In this document: in pieces, positions 1-64,000 of the stretch
Position numbering within the stretch: the stretch's first letter is position 1
Layout of the letters: each line of letters opens with the position of its first letter
Virus record (IMG/VR): IMGVR_UViG_3300029286_000011
Strand: one strand, 5' to 3'
Length of the DNA stretch: 64,000 bases
From: a virus
Lineage: Duplodnaviria > Caudoviricetes
Notes under the pieces: generated by a model
Databases searched by the model: none
The model's input: only the letters and a program-made list of their open reading frames with translations
What the model was told of the DNA's origin: nothing
Translations under genes and position numbers: made by a program

Positions 1-466
1 GTACGTTGTCAGTGAGCACAAGCTGTCGGGGAACAGCGTTGCCAGCTCATCCATGACTTCCGCTACGTCAGCCATAGTTGGCTTACGAAGCTCCCTCAGC
101 ACATCGGACCACACATCTGCCAGCAGCATGTTATGTGCGGCACGGCAGGCTGCAAGCTGCTTCTCAACCTTGGCCACAACGCTTGCTCGTCGCTCGGTAT
201 GAACAGACACAGCGTGACTCCTTGTTGTTTGTAATGTTGGTATCACCAGCAATCTACACACCACACAGCGAATATGCCTGGCTTACGACAGACATAGCCC
301 CATTCTCGAATCACTCTACCGCAACGGTTGCATCGTTCGCCGCTACCGCGACTACGATGTGCTGACAAAACTGCCAGATAGTAACCCTCTCTATCGGGCT
401 CACATTGCCTGGGCCTTGCTGGCAGGATAGGTGGTGGTTCGTGTCCTAAAGGTGGGTACTTCATAA

Positions 467-934
467 CTACCAGCCAATTCCGTCTGCCAGTGTCTTGTGC
501 GTTCCCACACAACCCGAACGACCGCACTTCCTACAATTGACATCAACATAACACACATCGCCATCCATCTCTGTAGACAGTGAAGCCCAATCAGGAACGT
601 GTGGCTCACCATCAACAGAGCACACATCTGCGTCATCTTTATCTTTTGACATCGGCGGAATTACCGTCGGTACGTTGTTCTTGGCAAGCGCGTCTACGTT
701 CCACCGAACTTCCCAGTCTGCACTTGGCAGCCACCACAGACAAACTCCCTCGTAGCCGGGATAGTAAAAGCCCGGCGTACCTTTCTGACTGATCACGTAC
801 TCCAGTGACTCGTGTTTGAACTCATAGGGGTGAGGCGTCGACCCGTCCGGAGTCAAACACGCAATCTCGTGCAGCTTGGCATACTGTCGAAGTGTTAGCC
901 CTGTTTCCTTATGAATGATGCCAAAGAGCTTCAT
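467..934 (-). CDS. hypothetical protein with C-terminal CxxC motif
   Basis: 155-aa ORF, co-oriented with neighbours, lies just downstream of a terminator; CRKCGRSGC near C-terminus. Confidence 0.6.
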   Translation of the reverse strand: MKLFGIIHKETGLTLRQYAKLHEIACLTPDGSTPHPYEFKHESLEYVISQKGTPGFYYPGYEGVCLWWLPSADWEVRWNVDALAKNNVPTVIPPMSKDKDDADVCSVDGEPHVPDWASLSTEMDGDVCYVDVNCRKCGRSGCVGTHKTLADGIGW

Positions 935-968
935 CGCGCACCTTTGTTGAATGTAGTGACGTTAAATG

Positions 969-994
969 CAAAAGGGACGCAACAAGCGTCCCTT
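969..994 (-). terminator. Rho-independent terminator
   Basis: AAGGGACGC-aacaa-GCGTCCCTT stem; the A-run on + gives a U-tract on the minus strand after the 1017..1688 gene. Confidence 0.7.
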
Positions 995-1016
995 ACCGAC
1001 GGCGAACTATCGTGAC

Positions 1017-1688
1017 TCAATGATAGTAGTACTGCAACATCGTGCTCAGGCTCTTGGTCTCTTCTGTCATCATGCCGTGAAAGCCAAATGACTTGGACAG
1101 ATCGAAACCTAGCCGCATTGGCTGCTCTTGCGAGAACTCCCAGGCCAGCTCAGGTGGTGCAAATTGCATGCTTGGAAGATAGCTGCGAGCATCTACGCAT
1201 GTAAAGATATCGTCCACAGCGTGATGCCAGACACGTGCGTGCGCATCTAAGACTTCTTCAGGTATTCGCGACGTGGCTTCCAATAGCCTCTTTGATCGCA
1301 AGCAAAAGCCACTGTTGCCTACGAACTGCCCATGATTCCAACTGGCTTTCGGCCACGGTGCGCCTATGTAATCATAGGCCATGAACTCGTCTTGCCACTT
1401 CTGTGCGTCCAATACAAAGCCGTCGCTCTGTACGGTCAGCACATGCGGCGTATTGACGTACGCATGCAGGTCGCGCAGCATGAATCGATTGTACCCGTCC
1501 AGCGTCATCCGTCTGGTGGCACCGTATCTGACGCTAAGATGCAGCTGCTTCGGCGGCTTATCAGAAAGCAGGATGACGTCAGCGAAGTCGATGTTGCGCA
1601 GACTGTACAGCAAAGCCTTCTGCGCGAGATCCGGATCGACGCAATCGACAGCAAGCAGCGTGACGTACGGAAGATGAAGCTTAGCCAT
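1017..1688 (-). CDS. DUF5672-like glycosyltransferase-associated protein
   Basis: HVLTVQSDGFVL...YDYIGAPW...GNSGFCLRSKRLL pattern typical of DUF5672. Confidence 0.75.
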   Translation of the reverse strand: MAKLHLPYVTLLAVDCVDPDLAQKALLYSLRNIDFADVILLSDKPPKQLHLSVRYGATRRMTLDGYNRFMLRDLHAYVNTPHVLTVQSDGFVLDAQKWQDEFMAYDYIGAPWPKASWNHGQFVGNSGFCLRSKRLLEATSRIPEEVLDAHARVWHHAVDDIFTCVDARSYLPSMQFAPPELAWEFSQEQPMRLGFDLSKSFGFHGMMTEETKSLSTMLQYYYH

Positions 1689-2430
1689 TTTTCTTAGCCC
1701 TTAGACGCTGCGCCAGTTCTCGCCCATCCGGCGTAGGATTTCCAGGCAGCAATGGAAGATAGTTTGGTTTTTGGTCAATCGTGGCAGGCTCAATGCATAG
1801 GTACGGCTTTGGAATACGTTCCTTGCATTCACCTTTTGGTTGCGACGCCGGATAGTTGCGAATCTCGGACGCATGTTTGTGTATGGCCTTTATCGTCAGC
1901 GCAGGATTACGCACGCTGTAGCCGGCCATTGCAGTGTCCCAGGCAAAGCGATTGTCGCAGCCTGGATAGCCAAACGGGAAGTCTGCAACGAGCTCCTCAC
2001 TAGGCGGTCCACGGAAGAACCATGCATCTTGTCCGTACGATATGTCCCACAGAACAATCTGGCCATCACGTCGAGTGTTCCATCTGCCGAGACAATATGC
2101 CTGCGTCTTAGTCAGACTATTGCAGGCTTCAAGGCTCTGATCAAAGTAAATGTCGCTGTTGCATATGACATTGATGTCATCGTCTGCACTAATCTCACGC
2201 AGCAACGCCAGTACCTGGCCGAAAGTTGGTCTGCCGCTTGGATGGCAACACGGCTTTAGTAAGACGGAAGACACGACAGTCAACTTGTCGTGCACAGGTA
2301 CTGGTACGTCGCTGATGACGACACAGCTATCGATAATAGGATTAGCCAGATTGGCCTGCAGGCAGTAGTCGATCTCTATCTGCCGTTCGATTTGTTTATC
2401 GACGTAGTACTGGCTGCATACGCGAATCAT
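1681..2430 (-). CDS. glycosyltransferase-like protein (GT-A fold)
   Basis: INVICNSDIYF (DxD-like), QDAWFF, GCDNRFAW motifs seen in phage GT-like proteins. Confidence 0.6.
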   Translation of the reverse strand: MIRVCSQYYVDKQIERQIEIDYCLQANLANPIIDSCVVISDVPVPVHDKLTVVSSVLLKPCCHPSGRPTFGQVLALLREISADDDINVICNSDIYFDQSLEACNSLTKTQAYCLGRWNTRRDGQIVLWDISYGQDAWFFRGPPSEELVADFPFGYPGCDNRFAWDTAMAGYSVRNPALTIKAIHKHASEIRNYPASQPKGECKERIPKPYLCIEPATIDQKPNYLPLLPGNPTPDGRELAQRLRAKKNG

Positions 2431-2433
2431 GTG

Positions 2434-3318
2434 CTACTCCTTGTCGCCCAAACGAAGAATCTTCTTCAAATCCTTGATCTCGAACTGCTCGTTCAGTATC
2501 TGGTATGCCGCAAGCGGAACGTTCACTCCGTTGTAGTCAACGAATGGCTTATCGCTCGCAGTTGTCGACCAATCAACTGCCTCGTCGTAGTTCATCTGCA
2601 CAGCGCCTGGTGAGTTCTGCCCGGCCAGCCATTTGTCGTCGTTGCCGAATGAAGATTCAGCACGACACGCCAAGCCCAGTCGCAACACGCCGTCGTGTAG
2701 ATAGCAACAATCTACAGGTCGAAGCCTAGCGCACCGACACAGATAGTGCAGGCATGCCGCCGACGGTAACCAGTAGTTGCCCTGCTCAGGGCGAGGATAG
2801 AATCGACCACGGGCATTGAACGACATGGTAATGTCTGGCATGTCAGTCGCCGCCGTCTCGATTATCATGATACCCCCATCACGGAGCATCGACCTGGCCC
2901 TCAGAAGACAGGCAAATGGGTCGAAAACGTGATAGAGAACCCCTGCGAAGACCACCACGTCGAATTTAGCCCGTCCCACGTCCTTCTGGATGTCACGGAG
3001 GCTGGTTCCCCTGACAAAGGGCAGCTTAACGCCCAGCGTGTCACGGAGGGCCTGTAAACGCGCCGCTGTGGCATTTGTTCCGTCAGGGTGTCTATCCCAG
3101 GCCAGGGCATTACCGCCATTACGCTCGACAAGAATCGAGACCATGCTTTCCATGGCTCCGATGTCTATACAGTCCTGGCCCTTGAGACGAATCTTGGACA
3201 ACAACTGCCGCACGACGGCAATGCTCGGGAAGCCGAAGCCGTTCGTGATGACGTTCGGCAGGACCTCAATCTTGTAGTACCACTGCTGTTTCCAAATTGG
3301 ATCAGATGCATCACGCAT
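2434..3318 (-). CDS. class I SAM-dependent methyltransferase (CmoB/DUF1698-like)
   Basis: CIDIGAMES motif I, FDVVVFAGVLYHVFDP, LRDGGIMIIET. Confidence 0.8.
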   Translation of the reverse strand: MRDASDPIWKQQWYYKIEVLPNVITNGFGFPSIAVVRQLLSKIRLKGQDCIDIGAMESMVSILVERNGGNALAWDRHPDGTNATAARLQALRDTLGVKLPFVRGTSLRDIQKDVGRAKFDVVVFAGVLYHVFDPFACLLRARSMLRDGGIMIIETAATDMPDITMSFNARGRFYPRPEQGNYWLPSAACLHYLCRCARLRPVDCCYLHDGVLRLGLACRAESSFGNDDKWLAGQNSPGAVQMNYDEAVDWSTTASDKPFVDYNGVNVPLAAYQILNEQFEIKDLKKILRLGDKE

Positions 3319-3321
3319 GAC

Positions 3322-3975
3322 TTAACCTTGTTTGATAAGTGACCATATACAGTCAACAACACGGACGGGTAAATGCCCTTCACCTGCGAACTGCGTAACG
3401 GCTTGCATTACAGAAGCCATATCAGCATCGTGTCCGGCTAGTACTCCTCCAGTCTTCACCTTTGGATACCACGCCTGAATATCCGCTAGCACACTTGCAT
3501 ACGTGTGCTCAGCATCAATGAACACCAGATCAACGCTACGGTCCGGAAAGTCTTCGACCGCTTTCAGCGACATGGCCTGTCGCAATGTGACTGTCTGGCC
3601 TAGGTCATACACGGCTAGTATTTCTTCGAGGTTGTCTCTAGCGTCTCGCGCAACTGCTTGCCAGAACTTCAGGTCGAGCTTCTTAGAATGCGCATCAATG
3701 CCAGTCGTGCTAACTAGATCGTCCCAGCAGTCGATACCGACAATGCGATTGTTTTGGTTTCGACACAGTTCAGCTATGTGCAACAGCCCGACGCCGCCGT
3801 AGACACCGACCTCAACTATCAGTCCGTCACGAATAGGTCCTACAAGCTGTCTATAGTACTCGCCTTGCGACGGCGTAAACCAGCCGCGCAGCTTGTGACC
3901 TCGATAGTCGTAAGTCACACCGGCGCGAATGTCCGGAATCTTCAGTTCTGTCGGGTAAGCAGTCGGCTGCAACAT
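3322..3975 (-). CDS. class I SAM-dependent methyltransferase (Methyltransf_24-like)
   Basis: IVEVGVYGG, VDLVFIDAEHTY, KVKTGGVLAGHD. Confidence 0.85.
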   Translation of the reverse strand: MLQPTAYPTELKIPDIRAGVTYDYRGHKLRGWFTPSQGEYYRQLVGPIRDGLIVEVGVYGGVGLLHIAELCRNQNNRIVGIDCWDDLVSTTGIDAHSKKLDLKFWQAVARDARDNLEEILAVYDLGQTVTLRQAMSLKAVEDFPDRSVDLVFIDAEHTYASVLADIQAWYPKVKTGGVLAGHDADMASVMQAVTQFAGEGHLPVRVVDCIWSLIKQG

Positions 3976-3984
3976 GTGAGAATC

Positions 3985-4881
3985 CTAGCTGCCGTAATCA
4001 ATGTCCGGCTCTCGCGGTGTCTCTTCCACTAGGCGAAAATAGCGCAGTGGATCCCAGGTCTTGCGCATTTCCGCTTCGTTGTAGCTAGCTGTATCGAAGA
4101 CACGATAACGGCCATCAGCTACACGTGGGCTGTTAATGGCCCGCAACACAGCTAGATTGCCTGGAGATATGTCATCCACCTCGTCTTTGTCCAGGCGGCC
4201 AGGCAATGGTGCGCACATGCCACAACGATGGCACCACCTGTCGATCTGGTCCTGATAGTGGCCTATCTCGTGATCCCACATACCAGGTTCGATCGGTTTG
4301 CCGCCAGGGCCGTGAAACAGTGAATCCATGGCACCGGCCATCTCACAGAAGAAATAGCCTTTAGGCGTCACAGAGCTAGACCAGTACCGCTGCACAGGGC
4401 ATTGCTCAATCAGCTTGGCTTGGCGCTCAGCATCAACCAGTTCCTGTACAGCCACGAGCATCGGCTGGTGCATACAGACGAGGTTGTGTTGATTGACGCT
4501 GATGTAGCCGTGTGGCAGCATAACCCGCTGAATATCATCAGCAAACTTGTGCTCTTCCCGCACCATGCCGGTCCATAGCGCACGATGCTGCTGCGGGATG
4601 TTCTCTTCCTCAAACACCCGCAGCAGCTTATCAAGCTCTGGATGCATCAACGGGTCACCACCGAAGATTCCTATCTTCTTGATGCCCTTGCTCCAGTGCT
4701 CTGGATTGCCTGGTCGTAGAACGTAGTCGCGAAGTGATCGCACAGCCTGCCTGAACTGCTCGACAGACATAACACAAGGCTTGTCGTAGTGCGGTACAAG
4801 CCGATGACAGTTGGCACAGTTGCGTGGACAAGCCGTCGTTACGTCGACGAGTATGGCCCAATGGTCACGTGGCGAAATCAT
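3985..4881 (-). CDS. radical SAM protein
   Basis: CxxxCxxC (CPRNCANC), IFGGDPLMHP, C-terminal Cys cluster (SPASM/twitch-like). Confidence 0.85.
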   Translation of the reverse strand: MISPRDHWAILVDVTTACPRNCANCHRLVPHYDKPCVMSVEQFRQAVRSLRDYVLRPGNPEHWSKGIKKIGIFGGDPLMHPELDKLLRVFEEENIPQQHRALWTGMVREEHKFADDIQRVMLPHGYISVNQHNLVCMHQPMLVAVQELVDAERQAKLIEQCPVQRYWSSSVTPKGYFFCEMAGAMDSLFHGPGGKPIEPGMWDHEIGHYQDQIDRWCHRCGMCAPLPGRLDKDEVDDISPGNLAVLRAINSPRVADGRYRVFDTASYNEAEMRKTWDPLRYFRLVEETPREPDIDYGS

Positions 4882-4928
4882 GTTTTATCTCCTGTGACCA
4901 CACTATAGCTAACTGCGATGGTAGGTGC

Positions 4929-4956
4929 GAGATGTAATTAGCGCTAATTACATCTC
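4929..4956. promoter_or_regulatory. 28-bp perfect palindrome, copy 1 of the TAATTAGCGCTAAT motif
   Basis: GAGATGTAATTAGC|GCTAATTACATCTC; supplies the TAA stop of the upstream gene and lies about 50 bp upstream of the radical SAM gene. Confidence 0.75.
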
Positions 4957-5273
4957 CACGGCTGAACACTAGTGTTGTATTCGTCGTCGCCTTCGTACCG
5001 CGTGTGTGAGTGATGTTTGTACTCTACCGGCTCGTATGTGGCATGAGCCGCGCCGAGATATACTAGCCACCCGCACACACCGCACAGAAATATAGTGCCA
5101 TAGATCAACGTGTCGTAGGCACGATATTGTTCGCCGAAGGCTGTGTTGACCTGGGCGCGCGTAACGACAGTGTCGTTGACCGTCAGCGGCAGCTGATTGC
5201 CGTAGTGCACAACAACGGCCAGGCACACCAGTGACAACAGCGCAAGAATGCAGGAGATCAAGAATCGCTTCAT
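4944..5273 (-). CDS. small membrane protein
   Basis: two hydrophobic segments; likely start MKRFLIS at 5273. Confidence 0.6.
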   Translation of the reverse strand: MKRFLISCILALLSLVCLAVVVHYGNQLPLTVNDTVVTRAQVNTAFGEQYRAYDTLIYGTIFLCGVCGWLVYLGAAHATYEPVEYKHHSHTRYEGDDEYNTSVQPWRCN

Positions 5274-5590
5274 GTTAGCAGTCCTTTCATGGTTGGTGGG
5301 CATAGCCGAATACGGGCTACAAGCTCCTCAACGAAGAGATTGTAGCCCGGCCCCTCACGAGCTGTCACCAAGTGAGAGGCTGTCGGCCACGCCTGTCTCA
5401 AGGGAATCCCGTTGGATACCTCGTACAGCCTTTATTCCCGGCTAAGGGGGCTGCGGACGATTCACGATCCCGATAAATAGGGAAATCGTCCTCAATGGCC
5501 TTGCTGCAATCACAGTAGCTGAGTGACAGCGCTACTGCCAGCAAGAGGATACAGGGCCAAATCATGAAGCACCTCGTTTGGGAGAGGCTG

Positions 5591-6076
5591 CTACTGCGGT
5601 AAACCACCCAGCATGATCGTTGAGTGGATATTGAAAATGACAGTCCCGCCGTTCACGGCCCGTTTGCAACAGCGTCCGATGGCGAACAGGTGGTGGTCGC
5701 ACAACGTATCAACGAACTGGTTTAACAGCCTCGTCGGATCTGGCAAGACGTGCGGCCCGATCAGCTGGCCAATCAACAACGGGTAAAGATCGCAATCGAA
5801 TTCGAATGCGCCGGTTGTGGCCACTCGTAGATCGTCATACTCACCGGCTCGACTACGCTGCATGGCCACGCCAAGGAAACGCTTGACGAATTCAGTGCGA
5901 AGATCAATCTCTTCCCCTGCATGGTGCAACATAACATCCACAAGCTGTGACGCTGGCTTTACGTTATCAACGTCCTGCCACACCAGGTCACCAATCTCGA
6001 TGACCGTATCAGCGCGTACGGCCGCCACAACGGGGTTCGTATCACCCCGCCTCCACCGCATCTTGTCTGCCATCAC
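5591..6076 (-). CDS. putative capsid decoration/cement-like protein
   Basis: MADKMRWRRGDTNPVVAAV...IEIGDLVWQD...FLGVAMQRSR..G...RVATTGAFEFDC resembles a protein family I recall from Planctomycetota genomes/prophages. Confidence 0.45.
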   Translation of the reverse strand: MMADKMRWRRGDTNPVVAAVRADTVIEIGDLVWQDVDNVKPASQLVDVMLHHAGEEIDLRTEFVKRFLGVAMQRSRAGEYDDLRVATTGAFEFDCDLYPLLIGQLIGPHVLPDPTRLLNQFVDTLCDHHLFAIGRCCKRAVNGGTVIFNIHSTIMLGGLPQ

Positions 6077-7072
6077 ATCTCCCTTTGTGTTACGTGTACG
6101 GCTAGTAACCGCTAGTCAGTAGCAGGAACAATATGACGACTAGCAGCAAGGCAACGATTGTTGCGTCGAACCACCACAAGAATCTCTCCACGCCTCACCT
6201 CCGTGTTTGGATGACTACTTTGTATACAGATGGCTGAACTCTTCGACTGTTGGTTTCTTCCTAAGCCGGCGCAGCGGCCATTTGATTGGATTGAACAACA
6301 CAGCATCGTTTTCGGGCACTTGTCAATCAAGATCTGTCGTATCTCAGCCTCCTGCTCAAAGCACATGCCGACGTAGGTGAGTAGGTAGCCGCACGTGGCC
6401 TCGTTACGCTGATCAAACCATGACAATAGAAGCCACATCGTAATGAAGCCAACAAAGATGAGTGAAAACGCCAGGTACATACGGGTATCTCCGTAACTGT
6501 TGTGGTGATGACTGTAAACAAAACGACGAGCCAGTACAACGGTGCGACTCTCAATATCGCCCAGCCGTACATCTACGAAACAGCTGTTGACCGTTGTACT
6601 GGCTACGTCACACACGCACACTCAAGGAGCTTCGCAATTGCTAACTGTCAAGGAGCCGTTCGCCCAGTCAGCGGAGGAGCGAGATGTCCGACTTTCGTCG
6701 GCCTGCCATTTGTGAAGACGGCTCTACGCCGCACAAGCAGCAGGGAACTTCCGAAGACTAATAGTTAGTGGAGCGTGTCAGCCTCGATCTGACTGCTGAA
6801 TTGTCCCTCGCCTGTACTTTCGCCTTGGGCTTCTCTCCTCAGCCGTGCCATGCTGGCAACAATAAGCGCATTGCGGCTGCGCTTGCCGTGTTACCAACAC
6901 CCACTCCGCTCCATAGGAAGCAACAACCGCGTGCAGAAGGATGAGCCATCCCCACGAGTGCCCGGTTTATCTCGGCAGTGGTGATCAGTCCACATAGCCT
7001 GGGCTTTTCTACTATACGCCCTTTTGGTCGTTCCACGGTTGTTGCTTTTCGGCTTACTTGTACTTCGTAAGC

Positions 7073-8134
7073 CTATCCGCCTACCCGACTGGGCACTTTC
7101 GTTTCTGTCACGTAAGTTTCAGGGTCGGGCAACGGTGTACGTGCCCACTCGATCGCCCTGTTAAACGCCTTTTCCGCTGCCAGCTTCTGCGCATCGGTGC
7201 ATTCACTCCACACACCGGATTCGAAGAAGTACCACTTGTCGGCTTCCTCTTCTCCGACGACACGTGTGACACGCTCTAGAGCCTGCTCACGTGACCTACC
7301 AATCTGCACAGTACTGGCCTTGGCTCGCACCGTAGAACCATCGCCAAAAACCTGAACAGAGCAACGTCCGATCGATAGCACTGAACGATTACCGGCCCTT
7401 TGCGAAGAATCATTGCCGGCTATCTGAACGGATTCTGACGCTGCATGCTGACATGCGTAATTACCCGCAACCTGTGTTGCGCTATAGCCTGCTCGCTGCA
7501 TTGCATACTCGTTGGCAACTTGCAGACCTCTATCGTGCGCACTTTGCAGGGCGTAATGAGTGGCAATCTGAACAGAAGACTGTGATGTCCTCTGCATTGC
7601 CTGGCTGCCGGCGTGTTGAACGGACAGCCAGCCTGATGACTGAACAGCCTGGTCAGCAGCCTGTTGGTACGAGCAGTCGCTAGACTGTTGCATGGCATAT
7701 TCGCTTGCGCACTGGACAGACGATTGTCTGGCGACCTGCGTAGAATTCCAGCCACAAGACTGCAGGGCTGATTGTGCGGCAACTTGTATCACATAGTCTC
7801 CACCGGACTGCCGCGCGCTTTCAATCCGATTATCCATCGAACAGCAGTGGTACTTGCGCCACTCAGGCAGCTCTGCACGCACACGTTGTTCAGCATCAGC
7901 TGCGTTGTACCAGTCAGGTAGATCGATCTCGGCCTGGTCTGTTCGGAACAACCAGCTATCAATCGGTAGGTCATACTGCCAGTCCTTAGGAGACAGCTCG
8001 ACACTGACGGTATTAGCGCCTCGTACGCCGGCTGAGTGCAGGTCGAACTCTTCGATAATGTCGGAGTGCCTATTGGTCTTCTTCGACCAGAACACACGGT
8101 CTTTAGTCAACACAAAGGATGCAGGGTTACACAC
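7073..8134 (-). CDS. octapeptide-repeat (beta-helix) protein
   Basis: about 19 tandem 8-aa units, nearly all starting with Q (QVAAQSAL, QSCGWNST ... QRAGYSAT, QIAGNDSS). Confidence 0.7.
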   Translation of the reverse strand: MCNPASFVLTKDRVFWSKKTNRHSDIIEEFDLHSAGVRGANTVSVELSPKDWQYDLPIDSWLFRTDQAEIDLPDWYNAADAEQRVRAELPEWRKYHCCSMDNRIESARQSGGDYVIQVAAQSALQSCGWNSTQVARQSSVQCASEYAMQQSSDCSYQQAADQAVQSSGWLSVQHAGSQAMQRTSQSSVQIATHYALQSAHDRGLQVANEYAMQRAGYSATQVAGNYACQHAASESVQIAGNDSSQRAGNRSVLSIGRCSVQVFGDGSTVRAKASTVQIGRSREQALERVTRVVGEEEADKWYFFESGVWSECTDAQKLAAEKAFNRAIEWARTPLPDPETYVTETKVPSRVGG

Positions 8135-8186
8135 AGTATTATCCTTGTACTGTTGATGGCTGTAGCTAGAGAATGTGCGTAGAAGA

Positions 8187-8993
8187 CTAGCGCTGCCAGT
8201 ATGCAGCTAGCTTATCTTCGTAGCCTTCGCCCTGAGCGAATGGCGGCTGCATGGATTTAGAGCACCACACGATGTCCGTATTGGCGCGCATGTACATATC
8301 CGCATCGATGACCCATTCGCCTGTGCTCAGTCCGCACCAAGACAGGGCAGTATGTGCCATCGTGGGTGTACGTCTGCGTTCCAATTGCAGCGTGCTGATG
8401 AAGTCCATGTAACAGAAGTAGGGTATCTCCGTGCAGCAGAAACGGACGCCATGATCTTTGGCGTCAGGTCCGTACTGTGCAATCAGCTCCCTGTGCTTCG
8501 GCCCGTTGAAGTCGAAGAAGTAGTCGTAGGGAAAGCCTACGAGCTGATTAGCTGTCTCGACAGCCTTTTCTTTAGCTATCGCAGGCAGCAACGGACGCAG
8601 TACACACGAGTAATCGCTCCAAAGCAAATGTGCAGCAGATCGCCGCACAACGCCTTCGGAGATAGCTTCCACGCACATACCATCTTCAACGGCTAGCCCC
8701 GCGTGGATAAGGGAGCCGCCTATGGCCAGATTGCTCAGATAGCCTTCGTCACGGTGCAGCAGTATGTCGCCAGGCTCTACAAGCGAGTTCGTGACATGTA
8801 GAGCCTCATCCAGCGACACCTTGTTACGCCACGAATACCATCCAAGCATGAATGGGAACTTGTCCCAGCCCAGCCAACGAAGATCGCCAGGCAGGAAGAC
8901 AAGATAGCGGAAAACCCTATGCAACAACGGCAGTTTGCTCTCAGAGTAACCTGTGCAAGCCTCAGCCAGTGTCGTAAGGGTTTTCATCTGCAT
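8187..8993 (-). CDS. permuted papain-like NlpC/P60 amidase (YiiX/YebB family)
   Basis: PGDILLHR...HAGLAV...EAISEGV...VGFPYDYFF...FCCTE; His precedes Cys. Confidence 0.8.
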   Translation of the reverse strand: MQMKTLTTLAEACTGYSESKLPLLHRVFRYLVFLPGDLRWLGWDKFPFMLGWYSWRNKVSLDEALHVTNSLVEPGDILLHRDEGYLSNLAIGGSLIHAGLAVEDGMCVEAISEGVVRRSAAHLLWSDYSCVLRPLLPAIAKEKAVETANQLVGFPYDYFFDFNGPKHRELIAQYGPDAKDHGVRFCCTEIPYFCYMDFISTLQLERRRTPTMAHTALSWCGLSTGEWVIDADMYMRANTDIVWCSKSMQPPFAQGEGYEDKLAAYWQR

Positions 8994-9005
8994 GGTGCGT
9001 CCTGC

Positions 9006-9473
9006 CTATCGAATGTCTTCCAGGTCGTACACAAACCACTTGTCGATGCATACGCCACACTTAGCCGCAGAGTCAGCTATGTCCTTCTGCCATGTCGAGC
9101 AGCATGTGACAAACGTCTTACCGTACTTGCGAATCAGGGAATAGTCTGAACCGTACTTAACGCGTTCATCGGCCAGCATGCGCTTCATAGACGCTATCGG
9201 ATCTTCGTCAAGCGCAACAGCCTCAGGCAACTGTGAGTCGGCTGGTGCGTAGCAAGATATAAACACAACCAGATCGCCATCTTCAAGCTCAAAGTCCCTG
9301 GCAACGTCTTGAAACGTCTTATCGACACCACGGCGTACAGTCACATAGAAGTCAGAGAACTTGTCACTCTCTGATCGAAGCATGTCGAACTTGAATCCGA
9401 CCGTCGAGATGATATCGGACTTATAGGCATGACAGCCCTTGACACCGTACCAAGCAATTCCGATCCCGGTCAT
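9006..9473 (-). CDS. hypothetical protein directly downstream of the 35-bp array
   Basis: 155-aa ORF with GAGG Shine-Dalgarno at 9480-9483. Confidence 0.6.
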   Translation of the reverse strand: MTGIGIAWYGVKGCHAYKSDIISTVGFKFDMLRSESDKFSDFYVTVRRGVDKTFQDVARDFELEDGDLVVFISCYAPADSQLPEAVALDEDPIASMKRMLADERVKYGSDYSLIRKYGKTFVTCCSTWQKDIADSAAKCGVCIDKWFVYDLEDIR

Positions 9474-9486
9474 TAGTACCCCTCAA

Positions 9487-10785
9487 TTCTGTTGTCCGAG
9501 TGTGTGGTTACTAGCAGTGGTTGATGTTATCGAGACTGATGGTTACTAGCGCGAAGTGATGTTGTCAGTGCCAATGGTTACTCACGGTGCATGCTGTTGT
9601 CTTGTGGTTTGGTTACTCGTTCTGCCTGATGTTGTCTTGTTTTTTGATTACTTGCATCCCATGCAGTTGTCAATGGCTGTGGTTACTCACACTTATTGCT
9701 GTTGTCGCCATCAATGATTACTTCCGATGACTGCGGTTGTCTCAGGTGCTGATTACGCGTGGGGATTCAATTGAGTGGATGTTGTCAGCGCTAAGGATTA
9801 CTCGACGAGGATGCTGTTGTCTGGGGGCATGGTTACTCGTGGACGATGCTGTTGTCCGGTAGGTTGATTACTCGTTTGACCTGCTGTTATTGGGTCCAAT
9901 GATTACTCGCACGGGTTGATGTTATCTTTCTTCCTTGGTTACTCGCGGTACTTGAGGTTATCGTCGTCGGTGGTTACTCAACGTCGGTGATGTTATCGAC
10001 TTGATTGGCTGTTCTGCGTTAGTGCTGTTATCGGTTGATCTGATTACTCGGACATTGTGATGTTGTCTGGGAGCAGTGGCTACTCTCGGAGGGTGCTGTT
10101 GTCTGGGAGCATGATTACTAAACAGTCGTGCTGTCGTCGCTTGGCTTGATTACTCGCTGTCAATGATGTTGTCTGTGGGGCTGATTACTCGGACATTGTG
10201 CTGTTGTCTGGGAGCATGATTACTAAACAGTCGTGCTGTCGTCGCTTGGCTTGATTACTCTCGGAGCATGATGTTATCGATGCGTTTGGTTACACGAGTG
10301 TAATGCTGTTGTCACGGTCTTTGGTTACTCGGACAGCGTGATGTTGTCTGGAGCAGTGGTTATTTGGCCTGCGTGATGTTGTCTGGACCGATGATTACTC
10401 GCCACCAATGCTGTTGTCGTAAGGTGTGATTACTCGTGGACGGTGATGTTATCCGGTAAAGTGGTTACTTCAGGGGTCTGCTGTTGTCACGGCATTTGGT
10501 TACTCAAACTATGTGATGTTATCGTGGCGTGTGATTACTCAAGTCGCATGCTATTGTCTGAGACTTTGATTACTCCGGGTGCGTGCTGTTGTCTGGGACA
10601 TTGGTTACTCCGGGTGCGTGCTGTTGTCTGGGACCTTGATTACTCTCTGAAGATGCTGTTGTCGTATCAACTGGTTACTACAGCGTGGTGATGTTGTCTC
10701 GGGCCTTGGTTACTCCTGGCGACTGATGTTGTCTTAACGCGTGAGTGCTCAAACCTAATGCAGTTATCATAGTGTGTGAATGCTT
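9487..10785 (-). ncRNA. TIGR-like dual-repeat/dual-spacer array (36 x 35 bp), putative guide-RNA array
   Basis: + strand unit TGRTTACTC-N8-TGMTGTTRTC-N8, repeat starts at 9505, 9540 ... 10707, 10742; not a multiple of 3, no long ORF; fills the gap between two minus-strand genes. The array itself is certain; the guide-RNA function is inferred. Confidence 0.75.
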
Positions 10786-10795
10786 AGGGAAAGTA

Positions 10796-13762
10796 TCAGG
10801 CGCTCGGGGCAACGGTTGTTGCCTGTTGCGATTTAGCTCGAATCTGTGCCAGAGCAGGCTTAAGCTGCTTAAGAATATAGTTCTGCATTGTTTCGCTCTT
10901 ATTAGCCCGCTGCAGTAACGCCAGGGTCTTCTCAGGCGTGTAGCCATACTTGGCCATGGATGTCATCAACTCCTTGTATTCCTCTGGTGTGACCTTCAGA
11001 TCATTCATGAGCCAGGGGAATTGCTGCTGAGCGGCAATGAATTCAGGCGAACCTACAGCCGCCGCAGGTGCAGCGCTGGGCACCGGACTTTCAGCGCCTG
11101 GAACTGGCACAGCTGACGGAGTAGGCGTCTCTTCACCACCCGCGCTAGCAGGCACAGCAGCTGCCTCAGGCGGTACGGCAGGAGCCTCAGGCTGCTTGCC
11201 GCCGAGGTACTGTCCGATTGGGCCGGGTATGTTGTGGCCAAACAAGCCTAATGCACCAAGGCCGAGGCCGGCTGCCATAGGCAATCCGCCACCTTCGCCT
11301 GATGCAGCTTGGTATCCGCCGTACAGCAACGGCAGTATAGCCATCGTCGTCATCCACTTCTGCTGTGGGGACAAATGGCCATATCCAAGCATCTCGAATA
11401 TCGGATCGAAAGGCGTTGTCTGTGCGGGTTGCTCAGGTGTTACCGTGCCCGTCACGTTAGCCTTGGGCAGCTTCTCCAACGGTGCGGCAGGCTCTGGCGA
11501 TGCAGGCTGCGCTGAAGGCGCATTGCTGCCAGGTACACCCATATCTGGCATAGGCACCGGAGGAACTGCACCCTTGGGCATAGGCATCTGAGGCATTGGT
11601 ACTGGCGGTACAGCGCCCTTAGGCCCAGGGTATTGAGGCATAGGCACTGGCGGCACCTTGCCAGGCGTCATGGGATTTGTCTGGGGGTTAGGCTGCGCTG
11701 GAGCTGCAGGCTCAACTCGAAGGGCGTTGTCTGCTGGAGTACCGGCCTGCTCTTCATGATGTTTGATTATCGCCTGTACCAATTCGTTATTGGGATCTGA
11801 CGCCATGTCATCAACAAGCTTGTTAGCGCCTACATCATGCGCCCTGTCGATCAATGCATCGGCTGTGGCTAGACCAGCGCCCATGCTCAATGTCTTGTTG
11901 GCCATAGGTCCGACAACAGGCGTTTGCGGATGCAGGCTCAGAGCCTTCAATCCCTTATCCACTATGCCATTTCTGCTTATGAGCTGCCTGCCCTTACCTG
12001 CGCGAAGAGAAGCACGAAGTCCACCGGCACTTCCACCAACCAATCCGCCGGCAAGAGCCATATCGCTGTCTTCACCTGTTATGGCCTTATTGCCAACGTC
12101 ATAGGCAAAGCCGGCGCCACTACCACGAATTGCACCGCCCAGCGTGTTATCGACTATCGTTCGCGGTACACGCGGCAGGGACTTCGTTATGCCCTTCACA
12201 GCGCCATGAGCTGCACCAAGACCGCCGAGCGTATTGGCAAACGTGCCATCTTCTTTGCCAGTAATCTTGTCTAAGCCGGCACCCAAGGCATAACCACCAG
12301 CGCCCTGTGCAACAGGCTTAACGACAAGGTTCTTCACAAGGCCGGGTGTTTTATCGGCTACAGACTTGGTTGCTTTGACAGTTGCCGACGGTATGGCTTT
12401 AATGGTTCCTTTAACGATATCAGTAAGGCCGCTGAGCTTGATCAATGGCATGAGATCATCGGCAGACTCAGGCGTGACTCGTATGGCCGTTTCAGCGGCC
12501 TTGATGATGTCTGCATTCATGTAGCCCTTGTCAGTCAGCGTGAACAGGAAACTGAGGGCAAAGTCGGACAGTTCAGCCAGCTTCTCTGTGCTGTCATCGT
12601 CCTTGCACACACAAGGCGACAGATTGCACGTTTCACACAGATTGCGATCAACAGGGATCGTCTTATGTTCACTGGCTTTGGCAAGCATGGCAGAGTTCTC
12701 CAAGTCTTTAGGTTTAACGAGCGACTTGTACAGTTGGCGGCCTATTTCACCGGCACCTACCAGTGAGCCACCTATTCCAAGCCGTCGAAGACCGCTAGGT
12801 AATTTACGAATGAACGGCAGCGGATTGAGTCCGGTGAACGTATTGATAGCTGATGGCACCATCTGGATTGCTGTGGGCGCTGCAGCTACAGTCTTAGACA
12901 AACCCTTGCGTGCCACAGGGCTAGTCATGACGTCTGCAAATAGACTCATAAGCTGGCGGCGACTGATCGGCTCGTTGTGGCTGACACTGGCCAGCGTGCT
13001 GATCATAGTTGGTGATATACCCTTAAAGGCCTTGCGACCTATCAAATTCTGTACAGCGCCTATAGCTGCCCTTGGTATGGCTGCTGACTTCTCGGCAGCC
13101 CTCACAGGCAATTGATTAGACGCAAGCAATGTACGCAACACAGCTCTACGCGCCTTTGTAGCCGCAGGATTCATGCCACGATTTATTCGGGTGTTCTGTA
13201 GGGCTGTGATCAGAGAACGAAAGCGTATATTCTGCAAGGCTGATCGTGTGTCTGTACCTCGCTCTTCATCCGATACAGGATCACCGACCTCACCAGTGCC
13301 GAAGTATGTGCGACTGCCACGATACTTAGCTCGACGTGCATCGTTAGCCTGATTAGTCCATTCGAATGTAACCGGATCAATAGGCAGCAAACGAGGATTG
13401 TGCAGCTTGTAGCCTGCCTCTTCTATGAACTCACGAGCACCCGCCTGCTCCAACGTCTCACCGTCTTCAACGCCGCCACCAAATGCACCATGGTTCTTGT
13501 CCTGATCGTAATAACCGCCAAGAACTTTGCCCGCCTGATTAAGGCCGAACATCTCTATTCGATCACGGTACGGACGCGAGTCATCAGCCTTTTTCTTAGC
13601 TTTCGGAGACTTGATCTTCTTGATCACGTTGGTGTCCTTCTTCGACTTGTCGATAGGCTTGCTAGGCTTGTCGATACGCAGCTTGCCAGGCACGCTGTCC
13701 TGCAGCTTACCAATAGGCTGCATGCCCTGCGTCATCAGCGCTATGAGCTGGCTTAGTGTCAT
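10796..13762 (-). CDS. large putative virion protein with N-terminal Nudix hydrolase domain, Gly-rich and Pro-rich regions
   Basis: Nudix box GGGVEDGETLEQAGAREFIEEAG; Gly/Ala-rich hydrophobic repeats; PVPMP repeats. Confidence 0.75.
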   Translation of the reverse strand: MTLSQLIALMTQGMQPIGKLQDSVPGKLRIDKPSKPIDKSKKDTNVIKKIKSPKAKKKADDSRPYRDRIEMFGLNQAGKVLGGYYDQDKNHGAFGGGVEDGETLEQAGAREFIEEAGYKLHNPRLLPIDPVTFEWTNQANDARRAKYRGSRTYFGTGEVGDPVSDEERGTDTRSALQNIRFRSLITALQNTRINRGMNPAATKARRAVLRTLLASNQLPVRAAEKSAAIPRAAIGAVQNLIGRKAFKGISPTMISTLASVSHNEPISRRQLMSLFADVMTSPVARKGLSKTVAAAPTAIQMVPSAINTFTGLNPLPFIRKLPSGLRRLGIGGSLVGAGEIGRQLYKSLVKPKDLENSAMLAKASEHKTIPVDRNLCETCNLSPCVCKDDDSTEKLAELSDFALSFLFTLTDKGYMNADIIKAAETAIRVTPESADDLMPLIKLSGLTDIVKGTIKAIPSATVKATKSVADKTPGLVKNLVVKPVAQGAGGYALGAGLDKITGKEDGTFANTLGGLGAAHGAVKGITKSLPRVPRTIVDNTLGGAIRGSGAGFAYDVGNKAITGEDSDMALAGGLVGGSAGGLRASLRAGKGRQLISRNGIVDKGLKALSLHPQTPVVGPMANKTLSMGAGLATADALIDRAHDVGANKLVDDMASDPNNELVQAIIKHHEEQAGTPADNALRVEPAAPAQPNPQTNPMTPGKVPPVPMPQYPGPKGAVPPVPMPQMPMPKGAVPPVPMPDMGVPGSNAPSAQPASPEPAAPLEKLPKANVTGTVTPEQPAQTTPFDPIFEMLGYGHLSPQQKWMTTMAILPLLYGGYQAASGEGGGLPMAAGLGLGALGLFGHNIPGPIGQYLGGKQPEAPAVPPEAAAVPASAGGEETPTPSAVPVPGAESPVPSAAPAAAVGSPEFIAAQQQFPWLMNDLKVTPEEYKELMTSMAKYGYTPEKTLALLQRANKSETMQNYILKQLKPALAQIRAKSQQATTVAPSA

Positions 13763-13820
13763 GCTACTTGCCTTCTAGCACCCGTCACGCGAATGTGGTT
13801 GAGGACCCGCATATGCGGCC

Positions 13821-14522
13821 TCACATTGTCACTACTACTTCCCATTGAGCTACCACATCGGGGTTCAAGTCGCGGATCGGTTTAGGCCCGAGCTTCTCAT
13901 CGTACTTGACAGTGTCTACTGGGGAATCAATGGGTACCACACACGGGTCATCGGTGGACCGTACACAGCGGCCAGCCAGGAGCTTCATCGCAATCGACGA
14001 GCGTCCAACGCCACTCTTGTACTCGTTGATGACTTGCACCACGTCTGAGACGAGCACGTGGCATTTGTGTCCGTGCCATACGGACCAAGAGAATCGCAGG
14101 CCCATGGCCCTGAGAACACCCTCGCCGGTGTCCTTGTCCTGCTCGAAGCTGGGCATTCTGATCCACACGCCCTTCCTGGCCTTGCGAAGCATGACCTGAA
14201 TCACCGCGCTAACCCATTCCATGTTGGGCAGGTGCTCCAAGAAGTCCCAGGCCAGATAGTAATCCGCCTCGGGCAGCTCTTCCAAAGCACCGTCTGCCGT
14301 GAGATCCAAGCACCGAAAGCGCAACCTACGAGACTCAAGATCCGCTCGAAAGCGTTCCTGTATGTCGATTCCCAGGCACTCGGCCGGGTCGATGCTGCGT
14401 ACAAGCGGTCCGTAGTACATCGACCCGCGACGGATGAACTCAGTAATGCCGTTGCCCAGTTTGCATCCCAGTTCAACCACCTTCAGCGTCGTTTCCGTCA
14501 TTGATTGCTGTGCATATGCCAT
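13821..14522 (-). CDS. SAM-dependent methyltransferase
   Basis: VVELGCKLG, LGIDI, DYYLAWDFLEHLP. Confidence 0.75.
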   Translation of the reverse strand: MAYAQQSMTETTLKVVELGCKLGNGITEFIRRGSMYYGPLVRSIDPAECLGIDIQERFRADLESRRLRFRCLDLTADGALEELPEADYYLAWDFLEHLPNMEWVSAVIQVMLRKARKGVWIRMPSFEQDKDTGEGVLRAMGLRFSWSVWHGHKCHVLVSDVVQVINEYKSGVGRSSIAMKLLAGRCVRSTDDPCVVPIDSPVDTVKYDEKLGPKPIRDLNPDVVAQWEVVVTM

Positions 14523-14524
14523 CG

Positions 14525-16399
14525 TCAGCCTCCGTTGACCAGCCTTGCATATGCGCAGCAGAACTTCATCGAGGCCTGCTTGTCGTCCAGCCCCAGCGTC
14601 TTGACCTTCTTCTTAGGCCGCATGGCTTTGTACGCACCAATGCCGCCAAGACCAACCAAGCTAGCTGCACCAAGCCCTGTAGGCCACGGATACTTCTTAG
14701 CGAAGTCCATAGGTGCCTTAGTGAACTCACCCCAGCTTGCGCCAGGATTCTCAGCCAGCTCACTGAACTGTGATACAGGGGCCTTACGCCACTCTGCCAA
14801 CAATTCGTCGTACGCCGTCTGATCCTTAGCGCCAGCCAGCGTAGATTGCAGTATCGACTGCGGTGTAATAGGCCGCTGACTAACAGCCGTCGTGAACTCG
14901 GGGCTATGCTCAAACACAGGCTTAACCGGTGCAAGCATATTGCGGATTTCTTCCAAGCTAGGCAATGCACTTTTGACTGCAGCAGTCTTCTTCTTTGCCT
15001 TGGGCTTTGCCTTGGACTTGGCTTTTTCCTTTGCTACCTCGTCCGCTTCGAATTCGTCTGTAAGCCGCCACGACTCAAACTCATCTGCCGGTGTAGCAGG
15101 ATCGGCAGCATCAGAGTCCGTATAACGTGATGGATTCATATCCCGTAGCGCCATGGAGGCAAGCATCGAACGCAGATAAGGGTTGTTCACCTTTGTCGGA
15201 GCATAACTACGATCTATCGCCCGTCCAACAGTGGCATAGTCACGTGCCGGAGATGAGAACAATCGCGTTAGCATTCGCGGCTCTTTTGTACGTGCTGCAT
15301 CCAGAAAGATCTGCCCCAAACCGCCGGCAGAGTCATGAATGTTGGATGCAATGGGCACAGGCTTGGCGAGATCCTTCCAGAATATACCGGCCGCTTTCTC
15401 TTTAGACTCTTCAGACTCGTCAGGCGTCATATAGAGGCCACCTAGATAACCACCAAGACCACCCAATGCACCGCCAAGAGCACCGGCATGCGGATTGTCA
15501 TTGGCAGCCAGACCCAGGTTGCTACCGACATTAAATCCAAGGCCAGCCAGCAATCCACGAATGGAACCCTTACGCCCATTCGCCAATGCACCAACGCCTG
15601 CACCGATCATAGGCGCAGCCGCCATGCTACCGGCAGCACCAGCCGGGCCTGAATGCAACAATGCATCATTAGCACTTACAGCCTCGTTGCCGAGTGTGCC
15701 TATCAATGCGCCCAATGCACCACCGCCAATCGAAGCGCGTTTGCACGATACAGCAGCACGTTTTCCTAGCGATGATACCTTCATAGTATCTTCCTGCGTT
15801 TTTTGGGTTTTCGACTTCCTGTTCTTACCCGGTTTATCTGGCTTAACACCAGCAGGCGGACGCTTGTAACTATCCGTGGCCATACCTGCCAATGAAGCGG
15901 GCGTTAAACCAACGGAGACGCATGTAGAGGCCACCTTAGGCCCTGCAGGCGTAATTGGGCGCTTAAGTCCCTGAGAGCCCTGTGAGGGCCCACCGGGCCA
16001 ACCTGGAATTCCTGTAGGCTGACTATGCACTTCAGGCATCATATTGATATCCGGCACCTGTTCAGTAACCGGACCTTGCCCAGGAGCATACGTAACACTG
16101 CCCTGTGAGTTAGGCATGAATCCCTTCGTCGGTGCCTGCGGAGGCATAGGTGCGGGTGCAGCCTGCGGAGGTGGAGCCTGAGGAGCTTGCTGTGGTTGAG
16201 GAGCAGCTGGCTGAGGAGTAATCGTCCTCTGCTGCTGTATAGCCGCTGCCTCCTGCACACCCTGTGTCGTAGCTGCACCACCAGGACCACCAGGACCAGA
16301 TGTAGCGGCAGCATTAACACCCATAGCCGTAGCCGTAGGCGTTGCAGGCCTAAGAGTCATATTCTGCATAGCTGGTTGCGTGCCAGGTGCAAGTGACAT
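14525..16399 (-). CDS. Pro/Gln/Gly-rich putative virion protein
   Basis: 624-aa low-complexity ORF with glycine-zipper-like segments and K-x-A motifs. Confidence 0.65.
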   Translation of the reverse strand: MSLAPGTQPAMQNMTLRPATPTATAMGVNAAATSGPGGPGGAATTQGVQEAAAIQQQRTITPQPAAPQPQQAPQAPPPQAAPAPMPPQAPTKGFMPNSQGSVTYAPGQGPVTEQVPDINMMPEVHSQPTGIPGWPGGPSQGSQGLKRPITPAGPKVASTCVSVGLTPASLAGMATDSYKRPPAGVKPDKPGKNRKSKTQKTQEDTMKVSSLGKRAAVSCKRASIGGGALGALIGTLGNEAVSANDALLHSGPAGAAGSMAAAPMIGAGVGALANGRKGSIRGLLAGLGFNVGSNLGLAANDNPHAGALGGALGGLGGYLGGLYMTPDESEESKEKAAGIFWKDLAKPVPIASNIHDSAGGLGQIFLDAARTKEPRMLTRLFSSPARDYATVGRAIDRSYAPTKVNNPYLRSMLASMALRDMNPSRYTDSDAADPATPADEFESWRLTDEFEADEVAKEKAKSKAKPKAKKKTAAVKSALPSLEEIRNMLAPVKPVFEHSPEFTTAVSQRPITPQSILQSTLAGAKDQTAYDELLAEWRKAPVSQFSELAENPGASWGEFTKAPMDFAKKYPWPTGLGAASLVGLGGIGAYKAMRPKKKVKTLGLDDKQASMKFCCAYARLVNGG

Positions 16400-16440
16400 A
16401 AGACAATGCTCCCTTCCTGGGAAGAAAAGACGTATAGATG

Positions 16441-18750
16441 TTACTTGCTGCCAGTGCAGTAAGCACGCACACCAACCTTAGCCAAGCGAATGGAAAGCTC
16501 AGCCTGTTGAGAAGCTGTCTTCTCTGGGTACGTTAGACCTACAGCCGTACGTACGTCGTTCAGATCATGTATGCGCTGTGCAAGCTTTACGAGTGTGACA
16601 AAAGCCTGCTGCTTCCTGTACGGCCATGCACGCTTGATAATAGTCTCTGCCAATGCGTGCAAGATGGCCGTCTTCTCTGCGGACAAGTGCATACCGTACT
16701 TACGACGTGACTGTATGAAACGACGAATCGGGCCATTGCCATTAAATATGCGGCGACGGCCATAGGACGCAGGATAACCACTCGCAGGCGTAGCAGGAGC
16801 CTGTACGGGTTCCTCTATCGTGTCCTTTATGTTGGCCATAGCCGATGCAGGAGCCGCGTCATCCATAGTGAAATTGGCTGCAGGATGCTCAGGTGCAGCT
16901 GCAAGCATATTGCCACCGTTAGGCGCAGGTGCTGATGCAGGAGATGGAGGAGCCATCATAGAAGCTGCACCTATGCCAAGCCTAGAAGCCAGCGATCCGC
17001 CATAAAGCGATCCAGCAGGTGCGGCAGCATTCGCAGCAGCCATACCTTCTATGGGCGCAGATGCACCAATAGAGATAGGCGGCTTGGGAACACTGGCACT
17101 CATAGAGGCCATACCAGGTATAGGCGCAGATGCACCAACAGACAAAGGCTCAGGAGTCGGCGCAGGAGCCTGCGGTGCAGCCATAGGCCTGGGCGCATAC
17201 ATAGGAGCCTGCCTACGGAAACCAAAACGAGCGCTAGTCTTCATCGATAACGGTTTCGCAGGCTTGGGTAGGCTAGATGCAGTTACAGGAGAAGGCTTAG
17301 GCTTGTATCCACCCTGCCACATATTCGTCGGGAAATCCGGTGCCGCCATGGGCTTCGGTGCCGAAGGTGTTACAGAGATCGAACGCTTAGGCGCTTGCGC
17401 AACAGGTGCAGGTGCAGGAGGAGGCTTAGGTACAGATCCGTACGTATCGACATTAGCACTAGGTAGCGGTGTAGACGCTCCTGGGGCCAGCCTAGCACCA
17501 GGAACCGTAGGAGCAGGAGCAGCCGGTTGAGTCGCTTGAGGTGCCGGTGCTGGAGGTTTCGGTAACGGCGGCGGCGCTGGAGGCGGCACAGTGTCTTTCA
17601 CATTAGCCATTGCTACAGGAGCAGGTGCAGCCTGCGGAACAGGCCTTTGTACATAAGTGCTGCCCATCTGATTACGTGCATTGTTGCCCGTGACGTTAAT
17701 GGCCGCAGCCGTACCAAGACCAGCCACATCAGGCATAGGGCCAGCTGTGGGCATAGGATTGGCAGCAGCTATATCCGCAGGTATCGGAATAGCTCCAGGT
17801 CCGTTGTACGAAGGCATACCAGGAGCTGTGCCAGACATGACAGTAGACTGACGAGGACGGTACGCAGGGCCACCAGCATTAGCAATGGCCCGTGTTTCAC
17901 TCTGTAGCTGCCTGAACGCTGGGTCAGACTGCAAACGACCTCTCGTAGCTGCGTGCAAACCATTGGCAGACGAGTCCACAGACGGCGGTGGGCCAGAGAA
18001 TGTCTTCTGAGCAATAGGTGACTCTTGACCACCCATAGCACCACCAAGATCGGCTGTAGACTTAGCCTGTGCATACTCGCGTGTAGCTGCACGATCAGCC
18101 TGCAGCTGCTGTATCTGCTCCGGTGTGAAGCGATCACTCACATTGCCGCCATAACGCTTCAATGCCTCAGGGCTGGCATTACGAAGCGTACTGCGCATGT
18201 AACGACGCTCACGAGCAGCCATCTCTTCACCACGATTGCCAAGACGACCCCAGTTGGCCGGCAAAGGCTCTGCTTGTCCCTTAGCCTGAACAGGCGCAGG
18301 TGCAGGGGCAGGCTCAGGTGTCGGCTCAGGAACAGGATCTTTGATGTTGGCTACGGCCGGTGCAGGAGTTGGCTCAGGCGCAGGTGCCGGAACCGGAGGA
18401 GGCGGCGGTGTAGACACGGGCTGCCATGACGGCGTGCCAAAAAAGGCCGAGGCCGCAGATTGGCCAAGCATTGCGTCGGATAAGCCACGATCTGTATTGC
18501 CAGAAGAGCTTAGTCCAAATAGCGGTACGCCGTTGGCAGGACCGACAGTGAACTCAGGCGCAGGATTGGCTCGCCTGGCATCCAGCTGCGGTGTATTGCC
18601 GCGTGCAGGTCCTGGCTGAGTCAAAGGCGTGTACGGCCGATTGGTAGACAGCGAGTTAGCAATGCTGTCCAATGCCGATGAGGTTGCCTTTGAGCTATCG
18701 GGCAGCGAGGCAGCGAGCTGACCTAGATCCGACACGTTGACAATTGGCAT
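16441..18750 (-). CDS. Pro/Ala-rich putative virion protein
   Basis: long ORF, likely start MPIVNV at 18750; internal repeats AN(I/V)KD x3 and S(V/I)GASAPI x2. Confidence 0.65.
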   Translation of the reverse strand: MPIVNVSDLGQLAASLPDSSKATSSALDSIANSLSTNRPYTPLTQPGPARGNTPQLDARRANPAPEFTVGPANGVPLFGLSSSGNTDRGLSDAMLGQSAASAFFGTPSWQPVSTPPPPPVPAPAPEPTPAPAVANIKDPVPEPTPEPAPAPAPVQAKGQAEPLPANWGRLGNRGEEMAARERRYMRSTLRNASPEALKRYGGNVSDRFTPEQIQQLQADRAATREYAQAKSTADLGGAMGGQESPIAQKTFSGPPPSVDSSANGLHAATRGRLQSDPAFRQLQSETRAIANAGGPAYRPRQSTVMSGTAPGMPSYNGPGAIPIPADIAAANPMPTAGPMPDVAGLGTAAAINVTGNNARNQMGSTYVQRPVPQAAPAPVAMANVKDTVPPPAPPPLPKPPAPAPQATQPAAPAPTVPGARLAPGASTPLPSANVDTYGSVPKPPPAPAPVAQAPKRSISVTPSAPKPMAAPDFPTNMWQGGYKPKPSPVTASSLPKPAKPLSMKTSARFGFRRQAPMYAPRPMAAPQAPAPTPEPLSVGASAPIPGMASMSASVPKPPISIGASAPIEGMAAANAAAPAGSLYGGSLASRLGIGAASMMAPPSPASAPAPNGGNMLAAAPEHPAANFTMDDAAPASAMANIKDTIEEPVQAPATPASGYPASYGRRRIFNGNGPIRRFIQSRRKYGMHLSAEKTAILHALAETIIKRAWPYRKQQAFVTLVKLAQRIHDLNDVRTAVGLTYPEKTASQQAELSIRLAKVGVRAYCTGSK

Positions 18751-18752
18751 TA

Positions 18753-19019
18753 CTAAGCTCCTACGGGATCCGTCCCCGAAATGTTGTTCAACAGAGCAAC
18801 GCACAGCTGATTAAGGCTTGTGCGCCGTTTGTGCGATTCGTCCTTGAGCGCCTGATGCAATGCGGCAGGTATACGCAATGATACCGGCCGCATGTCCATG
18901 GTCTGTAATTGACCAAAGTCGACAAGCTGCCGAGTGGACTGTAGTTCGTAGAGTTCGTTTATGGCGTTGGCAATCTCTTGCAGACGCCCTTCCGTGTCGT
19001 CGGAACGGAATACAAACAT
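18753..19019 (-). CDS. ribbon-helix-helix DNA-binding protein
   Basis: RPVSLRIPAALHQALKDESHKRRTSLNQLCVALL (Arc/HicB C-terminal-like). Confidence 0.7.
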   Translation of the reverse strand: MFVFRSDDTEGRLQEIANAINELYELQSTRQLVDFGQLQTMDMRPVSLRIPAALHQALKDESHKRRTSLNQLCVALLNNISGTDPVGA

Positions 19020-19110
19020 TGTTGCTGTTTCCCTGTGGATTCCGTTACTGCGCTAGCTAGTTTTCATTATACGGAAGGGCGTCTGCATTACCTAGGCGGC
19101 TAGATAACGG

Positions 19111-19713
19111 CTACCATGACGACGAAGGCGTAGAGCCTGGCGGCGGGTCAGCTCGGATGACATCAGGCGAGTCGTTAGCAGGCGTATCAGATACAGCCAC
19201 CCAATGAAATAGGTCGTCTGATGCGTTTTCCTCTTCATCCTCTGACTCGTCCTCTGGCTCGTCCTCTGGCTCATACTCTGACTCTTCGTCATTAGACTCG
19301 TATTCATCTTCATCTTCATCTTCTTCTTCGTCGTCATCATCACGGTAGCCATCAAGCTCAGATTCTTCTTCATCGTCCAACCGCAGCTGATCGTAGTAGC
19401 CGTAGTTGAACGAGAAATATATGAGCCTAATGCCTACAGCATAAAAGCCTAACAATATTCGCTGTAGCGCTGGACTGAAGCCGGCAGCAGTAAGCATGGC
19501 TACTGACATGCTTCGACCAGAAGCCATATCGATCAGTACGACCATGTCAGACGTGAAAGCTACGCTGAAACCAGGTGCGCTATAGCCTAGTGTTGCTCGA
19601 GCAGATAAACGCCTACGGTCCTCAGACGTTATATGGTCGAAATGCACAAAGGCCAGCTTGCTTGACTCATTAGCTATGAACCGACAAAAGTCTTCAGGAA
19701 GATCAAAGGCCAT
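19111..19713 (-). CDS. hypothetical protein with acidic C-terminal tract
   Basis: likely start MAFDLP at 19713; D/E tract. Confidence 0.65.
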   Translation of the reverse strand: MAFDLPEDFCRFIANESSKLAFVHFDHITSEDRRRLSARATLGYSAPGFSVAFTSDMVVLIDMASGRSMSVAMLTAAGFSPALQRILLGFYAVGIRLIYFSFNYGYYDQLRLDDEEESELDGYRDDDDEEEDEDEDEYESNDEESEYEPEDEPEDESEDEEENASDDLFHWVAVSDTPANDSPDVIRADPPPGSTPSSSW

Positions 19714-20290
19714 CAGTCTCGTGCTCCTGCTGCAGTTCACGCTGTATAGAGGCTATGGGTCCTTTGCCCATAGCAACAGCCTGCTCGTCCCTGAGCCTGT
19801 TGAATCCCATCTGACGAACAAGATCCATTAGGCCTTCCGTGGCAAACTTGATCTGTGTGCACAAGAAGCCTTCAGTCAGCCGCTCTTCAGGCTTGAACTT
19901 CGTGCTCGTTTGCACCTGCCAAGCCTTCTCACCAGCGTAGCCCGCCGTTACGGCTACGTGTAGAAACATTGGTGTTTCTTTCACAGGCGGCTGCGCAGAA
20001 CGGCTGATGCTATCCCAAAAGCTGAGCAGCATTGCAAACGCATCGTAGTTGTCGCTGAATATAGCCTGTAGATATGCGCACTCGTCCGCGCCCAAAGCCA
20101 GGCCCTCTGGCGGATCTCTGGAAAGCAAAGCAAGACTGACACCTGGCTGATCATGCGCCAGGCACCAACGAAGGAAGCGTTTGACCTCGACCGATTTGAC
20201 CTGCTCGCTGTCCAACGACATTGCAGCGGTGTACTCGCGAAACAGGTACTTCAAGACTTCGATGATAAGACGTGCGTCAATTTTGGCCAT
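19703..20290 (-). CDS. hypothetical protein
   Basis: 195-aa ORF starting 12 bp after motif copy 2. Confidence 0.6.
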   Translation of the reverse strand: MAKIDARLIIEVLKYLFREYTAAMSLDSEQVKSVEVKRFLRWCLAHDQPGVSLALLSRDPPEGLALGADECAYLQAIFSDNYDAFAMLLSFWDSISRSAQPPVKETPMFLHVAVTAGYAGEKAWQVQTSTKFKPEERLTEGFLCTQIKFATEGLMDLVRQMGFNRLRDEQAVAMGKGPIASIQRELQQEHETDGL

Positions 20291-20301
20291 CCGGCACCTG
20301 T

Positions 20302-20323
20302 GAGATGTAATTAGCGCTAATTA
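20302..20323. promoter_or_regulatory. palindromic motif copy 2
   Basis: GAGATGTAATTAGCGCTAATTA, between a terminator and a start codon. Confidence 0.75.
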
Positions 20324-20335
20324 AATTCACCAATG

Positions 20336-20359
20336 AAAAAGGGCCACCTGAGTGGCCCT
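20336..20359 (-). terminator. Rho-independent terminator
   Basis: GGGCCAC-ctga-GTGGCCC stem with 5-U tract on the minus strand. Confidence 0.8.
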
Positions 20360-20381
20360 ATCGTCCGCAAACTGTTACTGG

Positions 20382-20690
20382 CTAACCGCTTACGCGAACT
20401 TCGCCAGCGGGCGGCAAACCACCGGTCACAGACGGAATACGCCCAGTGACCGCGCAAACGCCGCTAACAGGCGCACTGACGCCCTGAACAGGTGCCAATG
20501 CAAACTGCTGACCGTTTGCCAGCTGAATCGTGTAGTTGCCAGTGCCTGGCCCGTAGGAAAGACCCACAGGACGAACCCTGGACAGATACGCGTCAGCGCC
20601 GCTACAAAAGCTGCGCACATCCGCCGGGATGTCGCCGTTCGGATATAGCAGATTGCACAAAAACTCTGTAAAGCACTTCTGCATGATCAC
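20382..20690 (-). CDS. hypothetical protein
   Basis: 102-aa ORF ending just before the terminator. Confidence 0.55.
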   Translation of the reverse strand: MIMQKCFTEFLCNLLYPNGDIPADVRSFCSGADAYLSRVRPVGLSYGPGTGNYTIQLANGQQFALAPVQGVSAPVSGVCAVTGRIPSVTGGLPPAGEVRVSG

Positions 20691-20707
20691 TCCTTCAGAA
20701 TGACTTG

Positions 20708-21310
20708 TTACTGTTTGTAGATCTTCGGCTCAACGGCAGCACCGGCTAAGCCATTGATGTCGTTCTTCACTGCTGATCGCAAGTCGTTGAGTTCGCGTAT
20801 ACGCATAGACGTACGAATGTACTCTAACGATTGCTGCATTGTGAACTGATCAGGATCGTACGTGTACTTGCGTATCTTTGTCTCTAAGACCCACAACTCC
20901 AAATGGATCTTGTCCAACTTATTTATCGGCTCGGCCAGCTTGGCATGAGTGCGCAACAAGAAATTGACGTTACTGCCATTTTCCTTATAGTCTAGCCACG
21001 TCTGCATATCAAAGGCCTTGAGTAGGCTACAACTGCAGTTGTTCGCCAGCTCGGATACGGCTGCGTACTTTGACGACAGCTCGTCATCGCTCAGGCTGAG
21101 AAGCTTAAGCCGCAATATGATCCAGCGATCAATCATCTCAGCAAGAGTCACCGTCATCTTGCCCGAAGCAGGAAGCTTAGGTGGCTCCGTGGACTTAACA
21201 CGCAGAACTGCTGACCTTTCTCGGACAGAAAAGGTCTTCCACGCATCGCGCAAGATAGTGGCAAAACGCCCGCTCATGTCTTCGGCTTCCTTTTCTGACC
21301 GTACAGCCAT
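20708..21310 (-). CDS. DUF6165-like coiled-coil protein
   Basis: TLAEMIDRWIILRLK...LWVLETKIR...IRELNDLRSAVKNDIN...EPKIY resembles DUF6165 of large phages. Confidence 0.55.
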   Translation of the reverse strand: MAVRSEKEAEDMSGRFATILRDAWKTFSVRERSAVLRVKSTEPPKLPASGKMTVTLAEMIDRWIILRLKLLSLSDDELSSKYAAVSELANNCSCSLLKAFDMQTWLDYKENGSNVNFLLRTHAKLAEPINKLDKIHLELWVLETKIRKYTYDPDQFTMQQSLEYIRTSMRIRELNDLRSAVKNDINGLAGAAVEPKIYKQ

Positions 21311-21428
21311 GGCGGCTGCGAATTGGTTGGTTTGTCCGTCAGCGCTTTATTGACTTCATCGCGGTGCTCCTGTGTAGCTACGGGTAGTAACGAGGTACGT
21401 CTGGCCACTCTCTTAGCGGCCTGTTCGC

Positions 21429-22568
21429 CTAGATCTTTCGAGTCCATACGTTGTCTCCTATGGCTTCTTCCAGTCTAGGCGAGATCAGCGACGACAGCAA
21501 TTCACGCGATTCCGATTGCTTACTAAGCAGTTTGCTGCGTACTTCTGCTGCCATAGCCCTGAGCCTGGAAAACCTTGCACGAATGTGGAACATGCCGTGA
21601 ACTATCTCACGTAACACATCCAGGTTCGGGCTCATGCTGTGTATGTCGGGCCACAGCACAGTAGTTTCGCCTTTCAGCAGCACCTCAGGAATGTCCGCAT
21701 ACAGCTCAGCAGTCTGTACACAGTTAGGTGCAATCACAGGCGTACCGCTAAGCAGCATCTCTGTTAAGTACAGCTGCAGGGACGATACACCGGCATAATA
21801 GATGGCCTGATGTGAAAGATACAAGTCGTGCCTTACATCTTCAGACGGGCCAGAGACTATAGTCACCCTGTCTCCATACTGATTCAGTTGAGGACAACGC
21901 AATCGTTTGGAGCTGTATTCATCCAGCCACAACGTGACACGAATAGGTTCGTCGTCTAGCAGCATGGAGATGACATTGAAGATGGTTGAAGCCTGTGTGC
22001 GCATGGTATACGAATCGGCATACACCAGTATGCTAGGCTCCGACGCCATGTTCGCTGTGGCTACATCAGGAATCCACTGTAGCACAATGGGATTGAACAT
22101 CGGGCTTTCACGCAGAAACTCAGCAGCAGTTGCCGAGCTGCCGCATAGTATACCCGTGCAGAAGCGTAGGAACTCCCAATGCCTATCTTTCATCCTGTCT
22201 GGCGTGAATATGGCGAATTCTCGTTGCCATGGCTCAGCCTTCAGTTCCTTGTACAGATCAGTAACACCTGTGAAGATCACCTGTTGTTCTTTGTGCCACT
22301 TCTTCAGTGTGTCTAGCTGATCGCCATAGTTCACGCGTACGTCCCACACCGAGTATGAGTTTCGTCGTGACGGCGTTGGTGACATCCAGCTCACTTCGTG
22401 TCCAATAGTCACCAGATAGTCTGCAACCGACTGCAGCCAACTTCTTGTCTCTGTACTGCTGTAGTCAGCCAAGATGCCAACCTGACTCATCTGTGCGCTC
22501 TCCCTTGGAAGTAAGGACAATGCAAACGATCCTGTGAAAATGTCGTGTAGTGCATTCCTTGCCTCCAC
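21429..22568 (-). CDS. diverged GT-B glycosyltransferase-like protein
   Basis: HQAIYY...YLTEMLLSGTPVIAP (E-x7 GT4-like signature); lies in a GT cluster. Confidence 0.5.
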   Translation of the reverse strand: MEARNALHDIFTGSFALSLLPRESAQMSQVGILADYSSTETRSWLQSVADYLVTIGHEVSWMSPTPSRRNSYSVWDVRVNYGDQLDTLKKWHKEQQVIFTGVTDLYKELKAEPWQREFAIFTPDRMKDRHWEFLRFCTGILCGSSATAAEFLRESPMFNPIVLQWIPDVATANMASEPSILVYADSYTMRTQASTIFNVISMLLDDEPIRVTLWLDEYSSKRLRCPQLNQYGDRVTIVSGPSEDVRHDLYLSHQAIYYAGVSSLQLYLTEMLLSGTPVIAPNCVQTAELYADIPEVLLKGETTVLWPDIHSMSPNLDVLREIVHGMFHIRARFSRLRAMAAEVRSKLLSKQSESRELLSSLISPRLEEAIGDNVWTRKI

Positions 22569-23143
22569 ACACAGTAATCAAAGCTGAGCTGGTCCCTGAC
22601 ACTGTTGTTAGACAACTCATGCCACCACAGCTCATTGAACACACGCACTTGGTCTGAATGTCGTCTAATCAATGCACAAGTCTCAGCCAGACCGTTGTTG
22701 GCAGGATAGCCTTCCTGCTTGTATCCGAAGATCTGACGCTGCATAACAACAGGGTCATCTTTCTTCAGACGCAGACATGCGGATAGTTCTTCGTACACGC
22801 AGCTACGTTGACGATGCTTGAACACGGCAATATCTGTGCTTGTCAGATAGCGCTGCACAAGCTGTTCTGGATCACACAACGGTGTGAAGTTGCCATCCAC
22901 CCATAGCGTGTAATCGGCAGATGGAAACACAACATGAGACAGCAACTTGTGCTGTCTGGCCTTACGCTGGGCATTCACATGGCTGAATACAGAAGGCAGA
23001 ATCTCCCAGCCAGATAGTCGTTGTGGCGTCTTCACATCCATGAAGGCAACACAACGAGTACCGGGTGAGACAGTGGGCAGATACAGATGATCTTTAGCCA
23101 CCATTGGGCCGAAGATTGCTGTGTAGACTACGGTACCGGACAT
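22487..23143 (-). CDS. DUF616/TOD1-MUCI70 glycosyltransferase-like protein
   Basis: VVYTAIFG, ARQHKLLSH, YTLWVDGN, FKHRQRSCVYEE, RDQLSFDY. Confidence 0.85.
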   Translation of the reverse strand: MSGTVVYTAIFGPMVAKDHLYLPTVSPGTRCVAFMDVKTPQRLSGWEILPSVFSHVNAQRKARQHKLLSHVVFPSADYTLWVDGNFTPLCDPEQLVQRYLTSTDIAVFKHRQRSCVYEELSACLRLKKDDPVVMQRQIFGYKQEGYPANNGLAETCALIRRHSDQVRVFNELWWHELSNNSVRDQLSFDYCVWRQGMHYTTFSQDRLHCPYFQGRAHR

Positions 23144-23910
23144 TGCCTAGGCTCCTCAGCACTAGACGCTCTGTACCAGCCCGTATGCTTGTGTTTGTCG
23201 CCACGCGACACAGCTCTGTAGTGGAATACAAAACTAGATGGCACAAAGCCTATCCTGAAACGTCTAGTTAGCCAGCGTGTTTGAAGCTCGTCCTCATTGC
23301 CTGTCAGCTTGTACTTAGGGTCAAACACGTACTGCTTATTAAACGCTCCAGCCCACCACACGTCTGTTCTAGCTACTGTGCAGTAGCCATTGATCTTGCT
23401 GGAGACTATGCCTGTCCTAGCGTGCCTAGACTGTAACTCTGCGGCTACCGTTGCCAGGTCTGCAGGATCGTCAGATGTGACATAGCCGGGCAGATAACGT
23501 GTAACTGATTGACGCTGCCTATTGGTTCTTCCAGGCGCGTTAGTTATCGGGCCCAACAAATGCCAGCCACCAGCCAGTCCTGCTCGCACAGGTTCCCACC
23601 AACCCGGTGTGAATATGATGTCTGAGTTACCCGCTATGGCGTATGTGAATCCATGCGACCTTGCGTAGGTCAGGCCGTGATTCCACGAGCGAGTAAGGCC
23701 GTCTTGTCGACCAAACCTATAGATCTGAATACGGTCGCGCGGTAGGTCATGAGCCCAGGCAGCCCAGTTCTGCTGATCAAAGCCAGGAGAACAATCATCA
23801 ACAACCAGCGCAAAAGAGTCTGGTGGAGAATGTTGCAGAAAACTGGCCACAGCACGACGACTGTATACGAACTTGCCGTAGCTTGGGCAGATAAACAGTA
23901 AGCGGCCCAT
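23128..23910 (-). CDS. family 2 glycosyltransferase
   Basis: LVVDDCS, GLTRSWNHGL, IAGNSDIIF, FVFHYRAVS. Confidence 0.85.
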   Translation of the reverse strand: MGRLLFICPSYGKFVYSRRAVASFLQHSPPDSFALVVDDCSPGFDQQNWAAWAHDLPRDRIQIYRFGRQDGLTRSWNHGLTYARSHGFTYAIAGNSDIIFTPGWWEPVRAGLAGGWHLLGPITNAPGRTNRQRQSVTRYLPGYVTSDDPADLATVAAELQSRHARTGIVSSKINGYCTVARTDVWWAGAFNKQYVFDPKYKLTGNEDELQTRWLTRRFRIGFVPSSFVFHYRAVSRGDKHKHTGWYRASSAEEPRQCPVP

Positions 23911-23919
23911 AACACGCCT

Positions 23920-25815
23920 TTATTGCTGGGCTGGCTGCTGACCAAGCAGCATTGCGCCGCCGGCTGTTTGTGCACGAGAGCGAATCTCTTCCATCTTCTC
24001 CTGCACGACAGCGTGAAGCATGTTGTTCTTCTGCTTCAGTTGTCGCAGCTCACTGTCCTTCTGGGACTCAGGCAGCGCTAGTAATTGATTGGCCAAGCTT
24101 TCAGCCTGAGCCATTATATCCTGCGGCGACATAGGCACGTTAGCCGATGACAGCATCGCAGACACAGGACCGCCAGGCATACCGGCTGCACCGCCAGGAC
24201 CAGCAGGTGCGCCGCCTGGGCCGGCTGGAACGCCGCCAGGAGGCATTCCGCCGGCCGGTGCTGGCATTTGTCCCTTGGCAATCTGCTCACCAAAGGCAGA
24301 CTGATCCATCTCCTCTTGAACCCTGGCCTGCGTCTCCTGCTGGAATCGAGACTCTTCGGCAATGCCGCGAACCTCGTCCTTGTATTCGATACCCAGCGCA
24401 CGCAATGCCGTGGTTTGACTTATGACACCGCCCATGGACAACTGCAGTATCATCATCTGCTTCTGTACGTCGTCGGCGTATGTAACGCGGCGCATACGGG
24501 CAGATACACGCTCCCAAGACAACAACTGGCTGACCTGCTCTACAAACCAGTACAGGAAGCGATTGTTGCTGGCCGGTAGATGGCTCCACGTAGCCTCTAG
24601 CAGCCGCAGGGAAATGGGCATGGCATCAAGACGCATTGTTCCCTGGTGGAACTCAACAGGCGCACCTGAGCCATTAAGCAGCGTGTTGTTAGCTTGTTCG
24701 ATCTGATCACGCGGTGCCAGGTTGGCAGCCTCGCCACCAACGAGATGGTATCGAATAGGATGCGATACCACATGCCAGCTGGCAGGGTCCTGTCGACGTC
24801 GGCGCAAGGCATCGAGCATCTGATACGTGAAATCACTACCAGACATCCCTATGAGCGGATCAGTTAGAGCGCCCTGACTCATAGGATTTCCGTTACGCAC
24901 TTCAGGCGTGATGATACGCAAAGGCACAATGAAGTCCATGGCAATGGCTTCATTCATCCTGCGCAGAACCTGGCAGTGAAACACGTCACGGAAGTTAATC
25001 AACGACCTGGGCAGGCCCCATCCACGATTGGGTATGCCTGATAACGTCGGCTCCATCATATGGAACAATACGTTAGGCCCAAACATGAACAGCTGGTTTT
25101 TGCTTATGGCGTCGATAACAGGCAGCGGCGTACGCTCGAGAATGAACATATCGCCATTGGTGACCTGCTGCTTATAGTCCTGCGGAATCTTCCACAGGTA
25201 AGCGCGTTCACCGGTATACGGATCTGTGAGTATCTCTATCTCGTGCGGGGACCAGTGCTTGAGACTGAGCGACTGCTCCAGATTGACAGGCTGGTCATTA
25301 ACGATCCACTCACCACGATAGCCGCTGCCTGTCTTGCAGTTCGGGCATGTGGCAATGAACTTGAACCTGTCCCACTTGAACTTGAACTGAGAATGCCCGT
25401 CAACCTCTCGCAGCAAGTACTGGTTGTAGCATTTGGGACATACCAGAAAGCGCTGGAACGGTACGACAAATGACGTAAAGCCGTTGCCGTAGGCGATACA
25501 GTCGCGGTCTAGTGACTGTATGTCGTCCAGTATGTGGATTCGGTCCTCGCAGAAGCTTCTATACTTTTCTTTCTCGTCATCGCCTAGACGCGAGATAGTA
25601 TCCACAGCGCCTATCTCAACGGCTGTAAGAAAGTAGGCAATGATCCGCTCCATTGCCATTCGATATGTCGAGTTGTTCTGGAATATGAACTCACCCCAAC
25701 GCAGCATTTCACGAATGCCGGTAGGCATCATGCTGCTGGCAATGTCCTGCCACGGATTGGGGAAGGCCCCGCTGCCTGAGCGTGACCCAAACATACCTTG
25801 CATATAGTCAGCCAT
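23920..25815 (-). CDS. probable phage portal protein
   Basis: 631 aa; alpha/beta organisation with YGNGF, FHMMEPTLSG..RGWGLP, IVPLRII; Gln/Gly/Pro-rich C-terminus. Confidence 0.6.
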   Translation of the reverse strand: MADYMQGMFGSRSGSGAFPNPWQDIASSMMPTGIREMLRWGEFIFQNNSTYRMAMERIIAYFLTAVEIGAVDTISRLGDDEKEKYRSFCEDRIHILDDIQSLDRDCIAYGNGFTSFVVPFQRFLVCPKCYNQYLLREVDGHSQFKFKWDRFKFIATCPNCKTGSGYRGEWIVNDQPVNLEQSLSLKHWSPHEIEILTDPYTGERAYLWKIPQDYKQQVTNGDMFILERTPLPVIDAISKNQLFMFGPNVLFHMMEPTLSGIPNRGWGLPRSLINFRDVFHCQVLRRMNEAIAMDFIVPLRIITPEVRNGNPMSQGALTDPLIGMSGSDFTYQMLDALRRRRQDPASWHVVSHPIRYHLVGGEAANLAPRDQIEQANNTLLNGSGAPVEFHQGTMRLDAMPISLRLLEATWSHLPASNNRFLYWFVEQVSQLLSWERVSARMRRVTYADDVQKQMMILQLSMGGVISQTTALRALGIEYKDEVRGIAEESRFQQETQARVQEEMDQSAFGEQIAKGQMPAPAGGMPPGGVPAGPGGAPAGPGGAAGMPGGPVSAMLSSANVPMSPQDIMAQAESLANQLLALPESQKDSELRQLKQKNNMLHAVVQEKMEEIRSRAQTAGGAMLLGQQPAQQ

Positions 25816-25841
25816 CTACGACCTCCGTGTGTTGGGCCAGC

Positions 25842-26042
25842 TTAGCAGCTTTCCTTAGCCACTTTAGATGCCCTAGCAACAACATGCTCTTCCAGCTGTT
25901 CCGCAGTCTTATCTGCAGGTCGCTCTGCCGGTGTGATGCCAGGTTCAATGACTCCGCGCTTTTCCATGCGCTCGGCAGTGTCAGGTCGTTCCATCGTCCA
26001 CCTCGGTTTCTGCAGGTACGATGATAAGGTTGATGATCTCAA
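25842..26042 (-). CDS. small hypothetical protein upstream of the portal
   Basis: short ORF containing MEKRGV. Confidence 0.45.
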   Translation of the reverse strand: MRSSTLSSYLQKPRWTMERPDTAERMEKRGVIEPGITPAERPADKTAEQLEEHVVARASKVAKESC

Positions 26043-27117
26043 GACAACCTATCGTCTGATGGAACTCTGGCACAATGACACAGAAAGCCTGCCGGGACAG
26101 GGTGGGCACTGTTACCATTATACGATTCCTACCAGTAGGCGCTGGAGCGAACCTGCTACCTTCTTTGTATCTGTCGTCGTAAATAAGCGATAGACAGATA
26201 CCTGATTTGACCACTTTGTGGAATCGATAACGATGCAAGCCGGCAACACCAAGATCGAACACAGCGTCGTATGTTGGGCTTACAGGGTCAGCTGCCAAGA
26301 ACTCAAGGCCCGTTCTAGAGTTGTCCACAGGCTCTGGAATCTCTACGGATTCGACAGGCGCTTGTGACGGCCTAGGGGCTTTGACCAAGGCGGTGACAAC
26401 AGAGGTCAACTGCTGAATGCTGTCTTCAATGGCCTTGATGCGCTGGCTTTTGACCTTCGGCCGTGAAGCCTGTTTAACAGGCCTTCGCTTGACTGGCCGA
26501 GCTCGCACCGGCTCTTGCACCTCTTCATCAACGTCGTCGGCATACTCTTCAACTTCCTCACGTCGCGCCGGCTTACGTTGTACCTTCTGAGGTTGCCATT
26601 TGCTGCCACGATTGGCCGCAGTACTTCGAGAGCTACTACGCTCAGCTTGTTCAGCCTGTTCTTCCTCGGCACCGTCGTCTTCGTCCCACATAGACTTCAT
26701 GGGTGTTACCTCTTGCATCTGCTCAAAGTCAGGTACGACCTGCAGGGTTTTGTGTTTCACACGTCCCTGTGCGTTACTGGCTTCCATGGCCAACAGAAAA
26801 GCTTCTTCCGGATCGTCTGTTTTCATGGCTGCCTGCTTACAGGCGGCTTTAGTCAACTTACGCAAGTCAATAACGGTGCCGCCTTCGCCCGTTATTGGAT
26901 TGGTTGGATCGATTATGATCACACCAGCGCGGCTGTGATCGATGACCTTGGAAGTGCCGCCGCGAGTAGCCCTGGGCAACATGACTCTACCAGAGGCGTG
27001 CTTATGATATTTGCTCGGATCAGGTGTATGTGCCATTACACCTGCCTTATCCGGGGGTTGTGCGATCGGTGACCAGTCTGATCGACTACTAAAATCACGC
27101 TTAGCTTTTGCTAACAT
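25981..27117 (-). CDS. hypothetical protein
   Basis: 378-aa ORF with charged central linker. Confidence 0.65.
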   Translation of the reverse strand: MLAKAKRDFSSRSDWSPIAQPPDKAGVMAHTPDPSKYHKHASGRVMLPRATRGGTSKVIDHSRAGVIIIDPTNPITGEGGTVIDLRKLTKAACKQAAMKTDDPEEAFLLAMEASNAQGRVKHKTLQVVPDFEQMQEVTPMKSMWDEDDGAEEEQAEQAERSSSRSTAANRGSKWQPQKVQRKPARREEVEEYADDVDEEVQEPVRARPVKRRPVKQASRPKVKSQRIKAIEDSIQQLTSVVTALVKAPRPSQAPVESVEIPEPVDNSRTGLEFLAADPVSPTYDAVFDLGVAGLHRYRFHKVVKSGICLSLIYDDRYKEGSRFAPAPTGRNRIMVTVPTLSRQAFCVIVPEFHQTIGCLEIINLIIVPAETEVDDGTT

Positions 27118-27171
27118 AATGACCTTTTACCTCCGGCCACTAGTCTAGCATTCAGCATAGCTAAAGGAAAG

Positions 27172-27207
27172 GGAACAAGGCAGGCCGTTTCGCTCCTGCC
27201 TTGTTCC
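27172..27207. terminator. 13-bp stem hairpin, probable terminator
   Basis: GGAACAAGGCAGG...CCTGCCTTGTTCC. Confidence 0.65.
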
Positions 27208-27225
27208 TTCCCCGCACAGTTGAGC

Positions 27226-28848
27226 CTACGTCAACTGTGTTGCTTTGTTCTCTCGATAGGAATCGACGTTCACGGCCCCGCCCCCAAGGTGATATCCGAC
27301 GCCATTGGCTACGAACTCCCAGTCAGCTTGCTGGTTATTCGCCAATGCGCCGAACACAAACACCTTGAGCTCAGGCACGTAAAAGCGTTCGAGACCACGA
27401 AAGTCAAGCAGTACGTCGTATGCGAGGGAGCAGGCGGATGGCGGTAACCACTTGGCAGGAACCAAGTAATTGTTGCCATTCGAATTGGGTTCGGCGAACG
27501 AGTCGCGGATGTAGGCAGCCGCCATCACGGGCAGCAACGAACCCAATGCTCTGATCTCGCTACGTGTCCACAGGCGCCTCGGCATCCAGTTGCATACTGG
27601 TTCGCCCGCCTGAAATTCCTTATCCAACATCCCAAGATCAGGCGCATAGGCCCGAGGGATGTACACTACGCTACCGTCGGGCCATTGCGCGACGTACACT
27701 GTGGGGTCCGTGTCAATAAATTCGACAATCGCCCCGGCGGCCGGCGCACGCACGGTAAACGGTTTTGCACTGAGCGCCCCGGCAGGGCCCAGTACACGAC
27801 GAAGTTCGTCGACGAGCGAATCCGACACTGTCATATCGGAGATAACATGCTCAACCGATTCAGCCGTCATGCGGAGATATGCCGCCGGCAGTTGTCCGTA
27901 ATCTGCCATCGGACCAGTTTCATGGTTGATCAGCCGCCTGGTCATAAGATTGCCAGTGCGGAGCAGATCTTCCCTATCAAGCGGTACCCAGTTCTTCGTG
28001 GGCTGGCGCACAAACATGGTTCTTCCATTCTCCACGCGTATGCGCCCATACTTGCAGGCTTCCATTGCCTGCACAACTGGTTGGTCGGCGGTGACTTGCT
28101 CACCTTCGGCCACCAGCAGCTTGAACTCCTTGTTACGCGGCAGCCGCAAGATAGGCAGCTTTCCCGCGTCGTCCTCCAACCACACTTCCAGCCTGACGGG
28201 TGTGTCAACAAACGTGACAAACCCAGCACCCGGCGAACGAATCATAGCCGGATTCTTTGCGCTGGCGATGGCATCACACAGCGCCGCCCCTACTGTGCCA
28301 GGACGATACTCGCACAGTTCGTAGCGGTAGTCGGATTGGCGTGGACGCTCCAGCGTATCCCACGTCACCGGCCGCCTTGGCAGCACTGTCTCAACGCCTC
28401 CGTCAGCCATTCGATGCAACTCGTGCAGCGTCACGTCGAAACGATAGGGCCGAGCCCAAGTCTTCTTCTTGTGTCCACCTGAGAAACTCACTTCAGGCGG
28501 AACGTTCAACATACGCATAGCCAACACGTCCACGTGGTCGTGTGGCAGTAAGCTGGGATGTAGCCCGCCCGACCTAGATCGAGCTTTGTAGGCCAGTATC
28601 CCAAAGCCAGCGCGAGCACCGCTGTGGCCTTCAGTGGCATTCGCCCACTCCTCCTGCACCGGGGTTAGATTGTGCCTGGTTCCCGGCCCATAGACTTCCT
28701 TGTGAAGCAAGTTTTCCATCGATGTCGCTCCATTTGTCCTACCCACCGGAACGTAAATTCGTTCTACGCGCCTATCGGCTGTCCACTCCAACAGCCAATA
28801 CGTAAAGAAAAAGGTCTTCAGCTGATAGCAACTGAAGACCCATTGCAT
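27226..28848 (-). CDS. protein with two sandwich-barrel-hybrid-motif-like segments (RNA polymerase beta/beta-prime-like)
   Basis: LLVAEGEQVTADQPV and VRAPAAGAIV...EFQAGEPVC; no NADFDGD catalytic motif; true start probably at MENLLH. Confidence 0.4.
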   Translation of the reverse strand: MQWVFSCYQLKTFFFTYWLLEWTADRRVERIYVPVGRTNGATSMENLLHKEVYGPGTRHNLTPVQEEWANATEGHSGARAGFGILAYKARSRSGGLHPSLLPHDHVDVLAMRMLNVPPEVSFSGGHKKKTWARPYRFDVTLHELHRMADGGVETVLPRRPVTWDTLERPRQSDYRYELCEYRPGTVGAALCDAIASAKNPAMIRSPGAGFVTFVDTPVRLEVWLEDDAGKLPILRLPRNKEFKLLVAEGEQVTADQPVVQAMEACKYGRIRVENGRTMFVRQPTKNWVPLDREDLLRTGNLMTRRLINHETGPMADYGQLPAAYLRMTAESVEHVISDMTVSDSLVDELRRVLGPAGALSAKPFTVRAPAAGAIVEFIDTDPTVYVAQWPDGSVVYIPRAYAPDLGMLDKEFQAGEPVCNWMPRRLWTRSEIRALGSLLPVMAAAYIRDSFAEPNSNGNNYLVPAKWLPPSACSLAYDVLLDFRGLERFYVPELKVFVFGALANNQQADWEFVANGVGYHLGGGAVNVDSYRENKATQLT

Positions 28849-28880
28849 AATATTATGACACCGTGTGGTGTCTTTTTTAG

Positions 28881-29387
28881 CTATCCGTCATCATCGTCAA
28901 AGTCGTCCTCAGGTTCCTCGTCGGGAGTGTCTATTTCACCGTCGTCAGTCATCACTGACGCTGACGCATCTGCGGCCACTACAGAAGAATTGCCTGAGGC
29001 GTCGGCTATGTTGATATCCTCTTCACCAAAATAGCCCTCCTCATTAACTGTTGGCATCAACGAGTCAAACAACGGCAGCATCTCGCCTGTGGCTAGCACA
29101 AGATGATGTGGCCATGTTGTCAACTTAGATTGAACGCCATAGAACACAAACAGCCAGCCCTTGCGCGATAGCGCCTGCTTCAAGAATGTTCGCAGTGCGC
29201 CTATATCGGCAAATCGGCTGAGAGAAGGCTTGGCGTAATCCAGCACCTCCACAACCCACCACGCTGGAGTTGCCGATATATCAAACGGCTCTTCAGGCAT
29301 ACGAACAGGCGCTGGCAGGCCCAACGAGGCCCACAGATCTTCAATCTGCTGTTTAAGCTGATCTGTTGATTTGATTATCTCTGACAT
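28881..29387 (-). CDS. hypothetical protein with acidic tail
   Basis: 168-aa ORF. Confidence 0.6.
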   Translation of the reverse strand: MSEIIKSTDQLKQQIEDLWASLGLPAPVRMPEEPFDISATPAWWVVEVLDYAKPSLSRFADIGALRTFLKQALSRKGWLFVFYGVQSKLTTWPHHLVLATGEMLPLFDSLMPTVNEEGYFGEEDINIADASGNSSVVAADASASVMTDDGEIDTPDEEPEDDFDDDDG

Positions 29388-29416
29388 GACTCAGACAACC
29401 TATCAGTGACGTAGGC

Positions 29417-29701
29417 TCAGGACAACATAGTACGAGTACTGACAGCCGGTGCCGGCTCATCCTTAGCCACAGGATAGTCAATCGCCACACGACCATTGCT
29501 GCCACGCACGCTAAGCAAAGCCGTCGTATTGGCCTTATCATCGTCGATACGAATATAGGCCAGTGTTGCCGAGTCACGGCTGCGGAAGAACGTGGGCTCA
29601 AAGACAAGCTTCGAAACTTCCACCTCGTTACCGGCCTTATCGTACGCTTTGATCTTGGCCGAAAAGCCATCAGCAACGGGAACCAGTGTAACAGTCTTCA
29701 T
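29417..29701 (-). CDS. hypothetical protein
   Basis: 94-aa ORF abutting the upstream gene. Confidence 0.55.
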   Translation of the reverse strand: MKTVTLVPVADGFSAKIKAYDKAGNEVEVSKLVFEPTFFRSRDSATLAYIRIDDDKANTTALLSVRGSNGRVAIDYPVAKDEPAPAVSTRTMLS

Positions 29702-30547
29702 CTAGCTCTCCTTCTTTGAGTTGCGCCAGTCTTGTTGATAGTACTGCTGGAACAACTGTTTTTGATCCAGTGACATTTCCTGTTCCGTTACATCATGATA
29801 CGTGGATGGATCGCTAATTTGAACTCTACCCTCTTTCTTAGCTGTAGAGTAGCGATCACCAAGTTCAATCATTCGTATGTCGCCTGGGTAGCATTTGGCA
29901 ACTGCCACATACGGATCTTCGCCAGCAAACAATGCTCGTGCGAAGATCTGAGTATGATGAAAAGCCTTGCCCTTAACTAACTGCGGCAGATGAATTATAG
30001 GGTTACGACCGGTCTGGAAGAACAGGTTACCCTTGTTAGTCTCCAGGTCGAACATGGTTATTGGCACAACAGGTGCCCGTACAGGTATGACTGACGACCT
30101 CTCAAGGAATAGTGGGTCGGCGATCATAATGGGCTGCCATCGAACCCGAGTGATCAGACGCAGGTCCCAATCTTGAAAGGCCAGCGTGCCCATCCATTCT
30201 CTATAGGCAGCCCAAGGCGCTCTCTCCATGCCATACAAGACGTAGTTCCACGTTGGGTCTGTATCTACGTTTATGCCACGGAAGATAGGCTTAGTGAACT
30301 TCAGTGTTATGGGCGTTACCTGCCTACCATACACCTCCAGAAAGTCCATAAAGGGCTCTCGGCCCATCAGACGGACAAATGCGTATATCAGCGCCGGACT
30401 GTAGAAGTGGTATTCATCGTTTAGCGACGCAAGCGTCGTGGCACGGCTGATACGTAACTGCACCGTCTCCGCGCGCTCGCGCGGAAAAGCCTGTCCACCC
30501 TCTGTAAAACCAGATCGAAAGAGCTTAGGTAGCGGGGGAAGACTCAT
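29702..30547 (-). CDS. hypothetical protein
   Basis: 281-aa ORF. Confidence 0.65.
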   Translation of the reverse strand: MSLPPLPKLFRSGFTEGGQAFPRERAETVQLRISRATTLASLNDEYHFYSPALIYAFVRLMGREPFMDFLEVYGRQVTPITLKFTKPIFRGINVDTDPTWNYVLYGMERAPWAAYREWMGTLAFQDWDLRLITRVRWQPIMIADPLFLERSSVIPVRAPVVPITMFDLETNKGNLFFQTGRNPIIHLPQLVKGKAFHHTQIFARALFAGEDPYVAVAKCYPGDIRMIELGDRYSTAKKEGRVQISDPSTYHDVTEQEMSLDQKQLFQQYYQQDWRNSKKES

Positions 30548-30573
30548 GTGGCGCTACTTGTAGTTAAGGTGCT

Positions 30574-30615
30574 TATACTCTCAGGGCGGCAAACTAAGTC
30601 CGCCCTGAGAGTATA
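30574..30615. terminator. 16-bp perfect inverted repeat
   Basis: TATACTCTCAGGGCGG-N10-CCGCCCTGAGAGTATA, intergenic. Confidence 0.6.
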
Positions 30616-30649
30616 GCTTGGTGACCATTTCCCGTACAGTGGTCAAGTA

Positions 30650-31405
30650 CTAGCTTGGCAGCAACGCCGCCATGATGTCATCAGCCTGCGGAACAGGAAA
30701 CAACTGGAACCTATTGGCCAGTTCAAGTGTTAGCCTGAGATCTTCTTTGAGATTGATGTGCGCTGAATAGCCGCCACCATCAAACAACAGCTCTGGCAGT
30801 GTTGTCAGACCGGCCCGAGTCAGTAACTTCTGCATAGACACAGGTCCGTATGAGCCGTTCTCCTTAGGCCTGCGCACCTCAGCTTCAACAAGCATTTCAA
30901 ACGGATCGTATGCGTCTGTGTTGGCGTACCAGTAGCCTATCGGCACACGCAGACCCGTCTTCCGTTGTACATTGGCTTCTATAGCCTCGATGCCACTCAC
31001 ACGGGCGAACGACTTTGTATCAAAGCCATACAGCCACACGCCACGACTGCCCTCACCAGTGACTGAGAAGGCACGAGGAAACATGCTCAACAACCAGGTG
31101 ACAAACGCATGCGACGGATTGACATAGCCAGCAGGCCCGTAGTCAAGCGTCGATGAATCAAACAGCATAGAGGCGTTGGCATCAACGGCCAATATGCTGG
31201 TGATAGTGCCGGTCAGCTTCATGAAGGCAAGTTCACTAGCCAGCTTAGCCTTCTTGGTCTGAATATCTATAGCCTTCTTGAGTTCGTCCTTGAGCCGGCC
31301 ATCAGGAGCCGGATCCTCGATACCGATTACTGCGTCAGTTCGAGGCGATGCCGTATAGGCGACAACCACGGAGCTAGGTAGGGTCACAAAATTCCCCGAT
31401 GTCAA
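30650..31405 (-). CDS. diverged DnaQ-like 3'-5' exonuclease fold protein
   Basis: IDIQT (ExoI-like), LYGFDTKSF (ExoII-like), HINLKEDL (ExoIII-like). Confidence 0.45.
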   Translation of the reverse strand: MTSGNFVTLPSSVVVAYTASPRTDAVIGIEDPAPDGRLKDELKKAIDIQTKKAKLASELAFMKLTGTITSILAVDANASMLFDSSTLDYGPAGYVNPSHAFVTWLLSMFPRAFSVTGEGSRGVWLYGFDTKSFARVSGIEAIEANVQRKTGLRVPIGYWYANTDAYDPFEMLVEAEVRRPKENGSYGPVSMQKLLTRAGLTTLPELLFDGGGYSAHINLKEDLRLTLELANRFQLFPVPQADDIMAALLPS

Positions 31406-32460
31406 ATAGGAGTAACAATGTCCGTCAACAACTCATGCACGCTACCATCCTTCATACGTCGTGCGCTAGCTGACCAGCACGGACGATCCTCTGTGGTCTT
31501 GAGAAACCACACTTCATGATGCGCAAGCAATTCGGTCCACTCCGCATCAGGCGTTTCGTATATCTCATCAGACAACTCAAACGGCAGCATACCAAGCACG
31601 GCACAACCGGCGGCATCTGCCCATTTGCACAGCTGGCGGGTAAGCGCCGAAACAAGTCGCACAGGCCCGAGTATCTCCATGCCATCAGCCAGTGCCACCA
31701 TGTCCTCTATAACCAACAGATCAACACGATTCTGGTGTGTCTGCTTGAGCCATGGGTTTATGCAATCGGTCAGCGTTTTGACCGATCGACCCTGCTTAAT
31801 CCATCGATTAGCCGGTATAGCTAATCGTCGTTTGTCCTTGCCGGCAGACACATTAGCCACCAGCTGCATTCGATTACTCAGCGTGACAACGACTGGATTG
31901 AACTCACCTGTAGGTGCGTTGTATGCGTTGACAGCGCTGACCACATGCGACAGTACGGCAGCAGGCCCAACAACAACATTGCATGTGCCACGGGTCAAGC
32001 CAGTCAGTAGCTCTGGCCGTAGACCTGTAGGCACAATAAGCTGCCGCCTCTCAGAATCAGCTGCCTTCTCTGTCTCTGCAACTGTGTCCTGCTGTCTCTG
32101 ACCCTCACAAGCCAATTCGTTAGCCATGAATGGTACAACCTGCTTACTGATTGCTTGCGCAACTTCCTCTCTAGTAAACTCTCGCTTAGCCCAGAATAGC
32201 ATAGAGTCGTGCAGAAACTTTATGACCGCAGGGTCATTGGCGCGAAGCTCTGTGAGCCTACGCTCTAAAGACTGTGCAGCTAGAACAAACAGCTGTCTAG
32301 CTGTTTTCATCACCAGGCAGGCCACAGCAGTGCCTGCATCCGTGCTAAGCAGTTTCTGTGCATCGGCTGCCACTAACTTAAGATGATCCTCATTGAGCTT
32401 GCTCAACGCAGCCGGATCAATGTCAACCACTTCACGAGTGGTGTCTGGCGTGTCCATCAA
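31402..32460 (-). CDS. degenerate DnaB/RecA-fold protein, likely inactive
   Basis: TGLRPELLTGLTRGTCNVVVGP (no GKT), RVDLLVIEDM Walker B-like. Confidence 0.45.
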   Translation of the reverse strand: MMDTPDTTREVVDIDPAALSKLNEDHLKLVAADAQKLLSTDAGTAVACLVMKTARQLFVLAAQSLERRLTELRANDPAVIKFLHDSMLFWAKREFTREEVAQAISKQVVPFMANELACEGQRQQDTVAETEKAADSERRQLIVPTGLRPELLTGLTRGTCNVVVGPAAVLSHVVSAVNAYNAPTGEFNPVVVTLSNRMQLVANVSAGKDKRRLAIPANRWIKQGRSVKTLTDCINPWLKQTHQNRVDLLVIEDMVALADGMEILGPVRLVSALTRQLCKWADAAGCAVLGMLPFELSDEIYETPDAEWTELLAHHEVWFLKTTEDRPCWSASARRMKDGSVHELLTDIVTPI

Positions 32461-32480
32461 CTACTCCTGTTGATCGAGGT

Positions 32481-32506
32481 AGATGTAATTAGCGCTAATT
32501 ACATCT
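32481..32506. promoter_or_regulatory. palindromic motif copy 3 (26-bp perfect)
   Basis: AGATGTAATTAGCGCTAATTACATCT; supplies the RuvC stop codon and lies 20 bp upstream of the next gene. Confidence 0.75.
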
Positions 32507-33029
32507 TTTGATAACTTTGACGGCCCCACTCTGCGATCAACAGTGCTTCGGCACGGTTGTGGTCCTTAACCCGCGTAAACGACACGGTGGGAAATAGCTG
32601 CGTAGCTCTACGCCTAGAGGCTTCCTTGCCCTCGCCTCGACCCACCATCGCAGGCCTCCAGCGTGCTGGTGACACTTTTGTGTAAGCCAGCCCGACAGCG
32701 GCCATAACACCCTCAATCATGCCGCAGGCCCGTCCAAAGGCCTCGACAGCAACCTTACCATCCTTGGGCATCGAGTGCGTATCTTCAAGCCAAGCCACGA
32801 CGCGCGTGTCGAAGGATTCGCCACCTAGAGCTGCAATGTCGTGTAACAGCGTTACAAGCGCGCCGGCATCCAGAACAGTTTTCTTGCGCTTGTTACCGGC
32901 TTTGGTCTTACCGCCAGTTTGAAACGTGATTGTCGGTAAGTCTACAACCCAAGCCTGCTTGCCGTTTATCACGGCAACTGCGCCGTGAACACCTGGATCA
33001 ATGCCTACGTGTATTACAGCCATTACCAA
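32499..33029 (-). CDS. ruvC: RuvC-like Holliday junction resolvase
   Basis: VGIDPGVHGA, AWLEDT, FGRACG, WRPAM, DHNRAEALLIA. Confidence 0.85.
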   Translation of the reverse strand: MVMAVIHVGIDPGVHGAVAVINGKQAWVVDLPTITFQTGGKTKAGNKRKKTVLDAGALVTLLHDIAALGGESFDTRVVAWLEDTHSMPKDGKVAVEAFGRACGMIEGVMAAVGLAYTKVSPARWRPAMVGRGEGKEASRRRATQLFPTVSFTRVKDHNRAEALLIAEWGRQSYQKM

Positions 33030-33538
33030 ATGTCCTTCTTGTTCAATCCAAGTCGACGGCTAAACCATCTGGTTAGATAGTGCCACCGTCGACGCCACTT
33101 GCCGGCTGTAATGATCAGCTCGGCGCGCTTCCCTGCGCGAACTAGTTGCTTGACTGTTATCGTAGTTTCGTCTTGGAACATGGCATACTCGCGTAACGCT
33201 GCGAATATGGTGCCTGTCATAACAGCGCCCAAATAGAACGAAAAGGCTACGCGGGCCTGTGGCTTGGCATTGAACCAGCCTGACTTCTTCAATGCGCCTT
33301 CCAGCTCAACGTCTGGATCACTCGACATGTTCAGAAAGTCTATAAAGGCCTTGGTCGCATCGGCCAAATCAGACATCGTCACATTGCTTGACTTAAGCCA
33401 AGCATCGAGCTCTGGAAAGGCCTGCACCTTTTCAAGCCTCTTGGCTATGTCCTTGACCAAGGCCGGGCAGACATAGACTATATCGCGCTGTGGGCTGTAC
33501 CCAGGACCACCAGTCTTAGGCCTGACTTGTACCGCCAT
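33023..33538 (-). CDS. hypothetical protein
   Basis: 171-aa ORF, translationally coupled. Confidence 0.6.
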   Translation of the reverse strand: MAVQVRPKTGGPGYSPQRDIVYVCPALVKDIAKRLEKVQAFPELDAWLKSSNVTMSDLADATKAFIDFLNMSSDPDVELEGALKKSGWFNAKPQARVAFSFYLGAVMTGTIFAALREYAMFQDETTITVKQLVRAGKRAELIITAGKWRRRWHYLTRWFSRRLGLNKKDIW

Positions 33539-33998
33539 CGGTCCATCCTTGTCTGATTAGTGCTAACCGTAGATCTGGTGCAACCCAGTCTAGAGGCTTA
33601 ATAAGCTTGCCGTCTTCACGAATCGTGTGACCTGGGCCAAACTTAGCCAAGTTCGATAGATCAACAAGCGTCTGTACTTCATCGTCAGCCACACCGCAAG
33701 CACTCAATGTGCCTGTAGTGACAACGCGAATATCGCAGCAGCCGTCGACAACCTCAACGAGGTCAACCGGCCCGTCTGGCACAACCTCGAACTTAGAGAT
33801 GTGTGAATCAATACGCGAACCATTCACTTGAAGCGTACATCCTAGTGCAGCAATGGTCTCAAGTGCTTCCTCAAGAATAAGGCGAGCACGCAACGACCTT
33901 ACACTGGCATCAGGAATACAGGGCGCCTCAGGAACAGCCTGACACGCCCGGTACATGAATAATTCAACCAGCTTCTGGTGTGGTGTTTTACTGCACAC
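33516..33998 (-). CDS. MazG/PRA-PH-like NTP pyrophosphohydrolase
   Basis: LILEEALE, EVVDGCCDI, SNLAK, REDGKLIKP..W..PDL. Confidence 0.8.
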   Translation of the reverse strand: MCSKTPHQKLVELFMYRACQAVPEAPCIPDASVRSLRARLILEEALETIAALGCTLQVNGSRIDSHISKFEVVPDGPVDLVEVVDGCCDIRVVTTGTLSACGVADDEVQTLVDLSNLAKFGPGHTIREDGKLIKPLDWVAPDLRLALIRQGWTDGGTSQA

Positions 33999-34488
33999 TA
34001 GCAGACTCCTTTACGGCAGACAGCAGTTCTTCCTGCGTTGCCTCGTACTGGATTTCAGGCGGGAATTGCAGGTCTGGGTGGTGATAATGTGCCAAAGCTG
34101 TAAGCAAGCTCTCAGCATAAGCTACAAGCGCTGACGCATCCTCCAGCTGTACCTTGAACAGCGGCCAGTCCACACCACGGTCGCCCAGGTCAACAAGGGC
34201 CTGTGCTATCACCATGCGACAATTTGCTACCTGTACAGCCATGCTTCTGTACCTGGCAGGCAGTATATTCAAGCATGGCGGCACTGTGGCGTCTGTTTCC
34301 TCGACAACGTTGTCCAGCAGCTCGCATGTCTGCGGGTACTCTTCCTCGAAGGGCAAGTTCATCTGGCCGTCTAACGGCCCATCGTCAGACGAGTCCTTGG
34401 CTGGCGCGAGTGTGAGATCGATGGTATCTCCCTGCGGGTTCAATTCATCGTTATCGTATTCTGCGTTGTCCACGACATAGTTCTCCAT
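33988..34488 (-). CDS. hypothetical acidic protein
   Basis: 166-aa ORF. Confidence 0.55.
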   Translation of the reverse strand: MENYVVDNAEYDNDELNPQGDTIDLTLAPAKDSSDDGPLDGQMNLPFEEEYPQTCELLDNVVEETDATVPPCLNILPARYRSMAVQVANCRMVIAQALVDLGDRGVDWPLFKVQLEDASALVAYAESLLTALAHYHHPDLQFPPEIQYEATQEELLSAVKESASVQ

Positions 34489-34501
34489 TGGTCAGATCTG
34501 T

Positions 34502-34771
34502 TCAGTCATCGTAGCCCACGTCTTCGTCCCAGTCGTCATCGTCCTCATCCCAGTCATCATCGTCCCAATCGTCGTCATCTTCGTCTTCGTCGTCTTCGTC
34601 ATCGTCCTCATACCATTCGTCATCGTCGGCGTCGTCCCACCCATCGTCTTCATCGACTCCGTCTTGGCAATCTATGTGCAGGCGCTGTTCGCTTAAGCAT
34701 CGACGCCCTGTTGTAGGAAATATAGAAATAGGTGCAGTGTGATAAGTCATAACAAGTCCCCTGTAGAGCAA
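34502..34771 (-). CDS. small highly acidic protein
   Basis: C-terminal half almost entirely D/E with periodic W. Confidence 0.5.
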   Translation of the reverse strand: MLYRGLVMTYHTAPISIFPTTGRRCLSEQRLHIDCQDGVDEDDGWDDADDDEWYEDDDEDDEDEDDDDWDDDDWDEDDDDWDEDVGYDD

Positions 34772-34773
34772 GA

Positions 34774-35679
34774 TTAACCGCCGCTACGCAATTTAGCGTG
34801 ATAACATTCCACACACATACCTTGATGCTTAGCGGCTGGATCAAACCAACCTACCTCGTCACACTCCGTACAGTGCCTAGGAAAATACGTACAATCGTGA
34901 ACAGCCCTGTCACACTGATCCATTCCTACATGACAAGAGTAACACGGATGATCTGGTTCGTATCCTTTGGGACACGGATTTATAGCATGCGAACGTAATC
35001 GTAGCCAATGTCGGTTCCAGGTCAACTCAGTACCGTTGGAACTTACCTGCTCAAAATCTGGCTTGCTGCCGCTCAACGTAACGTCAATCAAGGCAGAGCA
35101 ACGCAGATTAACAAACTCCATGCAGTCCTTGAAGGGCTTATCTCTGAATGGCGCGGAAAATCCTAGCCGACGCGCCAATACGCTGCAGAATTTACGGGTC
35201 CATGTTTTCTCTATACGCTGCCCGCAAGGTGTGCCTGCCAATACAAGGCAGTCAAATATGGCGGCCTGCTCACCACGCCGGGTAAACCAACGATGTGCGC
35301 CCATAAACTGAACAGGCACCCACTCGTTAACCCTCTGGCCTGTCCACGGGGATACAGGTCGACCTGCCTTGAGCTCGGCAATATTGCCAAGTAAGCGCCA
35401 CACAATGCTGTTCAGAACTTTGGATGTCAGCTCTTGCCCGTAATAGAAAGACAACGACTCTTTCAATGCGTCTTCGTCTATACCTCTGGGTAACAGCTGC
35501 ATCAACATAGCCAATACAACGTCCCTGGTGTCATGCGAATAACGCAAATGCGCTATCTGCACTAAGCCAGGGTGCTGCATTATCTTCTGCTTTTCACTCA
35601 GTATTTTGGCAACAGAGTGCCTGTGAGTTTTTGTAGCAGCTGTCATAACTGTCAATGTATGCTGGCCAAGTCCATCCAT
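34774..35679 (-). CDS. hypothetical protein with C-terminal Cys-rich zinc-binding region
   Basis: CPKGY..HPCYSCH...C....H, CTEC...CVEC. Confidence 0.65.
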   Translation of the reverse strand: MDGLGQHTLTVMTAATKTHRHSVAKILSEKQKIMQHPGLVQIAHLRYSHDTRDVVLAMLMQLLPRGIDEDALKESLSFYYGQELTSKVLNSIVWRLLGNIAELKAGRPVSPWTGQRVNEWVPVQFMGAHRWFTRRGEQAAIFDCLVLAGTPCGQRIEKTWTRKFCSVLARRLGFSAPFRDKPFKDCMEFVNLRCSALIDVTLSGSKPDFEQVSSNGTELTWNRHWLRLRSHAINPCPKGYEPDHPCYSCHVGMDQCDRAVHDCTYFPRHCTECDEVGWFDPAAKHQGMCVECYHAKLRSGG

Positions 35680-36077
35680 TCTGCTTCAACATCAGGCGTA
35701 AACGCCAAGACACGCTGCGTTGCTTCATCCAAGAACATGTAATGCACCCCGTCGCGTGTCCGCCTTACAGATAGCAACGGTAGATCTGTGAAAGTCAGTG
35801 GCTTGAGGATTTCCAGGCTGCGTCCCATTGTGGCAGAGACTTGTTTCAAGTCTCCACCTGTGTTGAGATAGTCGCAGACAGCTGCCCACAGAATTACTTC
35901 TCGTTGCTGCGAGGCGACAGCTTTCCAATCCTTGGTGCTGTCTGTCCATACAGACAACGTGTGCACCGGTCCTTCATTATCTAGACTGTTCTCGTAACGA
36001 AGCGCCACATACAGCTCGCCTGTGGCCATTTCGCCATAGATTACACGCCAGCCGTCGGTACAACTAGGCGTCTGCAT
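35652..36077 (-). CDS. hypothetical protein
   Basis: 141-aa ORF in operon. Confidence 0.55.
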   Translation of the reverse strand: MQTPSCTDGWRVIYGEMATGELYVALRYENSLDNEGPVHTLSVWTDSTKDWKAVASQQREVILWAAVCDYLNTGGDLKQVSATMGRSLEILKPLTFTDLPLLSVRRTRDGVHYMFLDEATQRVLAFTPDVEAEWMDLASIH

Positions 36078-36456
36078 TCGTCGGCCCTTTTGATAGAGCT
36101 ATGGCTGCACGAGCCTCGCCAGCCGACTTGATAAGACGTTCCAGCATCTCATCCATCTTCTGTTCGATCTGGTTAACCAGTGGCCCAAGGATGCCTTGGA
36201 TAATCACCTTTCGCTTATCAGCCGGATAGTGATTGATGATCGACTGGAAATCGATATTGATGTTAGCCGTGTCGGGAGCTGCCGTGCCTGATGGGGGCAG
36301 TATCGTCAGCACCAGACGGTCAGCCTTACCCTCGTTGGCTGATTCCTTGGCTGCCGTTATGACCTGCACACAACGCTGCAGTTCTCGGCTAGCGCCAAAT
36401 ACACCCTGCATAGACCTTGGCAAGCTTGGTCGACTTGTAACCTCTGACTCACTCAT
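36064..36456 (-). CDS. hypothetical protein
   Basis: 130-aa ORF in operon. Confidence 0.55.
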   Translation of the reverse strand: MSESEVTSRPSLPRSMQGVFGASRELQRCVQVITAAKESANEGKADRLVLTILPPSGTAAPDTANINIDFQSIINHYPADKRKVIIQGILGPLVNQIEQKMDEMLERLIKSAGEARAAIALSKGPTNADA

Positions 36457-36458
36457 AC

Positions 36459-36905
36459 CTAGCCTCCTTCACATTCAACGGCAAATCCAATCCAACACTG
36501 AAACTTATCGTGCACCTTGTCACGCAAGATAGTGCCATAGACCAGCAGTAGACGCTCTGCCGGTTTGTCTAGTTGCGTTTGCGCCAGCTGTGTTGCAATA
36601 GCGCCGATCTGTAGACCCAGGTGCAATATTATGCCTGGCCTGTTCTGCAGCTCGTAGGCAAACAATGGAACACGAACATATTCGCTGCCTTTGTCCCGAC
36701 TCCAGTTCACTTCGTCTGCGTCTACACGGTTCTGCGCTATCAACCATAACTTGTTATTGCTGCGCTTCGTGTGAACAGAGAACGGTGACTTAGGTGTTTC
36801 GCTAGCTGATCGCCTTTCAATCAGAACACTGCTGCGTCCGTCCTTAACTTCTCCTAGCTTCACCTGTTGCACGTCGATTATCATGGTCACCCTCCGACAC
36901 AACAC
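36459..36905 (-). CDS. hypothetical protein
   Basis: 148-aa ORF in operon. Confidence 0.55.
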   Translation of the reverse strand: MLCRRVTMIIDVQQVKLGEVKDGRSSVLIERRSASETPKSPFSVHTKRSNNKLWLIAQNRVDADEVNWSRDKGSEYVRVPLFAYELQNRPGIILHLGLQIGAIATQLAQTQLDKPAERLLLVYGTILRDKVHDKFQCWIGFAVECEGG

Positions 36906-37699
36906 TTTGTTAATTCAAAATCCTGATGTGTTAAGTCAGGTGTAAGCCCAGGCTCCCACTTGGCCCCTAGCGCAGATACGCTAAGACCACGGCGCTTAGC
37001 TGAAGAGTGTGCACCAAATACGTCTGCATTAAGCCGCACACAGCTTACTTCGTTAACAACACGAAGCTTCTGCTGCCGACATAACTCGCCTAGTAGTGAG
37101 TCACCGCCATTATGGTGCAGCTCAGGCCATGGCCAGTTGTATTTCTGTAATACACTGCTACGCGCCATCCAGAAAGAACCTTGGCAGAACTTGAAGCACG
37201 GCCTTGAGCCTCTCTTTGGCGGTAGCCCTACAGCCGGGTCATACCAAGGCTGCTGCTGAAGCCATTCCAGCTGTCTGCCTTGGGCAGGCATAAACCAGCG
37301 ATACTGGCCTACGATGTCTGCGTGCTCACCTGCGGTAAGCATTGTAGTCCAGAAGGCGTCGTTGTATCCGGCCAGATAACTGTCGTCATCAAACCACATA
37401 AACCAACGCCCAGGTGGATCATCATGATCGTAGAGCATACGACGCATCAGCGGGTACTTGCCTACATTACGCGACGGAATGTATAGCGTGGTTCTTAGGC
37501 CTGTACGACTGGCCACGGAATCAGCAAATCTATCCACCTCTTCCTTCACTACTGTGCTGAGCTGATTGCAGCCTATCTTTATCTCCTGTACTACTGACTT
37601 ACCGGCAGGCAGTACGGACAAGATAGAGCCCAGACATCGGCGAGCCAGCTGAGGATAGTCGCCATATAGCAGTATTCCTACGGTGAGCATAAACAACAC
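36887..37699 (-). CDS. family 2 glycosyltransferase-like protein
   Basis: NVGKYPLMR, WFMWFDDDSY, GGDSLLGE. Confidence 0.75.
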   Translation of the reverse strand: MLFMLTVGILLYGDYPQLARRCLGSILSVLPAGKSVVQEIKIGCNQLSTVVKEEVDRFADSVASRTGLRTTLYIPSRNVGKYPLMRRMLYDHDDPPGRWFMWFDDDSYLAGYNDAFWTTMLTAGEHADIVGQYRWFMPAQGRQLEWLQQQPWYDPAVGLPPKRGSRPCFKFCQGSFWMARSSVLQKYNWPWPELHHNGGDSLLGELCRQQKLRVVNEVSCVRLNADVFGAHSSAKRRGLSVSALGAKWEPGLTPDLTHQDFELTKCCVGG

Positions 37700-37747
37700 T
37701 CCAGGGACGGTTATTGGCCGTCCCTGGAGTTATGGCGACTTGGTTGA

Positions 37748-39058
37748 CTACTGACGACGAGACGGAGCAGGTCTTGCTGTTTTGCCTGTGCCTATGCGGG
37801 CGCGGGCGGCAGCAATACGGGACTGAGTTTCCGGTTGTGTTGCCGGGCTTACAGTCTTAGCCCTTGCCGGCGGCTCTACCGGCTCTTCAGCCTCATCCTC
37901 GTCTTCTTCGTCTTCCTCTGCGTCATCCTCCTCGTCTTCTTCGTCTTCGGATTCCGCAGGGTCTTCATCTTCGTCTTCGTCGTCAACGTCTTGCTCGTCG
38001 GCGTCATCTTCCTCGGCGTCATCTTCCTCGACTTCGGCCACATCGTCTGCAACCTCGTCAGCGACATCGACGTCGTCTTCAGCCGTCTCTTCAACGACTT
38101 CCACGATATCTTCGACTTCTTCCTCTTCGTCAACAGCCGGCTCGTCTTCGGTAACCCGATCAGACTTGGGCACACGAGTGGAAGACTTCTTCTTCAATAC
38201 CTTCTTGATACGCTTCACAGCGTCCTGGGTCTGCCCAAGAAGCTTGTCCACAGCCTTCGACGCTTCCTGCAACTCATCACAGGTAAGCATCAGCTTCTCA
38301 AGCAGAGAGTCGTCGTAGCTATCCGGCGGGGTCGATTCGATCTTGCCGAAGATATGCTCAGCCCACACAGCCTGCTGATCAGCAAGCTGCTGTCGCCAGA
38401 AACAAATCTGGGCCAAGCCGGCAATTGGTGATCGTGGTGCTGCTCGCTTACGACCGCGACGAGCACCGCCTGGAGCCGCTGTAGTGGGCGTTGTAGCGCC
38501 GCCCTGCACCTCAGCGATCTTTCGCTGCAGTTCGTCGGTTGTCAGCTTAGCCGAGATCATCTCCTTCTCGATCTGGCCGCGAACCGACGGCTTCTCTTCC
38601 TCCAACGCCGCAAGACGGAAGAAATGCGTCAACGTTAGACGCATCTGCGCCTTCTCAGCACGGTCACAAATGAGTTCGATGCGCTCACGCGAATAGCATC
38701 GAACAAGCTTACGCAGCTTGCGAAGGTCAGCAGCAGCAATGTTCATGGCAGCTGCCAGCTTTTCAGTGGCGTGCTCGCCATACTTGCTTTCGTTCTGGCT
38801 GACCGAGGCAATCTTGTCCCCTACATCCCAGTGCGCCATGATCAGCTCACGGTCGCTACGAATAACACGCTTGCGAAGAATGTCATAGACCTTTCGCAAG
38901 GCCGGGTTCATCTGAGCAACAGCTTCCTCTGCCGTGATGTTGATGACGGGAACTTCATCCTCGTCAGCAGCGGCCTTGGAAACCAGCTCAACGCTAACAG
39001 GCTTAGCGGTCTTGGCGAGTTTACGCCGCGCAGTCTTGCGCCTAACTACTTTTGCCAC
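37748..39058 (-). CDS. YhcG/DUF1016 N-terminal-like DNA-binding protein with acidic tail
   Basis: LIMAHWDVGDKI...SKYGEHATEKLA...LTLTHFFRL; long D/E tract. Confidence 0.55.
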   Translation of the reverse strand: MAKVVRRKTARRKLAKTAKPVSVELVSKAAADEDEVPVINITAEEAVAQMNPALRKVYDILRKRVIRSDRELIMAHWDVGDKIASVSQNESKYGEHATEKLAAAMNIAAADLRKLRKLVRCYSRERIELICDRAEKAQMRLTLTHFFRLAALEEEKPSVRGQIEKEMISAKLTTDELQRKIAEVQGGATTPTTAAPGGARRGRKRAAPRSPIAGLAQICFWRQQLADQQAVWAEHIFGKIESTPPDSYDDSLLEKLMLTCDELQEASKAVDKLLGQTQDAVKRIKKVLKKKSSTRVPKSDRVTEDEPAVDEEEEVEDIVEVVEETAEDDVDVADEVADDVAEVEEDDAEEDDADEQDVDDEDEDEDPAESEDEEDEEDDAEEDEEDEDEAEEPVEPPARAKTVSPATQPETQSRIAAARARIGTGKTARPAPSRRQ

Positions 39059-40208
39059 TTGTGGCTCCTTTCAGCAATCCCAGGATGTTGTCACACACTA
39101 ATCTGTGGGCCAGCTGTTCCATGGCCAATCTATCCTCTAGTGGCTCATCCTTGGCCACCGTGGTCAACGCAGTATACAGGTCATATACAACACGAGTAGA
39201 ACAGCTTTCGTTTGTTGCATCGGCCTTGTAGCTACCTTGAACAACTGCCATACGAATCACTCGCTCGGCAGCTTGTGCAAATACTCTGTGACGGTACATG
39301 TCACGCAGTAACGTACCGCATAGTCGGGTTCTATTGCCGCAAGCATCATAGATGCCAAGTGGGGATCTCTTAGACTGCAACAACGCCCCGTACAACGGTG
39401 TAAGTTTCGTATCCAGCCCGGCCACGCCTTCGAACAGCTTGACTAGACGTTTGTCGAATTCGACTCTGCTTAGATGGTGTACCTGATTGGCTGTATCACG
39501 TGTCGATAAGCTACAGGAGTTACCCCATCTGCGCTGTGCATACGCTGACATGTTTACAGCAGCGTCACCAGACTCAGAGTTGTAGAAATGCCTGCCGTAG
39601 TAGAACGGTTCATACACGGCACCGGGCGTAGGCAAGGCAAAAGCCCTGTCCATAGCGCGAAACCTCAGCATGAACCTTCGACCAGTAAGCATGGCCTCCG
39701 AGAACATATACTCAGAGCCTTGGTACATATGCTCGCAGCACATCTGGTAGAAGTCCAGATTGGGCAGAAAGCAGTATCGAGTGCCTACTATGCCCTCTAT
39801 GCTTTTGGCGACTGGGTCAAGCACCATGCGCCAGCCACGGAAGGCACTGAATCTCAGTCGAACCATGTCATTGAAGATACGTATGGCCTGCTGCATATCC
39901 GGCGTAAGCTGCGGACGCCTTGTAGAGCGCGTAGTAGCTGAGCCTGACAGGTCGTACAAAAACGATGATAGGTTCGAAGCAAGACGTGAACACACCTCGC
40001 CAAAAGCAAAGGGCGTATAACTGAAGCCAGCTAACGTCTTCGCCTCTGGCGTAAGCATCAAGGCATCGGCAGACCGTATGACCACCAACGTATCCGAGCC
40101 GGTTTTGCGTAGGCAGTCTTCAAGTTCAACCTGCCCAGCACCCGGAGCGTCTACGGTAAACCTATGAGAATGACTTGGCGTCACCAGCCCAGATGTCACT
40201 CTCTCCAT
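39042..40208 (-). CDS. DUF932-like protein
   Basis: IEGIVGTRYCFLPNLDF...FYNSESGDAAV pattern. Confidence 0.5.
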   Translation of the reverse strand: MERVTSGLVTPSHSHRFTVDAPGAGQVELEDCLRKTGSDTLVVIRSADALMLTPEAKTLAGFSYTPFAFGEVCSRLASNLSSFLYDLSGSATTRSTRRPQLTPDMQQAIRIFNDMVRLRFSAFRGWRMVLDPVAKSIEGIVGTRYCFLPNLDFYQMCCEHMYQGSEYMFSEAMLTGRRFMLRFRAMDRAFALPTPGAVYEPFYYGRHFYNSESGDAAVNMSAYAQRRWGNSCSLSTRDTANQVHHLSRVEFDKRLVKLFEGVAGLDTKLTPLYGALLQSKRSPLGIYDACGNRTRLCGTLLRDMYRHRVFAQAAERVIRMAVVQGSYKADATNESCSTRVVYDLYTALTTVAKDEPLEDRLAMEQLAHRLVCDNILGLLKGATSGKSS

Positions 40209-40768
40209 AACGTCCTCTTTCCGTCAGGATTAGCGTCGTCGATACATCGTAGAAGCGATGATACTGTCTCCACAACGTGCGTAGAGCCGTTATCAGCAAT
40301 GTGTACGAGTCGTACACCTGGCGACGACGTGTTAGGACTTAGACCGTGTATAACCATTCCGCACGAACCGGGCAAGTTCGGCCAGTAAAATACTAGTCCA
40401 GCCAGCCCGGTCCCAACCGTATCCTCGGGCGCTGATTCGCACAACGCCTCGTACTCGTCCACAAATGACCGAGTTGCAAATGAGCAGAAAAGGCTGGATA
40501 GCTTACACGTCTTAGCTATGTTGTGTAGCTTAGCTATCCCAAAATACATAGGAAACATCGGGCAGACGTGATAGAAGCTCGATAATGTGCAGAACGTTGC
40601 GCCTGTCTCGGCGGTAGAGAACTGCAGAGCTTCCCTGCGAAGTATTGTCGGCACACGGTACCAATTGAACAGAAACGACGTCAGCTTTTCTTCAAAGGAA
40701 ATACCACGACGCCTGTTCAGGTCCCTGAAGTTAGGCCCGCCGGGTGCGCCAGGAATCTGAAAATCCAT
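40196..40768 (-). CDS. hypothetical protein
   Basis: 190-aa ORF downstream of recA. Confidence 0.6.
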   Translation of the reverse strand: MDFQIPGAPGGPNFRDLNRRRGISFEEKLTSFLFNWYRVPTILRREALQFSTAETGATFCTLSSFYHVCPMFPMYFGIAKLHNIAKTCKLSSLFCSFATRSFVDEYEALCESAPEDTVGTGLAGLVFYWPNLPGSCGMVIHGLSPNTSSPGVRLVHIADNGSTHVVETVSSLLRCIDDANPDGKRTLWRE

Positions 40769-40771
40769 ACA

Positions 40772-42091
40772 TCACCTCGTGCCGTTGGCCTTGCCGTACG
40801 TTCGCAACGCCTCAACAATCCGAACCTTTGCGTCCCTGCGCTGCAATATAAAGTCTTCTCCACTCTGGAACACACGTCGAACCTTGATGCCAAACAACTG
40901 CCTGAGACCAGACAGTACCTCAGGATGTTCCATAATAGATGCGCCGGCCTCGTAGTATTCGGCTGGCTTCTTCTTACTTATGCCCAACGCCTTCGACCAG
41001 ATCTTAGTTGCTGTGCCTTCCTTGACTTTGTTCAGGTCTAAGATCTCACGAAGTGCCTTGGCCTTGGTTCCCTCAAACGATAGCAACAAGTTGATAGTGG
41101 AACCATGCCAGTCCCACACTGTGCGCTGTTTCCAGCCTTGTTGCTGCGTTTCTGGATCCATCATCTCTTCTTCCCACCAGATGATGTCGACAGGTATCTG
41201 CCTGTGACCCTCACCGTAGGCATTCTTATAGCACTTCATCATCAGATGCATGCCGCCACGATCAACTAGATCAATCTGCCAGCGTTGAGCGCGTGTTAGT
41301 TCAAGTTCAAAGCTTTCCTGAAACTCCACATGCTTGCCGCCCGGTCGACCACGTACAGGCTTTCCCTGATTGTCTGTGCCGCGCTTCAGATGATTGATGG
41401 CCAACACAGAGAAAGGCCAGTCCACAATGTCTTGCGGCAGCTTCTTCAGGAAGCTTGTGATGGACATAGCCTCAATGGGATGTCCGCGACCGGCATGGCC
41501 TTCTTTAGTGATCTTGTCTTGAGTCTCTCGCGTAGACTTACCTGTCAGACTATCGATGAGGGCCAGGTACGGGAATATTCGACCTGGGCCTTTGTTCTTC
41601 TTGTCGCCAAGCATCTGTTCCTTCATGAAGTTCAGCGACCACTGCAGCAGCTCCTGCCACGTATCAATGGAATCGCATGGAACATGGCCCATAGCGTCAG
41701 GCTGGTCCCATCCGAGTATGGACAGTGCCCAGTCTGGTGAGTACTTGGACTCATGTTCAAATAACGTGCCGGATCCACTGGCCTCACGAAACCATCGAAC
41801 TACTTCAAATCCGAATGCAGACTTACAGCAGCCTGGAGGCCCGACAAGTTGCACCACTAGCCCCAAGGGCCACACAGTGTTTTGTGTCAGATACTCCATC
41901 GAGAATGACGGTAGCGGCAAGCCACATACAAGACTCAGTGCTTCGCCTGCCGTGCATATCTTATCGTCGTGTCTGACTATCGACAGGTTTCCAATCAGAT
42001 TTCGAGTCAGCCCGGCTGACAATTTGGACACTTGCTGCTTGTCCATCAGCTTAGGTGCTGCACTTCTACGTCTGGCCATATGCCGCTCCAT
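40772..42091 (-). CDS. recA: RecA/UvsX-like recombinase
   Basis: Walker A GPPGCCKS, ALIDSL Walker B, INHLK, PGGKHVEF. Confidence 0.8.
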   Translation of the reverse strand: MERHMARRRSAAPKLMDKQQVSKLSAGLTRNLIGNLSIVRHDDKICTAGEALSLVCGLPLPSFSMEYLTQNTVWPLGLVVQLVGPPGCCKSAFGFEVVRWFREASGSGTLFEHESKYSPDWALSILGWDQPDAMGHVPCDSIDTWQELLQWSLNFMKEQMLGDKKNKGPGRIFPYLALIDSLTGKSTRETQDKITKEGHAGRGHPIEAMSITSFLKKLPQDIVDWPFSVLAINHLKRGTDNQGKPVRGRPGGKHVEFQESFELELTRAQRWQIDLVDRGGMHLMMKCYKNAYGEGHRQIPVDIIWWEEEMMDPETQQQGWKQRTVWDWHGSTINLLLSFEGTKAKALREILDLNKVKEGTATKIWSKALGISKKKPAEYYEAGASIMEHPEVLSGLRQLFGIKVRRVFQSGEDFILQRRDAKVRIVEALRTYGKANGTR

Positions 42092-42092
42092 G

Positions 42093-42112
42093 GATGTAAT
42101 TAGCGCTAATTA
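42093..42112. promoter_or_regulatory. palindromic motif copy 4
   Basis: GATGTAATTAGCGCTAATTA, between a terminator and the recA start. Confidence 0.75.
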
Positions 42113-42117
42113 AATTC

Positions 42118-42158
42118 AAAGAAAACAGCGGCCGGGATTTGTTGGTCCCGGCCGCTGT
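42118..42158 (-). terminator. Rho-independent terminator
   Basis: ACAGCGGCCGGGA-N8-TCCCGGCCGCTGT with U-rich tail on the minus strand. Confidence 0.8.
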
Positions 42159-42171
42159 CTGTGTGGCCGTG

Positions 42172-43944
42172 TTAGGCCCTCTTACCGAGTTTCTTCTTCT
42201 TACCCGGTATTGGCGCAGGCGTACTGGGTCGGCCCACCTTGGCCGGCTCAGAGGCCTTCTCACGCCCGCTGGCACGCTGCTGCGCTTCCAGCAAGGCCTT
42301 GCTGACCTTAGCCTCCTCGTCAGCAAGCTGCTTGTCTCGCTTGCTACGTTTTCGAGGCTGCTCTTCCTCTACTTCAGCCCGTTCGTCTCCATCGGAATCG
42401 TCTTCTTCGTCGTCGACGGCTTCTTCGTCGTCTTCGTCTTCGGGCTCTTCTTCGTCATCTTCGTCTTCGACGGCTTCGTCGTCTTCGTCGTCGTCTTCGG
42501 ACTCTTCTTCGTCTGCTTCTTCATCATCATCCTCGATGTCGTCGGCCAGAGTGTCATCATCAACGACGTCGTCGGCCGGCACGACATCTTGATCATCCGT
42601 ATCCTCTTCTACCTCTTCTGTGTCTTCGTCTTCCAGCTCTTCGTCAGCCTCTTTGATTGCCTTTTCGGCATCGTCGTAACGAGGGCGACGCTTTTCGCTG
42701 GTAGTACCAGACACACCCTTGGAGCGGGCACGAGCAGGCTTGTCGTCAGCTTCGTCCGTGTCTTCCACGTCTTCAGCCGTCGGCTTGCCAGAAGTTTTGC
42801 GCGACGCATTTTTCAGCACCGCCTCGACTTCCGGAGTGAAGTACTCTTCGTGCTCTGCCCAAGCCATGTCCAACAGTTTACGTACGTCACGGAAACCACG
42901 CAATGCCATTGCGGTGTACAGGGCGATCTTGGAATTGTCGGGAATATCCAAGATGTCGTCCCACCACTGGATCTTCTTGGCCAGATGCTTGAACTGCTCG
43001 GGGCCGATAGCCGGCGAGTACTTCAGCTTCTTACCGTTGGAGATCATCACAGGGCTGACAATCGATTCGTAGCCCTTGTTTTCATTGTCGTCTTCACCTT
43101 CGGCCTTACGACGACTCTGCCAATCGGCTGCACCGTCGTCATCGGTCTCCAGTTCAACATCGTCCTTAGCAGGATTCCAGATGATGAAGAACCGACCTTT
43201 GTCCAAGGCCACAGGATCACCATGCTTCATCCGGCGCTCCCAATCATTTGGGTCGCCGTGATAGTTCTCGGCCTCTTCAGACAGCATCTTGTTGATGCCC
43301 TTCATGCCGGAACCAGGCAACTCGATAACCGGGATCGGATCCTTAGCGTCCAACCCTCGCGGAATACCGTTCTTCCGAATGTACAGATCTTTGTCCTGCT
43401 TGAAGACCAATGCTTGCAGGAAGGTCATCTTACGTACGTTGGGCAACATGGCCTGTCGTACGCGGGTCAGCTTGTCCCAGTAGCGCGGAGCTTCACCATC
43501 CTCAGATGTTTCAGAGTGGGCAATCCTTCGAACCAACAGGTACGGGTTGCCACTCGTATCGTACTCCACGTTATACGGGTCGTAGCAGATAAAAGTGAAC
43601 AGACTCTTCTCTTCACCAGCGAACCGGACACACGGGTATGACCGAAGCCAGTCACCGTATTCGCCCGGCTCGACACCGATCCGATAAGGATCCAACGTCG
43701 TAGGATCTTCGGCACAGAACATCGGAAGCGGTCGAATGATAAGCGACCGGCCCTCGTACACGGGTCGGATCACCTGAATCTGAGCACCAGGCTTGAAGCA
43801 TCGATCATCGGGCGGAATGCCGTAACGATCAACGCCATGGTCCTTGTACCGGTACTTGCGCTCTCGGGGGGCCTGCCCAGGCAGACTGAAATCACCCTTG
43901 GTGTTACCGGCCGAACCCTGAAGCGTACGTTGAGATTTTGCCAC
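42172..43944 (-). CDS. putative ssDNA-binding protein with very long acidic tail
   Basis: located between polA and recA; IIRPLP motif reminiscent of gp32-type SSBs; D/E tract. Confidence 0.5.
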   Translation of the reverse strand: MAKSQRTLQGSAGNTKGDFSLPGQAPRERKYRYKDHGVDRYGIPPDDRCFKPGAQIQVIRPVYEGRSLIIRPLPMFCAEDPTTLDPYRIGVEPGEYGDWLRSYPCVRFAGEEKSLFTFICYDPYNVEYDTSGNPYLLVRRIAHSETSEDGEAPRYWDKLTRVRQAMLPNVRKMTFLQALVFKQDKDLYIRKNGIPRGLDAKDPIPVIELPGSGMKGINKMLSEEAENYHGDPNDWERRMKHGDPVALDKGRFFIIWNPAKDDVELETDDDGAADWQSRRKAEGEDDNENKGYESIVSPVMISNGKKLKYSPAIGPEQFKHLAKKIQWWDDILDIPDNSKIALYTAMALRGFRDVRKLLDMAWAEHEEYFTPEVEAVLKNASRKTSGKPTAEDVEDTDEADDKPARARSKGVSGTTSEKRRPRYDDAEKAIKEADEELEDEDTEEVEEDTDDQDVVPADDVVDDDTLADDIEDDDEEADEEESEDDDEDDEAVEDEDDEEEPEDEDDEEAVDDEEDDSDGDERAEVEEEQPRKRSKRDKQLADEEAKVSKALLEAQQRASGREKASEPAKVGRPSTPAPIPGKKKKLGKRA

Positions 43945-43985
43945 AGAATACTCCCTCGTCTAGGAAACAGTTTGGATAGCCAATT

Positions 43986-44678
43986 CTAGGATGCAACAAG
44001 CTTCCCGTCGATCCACAATTTGTTGGGTATCTGCGGGTGCGTATACCCTCTATCTTGTTGAATCCAGCCGGCAAATTTGCAGTCGAATCCGAGTGTGTTA
44101 CATTCGTCCGGCATCAGCCTGTCACCCCAGTGTGTGAATACGTCGATATCTACCCCTAAGTGGTAAGGACCATCGCCATTCGGCATACCGTCCAAGCTAC
44201 ACGGATAGATAGGCACACGCTCGCACATGCAGGTTGGAATGATGTCGGTTATCAGTTTTCCAACAAACTGGATAGGCACCAAGTACAACAAGGCGTCGTG
44301 TATGCCTAGCACTATTTTGAAGTCCAGTTCGTCAGGCGAATACCGCTCACGCTCAAGCACTAGATGATCGACAGCTCGATTCAGCGCGTCGGCAATCATG
44401 CCCTGGATAGGGCAGTTCATGAACTCACGTTCGAAGTCCTTAATCAGTCGGTCGTCTTCCGTATAAGGCGTTCGTCTGAATCTGCCAAAGCAGCCGCAGA
44501 TCCAACGGTCTTCTCGGGCCCTACGCCGGCACTCTTCGAAGAAAGGTATCAAACCAGGGTACATCTCGAATATGGCGTCAATCACGCGCTGAGCCTCATC
44601 AACCGAGATGTTTACCTTCTCCTCCTTGGCCGCTAGGGCTATAGCCTTAGCCCCCCGACCGTATGCTACTCCAAAAAT
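43986..44678 (-). CDS. polA: family A DNA polymerase, exon 2
   Basis: starts IFGVAYG (rest of motif B); FGRFRR; EFMNCPIQG; motif C GIHDALL. Confidence 0.9.
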   Translation of the reverse strand: MFGVAYGRGAKAIALAAKEEKVNISVDEAQRVIDAIFEMYPGLIPFFEECRRRAREDRWICGCFGRFRRTPYTEDDRLIKDFEREFMNCPIQGMIADALNRAVDHLVLERERYSPDELDFKIVLGIHDALLYLVPIQFVGKLITDIIPTCMCERVPIYPCSLDGMPNGDGPYHLGVDIDVFTHWGDRLMPDECNTLGFDCKFAGWIQQDRGYTHPQIPNKLWIDGKLVAS

Positions 44679-45615
44679 CCGAATTGTTATCCTGCCGGCT
44701 CTTTATCCAGCAGTTCTGCACGTCTTATATGTAGCTTCGTGCAGTCCAGACTATCTTTTCTCATTGCTGAGTCGCGGCCTCGTGCTGGGGTTATATTCTG
44801 CAAAGCAGTTTCACCCAGTAGTCGTTGCCCCTGGTAAAGCCGTTACGCCTTACCTTCAGGTCGGATTGTCCGGCTATTACGGAGGTTCCCGATTTTTTCC
44901 GCGATTTTAAGGCGGCCATTAGGCCAAATATTAAACAATGCAGCTTCGTATGCTTTCTTACTTCTGTGGCGCTTAGTGTGTATCGTTGCATGATGCTCAC
45001 AGCATAGTGGCACAAGATTCTCGATGGAGTCGTTGTATACGTCTCCATCAATATGATGTACCTCCACCTCATCGAGCCCTTCGCAGATTGCACACTCACG
45101 AGGCCATAGTTTATAGCAAGTACGGCGATAGTCTCCTCGGTAACGACGGCTTAATCCACCCTTCCACTGGTGATTGTCCTCGCCATACTGATTGCCACCG
45201 CTTCCGGTGCCGGGATTTTTGATTTTCCCGATCTTAACTTGCCGTTCGTACAGGTACACAGCCCTATGCCTTTCCCCACAGAATTTACAGTACCTTACAC
45301 GGCCACGACCTCGATACACGAAAGACATATCGCAAAGCTGACAAACAGCAGTTCGTGTTGGTTTACTTGCAGTCAAGCCGCAAGAGATTGAACAGTACTT
45401 CTGACTAAACGTCGTAGGTTTGTAATCTACGCCGCAAGCCGGGCACTGTCGTATAGTCCAGGTTGAACGCTGATGTCGACTTTTGCATATAGCGCTACAA
45501 AACTTCGCCCAAGGTCTATTGGGCGAGAATAACGTGCCGCACACAATGCATTGTTTTTGCATACACTAGTCCTCTGAGTATTAGTCCTAGTGTGGCTATA
45601 TTTGGTGTGAATCAC
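44679..45615 (-). mobile_element. group I intron (937 nt) in polA motif B
   Basis: exon 1 ends in U (GTT), intron ends in G; splicing restores K-A-V-I-F-G-V-A-Y-G; P7-type elements CAACGACUA and AAGAUAGUCU present. Confidence 0.85.
44843..45562 (-). CDS. intron-encoded HNH homing endonuclease with zinc ribbons
   Basis: CAICE...EVHHIDGDVYNDSIENLVPLCCEHH; N-terminal CxxC repeats. Confidence 0.9.
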   Translation of the reverse strand: MQKQCIVCGTLFSPNRPWAKFCSAICKSRHQRSTWTIRQCPACGVDYKPTTFSQKYCSISCGLTASKPTRTAVCQLCDMSFVYRGRGRVRYCKFCGERHRAVYLYERQVKIGKIKNPGTGSGGNQYGEDNHQWKGGLSRRYRGDYRRTCYKLWPRECAICEGLDEVEVHHIDGDVYNDSIENLVPLCCEHHATIHTKRHRSKKAYEAALFNIWPNGRLKIAEKIGNLRNSRTIRPEGKA

Positions 45616-48246
45616 AACCGCCTTCGCCAAAATTCGCATGTGAGACATGTTGATGGACTTGAGTCCACCCTTGGTAGGCTCACATGTGTAGCCGAAGGCG
45701 AGACAGGCGATATTGCTATGTATGTCGTAGTAGTTCTCATGCCACTCAGGCAGCTGATTACGCTTAGCATGTTCGATCATCTTGGCATCGCCGCTCATAA
45801 CAGCCATGCCAAACAACTCTGCACCAACGTAGTCAGCCTCTACCAGCACATAGCCTGGGGGTGCCATGATCATTGATCGCAATGACCATCGATACAGCTC
45901 CGCAAGGATTCGCTTGTAATCTACCTCACGCCGCTTCGTCCAGTTCTGACACGGCGGTCTGGCAGAAGACCAACGACCTGTTTCCTTAGTCGGATAGATG
46001 TGCGTACGTATTCTTCCGTCGTCACAGATAAAGGACGGCAAGCCAGCTGTGTATATCAGCTCGCCATAGTCGTCACGCAGGTATTCACCAGACGGATCAT
46101 CTTCGTCAACACAAGGTGGCTTGAGCATCATGCGAAGCACCTGCGAGATGAAACGGTAGTCTCGCAGCAGCATCACAGGGTTACTAAGGTCTCGTATTAC
46201 TGTAGTTCCGTCTGGATTCTTGCACTCTACTATCTGGGCTTCCTGTGCCAGTAGCGACAGGGCCATCTTGTCAGTGCTTGGTGCCTTCTGATCGGCTATA
46301 CCCTTTCTGACAACCTCCTCCCAGCGCATTGGAGGCTTGTCTGTGCTGAGCAAAGGCTGAAGCTGTAGTGATACGGCCCCTTCAGGACGTAGTCTGATGT
46401 GTGGCTCGAAAATAGACTTTCTCTTGCCGTTGTACTGTTCGCCAAACAGAAACTCACGTACCTGGAACACAGAGTTGAGATTGAAGTCTGGCCACTTAGC
46501 CAACGATCTTAACTCTTTGACCAGCTTTTCCTGGGCTGTGAGATAGTTCTCTGTGAGTGACTCCAGACGATCCCTGTCTAGCAGCAGTCCAGTTGTGTTG
46601 ATTTCAAATATGGCAGGAACGGCCCGCATCGTCATCCAGAAAGCTTCCCAACAATTGTTGCCAAACTCATCACATGACAACAATGGCTGTAGCTTCAGCG
46701 TGATACGGCGAACCACATCGGCGTCGTAGTTTGCATAAGGGTACAGAATCTCGCCAGGGCAAGGGCCATAGCCTTCTAGATCCTGAGCCTTCATCTTGTT
46801 GATACGACAGTAGTCCCTTCGCCACTGGTCAAGAATCAGGTCATACCTGGGTGCCGTAGTGAATCGCAACGTCAATGCAATCAGGTCTAGGTCTGCTGTC
46901 TCCTGAATGGCATGCATGGCGTAGCCCATGTCAAAGCCGCCGGTAGGACAGCTAGACATGGCATTAGTCATAGTCTCCTGCCAAGTGTCAGCCACACGGA
47001 AGTTAGGCCTTATGTCTATGCCCTCGGGCACAAGCCACTCAAGATCTGCTACCAGAAACTGACCGCATATTCGACGGCCCTTCATGATACGCATCAACAG
47101 CGCAACAACTTCGTCGTGCTCAGCGCCCTTGAAACACCAAGCACCTTGCATATCTCTGAATACAATGCACGCCGCTGACTTGTGTCGCCACGATATCTGG
47201 AATGTTCGTAGATACGCGCCCTTGTTCTGTGGGTGCGTACCATGCCATTCAGCGTCCACGCCCAGCAAGTTGTCATCGCATTCGACGGCAATTTCTTCAG
47301 CAAGCTCTCGAAGCGTATCAATGTCGTCTACAACCCTGTGGTCAACATCGGACTCGCTACGATCCCAACGAACGCCCTGCACAAGCTGGCCAAAACGCGC
47401 GACTGCAAAATCCAGCTTGTCTCGCTGTGCTGGTTCAGCCAGTACCGCTGCTGGATGTGTGCATGTCATGACAAGTGCCGAATGCTCGGTTAGACTTCCG
47501 TCCTCCTCTCGCACGGAGTACTTGTAATCGACTACGCGGCCTTCCATGTAGGAAACAGTAGCCTGCTTGCCTAGCAGAGCCTTGCTAGCATCAGCGCCCA
47601 TACACATGATGTACTTGGGCTGGACTATTCTGATCTCCTGCTGCAACACAGGTAACCAAGCATCCATCCAACACTTCTTCAGCTGCGACTTGTTGCCTAT
47701 TGGATGTTCTGTCTTTATCAGATTAGTCACATACCATCGGCCACACTTTATGCCGAGCTTACGACAGGTATCACGCAGCAAGATGCCAGATGGTCCTACC
47801 AGGTTCTGACCGTCTGTACGCTCCTCTATGCCTAGATGCTTGCCTATAACCATCACGTCTGAACGCTTGGGCCCAATCTCTTCGTCTACCCATATGTGAC
47901 CTCCAACAATGGGTAATACAGTTTTGACACCGCCGGCCCCTGTGAATGGCAAGCTATACGAAGCGGAGCTGGTGAGGATTCGACAATAGACCTGTTGCAG
48001 CTTGTTAAGTACGTGGTCTTTGTACTCACCTATCTCGTCTGCCTCAGTGTTGAAGTCTAGCATCTTCTGCTTTGACTTCTTCTTAGGCTTCTTCTTGCCT
48101 GTGACCGGTGAGATTACAGGCGTAGGTTCACCAACCTCAGCAATCACGTACTCCAGCAAGTCACCGCCAGGCGGCGGTATACCTGGTGTATCGAAAGGCT
48201 GAAGCTTGAACTTGATACGTAGCGCCTCTGATGCAATATCAGCCAT
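45616..48246 (-). CDS. polA: family A DNA polymerase exon 1 (UDG-like + 3'-5' exonuclease + polymerase)
   Basis: UDG family 4-like VMVIGKHLG..E..GQNLVGPSG, TCTHPAAVL; exonuclease GVDAEW; TGRWSSARP; motif A EADYVGAEL; motif B start RILAKAV. Confidence 0.9.
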
Positions 48247-49374
48247 CTATTTGTGCCTTCTAAAGTCCACGGCTATGCCATGCTTCTTGGCCTCCGCTCG
48301 TATGTACGCAAACGTGAATTCGCTAGCCAACGAACCTGGGTCTGTACCTGCCGGCAAATACACAGGCAATACAGGCAGGCCGCAGTTTTTGAGATCCCTG
48401 TAAGCCTTAGAGATGTGATGCAGGTCACCACGCTCACGCGCCTTGGCGTCCTGATCTGGATCAAGCAACAAGACTATGGTGGCATTGTCGCCATAGCGCT
48501 TACGAATACTGGATACCAGTAAACGTCGCTGGTAGGGGCTTATGGTCTTTCCAATGACGCCCACGCCGCGACCTAGTATGCCCCAGGTATCGGCCATGCC
48601 CTCGACAACACAGACAGTTCGGCACTGCAATGCGCGATCAAGGTTGTACAGCAGATAACGCCGCTTCATTGTTGGGCAGGACCAATACTTCAGTATGCCA
48701 AGCTCTTTGAGACTCTTGCCCGCAACCTGATCCGCCGGATAACGAGCCTGCCATCCAACCAGAGCACCATCCATGTAGATTGGAATAATGATCCTGTTGC
48801 GTGCAAGCCTCCAGCGGCTGTCGCAGCACCAGCTAACGTCATAGACACGAGACAGCTTTGCTGGGTCATAGCCGCGACTCTGCAGGTATGTGACAGCCTC
48901 ATGCCCAGGCTGCCTAGCGGCCAATTCCTCCAGGCTTACCAGAAGCCCTGGCGGTTCAACCACAACAGGCCCGTCCTGGCTGTCGTCAGCGACAACAGAT
49001 CTTAGACGACTCCTAGGCCGACCAAACGAATAGGCAGCATTACAAAGCTGCTCTCGTCGATCAGGATCACTGAGACAGCGTTCGTTGTAACACTGGGCCA
49101 GGAATAGATTGCGACTATTAGTCTCAGGATCCCATACACCCCAGCGGTGATTGATCGTGAGACGCATACGCGTGTCGCCACAGAACGGGCAGTTGATGTG
49201 ATACTCTTCGCCAGATTCAACGATCTTTCGTTTCCACTGGTACTTCGAGTTTCGACTCAGCAGGTCTCTGACCAGCTTCCAACGTATTGGCTGGCCTTCA
49301 GCGCTAACATCAACACGGCCGTATACGCGCTTCAAGCCTGCGTATAGTTCGGCATTGATGGCTTTACTTTTCAT
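48247..49374 (-). CDS. DNA primase (zinc finger + TOPRIM)
   Basis: NCPFCGD, CYNERC, RIIIPI, VVEGMAD, LLLDPD. Confidence 0.85.
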   Translation of the reverse strand: MKSKAINAELYAGLKRVYGRVDVSAEGQPIRWKLVRDLLSRNSKYQWKRKIVESGEEYHINCPFCGDTRMRLTINHRWGVWDPETNSRNLFLAQCYNERCLSDPDRREQLCNAAYSFGRPRSRLRSVVADDSQDGPVVVEPPGLLVSLEELAARQPGHEAVTYLQSRGYDPAKLSRVYDVSWCCDSRWRLARNRIIIPIYMDGALVGWQARYPADQVAGKSLKELGILKYWSCPTMKRRYLLYNLDRALQCRTVCVVEGMADTWGILGRGVGVIGKTISPYQRRLLVSSIRKRYGDNATIVLLLDPDQDAKARERGDLHHISKAYRDLKNCGLPVLPVYLPAGTDPGSLASEFTFAYIRAEAKKHGIAVDFRRHK

Positions 49375-49377
49375 TGG

Positions 49378-59210: not shown

Positions 59211-60081
59211 CGTACAACGATAACAGACGCACAGGTTTCGATCTACCGGATGATCCTTTCACATGCAACGAGTTCAGCCAAGTGACAATAGGGCCTGGTG
59301 GACCGAACATAAGCTGCCGTGGATACCGAAGTGTTCTGCCTACAGCGGCAACCAGTGCACGACGACCAACACCAAACTCACGAGAAACAACACGCTCCAG
59401 GTCAAAGTCCGATGGGAGTGTGAATCGATCGTTACCAGGGATGAGCTTCAGCATACGCGCCTTGACCACCCAATGTTCGGAAAGGCTTTTGCGTACATCT
59501 GATGGCTCAACACTCCACAACAATGAACCACCGAGTCCTGCACGCAGCGATGCCGCATAACTTTCACGCAACACAGAGATTTTGATAGCGATATCTGCTG
59601 GAGACAGCTCGATAGGCCAACGATACGTGTCGACCAACGTGATTATGTCGGCTATGTTCACCGGCTCACTTGTTCCCGGCGGGGCAGCATAGAACAGATA
59701 GCGCTCTATGCGGTCGTATATGTATCCGACGTAGTCACGAGCCCAACAGAAAGGACAAATACGGGCCTGTCGACACGTGTAAGTACGACACGGCCAGGTA
59801 AGAACACCTGCCGGCGGACAGTTCAGTGTAAACAGCCAGTTCGATCCCTCTGTGTTGTTCCAGCCTCTGTTACGAAGAAGCCACAAACGAGTACGCCATA
59901 GCTCTAGCAAAGCAGGAACACCTGCAACAAATCGACGGTTGTAACCACCAGAAGCGCCGTCAGTGTCGGTGGTAGTAATCAACGACGATAAGGCGTATCT
60001 CTGAGCACGATATCGAGCCCCATTCAGAAGCCCAGTGACATGAAAACGTAGTCGTTTTTCACTATCGTCAGACACATGCAA
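59185..60081 (-). CDS. hypothetical protein with CxxxxxCPFC zinc-binding motif (Rep/IS91 zinc-domain-like)
   Basis: CPP...CRTYTCRQARICPFCWAR. Confidence 0.55.
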   Translation of the reverse strand: MHVSDDSEKRLRFHVTGLLNGARYRAQRYALSSLITTTDTDGASGGYNRRFVAGVPALLELWRTRLWLLRNRGWNNTEGSNWLFTLNCPPAGVLTWPCRTYTCRQARICPFCWARDYVGYIYDRIERYLFYAAPPGTSEPVNIADIITLVDTYRWPIELSPADIAIKISVLRESYAASLRAGLGGSLLWSVEPSDVRKSLSEHWVVKARMLKLIPGNDRFTLPSDFDLERVVSREFGVGRRALVAAVGRTLRYPRQLMFGPPGPIVTWLNSLHVKGSSGRSKPVRLLSLYGVLRGGRN

Positions 60082-60290
60082 AATCCAGTCAAAAACGGTG
60101 TCAAAAAACCCCTGTCAGAAAGAACTCAGGAATCTCAAAATAACTTTAGTATATGTGCCAACGCGGAGGCAACTTTAGTATGAATCCCCTAAAGGGATAA
60201 CCCTCTCACTGGTTTACAACCAGTAAATTCACTCGCACTTCGTGCTCGTTCATTCAGGGGTTGCTAACGCAACCAAAAACACCTCATTTT

Positions 60291-60812
60291 TCAATCAGTT
60301 GGGATGTAATTAGCGCTAATCAAATCCATATGCAGAATGTCTTCAAGATTGTTGATGGAGACTGCTGCCGTACTGAGTTCAACATCACTGTTTTTGTAGT
60401 TGGCTCTCCAACATACATGAGGTCGACTGCTGCTTGATCTTCCTGTGTGCACTGTCAGGTACGTTGTATGACAGACCGTTGGATGATCTAGCCCTACCAG
60501 AGTTGTCAGACCGTCAGGTAGAACAACACCTTGACCCTCTGACAACTTGTCGATGTCGATTCTTGGATCATCATCAAGCTGAAGCACTGCACGCGACAGA
60601 CAGAACGAGGCTGACTCGTCAGCACCACACCAGAACTCCATTGCGTATAGCTCCGAGTCTGTCAGTTGCAGCAGCTTCAGTTGGGCTGCTCGTACTTTGA
60701 ATCGTCTGACCGTGTCTCGTGTTACACGAATCAGTGCATAGTTACAGTTGCCTGTCGTATCCGTGACTGGCAGCACTAGCCGTCTTGGGGCACCTGTTAT
60801 CAGCGCCGGCAT
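60291..60812 (-). CDS. hypothetical protein
   Basis: 173-aa ORF; its 3' end contains motif copy 6. Confidence 0.6.
   Translation of the reverse strand: MPALITGAPRRLVLPVTDTTGNCNYALIRVTRDTVRRFKVRAAQLKLLQLTDSELYAMEFWCGADESASFCLSRAVLQLDDDPRIDIDKLSEGQGVVLPDGLTTLVGLDHPTVCHTTYLTVHTGRSSSSRPHVCWRANYKNSDVELSTAAVSINNLEDILHMDLISANYIPTD
60303..60322. promoter_or_regulatory. palindromic motif copy 6 (one mismatch)
   Basis: GATGTAATTAGCGCTAATCA. Confidence 0.65.
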
Positions 60813-60815
60813 AGC

Positions 60816-61433
60816 TCACTCCTCTGGGGTTATGTCTAATATTGAGGGGACATCAAACCCCTCAAGAGCCGTAGCTCCTAGCCCGTGGGCCTTCAGACGG
60901 GCGATATTGGCCAAGACATGGGCATAGTGATTTAGGCCGACCCTCTCCCTATGAAGCCAGTAGAAGCGAAGCTGGAGGCCTATACGGGCAAATGAATCGA
61001 CCATTGCCCATAGGCTTGCATGCTTACTACGCCTGACCTGCCTATTTCCACATTGGGCTACGTACTGGCAGTCCGTTACCAGTGCTATCTTCGCTGTCCT
61101 ACCTAGTTTGACACGAGGCTCTATGAACACCAGCGCGTATGCCAGCGCCATGATTTCAGCCACGATGTTTGTGCCGTGCGAAGCTGATCCGTACACGCTG
61201 TGAATACGGCCTGTGTTGTGTACGACCGCTGCACCCCAGCCAATAGGCTTCTTCAGACTTGTACCGGAACCATCTCCGATAACGATGTAGTCCCAGTCTC
61301 GATCAATACCTAGCTCTTCAACCAGCGCTGCTATCGTCGGCAGTACCGTCGTGTTCTGCTCGCTTGGAGGCGAACTCGGCTTTGAGGGCTTCAGCAGCTT
61401 CTTCCCCGGCTTGAATGGTGGCGTCTGCGCCAT
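60816..61433 (-). CDS. rnhA: ribonuclease HI-like protein
   Basis: IGDGSG..GWGA, TNIVAEIMA, VTDCQY, WLHRE; likely start MAQTPP. Confidence 0.85.
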   Translation of the reverse strand: MAQTPPFKPGKKLLKPSKPSSPPSEQNTTVLPTIAALVEELGIDRDWDYIVIGDGSGTSLKKPIGWGAAVVHNTGRIHSVYGSASHGTNIVAEIMALAYALVFIEPRVKLGRTAKIALVTDCQYVAQCGNRQVRRSKHASLWAMVDSFARIGLQLRFYWLHRERVGLNHYAHVLANIARLKAHGLGATALEGFDVPSILDITPEE

Positions 61434-61740
61434 ACAACTCTCCTTGCTTCGGCTGCGCAACGGCTGCCGCTGTCCACGAACACATAGCAATCAACAGACG
61501 ATCTTGAAGCTCCTTGCATTGCGACAGCATCGATATCAGTGCCATAGGCTCCACGCTCTGCCCGAGCATGTTGCCGTTACGATTGGCACAGATGGATCCG
61601 ATGCAGTTGTCGTTCAAGGTGTCCTTCCAGTCGAAGATGATGGCAACACCATTGAGCTCGGCAATATTGGCCAGCAATTCCTTTGCGGCTGCCACTGCCT
61701 GCCAGACGCCACGCTCTTGGAATGTTTGTTGTTCACCCAT
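61318..61740 (-). CDS. hypothetical protein
   Basis: 140-aa ORF, partly overlaps the RNase H gene. Confidence 0.45.
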   Translation of the reverse strand: MGEQQTFQERGVWQAVAAAKELLANIAELNGVAIIFDWKDTLNDNCIGSICANRNGNMLGQSVEPMALISMLSQCKELQDRLLIAMCSWTAAAVAQPKQGELYGADATIQAGEEAAEALKAEFASKRAEHDGTADDSSAG

Positions 61741-62143
61741 TGTTGGTCACCTCGTCTGTAATGGCTACCTCCTGTGGCTGTACTTCTACATCCTCTACGA
61801 CGACATCGTCCTTAGGGCCACGGCATACACTGTGCGTGTAGTCGTTGACCAGCGTAGCTACCTTTGTTGAGGCAAACCACATGACAGGCAGAGCCAGCAA
61901 GCATTGCCACAACGACAGAGGTAACAGCAATACAGCAAACAACGACATAAGCAAACACGCATGGTGGGCCATGCAGAACGGGCATGTAAACAGCTCACCG
62001 AGCAGTGCGTCCGTCTTGTTTGAAGAGCTACGCTTAGCCGCAGCGAACTTTCGAAGCGGCAAAAATACGGAACCATGGTGTAACACCTCGACCAGCTGAT
62101 TGCCGGCCAAGCCAACGACAAGTACCAGCAGAAGCAGTGTCAT
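61733..62143 (-). CDS. DUF1360-like membrane protein
   Basis: HGSVFLPLR...LGELFTCPFCMAHH, two TM segments; likely start MTLLLL. Confidence 0.65.
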   Translation of the reverse strand: MTLLLLVLVVGLAGNQLVEVLHHGSVFLPLRKFAAAKRSSSNKTDALLGELFTCPFCMAHHACLLMSLFAVLLLPLSLWQCLLALPVMWFASTKVATLVNDYTHSVCRGPKDDVVVEDVEVQPQEVAITDEVTNNG

Positions 62144-62381
62144 TTCAGTTTGTCTCCGAGATGTGCTATAGACATCAGCAACAACAACGATAGGGTAACG
62201 CTGATCACGGGAATTAGGCCAAGTACGGGTATCGTCAGCAATCCGCCAACGACACTGGCCACAAATAACTCTGTAGTAGTTTTGTTCTTCATCAATCACC
62301 TCAGGTCAGTTGAGCGCATCGCTGCGCTGCCTTTTAACAGCATCCATTAAGGGCTATACTGTTGCAGGAGGTACTGACCCA

Positions 62382-64000
62382 ATGAGTCTCGCACTAACTA
62401 CTGACACCAACATCAAGCCGGCTGATTTTGACATGTTGATGGATACGTGGAGCCGGCACATGGCCGGGCGTAATCTATACAACCTATCGCCGTTGCTGCC
62501 AATGATGTTGAATCTCAGCGGCGAACCCTTGACCCTCCAAGATCACTATCCGTTTGAACCTCTCTTCGCTACGCATCTGCCCAAGAAGACCACCGTCATA
62601 GCCGGTCGTCAGGTGGGCAAGACACAGTCGTTGTCCGCACAGGGTGTCGTGCAGACCTGTAGTCTTCCGTATTTCAAAACGTTGTTCATATCGCCGCTGT
62701 ACGAACACATACGGCGATTCTCTTCCAACTACGTTCGTCCTCTGATCGACACGTCGCCGATCCGTCACATGTTTATTGACGCCAGGACAACGTCCAATGT
62801 TTTGCAGCGGTCGTTCCTTAATCAGTCGCTTATGTTCTTCTCGTATGCCTTCCTTTCTGTTGATCGTATACGTGGAATACCGGCCGATAAGAACACCTAC
62901 GATGAATCGGCACGCGGCGATAATACATATGTCAGTACACCGTCCGGCCAGGTACTCATTCGCGACGTAGCTGTAGGCACTCCGATAAAAGCTTTCTCGG
63001 AAGATGGTCATTTGATATGGACCCATGTCATAAAGAAGTGGTATGCTGGTCGTCGTCGCTGCTACCGACTTCTACTGACAAATGGGAGATTCGTCGATGC
63101 CACAGCAGAAAGCTGGGTGGGCACAGCCACCGGATGTTTTAGAGTTTCCTCGATCATCAAAGCTGTCGCCGACTCAGGCAGCCAAACAAGCAAAAATTGT
63201 CAGGCAGGCTGTACAGCGGAATCAGCTGAGTCAACTACAATGGCAGACAGTGCTCGGAACACTGCTAGGGGACGGACACATAGCGCTGAGAGGAAGCTAC
63301 CACGCAGTACACGGGCCCAGCCAACAGGCATATCTCTGGCACAAGTACACAATATTGTCCGAGTTCGTTTACGGCGCACCTTCCAGATCGAAGAAGAGCA
63401 AACAAGGCTACTGGTCGGGAAGATTTTGGACTGCCGAGGTTCCGGTTTTCAAGTGCTTGCGGAGCCTCTGGTATCCAAACGGAATCAAGACAGTGACACC
63501 AAGAGCTCTGGAGATGATCGACAAGGTAGGCTTTTTGCCGACCATTGCTTGGTGGCTGGCAGACGATGGGAGCCGCTCAGGTCGAGCGGATTCACCGACG
63601 CTGATTTTTTGTACCAACGGGTTCCAACACGACGAGGTCAGTCTTTTGAGCGAATGGATGACGGATCATGGGTATCCATCGCATGTACTGACTCGGAACG
63701 TACCGGGTTACAGACAGTACCCGATGCTGTATGTCGAGGCTTGGGCGGCTGTGAGACTCATGGAGGATCTACAGGCACTGACGCCGCCATGCATGCGATA
63801 CAAGCTCCGCTGTACTGGGCGGAACGACATGGCGACCTGTATGTTTTGCGGGAAACGGTTCCGGTTACGGATGTTGCGCCGTCGGAACGACTTACCATGG
63901 TTCCCGAACTGCCCGGACTGTGTCATGGAAAAGAAACGATTCGAAAGGAAGCGTTTTGCTACAAGAAATCGAGAGAAAATACGGCAGCGTCGTCGCAGCT
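62382..64000 (+). CDS. terminase large subunit with intein (truncated by window end)
   Basis: GGAGG RBS; Walker A AGRQVGKT; RIRGIPADKNTYDE Walker B; frame open to the window end (my translation; absent from the ORF track because there is no stop). Confidence 0.9.
   Translation, partial: MSLALTTDTNIKPADFDMLMDTWSRHMAGRNLYNLSPLLPMMLNLSGEPLTLQDHYPFEPLFATHLPKKTTVIAGRQVGKTQSLSAQGVVQTCSLPYFKTLFISPLYEHIRRFSSNYVRPLIDTSPIRHMFIDARTTSNVLQRSFLNQSLMFFSYAFLSVDRIRGIPADKNTYDESARGDNTYVSTPSGQVLIRDVAVGTPIKAFSEDGHLIWTHVIKKWYAGRRRCYRLLLTNGRFVDATAESWVGTATGCFRVSSIIKAVADSGSQTSKNCQAGCTAESAESTTMADSARNTARGRTHSAERKLPRSTRAQPTGISLAQVHNIVRVRLRRTFQIEEEQTRLLVGKILDCRGSGFQVLAEPLVSKRNQDSDTKSSGDDRQGRLFADHCLVAGRRWEPLRSSGFTDADFLYQRVPTRRGQSFERMDDGSWVSIACTDSERTGLQTVPDAVCRGLGGCETHGGSTGTDAAMHAIQAPLYWAERHGDLYVLRETVPVTDVAPSERLTMVPELPGLCHGKETIRKEAFCYKKSRENTAASSQ
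62907..64000 (+). mobile_element. intein inserted directly after Walker B DE
   Basis: block A SARGDNTYVSTPSGQVLIRDV; block B YRLLLTNGRFVDATAES. Confidence 0.8.
63082..64000 (+). CDS. LAGLIDADG homing endonuclease in the +1 frame inside the intein
   Basis: VLGTLLGDG, QQAYLWHKY, LWYPNGIKTV, IAWWLADDG, FCTNGF; C-terminal CxxC...CxxC. Confidence 0.88.
   Translation, partial: MGDSSMPQQKAGWAQPPDVLEFPRSSKLSPTQAAKQAKIVRQAVQRNQLSQLQWQTVLGTLLGDGHIALRGSYHAVHGPSQQAYLWHKYTILSEFVYGAPSRSKKSKQGYWSGRFWTAEVPVFKCLRSLWYPNGIKTVTPRALEMIDKVGFLPTIAWWLADDGSRSGRADSPTLIFCTNGFQHDEVSLLSEWMTDHGYPSHVLTRNVPGYRQYPMLYVEAWAAVRLMEDLQALTPPCMRYKLRCTGRNDMATCMFCGKRFRLRMLRRRNDLPWFPNCPDCVMEKKRFERKRFATRNREKIRQRRRS

Follow-up and report, generated by a model that had tools for sequence, protein, structure and literature searches.

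The window, a 64-kb stretch of viral DNA (IMG/VR record IMGVR_UViG_3300029286_000011), carries at positions 9487-10785 what is, judged from its sequence, a genuine TIGR-type guide-RNA array. This dual-repeat array of a jumbo phage very probably works with P0122, a TasA-type protein encoded far from it in the same genome, and the system is filed here as TIGR-TasA with array and effector unusually split apart. The first description of TIGR-Tas systems dates from 2025, and so far only the surroundings of tas genes have been catalogued for arrays.

Exact-protein look-ups place the window in a population of ~209-kb freshwater jumbo-phage contigs from lake metagenomes. Contig k141_2774619 (ena:ERZ27250635:k141_2774619; ~209.5 kb) is 99.9% identical to it over window positions 7844-19473, with three differences in the array itself, and carries a 2.47-kb insertion relative to the window's genome. 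The sequencing runs containing the array sequence are DNA runs of lake-water metagenomes. The portion of the genome examined spans record positions ~7.4-112 kb of 209.6 kb, with 102 kb of sequence including the window. The features discussed are collected in Table 1.

Table 1. Positions of the array, its distinctive parts, the genes considered and the dispersed palindrome (window numbering unless a contig is given).
Feature	Position	Strand	Remarks
Dual-repeat array, TIGR-type by sequence	9487-10785	-	36 complete units and a degenerate last unit
First repeat	10777-10785	-	degenerate edge type AAGCAUUCA; 10 nt past the stop of the 988-aa gene
Degenerate last unit	9471-9504	-	loop-type GACAACAGAA, 8 nt with GAGGGG ribosome-binding site, remnant UACUAAUG
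Irregular unit	9769-9812	-	spacer A = UUAGCGCU, spacer B = ACUCAAUU; both box C motifs CC, not CA
Tandem duplication, 105 bp (three units)	10093-10302	-	one copy missing in a freshwater metagenome contig
988-aa gene	10796-13762	-	N-terminal NUDIX motif and long Gly/Pro/Ala-rich low-complexity regions
155-aa gene	9006-9473	-	no family match; ribosome-binding site inside the last array unit
327-aa protein	53823-54806	-	Tas identity unsupported
P0122, 443 aa	L067:11474-12805	same as array	on contig k141_2774619
Nearest upstream palindrome copy	20305-20326		core UAAUUAGCGCUAAUUA, just after a terminator-like hairpin
Other palindrome cores in the window	4939-4946, 32490-32497, 42101-42108, 59180-59187, 60311-60318

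Architecture, identity and apparent growth of the array

Read on the minus strand, the unit is GAGUAAYCA (9 nt)-N8 (spacer A)-GAYAACAKCA (10 nt)-N8 (spacer B). A pattern scan and a walk along the minus strand from 10785 to 9487 found the 9-nt repeat (TGRTTACTC on the plus strand) and the 10-nt repeat (TGMTGTTRTC) in alternation, 37 times each, with a step from repeat to repeat of 17 or 18 nt on the plus strand, and Tandem Repeats Finder returned a period of 35 bp with its multiples 70 and 105. Spacers are 8 nt long except in three cases: two measure 9 nt, giving 36-bp units, and one measures 18 nt, giving a 45-bp unit at ~9741-9785. The period, the irregular units, the terminal repeat and the degenerate half-unit at the 9487 end announced in the original prediction were all found again in this way. 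So was its claim that spacers are preceded by CA and followed by GA: both repeat types end in CA in 36-37 of the 37 copies and start with GA in 27-37 of them, position 2 of this GA being kept in 36-37. Most spacers are unique (32 of 34 for spacer A, 34 of 37 for spacer B). Exact copies of either repeat consensus are confined to the array within the 64-kb window, where all other matches have one or two mismatches. The array's most irregular unit is that at 9769-9812, which is followed by a degenerate edge repeat with 10 extra nucleotides.

The 988-aa gene ends with its stop codon at 10796-10798 and the 155-aa gene begins with an ATG at 9473; the array occupies the entire gap between them. Its predicted start 10 bp after that stop and its predicted end at the ribosome-binding site of the next gene (GAGGGG) agree with these coordinates; the remnant UACUAAUG even overlaps the ATG. 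Both flanking genes lie on the minus strand, as do nearly all genes in the window, and the putative RNA strand of the array is thus the sense strand of its surroundings. A scan of the minus strand for promoters and terminators found no terminator and no recognisable sigma-70 promoter bounding the array. It is plausible that the array is co-transcribed with the flanking genes, possibly from the palindrome at 20305-20326.

TIGR arrays are defined by two alternating repeats of 8-12 nt, termed edge and loop, separated by short spacers of ~8-12 nt (Faure et al., PMC12045711). Each spacer has a box C before it and a box D after it, and the unit-length tigRNAs are bound by Nop-domain Tas proteins (PMC12045711). 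The canonical TasR repeat motifs are UG...CCA, and divergence from them is allowed provided that the motifs covary (PMC12045711). The present array has two repeats, of 9 and 10 nt, in 37 copies each with 8-nt spacers, and the same box D/box C pair (GA...CA) in edge and loop repeats. This layout, together with repeat sequences nearly the same as those of arrays adjoining TasA and TasH genes, leads to the TIGR assignment and bears out the earlier reading of the locus. Compared with known TIGR arrays, the layout is that of Salicola phage CGphi29, and near-identical repeats lie beside the genes of two relatives of P0122, P0123 and P0134. The description as a 35-nt, 8+8 variant holds for the 35-nt unit but not for the spacers, which are not new since the published SpTIGR array has them. 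Rfam assigns the array to no family, megablast of the locus against 50,697 phage records gave no match, and searches of viral and metagenome collections for the exact repeat pattern returned single chance matches only and no related array.

The minus strand is taken as the RNA strand because its repeats end in CA and share an initial GA, in keeping with the covariation demanded of a symmetric dimer. By homology, GAGUAAYCA would be the edge and GAYAACAKCA the loop, since the arrays at loci L068 and L071, of P0123 and P0134, open with a 5'-truncated copy of the GAG...CCA type. Degenerate edge repeats stand at both ends of the array, and the degenerate AAGCAUUCA at 10777-10785 fits the published rule that TIGR arrays open with a 5'-degenerate edge repeat (PMC12045711). 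In 34 of 37 edge copies G3 faces C7 or U7, which fits the additional base pair that TasR edge repeats are described to form.

Several units are visibly related. Those at 10645 and 10610 differ by a single spacer base, and other pairs share 11-12 of the 16 spacer positions. The freshwater metagenome contig without one copy of the 105-bp duplication joins position 10092 to 10198. Another contig, of low depth, has six substitutions within 26 bp, five of them in spacers and the sixth restoring the repeat consensus. On the RNA strand, C makes up 36% of the spacers against a background of 25% (p ~1e-9). The duplicates, indels, substitutions and C-richness fit selection on an RNA product. They also suit a mode of growth in which, it appears, units are first duplicated and their spacers then diverge by point changes.

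Search for the effector and properties of P0122

Profile searches for Tas proteins in six-frame ORFs of the window gave no match. This and the nature of the 988-aa neighbour, with its NUDIX motif and low-complexity sequence, agree with the prediction that the effector is not adjacent to the array. The 988-aa protein was considered as effector and rejected, having no other recognisable element than those two and no similarity to SpTasH. The 327-aa protein, which had been proposed as the partner, turned out to have no Tas or Nop similarity. It has no match in Pfam, PHROG or PDB, nor by tblastn among 50,697 phage records, and four homologues only were retrieved. Profile alignment (hhalign) to the TasA and TasH families gives probabilities of 0.2-0.9%, and the structural model (pLDDT 45.6) is too poor for a fold search. 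On sequence and profile evidence it was rejected as the effector, a Tas identity being unsupported.

P0122 lies on the same strand as the array, ~38.8 kb downstream of it in the window's genome and 41.2 kb in the ENA contig. It was the top match of a TasH-family profile built from 120 homologues, which was too narrow and scored it at a non-significant E value of 0.98. Sequence matches in the PDB are weak and point to an IS110 transposase and to 9mty, a TIGR-TasR structure; homologues are of ~266-350 aa and mostly belong to Pfam PF02371. A structural model built on 30 homologues has pLDDT 86.8. TasH or TasR chains take the ten best Foldseek places in the PDB, ahead of IS110 recombinases. VIA-align gives Z 17.8 against TasH (220 residues, rmsd 2.9) and 16.6 against TasR, compared with ~13 for IS110 enzymes and 6.7-7.5 for Nop5 and Prp31. 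Profile-profile alignment to the SpTasH family (hhalign) reaches a probability of 98.9% with E 1.8e-17 over 226 columns, the C-terminal GH loop included.

The structural match starts at P0122 residue 80 and TasH residue 64, past the HNH domain of the latter, and residues 1-80 of P0122 are modelled as two helices and disordered stretches. Searches of P0122 returned no nuclease family match and no N-terminal HNH or RuvC domain. On this model, P0122 is assigned as a TasA-type, nuclease-less Tas protein, because the match begins after the TasH nuclease and the residues before it form helices and disorder. The His of the GH motif is invariant in the P0122 family (H414, aligned with SpTasH H296). 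In place of the Tyr known from the published Y/H processing dyad, P0122 has His407, at a position where the family varies between Y, F, W and H; this replacement makes self-processing by P0122 uncertain. The surroundings of P0122 show no array, and the 102 kb examined (window and 38 kb extra) contain no further Tas-like ORF.

Published arrays lie upstream of, downstream of, flanking or inside tas, and neighbourhoods have been mined within ~5 kb. The neighbourhoods of five relatives of P0122 (P0123, P0124, P0134, P0149 and P0146) were fetched, and dual-repeat arrays were found directly beside four of them. The gene of the closest relative, P0123 (36% identity), is immediately followed by an array GAWAACAKCA-N8-GAGCGUAGCCA-N8, whose loop repeat is almost identical to GAYAACAKCA of the window. 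P0124 has arrays on both sides with repeats GAGCGCAGCCA / GAYCGAACCA. P0134 is followed by a GAGUGAAYCA / GAGAGUACCA array and a terminator, and its edge repeat equals that of the window with one additional G. At P0149 (L072) an array of ~1.7 kb precedes the gene, and P0146 has none within 4 kb. We strongly infer from these sequences that P0122 partners with the array at 9487-10785. A Tas protein encoded together with the array, as expected of a TIGR-Tas system, is thus found in P0122, though at a distance of ~39 kb and not adjacent.

Predicted mode of action, guide targets and competing readings

The array would be read off the minus strand, and its transcript would most likely cover a long string of same-strand genes, the 988-aa and 155-aa genes included. 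By analogy with known systems, the transcript would probably be cut within the edge GAGUAAYCA to yield 35-nt tigRNAs made of the 3' half of an edge, spacer A, GAYAACAKCA, spacer B and the 5' half of the next edge. These RNAs would load onto a dimer of P0122, a protein whose gene and fold are documented above and whose pairing with the array is presumed. Each ribonucleoprotein would recognise a 16-bp DNA site composed of spacer A and then the reverse complement of spacer B. TasA proteins are RNA-guided transcriptional repressors (preprint 10.64898/2026.09.09.750476), and the P0122 complex should bind and block DNA rather than cut it, because P0122 has no nuclease. For most guides the targets would probably belong to the host, to rival mobile elements or to the remaining part of the phage genome.

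The order of the two spacers on the target strand, A followed by rc(B), is derived from the 3' overhangs reported to be left by TasR cuts. The 33 distinct guides were searched against the 102 kb of phage genome with the array masked. No exact match was found in these 102 kb. In the genome collection, a 16-mer would be met hundreds of times by chance. With up to two mismatches, the A + rc(B) geometry gave 8 matches against 1.7-2.4 expected, and the three other geometry/phase combinations, with rc(B)+A and loop-bounded pairing, stayed at the control level. All 8 matches come from the unit at 9769-9812, while 1,056 mispaired spacer combinations reached at most 3 matches each. Tandem matches above the control level in the phage genome are those of one guide; the other 32 of 33 have no match at two mismatches or fewer in the 102 kb.

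All 8 matches fall on a dispersed palindrome with the consensus AUGUAAUUAGCGCUAAUUACAU. It is present in nine copies in the 102 kb, all intergenic and usually 15-35 nt ahead of a start codon, sometimes just past a terminator hairpin. Variants of it in the phage have the arms AAUUACAU, AAUUAAAU and AAUUGCGA. Spacer A of the guide matches the palindrome fully and spacer B at 5-6 of its 8 positions; at the copy at record 83,125-83,140 positions 1 and 3 of B are mismatched, and neither belongs to the published seed. The copy at 20305-20326 may be the promoter or operator of the array's transcription unit. The palindrome heads many phage operons, including those holding the array and tasA, and a TasA ribonucleoprotein could tune phage transcription through it. 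As the copies in the phage itself differ from the guide at 2-3 positions, the guide could also silence a competing relative whose palindrome it matches exactly. Use of the split TIGR-TasA system in either way, whether the promoter-like palindrome acted on is that of the phage or that of a close rival, seems unlikely to us. Part of the same unlikely reading is that the array records how TIGR spacers originate, through duplicated units that diverge at single positions with no adaptation machinery involved. The guide may also be a neutralised self-match.

The pairing of the array with P0122 has to be weighed against other readings of the locus. The array could be orphan or decaying and no longer in use, P0122 working with other RNAs or neither of them being active. 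Its distance of 39 kb from the tas gene, when four of five relatives have adjacent arrays, would fit such a fate, as would the degenerate first and last repeats, the 45-bp unit with its CC box C motifs and the replaced Tyr of the processing dyad. But decay would erode repeats and spacers alike, whereas here the repeat positions are conserved in 33-37 of 37 copies while spacers vary, and in the strain variant with six substitutions the only one outside spacers brings a repeat back to consensus. Besides, several lake metagenomes preserve the array with hardly any change, and no substitute for it was found near P0122. We consider disuse improbable on these grounds. Another Tas protein, for instance a TasH or TasR nuclease, might be encoded in the remaining ~100 kb and be the true partner, the guides then directing cleavage. 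The stretch examined covers ~7.4-112 kb of the 209.6-kb record and the repeats also resemble those of the CGphi29 TasH array, which would fit this view; the closest repeats nevertheless adjoin the relatives of P0122 itself (the loop at P0123 and the edge at P0134), and a different partner appears quite improbable.

It is extremely improbable that the repeats are not an RNA gene but binding sites for a protein on DNA, as in arrays of iterons, centromere sites or operators. A constant 35-bp spacing of short repeats could indeed phase such sites, and some TasA loci have been linked to ParB-like genes in the literature. The repeats, however, match in sequence and in box D/box C layout both arrays shown by experiment to be transcribed and processed into guides and arrays adjoining TasA homologues. 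The C bias of the spacers is a strand asymmetry, a better fit to an RNA product, and the spacers of the unit at 9769-9812 match the genomic palindrome only when one of them is inverted, as predicted for targeting by a tandem-spacer RNA. The partnership of the array with P0122 remains the reading that we favour. Points that speak against it are the 35-nt unit, when dual-repeat tigRNAs of the published survey are uniformly of 36 nt, the replaced dyad Tyr, the lack of an own terminator or sigma-70 promoter and the 32 guides for which the 102 kb offer no match at two mismatches or fewer.

Significance and comparison with known systems

With 39 kb of a single phage genome between the array and its likely effector, the pair is one that tas-centred searches would miss. 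Some Tas proteins considered arrayless may therefore have distant arrays. Arrayless tas branches, natural targets and the origin of spacers are the open questions of the latest survey. The dispersed intergenic palindrome of the phage is a candidate natural target for a nuclease-less TasA, and the near-duplicate units and strain-level indels provide concrete evidence on the genesis of spacers by duplication and divergence. The known TIGR mechanism is unchanged; the locus is instructive as a case but does not represent a new kind of system. Its departures from known systems are the 39-kb separation, the placing of a terminator-less array among unrelated genes, the unit length of 35 nt and the palindrome-matching guide.

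The system of Salicola phage CGphi29, from its record and autocorrelation, has an array AAGACAACCA-N8-AAGCGAGCCA-N8 directly downstream of tasH and ended by a terminator. Its SpTIGR guides have 16 nt of spacer each and processing of the array has been shown (Faure et al. 2025, PMC12045711; PDB 9W03 and related). Both arrays are phage-borne and dual-repeat, with 8-nt spacers and repeats ending in CCA or YCA, both are directly downstream of a same-strand gene, and the effectors share a coiled coil and a Nop fold (Z 17-17.8). In contrast, CGphi29 has 36-nt units and an AG box D, against 35 nt and GA in the present array. SpTasH carries an HNH nuclease at its N terminus and adjoins its terminator-ended array, while the effector proposed here lacks a nuclease and is encoded 39 kb from an array that has no terminator.

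Also among the closest known systems are the dual-repeat TIGR-TasA systems (FpTasA; 10.64898/2026.09.09.750476), which likewise combine a nuclease-less protein of coiled coil and Nop fold with an edge/loop array and for which RNA-guided DNA binding and repression is the expected action. The array studied here differs in lying between unrelated genes, 39 kb away, and P0122 in having an 80-residue N-terminal extension and a helical insert of ~70 residues, common to some relatives. The metagenomic arrays at L068, L070, L071 and L072 go with members of the same protein family (27-39% identity) and have GA...CCA-type repeats, but their units are of 36-37 nt and they abut tasA, that of L072 being even longer (~1.7 kb). 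A guide array serving in trans an effector encoded elsewhere also recalls orphan CRISPR arrays far from cas genes, from which the present system differs in RNA architecture, in effector family and in its targeting by two short spacers on opposite strands with no PAM.

Genes near the array and a probable indel

In the 988-aa protein encoded next to the guide array, a NUDIX motif at the N-terminus precedes long low-complexity regions rich in Gly, Pro and Ala. Possibly this protein belongs to the virion or is ejected, with a head that acts in decapping or as a pyrophosphatase. The related 209-kb contigs have a 2.47-kb segment, coding for proteins of 288, 43 and 329 aa, that is absent from the window. 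Two copies of a 311-bp stretch flank this segment in the contig and a single copy is found in the window, which looks like an insertion/deletion polymorphism generated by direct-repeat recombination.

Dispersed palindrome and the 327-aa protein

A palindrome of ~22 bp with the consensus ATGTAATTAGCGCTAATTACAT is found nine times in the 102 kb of phage sequence examined, versus ~1.5 occurrences expected for its 8-nt core. The copies are intergenic, usually with a start codon 15-35 nt downstream, and in some a terminator hairpin immediately precedes the palindrome. The palindrome may function as a promoter or operator of the phage.

The 327-aa protein, put forward as the array's partner in the original prediction, is encoded between an SbcC-like gene and a helicase gene, with a Mre11/SbcD-like metallophosphatase gene nearby. 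In a weak structural model (pLDDT only 45.6) its N-terminal elements follow the order beta-beta-beta-alpha-beta-alpha-beta, a succession resembling that of an RNase H/RuvC-type fold.

Coordinates of the features described
Feature	Location	Remark
Palindrome core	window 4939-4946	
Palindrome core	window 20312-20319	
Palindrome core	window 32490-32497	
Palindrome core	window 42101-42108	
Palindrome core	window 59180-59187	
Palindrome core	window 60311-60318	
Palindrome, further copies	L066/L067	
Probable indel	window 7844-8154	L059:11320-14104 in contig
988-aa gene	window 10796-13762	
327-aa gene	window 53823-54806	
SbcC-like gene	window 54803-56923	
Mre11/SbcD-like gene	window 56913-58055	
ThiF/E1-like and JAB-like genes, and genes flanking tasA	L066/L067	record 88.9-96.9 kb
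P0146 gene	L073:4001-5029	83-kb phage contig
Array preceding P0149	L072:2000-4000	113-kb contig

Surroundings of tasA and of its relatives

The gene tasA, coding for the nuclease-less Tas protein P0122, is flanked in L066/L067 by dTDP-sugar and nucleotide-sugar genes and by those for a RyR-domain protein and adenylosuccinate synthase. The same phage has ThiF/E1-like and JAB-like genes close together.

The gene of the TasA homologue P0146 adjoins a portal gene and has no array within 4 kb; it is possibly a second instance of an array that lies far away or is missing. A dual-repeat array of ~1.7 kb (GAGCGAGCCA / GAGAGCACCA, period 36) lies ahead of the gene for P0149, another relative of P0122; this array has many degenerate repeats and exceeds the array of the window in length.

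Follow-up and report, generated by a model that had tools for sequence, protein, structure and literature searches.

Dual-repeat TIGR arrays, an architecture defined by Faure et al. (2025, PMC12045711), are built from two short repeats that alternate with short spacers of fixed length, and the tigRNAs of this class measure about 36 nt after transcription and processing (Faure et al. 2025). One such array, that of SpTasH, is carried by Salicola phage CGphi29, and its tigRNA5 reads AGCCA-CACGGCCU-AAGACAACCA-ACCGGAAC-AAGCG (PMC12045711). On the effector side, TasA proteins and catalytically dead TasR act as RNA-guided transcriptional repressors in reporter assays (Xu et al., bioRxiv 10.64898/2026.09.09.750476). 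According to the same authors the natural targets are unknown (bioRxiv 10.64898/2026.09.09.750476), and the discoverers of TIGR-Tas reported that targets could not yet be determined and that targets of 16-18 nt give many false matches. No natural TIGR-Tas target was reported in the literature that we searched, where TasA repression has been published for engineered targets only. Among CRISPR systems, the partial complementarity of Cas9 tracr-L, scaRNA and CreR/CreTA-type RNAs leads to repression and not to cutting.

The array described here lies in a window of 64,000 nucleotides, the whole stretch of lake-phage DNA that was analysed. The known TIGR-Tas family gains new members in this array and in its probable effector, a protein of 443 aa. 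Like the SpTasH array, the present one is phage-borne, of the dual-repeat type and equipped with 8-nt spacers; the SpTasH loop repeat AAGACAACCA contains GACAAC, as the present loop repeat does, and the SpTasH Nop domain is homologous to the family of the 443-aa protein. Three traits of the array are unusual: its unit comprises 35 nt as opposed to 36 nt in SpTasH, its repeats (box C) end in YCA or KCA where those of SpTasH end in CCA, and it is separated from the tas gene by about 40 kb, whereas the SpTasH array adjoins it. SpTasH also has an HNH domain, which is absent from the present candidate effector. In this respect the candidate resembles the TasA of Xu et al., with a nuclease-less Tas and a tandem-spacer guide; theirs represses by steric block. 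Their assays employed engineered, fully matched targets and stem-loop-type systems, whereas the candidate natural target considered here is a multi-copy, promoter-like motif with two to three mismatches. The arrays of TasA homologues on metagenomic phage contigs (L146; 39 IMG/VR loci) are associated with the same protein family at 25-36% identity and have 8-nt spacers, but adjoin tas, unlike the present array; L146 shares the loop repeat type GAYAACAKCA with it. The CRISPR guides mentioned above resemble the present case in their short or imperfect match to a promoter, which in CRISPR serves regulation. The effectors of these CRISPR regulators, however, are nucleases in which partial pairing avoids cutting, a need that a nuclease-less TasA does not have.

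Results

A dual-repeat array inside an operon

The array (Table 1) is read from the minus strand, on which every gene of the window is encoded. Loop repeats of the form GAYAACAKCA (10 nt) alternate with edge repeats of the form GAGUAAYCA (9 nt), the spacers are 8 nt long with two exceptions, and 36 guide units are usable. The array thus has the two short repeats and the short spacers of fixed length of the dual-repeat class. GA opens and CA closes each of the two repeats, so that box D start and box C end are shared, with covariation of the ending seen in related arrays; the canonical UG...CCA letters are absent.

Neither a sigma-70-like promoter nor a terminator of its own was found on the minus strand of the array, and its one end adjoins the start of a gene for 155 aa (window 10785-10800). 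The array is wedged inside an operon, beginning 11 nt past the stop of a 988-aa NUDIX-domain gene (window 9470-9500). The last 'spacer', UUGAGGGG, is at the same time the Shine-Dalgarno sequence of the 155-aa gene, and the ATG of this gene sits within the final degenerate edge repeat. Excision of tigRNAs would sever the polycistronic transcript that carries the array.

One structurally odd unit

A preliminary description of this DNA had singled out an atypical 45-bp unit at 9750-9803, which proved to be real, a complete unit of the 37-unit array in minus-strand reading. Its spacers had been placed correctly, on the plus strand AATTGAGT at 9769-9776 and AGCGCTAA at 9787-9794, with the loop repeat GGATGTTGTC between them (9777-9786). 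Read from the minus strand, the order is GAGUAAUCC-UUAGCGCU-GACAACAUCC-ACUCAAUU-GAAUCCCCAC-GCGUAAUCA. The 10-nt insertion had been taken to resemble an extra edge repeat that leaves the 8-nt spacer intact, a reading with which our analysis agrees, and the insertion can supply the 3' half-edge of the unit.

The edge and loop repeats in front of spacers A and B are the only internal repeats of the array that end in C instead of A. The shortened third repeat of the unit also reads ...AUCC, and all three carry ...UCC as against ...YCA or ...KCA elsewhere. The two spacers are AT-rich, whereas the spacers of the array are C-rich overall. Since the 8-nt spacers and the GA starts of the repeats are kept, a 35-nt RNA of the form AAUCC-UUAGCGCU-GACAACAUCC-ACUCAAUU-GAAU could be excised from the unit. 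Because of its C-ending repeats, the 10-nt junction and the AT-rich spacers, the unit looks like a coherent variant rather than a product of random decay, and a related array is its possible source. Five other assemblies contain the identical unit but carry little weight, as they represent near-identical strains. A reading in which the odd terminal C serves as base nine of a spacer was rejected, as it worsens the match described below.

Table 1 Features of the array, the odd unit, the motif copies and the protein formerly named as effector (window positions).
Feature	Positions	Strand	Remarks
Dual-repeat TIGR array	9470..10785	-	37 loop repeats, 35-nt period, 8-nt spacers
5' edge repeat of the odd unit, GAGUAAUCC	9795..9803	-	final base C; A in the other internal edge repeats
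Spacer A, UUAGCGCU	9787..9794	-	equals 8 bases of the motif's palindromic core
Loop repeat of the odd unit, GACAACAUCC	9777..9786	-	final base C, not A
Spacer B, ACUCAAUU	9769..9776	-	3' half AAUU extends the match; positions 2-4 mismatched at motif copies
10-nt insertion, GAAUCCCCAC	9759..9768	-	first 9 bases like a shortened edge repeat GA...CCA
Edge repeat GCGUAAUCA	9750..9758	-	opens the following unit
Motif copy, part of a 28-bp perfect palindrome	4932..4953	-	50 nt upstream of the start of a 298-aa gene; guide 13/16
Motif copy	20305..20326	-	directly after terminator-like hairpin 20359-20340; 14 nt before start codon; guide 14/16
Motif copy	32483..32504	-	about 22-25 nt before start codon; guide 13/16
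Motif copy	42094..42115	-	directly after 15-pair terminator-like hairpin 42160-42123, before start codon; guide 14/16
Motif copy	59173..59194	-	28 nt before gene with RNA polymerase alpha C-terminal domain (RNA_pol_A_CTD); guide 14/16
Motif copy	60304..60325	-	within the 3' end of a 173-aa gene; guide 13/16
327-aa protein named earlier as effector	53823..54806	-	no detectable Tas-family link in the tests run

A palindromic, promoter-like motif

The core TTAGCGCTAA occurs six times in the window, and in gene orientation the motif reads AYKTRA-TTAGCGCTAA-TTACAT-Y. The earlier count of six copies and the positions 20311, 32489, 42100 and 59179 stand, while the copy placed at 4939 actually lies at 4938; the sixth copy is at 60310. 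The downstream arm TTACAT is the same in all six copies of the window, and the upstream arm varies. Five of the six precede, by 14-50 nt, a start codon that has a ribosome-binding site, and two directly follow terminator-like hairpins. More copies are present in the adjoining 38 kb, where they occur every 9-15 kb just ahead of gene starts; in one copy beyond the window the downstream arm is TTGCGA. The arms of the phage's own motif variants comprise TTACAT, TTAAAT, TTACGT and TTGCGA. The motif is thus conserved and oriented and lies just ahead of transcription units, as is characteristic of a promoter motif. Judged from its position, the simplest reading is that it represents the promoter, or the promoter together with an operator, of this phage of about 210 kb.

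A copy at L126:6066-6088 (record about 97692-97714) ends in ...TTACATG, the ATG of which is the called start of the gene for an epimerase of 357 aa, whose mRNA would be leaderless or nearly so should the motif act as a promoter.

Target geometry and match to the motif

The target of the odd unit had been derived as spacer A followed by the reverse complement of spacer B, and a comparison with published oligonucleotides confirmed this geometry. TaTasR tigRNA1 is AGCCA-UGCAAGCCC-UGAAACCCA-UUGCCUUAG-UGCG, and its optimised target strand carries TGCAAGCCC and then CTAAGGCAA, i.e. A + rc(B) (Faure et al. 2025, Table S3). This order was taken from the oligonucleotides, the text of the papers giving none, and is consistent with how the strands are numbered in the SpTasH structure paper (PMC13421893). 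The predicted target of the odd guide is TTAGCGCTAATTGAGT, composed of TTAGCGCT|AATTGAGT.

At the motif copies 59179, 42100 and 20311 this guide matches 14 of 16 positions, 12 of them contiguous, and 13 of 16 are matched at the remaining copies of the window and in the opposite orientation of every copy; both orientations match because the core of the motif is palindromic. The range of 13-14/16 with 12 contiguous bases given in the preliminary description was reproduced, with runs of 12-13 bases in our hands. Spacer A pairs with 8/8 bases at every copy and in both orientations. Spacer B pairs through its 3' half and a further one or two bases; nearly every copy mismatches it at positions 2-4, and it differs from the arm TTACAT at three of four arm positions; the guide covers the core and the variable upstream arm. 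At a copy outside the window (record position 83131, the one with the arm TTGCGA), only B positions 1 and 3 are mismatched and the run extends to 13 nt.

The genome was read over the window and record positions 73830-111989 (38 kb beyond the window), together about 105 kb of the roughly 210 kb; from ENA contig ERZ27250635 k141_2774619, record positions 6556-27539 and 55889-111989 were read. Within these 105 kb no 15/16 or 16/16 target of the odd guide was found, the best being 14/16. The phage thus has no own-genome site at the level of at least 15/16 taken to indicate self-targeting in the part read. Gaps of 1-2 bp between the half-targets did not improve the match.

According to published rules, the seed lies in the middle of each spacer, which places the mismatched B positions 2-4 next to or in it. 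For SpTasH with its 8-nt spacers, most single mismatches are reported to reduce cleavage strongly and adjacent double mismatches to abolish it. TaTasR, on the other hand, has been reported to act in cells with one spacer fully matched and the other pairing at 6/9 positions, and spacer A has been described as the one that engages first.

Statistical weight of the match

Among the 36 guides, only the odd one has a match of at least 14/16 in the window, and this match falls on the motif; the best self-matches of the others reach 12-13, and one guide with a 9-nt spacer reaches 14/17. A 14/16 self-match somewhere in the window is in itself unremarkable, because nucleotide-shuffled spacer arrays contain on average 1.07 guides with a window match of at least 14/16, and at least one such guide in 63% of arrays. 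A match on the motif is a different matter. The preliminary description had estimated it to be improbable by chance, and we arrive at a post hoc p of about 2-3e-4: the probability per array of at least 14/16 on any 16-mer overlapping the motif is 2.7e-4 under an iid null and 2.3e-4 under shuffles that keep the composition of each spacer, and in the latter shuffles at least 13/16 on the motif is reached with a probability of 3.3e-3. When the real spacers were re-paired in the correct geometry (5112 re-pairings), at least 13/16 was obtained only for the true pair and the equivalent swap. Equally frequent motif matches by shuffled pairs, which the preliminary description had named as the outcome that would speak against its claim, were therefore not seen with shuffled or re-paired spacers. 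Outside the array no other k-mer comes near the motif in over-representation, so that little correction is called for on account of its choice.

Candidate effector proteins

The preliminary description had assigned the array to the 327-aa protein encoded at 53823..54806, an assignment that sequence tests did not sustain. Pfam, PHROGs, a PDB sequence search and tblastn against phages returned no match for this protein, and neither phmmer against SpTasH nor hhalign against the TasA family gave a link. Its structure models are of low confidence (AF2 pLDDT 45, Atlas 0.42), the latter with a weak hint of an IS110 DEDD N-terminus. On the unlikely reading of the odd unit as a dedicated regulatory guide (see Discussion), its tigRNA might even serve the protein at 53823-54806, then taken as a second, array-less Tas-like protein.

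In this phage and in the distant relatives L001 and L150, the gene for the 327-aa protein always follows SbcD/SbcC-like genes and is itself followed by a helicase gene, a primase/DnaB-like gene and a UDG-PolA gene, a conserved replication/repair synteny.

A better candidate is the 443-aa protein, the probable Tas partner with a Nop domain, which is encoded at L126:11474-12805, outside the window, on the same strand as the array and about 40 kb from it rather than adjacent to it. No second array was detected beside this gene or between it and the array. The profile of the 443-aa family aligns with the SpTasH Nop domain at an hhalign probability of 97.9% (E 3.5e-13), and the alignment takes in the GIGP motif, the C-terminal helix H..RA.R..K.FL and the GH of the processing loop. 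In the AF2 model (pLDDT 86) the protein is entirely helical apart from a disordered N-terminus of about 57 residues, and neither a RuvC nor an HNH domain is present, as is the case for TasA. The sole Pfam match, Transposase_20, is below threshold, and the top PDB matches of the model in Foldseek are the structures TasR 9MTY and TasH 9W0x. The closest homologue (L146, 36% identity) directly adjoins an array with loop repeats GAYAACAKCA and 8-nt spacers, including the exact loop repeat GACAACATCA. Homology and the predicted fold thus suggest that the effector of the array is most likely the 443-aa protein, a nuclease-less protein of the TasA type. Lack of a nuclease domain fits binding or repression, as published for TasA.

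The 443-aa gene is situated about 29.3 kb before the start of the window, between a 337-aa gene and an adenylosuccinate synthetase gene. At the processing dyad Y289/H296 of SpTasH, the 443-aa protein has H at the Y position.

Related arrays and database searches

IMG/VR yielded no relatives with the same array repeats, and 60 matches to these repeats in JGI contigs were single chance matches without arrays; the phage and its array type are absent from both collections, in which its relatives are poorly covered. A motif 15-mer had 55 matches in IMG/VR, all single and at chance level, and no relative with the motif was among them. The 327-aa protein led to the distant relative L150, in 21 kb of which the motif is absent.

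The exact 16-mer target is present in 19 IMG/VR stretches from about seven independent families, none of them in motif context, a number at or below chance expectation (55 matches for a 15-mer). Twelve of the 19 represent one conserved coding site in a 550-aa virion/amidase-like protein. None of the other guides of the array matches the contigs with an exact 16-mer. As targets, these sites were rejected: they are single, outside the motif, at chance level and without a second matching guide. The contigs with the 16/16 site in the virion/amidase-like gene are L128, L130, L131, L133, L134, L137, L138 and L140-L144.

As a control at the level of the class, 80 IMG/VR loci encoding relatives of the 443-aa protein were collected; arrays could be parsed in 49 (48 and L146), and 39 were tested. 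The 874 guides compared (527 loop-centred and 347 ambiguous unique ones) were each set against about 14 kb of their own flanking DNA. Across the 39 TasA loci no guide reached at least 15/16 in this DNA, and nine reached 14/16 as against 7-9 in shuffled and wrong-geometry controls, which is no excess. The guides of L146 had no match in their own 8.8-kb contig. Judged on nearby DNA, the guides of the TasA clade are not as a rule directed at self or near-self sequence. This negative class test lowers the prior for self-regulation, and for a guide directed at the main motif of the phage itself we set a low prior of about 1% in our weighing; we also took into account that an imperfect match is itself less expected under a real link.

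Repeats of related arrays typically have GA at the start and CCA or CCG at the end, the ending always being common to both repeats. Among loci L152-L231, the box C ending is CCG in L184, L188, L197, L207 and L210, and CCA in L152, L173, L209 and L231. On a 113.7-kb IMG contig, L148:8170-9990 contains a dual-repeat array of about 1.8 kb and about 50 units upstream of a TasA homologue, with the edge repeat AGCGAGCCA and the loop repeat GAGAGCACCA, its repeats being too degenerate for automated parsing.

Discussion

The statistics tilt our judgement slightly towards a link between the odd guide and the promoter-motif family that is not accidental. Within such a link, most of the weight is given to a guide whose full target is a variant arm of the motif, less to weak self-regulation, and some to a relic. 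The explanation that we favour, to which we would give close to but not quite an even chance, is that the unit is a complete TasA guide unit whose full target is a variant arm of the promoter-motif family and by which the phage's own promoters are matched in part. The odd unit would then yield a complete tigRNA served by the 443-aa TasA-type protein, with a predicted 16-bp target that consists of the palindromic core of the motif and AATT. At the phage's own promoters spacer A would pair fully and spacer B in part, which may result in weak or transient occupancy at most, and not in cleavage. A motif variant in which the arm is ACTCAA/TTGAGT would be matched perfectly, for example the version of the promoter in a related phage; a single guide could then shut down the whole promoter class of a competitor and spare the phage's own promoters. 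What the data show are the sequence, the geometry, the statistics, the Tas family and nuclease-less model of the effector and the promoter-like setting of the motif; that the odd unit is expressed and processed, that its guide leads to DNA binding and repression, and that the variant target exists, we infer.

Both functions proposed in the preliminary description are affected by these results. Of its proposal that the guide regulates the phage's own promoters, the array, the geometry, the specific match, the promoter-like motif and a nuclease-less effector stand, but the lack of a site of at least 15/16 in about 105 kb and the B mismatches near the seed speak against it. Its second proposal, targeting of a competitor, had pointed to relatives in which the perfect variant TTAGCGCTAATTGAGT is repeated; a search of IMG/VR, in which relatives of the phage are poorly covered, found none. 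In the wider sense of a dedicated regulatory guide that brings a nuclease-less Tas to a promoter class, be it the phage's own copies, about 15 in number, or the variants of a co-infecting relative, the idea seems unlikely. If it were true, a natural target of a TIGR-Tas system would have been identified for the first time, and a phage would be silencing a promoter class by RNA guidance. Real binding would make a first natural case of a phage-encoded, RNA-guided repressor in control of a promoter class, and binding confined to the variant arm would amount to RNA-guided competition between related phages. Unusual statistical weight comes from the candidate target being the most repeated non-coding motif of the genome and not a lone match.

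The main competitor of the variant-arm explanation is coincidence, to which we attach a substantial probability, though one clearly below even: the guides would have other targets, and the one 14/16 self-match to be expected would happen to lie on the motif. The number and strength of self-matches are indeed at chance level (one observed, 1.07 expected), the match is imperfect at every motif copy, the 39 related loci give no signal of self-targeting, the AATT that extends the run is itself palindromic, and the test was made post hoc. Against coincidence stand the improbability of landing on the motif and the circumstance that the matching guide comes from the one unit among the 37 with an odd structure, which contributes a further factor of about 1 in 36.

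Autoregulation, in which the TasA-tigRNA complex would bind the phage's own promoters despite the mismatches and damp this promoter class including the operon of the array, appears improbable. It would draw on the complete pairing of spacer A, the one that engages first, at all copies, on the activity of TaTasR at a site where the second spacer pairs incompletely, on the copy at 83131 with its two B mismatches, and on an effector model without a nuclease domain, so that self-binding would be harmless. A guide selected for this purpose, however, should follow the invariant TTACAT and thereby reach 16/16 nearly everywhere, whereas spacer B departs from this arm; a nuclease-less effector offers no reason for keeping mismatches, and the published sensitivity to mismatches is high. 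Least probable of all is a relic or import without present function, recombined from a related array or with spacers derived from a motif copy, which would account for the ...UCC repeats, the 10-nt junction that follows the unit and its AT-richness, but not readily for the retention of exact 8-nt spacers and GA repeat starts or for the identity of the unit in five other, albeit near-identical, strains.

Variation among strains

Compared with three other assemblies (two from ENA, one from JGI), the array differs at three positions only, 10106, 10142 and 10145. All three lie in spacers of a duplicated 105-bp block and none in repeats, the variant spacers being AGCCAAGC vs AACCCAGC and TGCTCCCA vs TGCTCGCA. 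Between the 268-aa and 351/353-aa genes, a 209.6-kb ENA contig is about 2.2-2.5 kb longer than the genome of the window (window about 7850-8160 vs L064:7630-9794), and the extra segment contains genes of 288, 43, 329 and 112 aa. Identity falls to 96.5% just past this segment, which represents a strain-level indel.

Follow-up and report, generated by a model that had tools for sequence, protein, structure and literature searches.

Towards the right-hand end of the 64,000 nucleotide stretch of phage DNA analysed here (the window), two overlapping frames on the same strand are open together, one belonging to a large terminase gene and the other to a homing endonuclease. Which proteins does this DNA encode, how is each of them produced, and what has kept both frames open?

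The DNA belongs to a lake-water phage of roughly 209 kb whose large terminase is interrupted by a Hint-domain intein (Table 1). The terminase frame (frame 0) is open from 62280, starts at ATG 62382 and is stop-free up to position 64000, in agreement with the initial annotation. The source contig (L010), identical to the window across 7,619 bases, was used to read past position 64000; here the frame continues as a single 1122-codon ORF to about 65748-65750. Since the host gene is one ORF, a split intein or fractured gene was rejected. A tblastn match to annotated phage terminases breaks off at residue 175 of the frame-0 product, and the insert, which lies between the Walker B 'DE' and the next 'xQD' of the large terminase, is missing from 194 of 244 full-length terminase homologues. 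Intein blocks F and G, which had been marked out for a search beyond the window, are found in frame 0 together with the C-extein, with no stop before the C-terminal junction. In the source contig that junction reads SCAWAN/CQDID, the intein ending in ...AN before a +1 Cys, and in the full-length protein (P0145) the nucleophiles are Ser176 (intein position 1), Asn687 (terminal) and Cys688 (+1).

Table 1. Features of the terminase-intein locus (window coordinates; extensions past 64000 are from the source contig).
Feature	Position	Strand	Remarks
Large terminase (TerL) N-extein	62382..62906	+	Frame 0; Pfam GpA_ATPase; alignment with intein-free homologue P0006
TerL Walker A (GRQVGKT)	62604-62624	+	Frame 0
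TerL Walker B, terminal DE	62901-62906	+	Frame 0
Intein	62907..64000, on to 64442	+	Frame 0; Ser1 at 62907; 512 aa
Hint N-lobe core	62907..63190	+	Block A (SARGDNTYV), block B; pLDDT 87-94 at model residues 10-100
Invariant Cys within RRRCYR	63051-63068	+	Frame 0; from alignments
SD-like GGGAGA, then ATG 63097	63084..63099 (GGGAGA 63084-63089)	+	Likely internal start
Homing endonuclease gene	63097..64000, stop 64351-64353	+	+1 frame; 418 aa; Pfam LAGLIDADG_2
Block B T-A-E-S, without His	63102-63113	+	Frame 0
First LAGLIDADG motif VLGTLLGDG	63250..63276	+	+1 frame; G54, L57, G58, D59 invariant in 13 homologues
Conserved helix + strand (IVRVR..EEEQ..L.., GFQVL)	63354..63464	+	Frame 0; pLDDT 71-91; overlaps endonuclease residues about 87-123
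Passenger linker	63465..64000, on to about 64331	+	Frame 0; pLDDT 27-36, no secondary structure; kept open, not conserved as protein
Second LAGLIDADG motif IAWWLADDG	63544..63570	+	+1 frame; W153, D156, D157, G158 invariant
Cys4 cluster CxxC...CxxC	63838..63921	+	+1 frame; C248, C251, C272, C275 conserved in at least 90% of 13 homologues

The AF2 models were built on shallow alignments of 13-15 rows. That of the frame-0 product aligns with the NpuDnaB intein (4o1r_A) over 137 of 142 residues (Z 18.9, rmsd 1.4 Å), 30 intein or Hint chains match it at Z of at least 8, and the structural alignment with Npu DnaE-N extends to model residue 198. Pfam intein models did not recognize the intein in the window's own protein, and the Intein_splicing or Hint matches of its relatives were all sub-threshold. 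The window's intein lacks the His of the block B TxxH motif, and also the penultimate His, having Ala instead. Among close relatives with DNA only L004 possesses the block B His (TADH), which recurs in P0157 and P0207 in the wider alignment, and several relatives end in VHN. Position 1 of the relatives' inteins is Ser or Cys (Thr in one), and the last residue is Asn or, as in L003 and L004, Gln. The block F Asp is conserved among inteins at the terminase site, and the +1 residue is Cys in almost all intein-bearing alleles and mostly V, I or L in the intein-free ones. Because TerL is essential we infer that the intein is competent for splicing, despite the missing block B His and the penultimate Ala.

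The +1 frame opens at 63079, after TGA 63076, and has no stop up to 64000; in the source contig it is open only to 64353. The endonuclease gene lies wholly within the intein, with both frames stop-free to 64353, a total of 425 codons (source contig). The two-motif LAGLIDADG nuclease originally recognized by eye in this frame is borne out by Pfam LAGLIDADG_2 (PF03161; E 3.7e-21 on the part within the window; the full protein scores 76.7 bits, above the cut-off of 25) and by its two motifs, the catalytic Asp of each being invariant in 13 homologues. Homologues P0121-P0123 are 54-59% identical to it, and phmmer matched it to I-SceI (3oor) and 6x1j. The AF2 model has a mean pLDDT of 85.2, with the first 20 residues poorly predicted. 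Foldseek aligned it over 228 columns with I-WcaI (E 7e-11, TM 0.77) and I-SceI, both of the monomeric two-domain fold (E 7e-11 to 4e-10, TM 0.73-0.77 on target) and both carrying two motifs with the catalytic Asp. Mitochondrial group I introns carry the genes of those two enzymes, whereas the present gene sits inside an intein ORF and its product has additional C-terminal Cys4 and helical regions. The Cys4 cluster, modelled as two short strands (pLDDT 63-73), agrees with the C-terminal zinc ribbon of the initial annotation and is probably one. By its sequence and predicted fold, the +1 product is an I-SceI-type LAGLIDADG endonuclease with a probable zinc-ribbon and a helical tail.

The double opening had been judged very unlikely to arise by chance, and simulation upholds this. 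When the +1 protein was resampled with synonymous codons, the expected number of frame-0 stops was 18.4 under the genome's codon usage and 11.4 when codons were shuffled within the gene, and none of the 20,000 replicates was stop-free. The third frame carries 14 stops in 63082-64000, and among the 37 other long ORFs of the window no alternative frame stays open for more than 155 codons. None of 93 at-risk frame-0 codon junctions in the window's gene carries T, against 22% elsewhere (P 4.9e-11). Homologues had been suggested as a check on stop avoidance, which proved significant in six other lineages (P 3.7e-12 to 2.3e-5); synonymous sites are saturated between lineages, each of which maintains the avoidance independently. 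Among codon positions, variation peaks at frame-0 position 3 in the exteins and Hint parts, and within the insert at frame-0 position 1, which is position 3 of the endonuclease. Read from these alignments, the change shows that selection at the protein level passes over from frame 0 to the +1 frame within the insert. On the basis of this switch, the overlap is under purifying selection in the endonuclease frame and relaxed selection in the intein frame; selection would keep the +1 protein intact and, in frame 0, mostly just forbid stops, with the Hint elements excepted.

The frame-0 side of the overlap was initially described as a long passenger linker. The stop avoidance, the switch in codon position and the low confidence of the model (pLDDT about 30 versus 85) agree with this over most of its length; the description does not hold at 63354-63464, where frame 0 encodes a conserved helix and strand. 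These are kept in the mini-inteins P0002, P0003, P0158 and P0207, which have no endonuclease, and in the model they appear to provide the Hint fold with its final N-lobe strand, so that here the endonuclease ORF overlaps conserved Hint elements. Over these nucleotides the +1 frame shows a weak third-position excess, and they are a candidate stretch with functional protein in both frames. L001, a relative with a mini-intein, was searched in the +1 frame for an endonuclease relic, and none was found. Perhaps, and we offer this tentatively as the less probable view, the overlap does partly code for functional protein in both frames, the intein element having been overprinted on DNA of the ancestral endonuclease N-domain and later become indispensable; overprinting on endonuclease DNA is proposed because the I-SceI-like N-domain is ancestral. 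If true, splicing and homing would be tied into one sequence stretch across an old, widespread phage intein clade.

The arrangement is not confined to this phage. Among the lineages with DNA examined, the +1 offset of the endonuclease recurs in six further metagenomic lineages (L003, L004-6, L007-9, L012, L013 and L014), and an in-frame Pfam nuclease domain was found in none of 29 full-size inteins at the terminase site. Clustered at 50% identity, the matches include at least 32 clusters with a full-size insert. Between lineages the endonucleases are 26-59% identical, with changes biased to third positions. On the extein tree the intein has a scattered distribution, with at least 36 changes of state compared to 42.7 for shuffled labels; these gain and loss counts are rough, the tree being a FastTree of deep 50%-identity representatives. 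In L003, L004 and L007 the gene calls comprise the endonuclease and a C-terminal fragment, and the N-terminal part is lost.

How the endonuclease is produced depends on its start, for which ATG 63082 and ATG 63097 had both been put forward. The conserved start is the latter, not 63082, on comparison of the lineages: ATG 63097 is kept at the aligned position in four close lineages, with ATG or GTG in three more. A purine-rich motif lies 5-12 nt upstream of the start in six of seven lineages, the SD-like motif being weak in L003. An internal start is favoured by the conservation of ATG or GTG together with an SD-like motif; most likely, internal initiation yields the endonuclease as a protein of its own.

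We therefore propose, with a probability of about 0.85 for the account as a whole, a spliced terminase intein that nests a separately made homing endonuclease in its +1 frame. The ribosome would read frame 0 without a break, from the N-extein and Hint N-lobe, across a linker that is mostly disordered and about 280 residues long, into the Hint C-lobe and C-extein. The intein would then excise itself via Ser1, the terminal Asn and the +1 Cys, and so restore the packaging ATPase. Translation of this DNA in the +1 frame, between ATG 63097 and 64353, would give the 418-residue LAGLIDADG endonuclease by internal initiation, and this enzyme would be expected to cut intein-free terminase alleles, into which the whole element would be copied.

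The alternative that survives best, and which we nevertheless regard as unlikely, is a programmed +1 ribosomal frameshift within 63079-63230 that would produce a fusion of the N-extein, Hint N-lobe and endonuclease with no need for internal initiation. The +1 frame does open inside a translated part of the gene, the Hint N-lobe; the L003 frame is open for 67 codons upstream of the conserved ATG, the only start candidates in L013 are GTG and TTG, and the poor prediction of the first 20 endonuclease residues would also suit a fusion. Against these points stand the conserved start codon with its upstream purine-rich motif and, in the window, the closure of the +1 frame by a TGA just 21 nt before the ATG. 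Moreover, the absence of stops in frame 0 makes an RF2-type +1 shift site impossible.

It is far less probable that the insert is a non-splicing element derived from a Hint domain, or the endonuclease a decaying relic, with the open frames reflecting recent history. The two missing histidines, the terminal Gln of the L003 and L004 inteins and Pfam scores below cut-off could be read in this manner. However, the insert interrupts an essential ATPase within its Walker B motif, and Ser/Cys1, the block F Asp, the +1 Cys and the terminal Asn (with the two Gln exceptions) are conserved. The third-position bias of endonuclease change at such low identity, the invariant catalytic Asp and the stop avoidance upheld independently at saturated synonymous sites likewise argue against decay.

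Finally, an assembly or sequencing frameshift, or a group I intron carrying an endonuclease gene with frame 0 untranslated across the insert, would accord with intein endonucleases being normally in frame and with LAGLIDADG_2 (I-SceI-like) enzymes being typically intron-encoded, but both were rejected and have a negligible probability: per-run contigs from three lake-water metagenome runs, which may include the source sample, are identical over 62300-64000 without gaps, the +1 offset common to seven lineages contradicts the compensating indels once feared, an Rfam search of L010 5800-9500 gave no match at E up to 1, and an intron would leave unexplained the strong frame-0 stop avoidance as well as the Hint C-lobe and C-extein in that frame.

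The architecture itself has been published before for cyanobacterial DnaX and for actinophage inteins; the terminase case adds a real, conserved example of a rare kind. An out-of-frame LAGLIDADG endonuclease in the cyanobacterial DnaX intein is credited to Gorbalenya 1998, as cited in preprints. In the recent analysis of that intein (Phillips, DeSimone and Gogarten, bioRxiv 10.64898/2026.09.14.751524), the endonuclease frame is likewise under purifying selection, relaxed in the extein frame, and mini-intein relatives exist; its authors proposed secondary invasion of a mini-intein. The host there is bacterial DnaX and here a phage terminase, interrupted at Walker B; the frame here is +1, whereas the DnaX authors write '+2ORF'. 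Our intein also differs in that it begins with Ser, lacks the block B His, contains an I-SceI-like (PF03161) endonuclease with a Cys-rich helical tail of roughly 180 residues, and has an endonuclease ORF that also overlaps conserved Hint elements.

The non-canonical actinobacteriophage inteins described by Gosselin, Arsenault and Gogarten (bioRxiv 10.1101/2025.01.02.630785) similarly have the endonuclease outside the intein frame, and many of them reside in the terminase large subunit. Their argument and model are that an essential terminase implies splicing and that a free-standing endonuclease gene invades. The types listed there are an antisense LAGLIDADG, an antisense VSR-like and a frame-3 endonuclease VII-like enzyme; a same-strand +1 LAGLIDADG in terminase is absent from that list. 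Their phages are cultured actinophages, whereas ours are uncultured lake or environmental phages with contigs of up to 209 kb. In the methylase insertion of phage ShiLan (PMC11855218) the host frame is also stop-free across an insert with an out-of-frame endonuclease (a hidden HNH), but no splicing domain is detectable; here there are a Hint fold and junction nucleophiles. The fractured genes of Dassa et al. (2009), as cited in later work, similarly have a free-standing-type endonuclease gene where an intein endonuclease domain would be expected, placed between the two parts of a split intein; there the host gene is in two ORFs, whereas here frame 0 is continuous and stops are selected against.

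For annotation, the practical consequence is that gene callers split or mis-call these intein-bearing terminases. The clade is broad, resides in an essential gene and gives an unusually clean statistical signal, and thus makes good test material for splicing when the block B His is missing, for selection whose sole effect is to keep a frame open, and for internal initiation within a gene that is itself being translated. Such inteins offer a natural experiment on the amount of unstructured insertion that a Hint domain can accommodate, and their out-of-frame endonucleases speak for the view that invasion brought splicing domains and endonucleases together.

Between nucleotides 63079 and 64000, two of the three forward frames are free of stop codons, the third containing 14. 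One (frame 0) belongs to a long ORF beginning at ATG 62382, which specifies the large terminase (TerL) and its intein; the other (+1) opens after a TGA at 63076 and encodes, as the initial annotation proposed, a LAGLIDADG endonuclease (Pfam LAGLIDADG_2, E-value=3.7e-21). With the +1 protein held fixed and synonymous codons redrawn from window codon usage, 18.4 frame-0 stops were expected (11.4 under shuffling of the gene's own codons alone), and the contention that two such frames are unlikely to arise by chance was borne out, 0 of 20,000 synonymous redraws being stop-free. A frame-0 stop arises only where T closes a +1-frame codon and the next codon begins AA, AG or GA; T is found at 0 of the 66–67 at-risk junctions inside the window versus 22% elsewhere, and over the full endonuclease ORF at 0/93 versus 73/324 (P=4.9e-11). 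Among the window's other long ORFs, the longest open stretch in an alternative frame is 155 codons. The presence of two open frames is confirmed, and the interpretation first placed upon it, an endonuclease in +1 above an intein frame that stays open, is supported.

Using an exhaustive protein search, a 1122-residue protein (P0145) was found to match the frame-0 translation at every one of the 539 query residues. It is encoded by the window's own source contig (L010; ENA assembly, 209 kb), identical to the window across 7,619 shared bases. On this contig the sole stop in frame 0 is at 65748, none preceding the C-terminal splice junction, while the +1 frame is open from 63079 to 64353 only; therefore, the endonuclease ORF is wholly nested in that of the terminase. 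The third frame has many stops throughout. Assembly indels were also considered: over 62300–64000 the per-run contigs from three metagenome runs of lake water, the source sample possibly among them, contain 0 substitutions and 0 gaps, and the +1 offset is common to all seven lineages. The endonuclease stop codon falls within the first codons (LVPVELL...) of the C-lobe of the Hint (intein splicing) fold, at 7970–8061 of L010 (window 64351–64442), and thus approximately seven codons of a conserved splicing element are shared with the 3' end of the nested gene.

Coordinates of the features in and around the terminase gene
Feature	Position in window (strand)	Details
RNase H-like gene	60816-61490 (-)	just upstream of terminase, opposite strand
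DUF1360-like membrane protein gene	61733-62299 (-)	just upstream of terminase, opposite strand
Intein insert	62907-64442	P0145 residues 176-687; begins SARGD, ends AN, then Cys
Endonuclease ORF	ATG 63097 to stop 64351-64353	418 aa, +1 frame
Frame-0 element in overlap	63354-63464	model residues 160-200; pLDDT 71-91; helix 166-182, strand 192-195

In tblastn searches, matches to annotated phage terminases stop at the Walker B DE (residue 175), and when aligned with the intein-free homolog P0006 (FDE/LQDF) the insert falls between DE and xQD. Among 244 full-length homologs it is absent from 194, short in 18 and at least 350 residues long in 32; the residue at extein position +1 is Cys in nearly all insert-bearing alleles, and mostly V, I or L in intein-free ones. 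No Pfam intein match was found in P0145, and the Intein_splicing or Hint matches of its relatives are sub-threshold and split across the insert. The predicted fold is settled as Hint by an AlphaFold model of P0145 residues 166–697 (15-row alignment), in which residues 10–100 and 480–525 (pLDDT ~90) superimpose on the NpuDnaB mini-intein (Z 18.9, rmsd 1.4 Å, 137 residues); Z is 8 or higher for 30 intein/Hint chains. Two canonical residues are absent, block B reading T-A-E-S and not TxxH, and the penultimate residue being Ala. Among close relatives with DNA only L004 (TADH) has the block B His, which is also present in P0157 and P0207; the C-terminal intein residue is Gln in contigs L003 and L004. 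Of 15 aligned family inteins 13 lack this His, and all 15 possess the Cys of RRRCYR (63051–63068), 14 residues ahead of the block B Thr. Other inteins occupy other sites in clade homologs outside the window (P0094, P0101, P0004, P0147, P0149, P0158, P0169 and P0185): a Cys1 intein interrupts the P-loop of P0094 and P0101, and in P0004 a Cys1 mini-intein of 124 residues precedes the Walker B DE by four residues. Several clade terminases of 1300–1619 residues contain two inteins.

The +1 protein matched I-SceI (3oor) and 6x1j using phmmer. Its AlphaFold model (mean pLDDT 85.2, 13 rows) was grouped by Foldseek with I-WcaI and I-SceI (E-values 7e-11 to 4e-10, target TM 0.73–0.77). All 13 homologs share the Asp of GDG and both Asp residues of ADDG, and conservation at Cys 248, 251, 272 and 275 is 90% or higher. 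Past the window end lies another Cys4 cluster (350, 353, 371, 375), with long helices modelled on either side.

Homologs with 54–59% identity (P0121–P0123) are called as separate genes of ~400 residues. On their contigs the endonuclease is in +1 relative to a frame-0 ORF of 1126–1180 codons, comprising N-extein, Hint N-lobe, open linker, Hint C-lobe (...HDVYD.E...H..LVN...[SQ, LQ or SN]/CQD) and C-extein. The more distant contigs L012, L013 and L014 (endonuclease identity 26–35%) have the same architecture. Stop avoidance is significant in every one of the seven lineages (P=3.7e-12 to 2.3e-5), and none of 29 full-size inteins at the terminase Walker B site contains an in-frame Pfam nuclease domain. 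A free-standing relative of the endonuclease, P0131 (L015), adjoins an HNH_3 gene outside any terminase. In a FastTree built from 244 exteins without the insert columns, the 46 carriers imply no fewer than 36 changes of intein presence, compared with 42.7 ± 1.6 under label shuffling. This near-scattered distribution, as expected from homing and loss, is weak evidence of mobility because the tree was built from deep representatives.

Codon alignments referenced to L010 revealed that frame-0 position 3 is the most variable (0.55–0.78) in the exteins and both Hint parts, and frame-0 position 1 (the third position of endonuclease codons) in the insert (0.51–0.71). In sliding windows, endonuclease codons 1–30, over block B, vary equally at all three positions, and the third-position excess is small at codons 61–120. 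The initial annotation regarded the frame-0 translation after block B as an unstructured passenger linker; this holds for model residues 200–477 (pLDDT 27–36, without secondary structure) but not for the frame-0 element of the table, which is conserved also in mini-inteins. Its clade-wide motif, RVR and a T/S ahead of an acidic stretch, a Leu and a hydrophobic strand, is kept in P0002, P0003, P0158 and P0207, each too short for an endonuclease. In L001, which provides the DNA of P0003, tblastn detected no endonuclease relic, and many +1 stops lie over the element. Since Npu DnaE N-intein alignments extend to model residue 198, the modelled strand is suggested to complete the Hint N-lobe. This is likely; the canonical insertion point would then lie ~370 nt downstream of the start of the endonuclease ORF, and the element would be coding in both frames.

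The four close lineages share the aligned endonuclease ATG, where the three distant ones have ATG or GTG, and a purine-rich motif lies 5–12 nt upstream in 6/7 lineages (GGGAGA, 63084–63089, in the window). These features favour internal initiation. The protein may instead be made through a +1 frameshift, but frame 0 has no stop codon to provide an RF2-type site.

Out-of-frame endonucleases have precedents. In actinophage inteins, many in terminase, Gosselin, Arsenault and Gogarten (bioRxiv 10.1101/2025.01.02.630785) describe LAGLIDADG and VSR-like genes in antisense and endonuclease VII-like genes in frame 3; their preprint credits the first out-of-frame case to Gorbalenya 1998. The cyanobacterial DnaX intein has a LAGLIDADG endonuclease in a '+2ORF' above a disordered middle, with frame-dependent selection (Phillips, DeSimone and Gogarten, bioRxiv 10.64898/2026.09.14.751524), and an out-of-frame HNH gene lies inside a non-splicing methylase insert (PMC11855218). 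Because of these, the architecture is already known, though of a rare kind; what is new is the host site, the phage group, an I-SceI-type enzyme in +1, the clade breadth and, possibly, the doubly functional stretch.

The minus strand carries nearly all long ORFs of 1–61500; a plus-strand unit begins with the terminase. The two genes just upstream were assigned from Pfam matches on syntenic homologs in L001 and L003. Near the terminase of the syntenic mini-intein relative L001/L002 are genes for CsrA, ribosome recycling factor, a stand-alone RNA polymerase alpha-CTD and thymidylate synthase; L010 also carries the alpha-CTD gene, plus SbcCD-like genes.

Public gene calls break up the terminases at L003 5217–8597, L004 5190–8579 and L007 4897–8071: the endonuclease and a C-terminal fragment are called, and the N-extein is missing from the calls or, in L004, has an antisense gene called in its place (5247–5930). 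Such split terminase calls represent a systematic annotation error for the nested out-of-frame endonuclease architecture.
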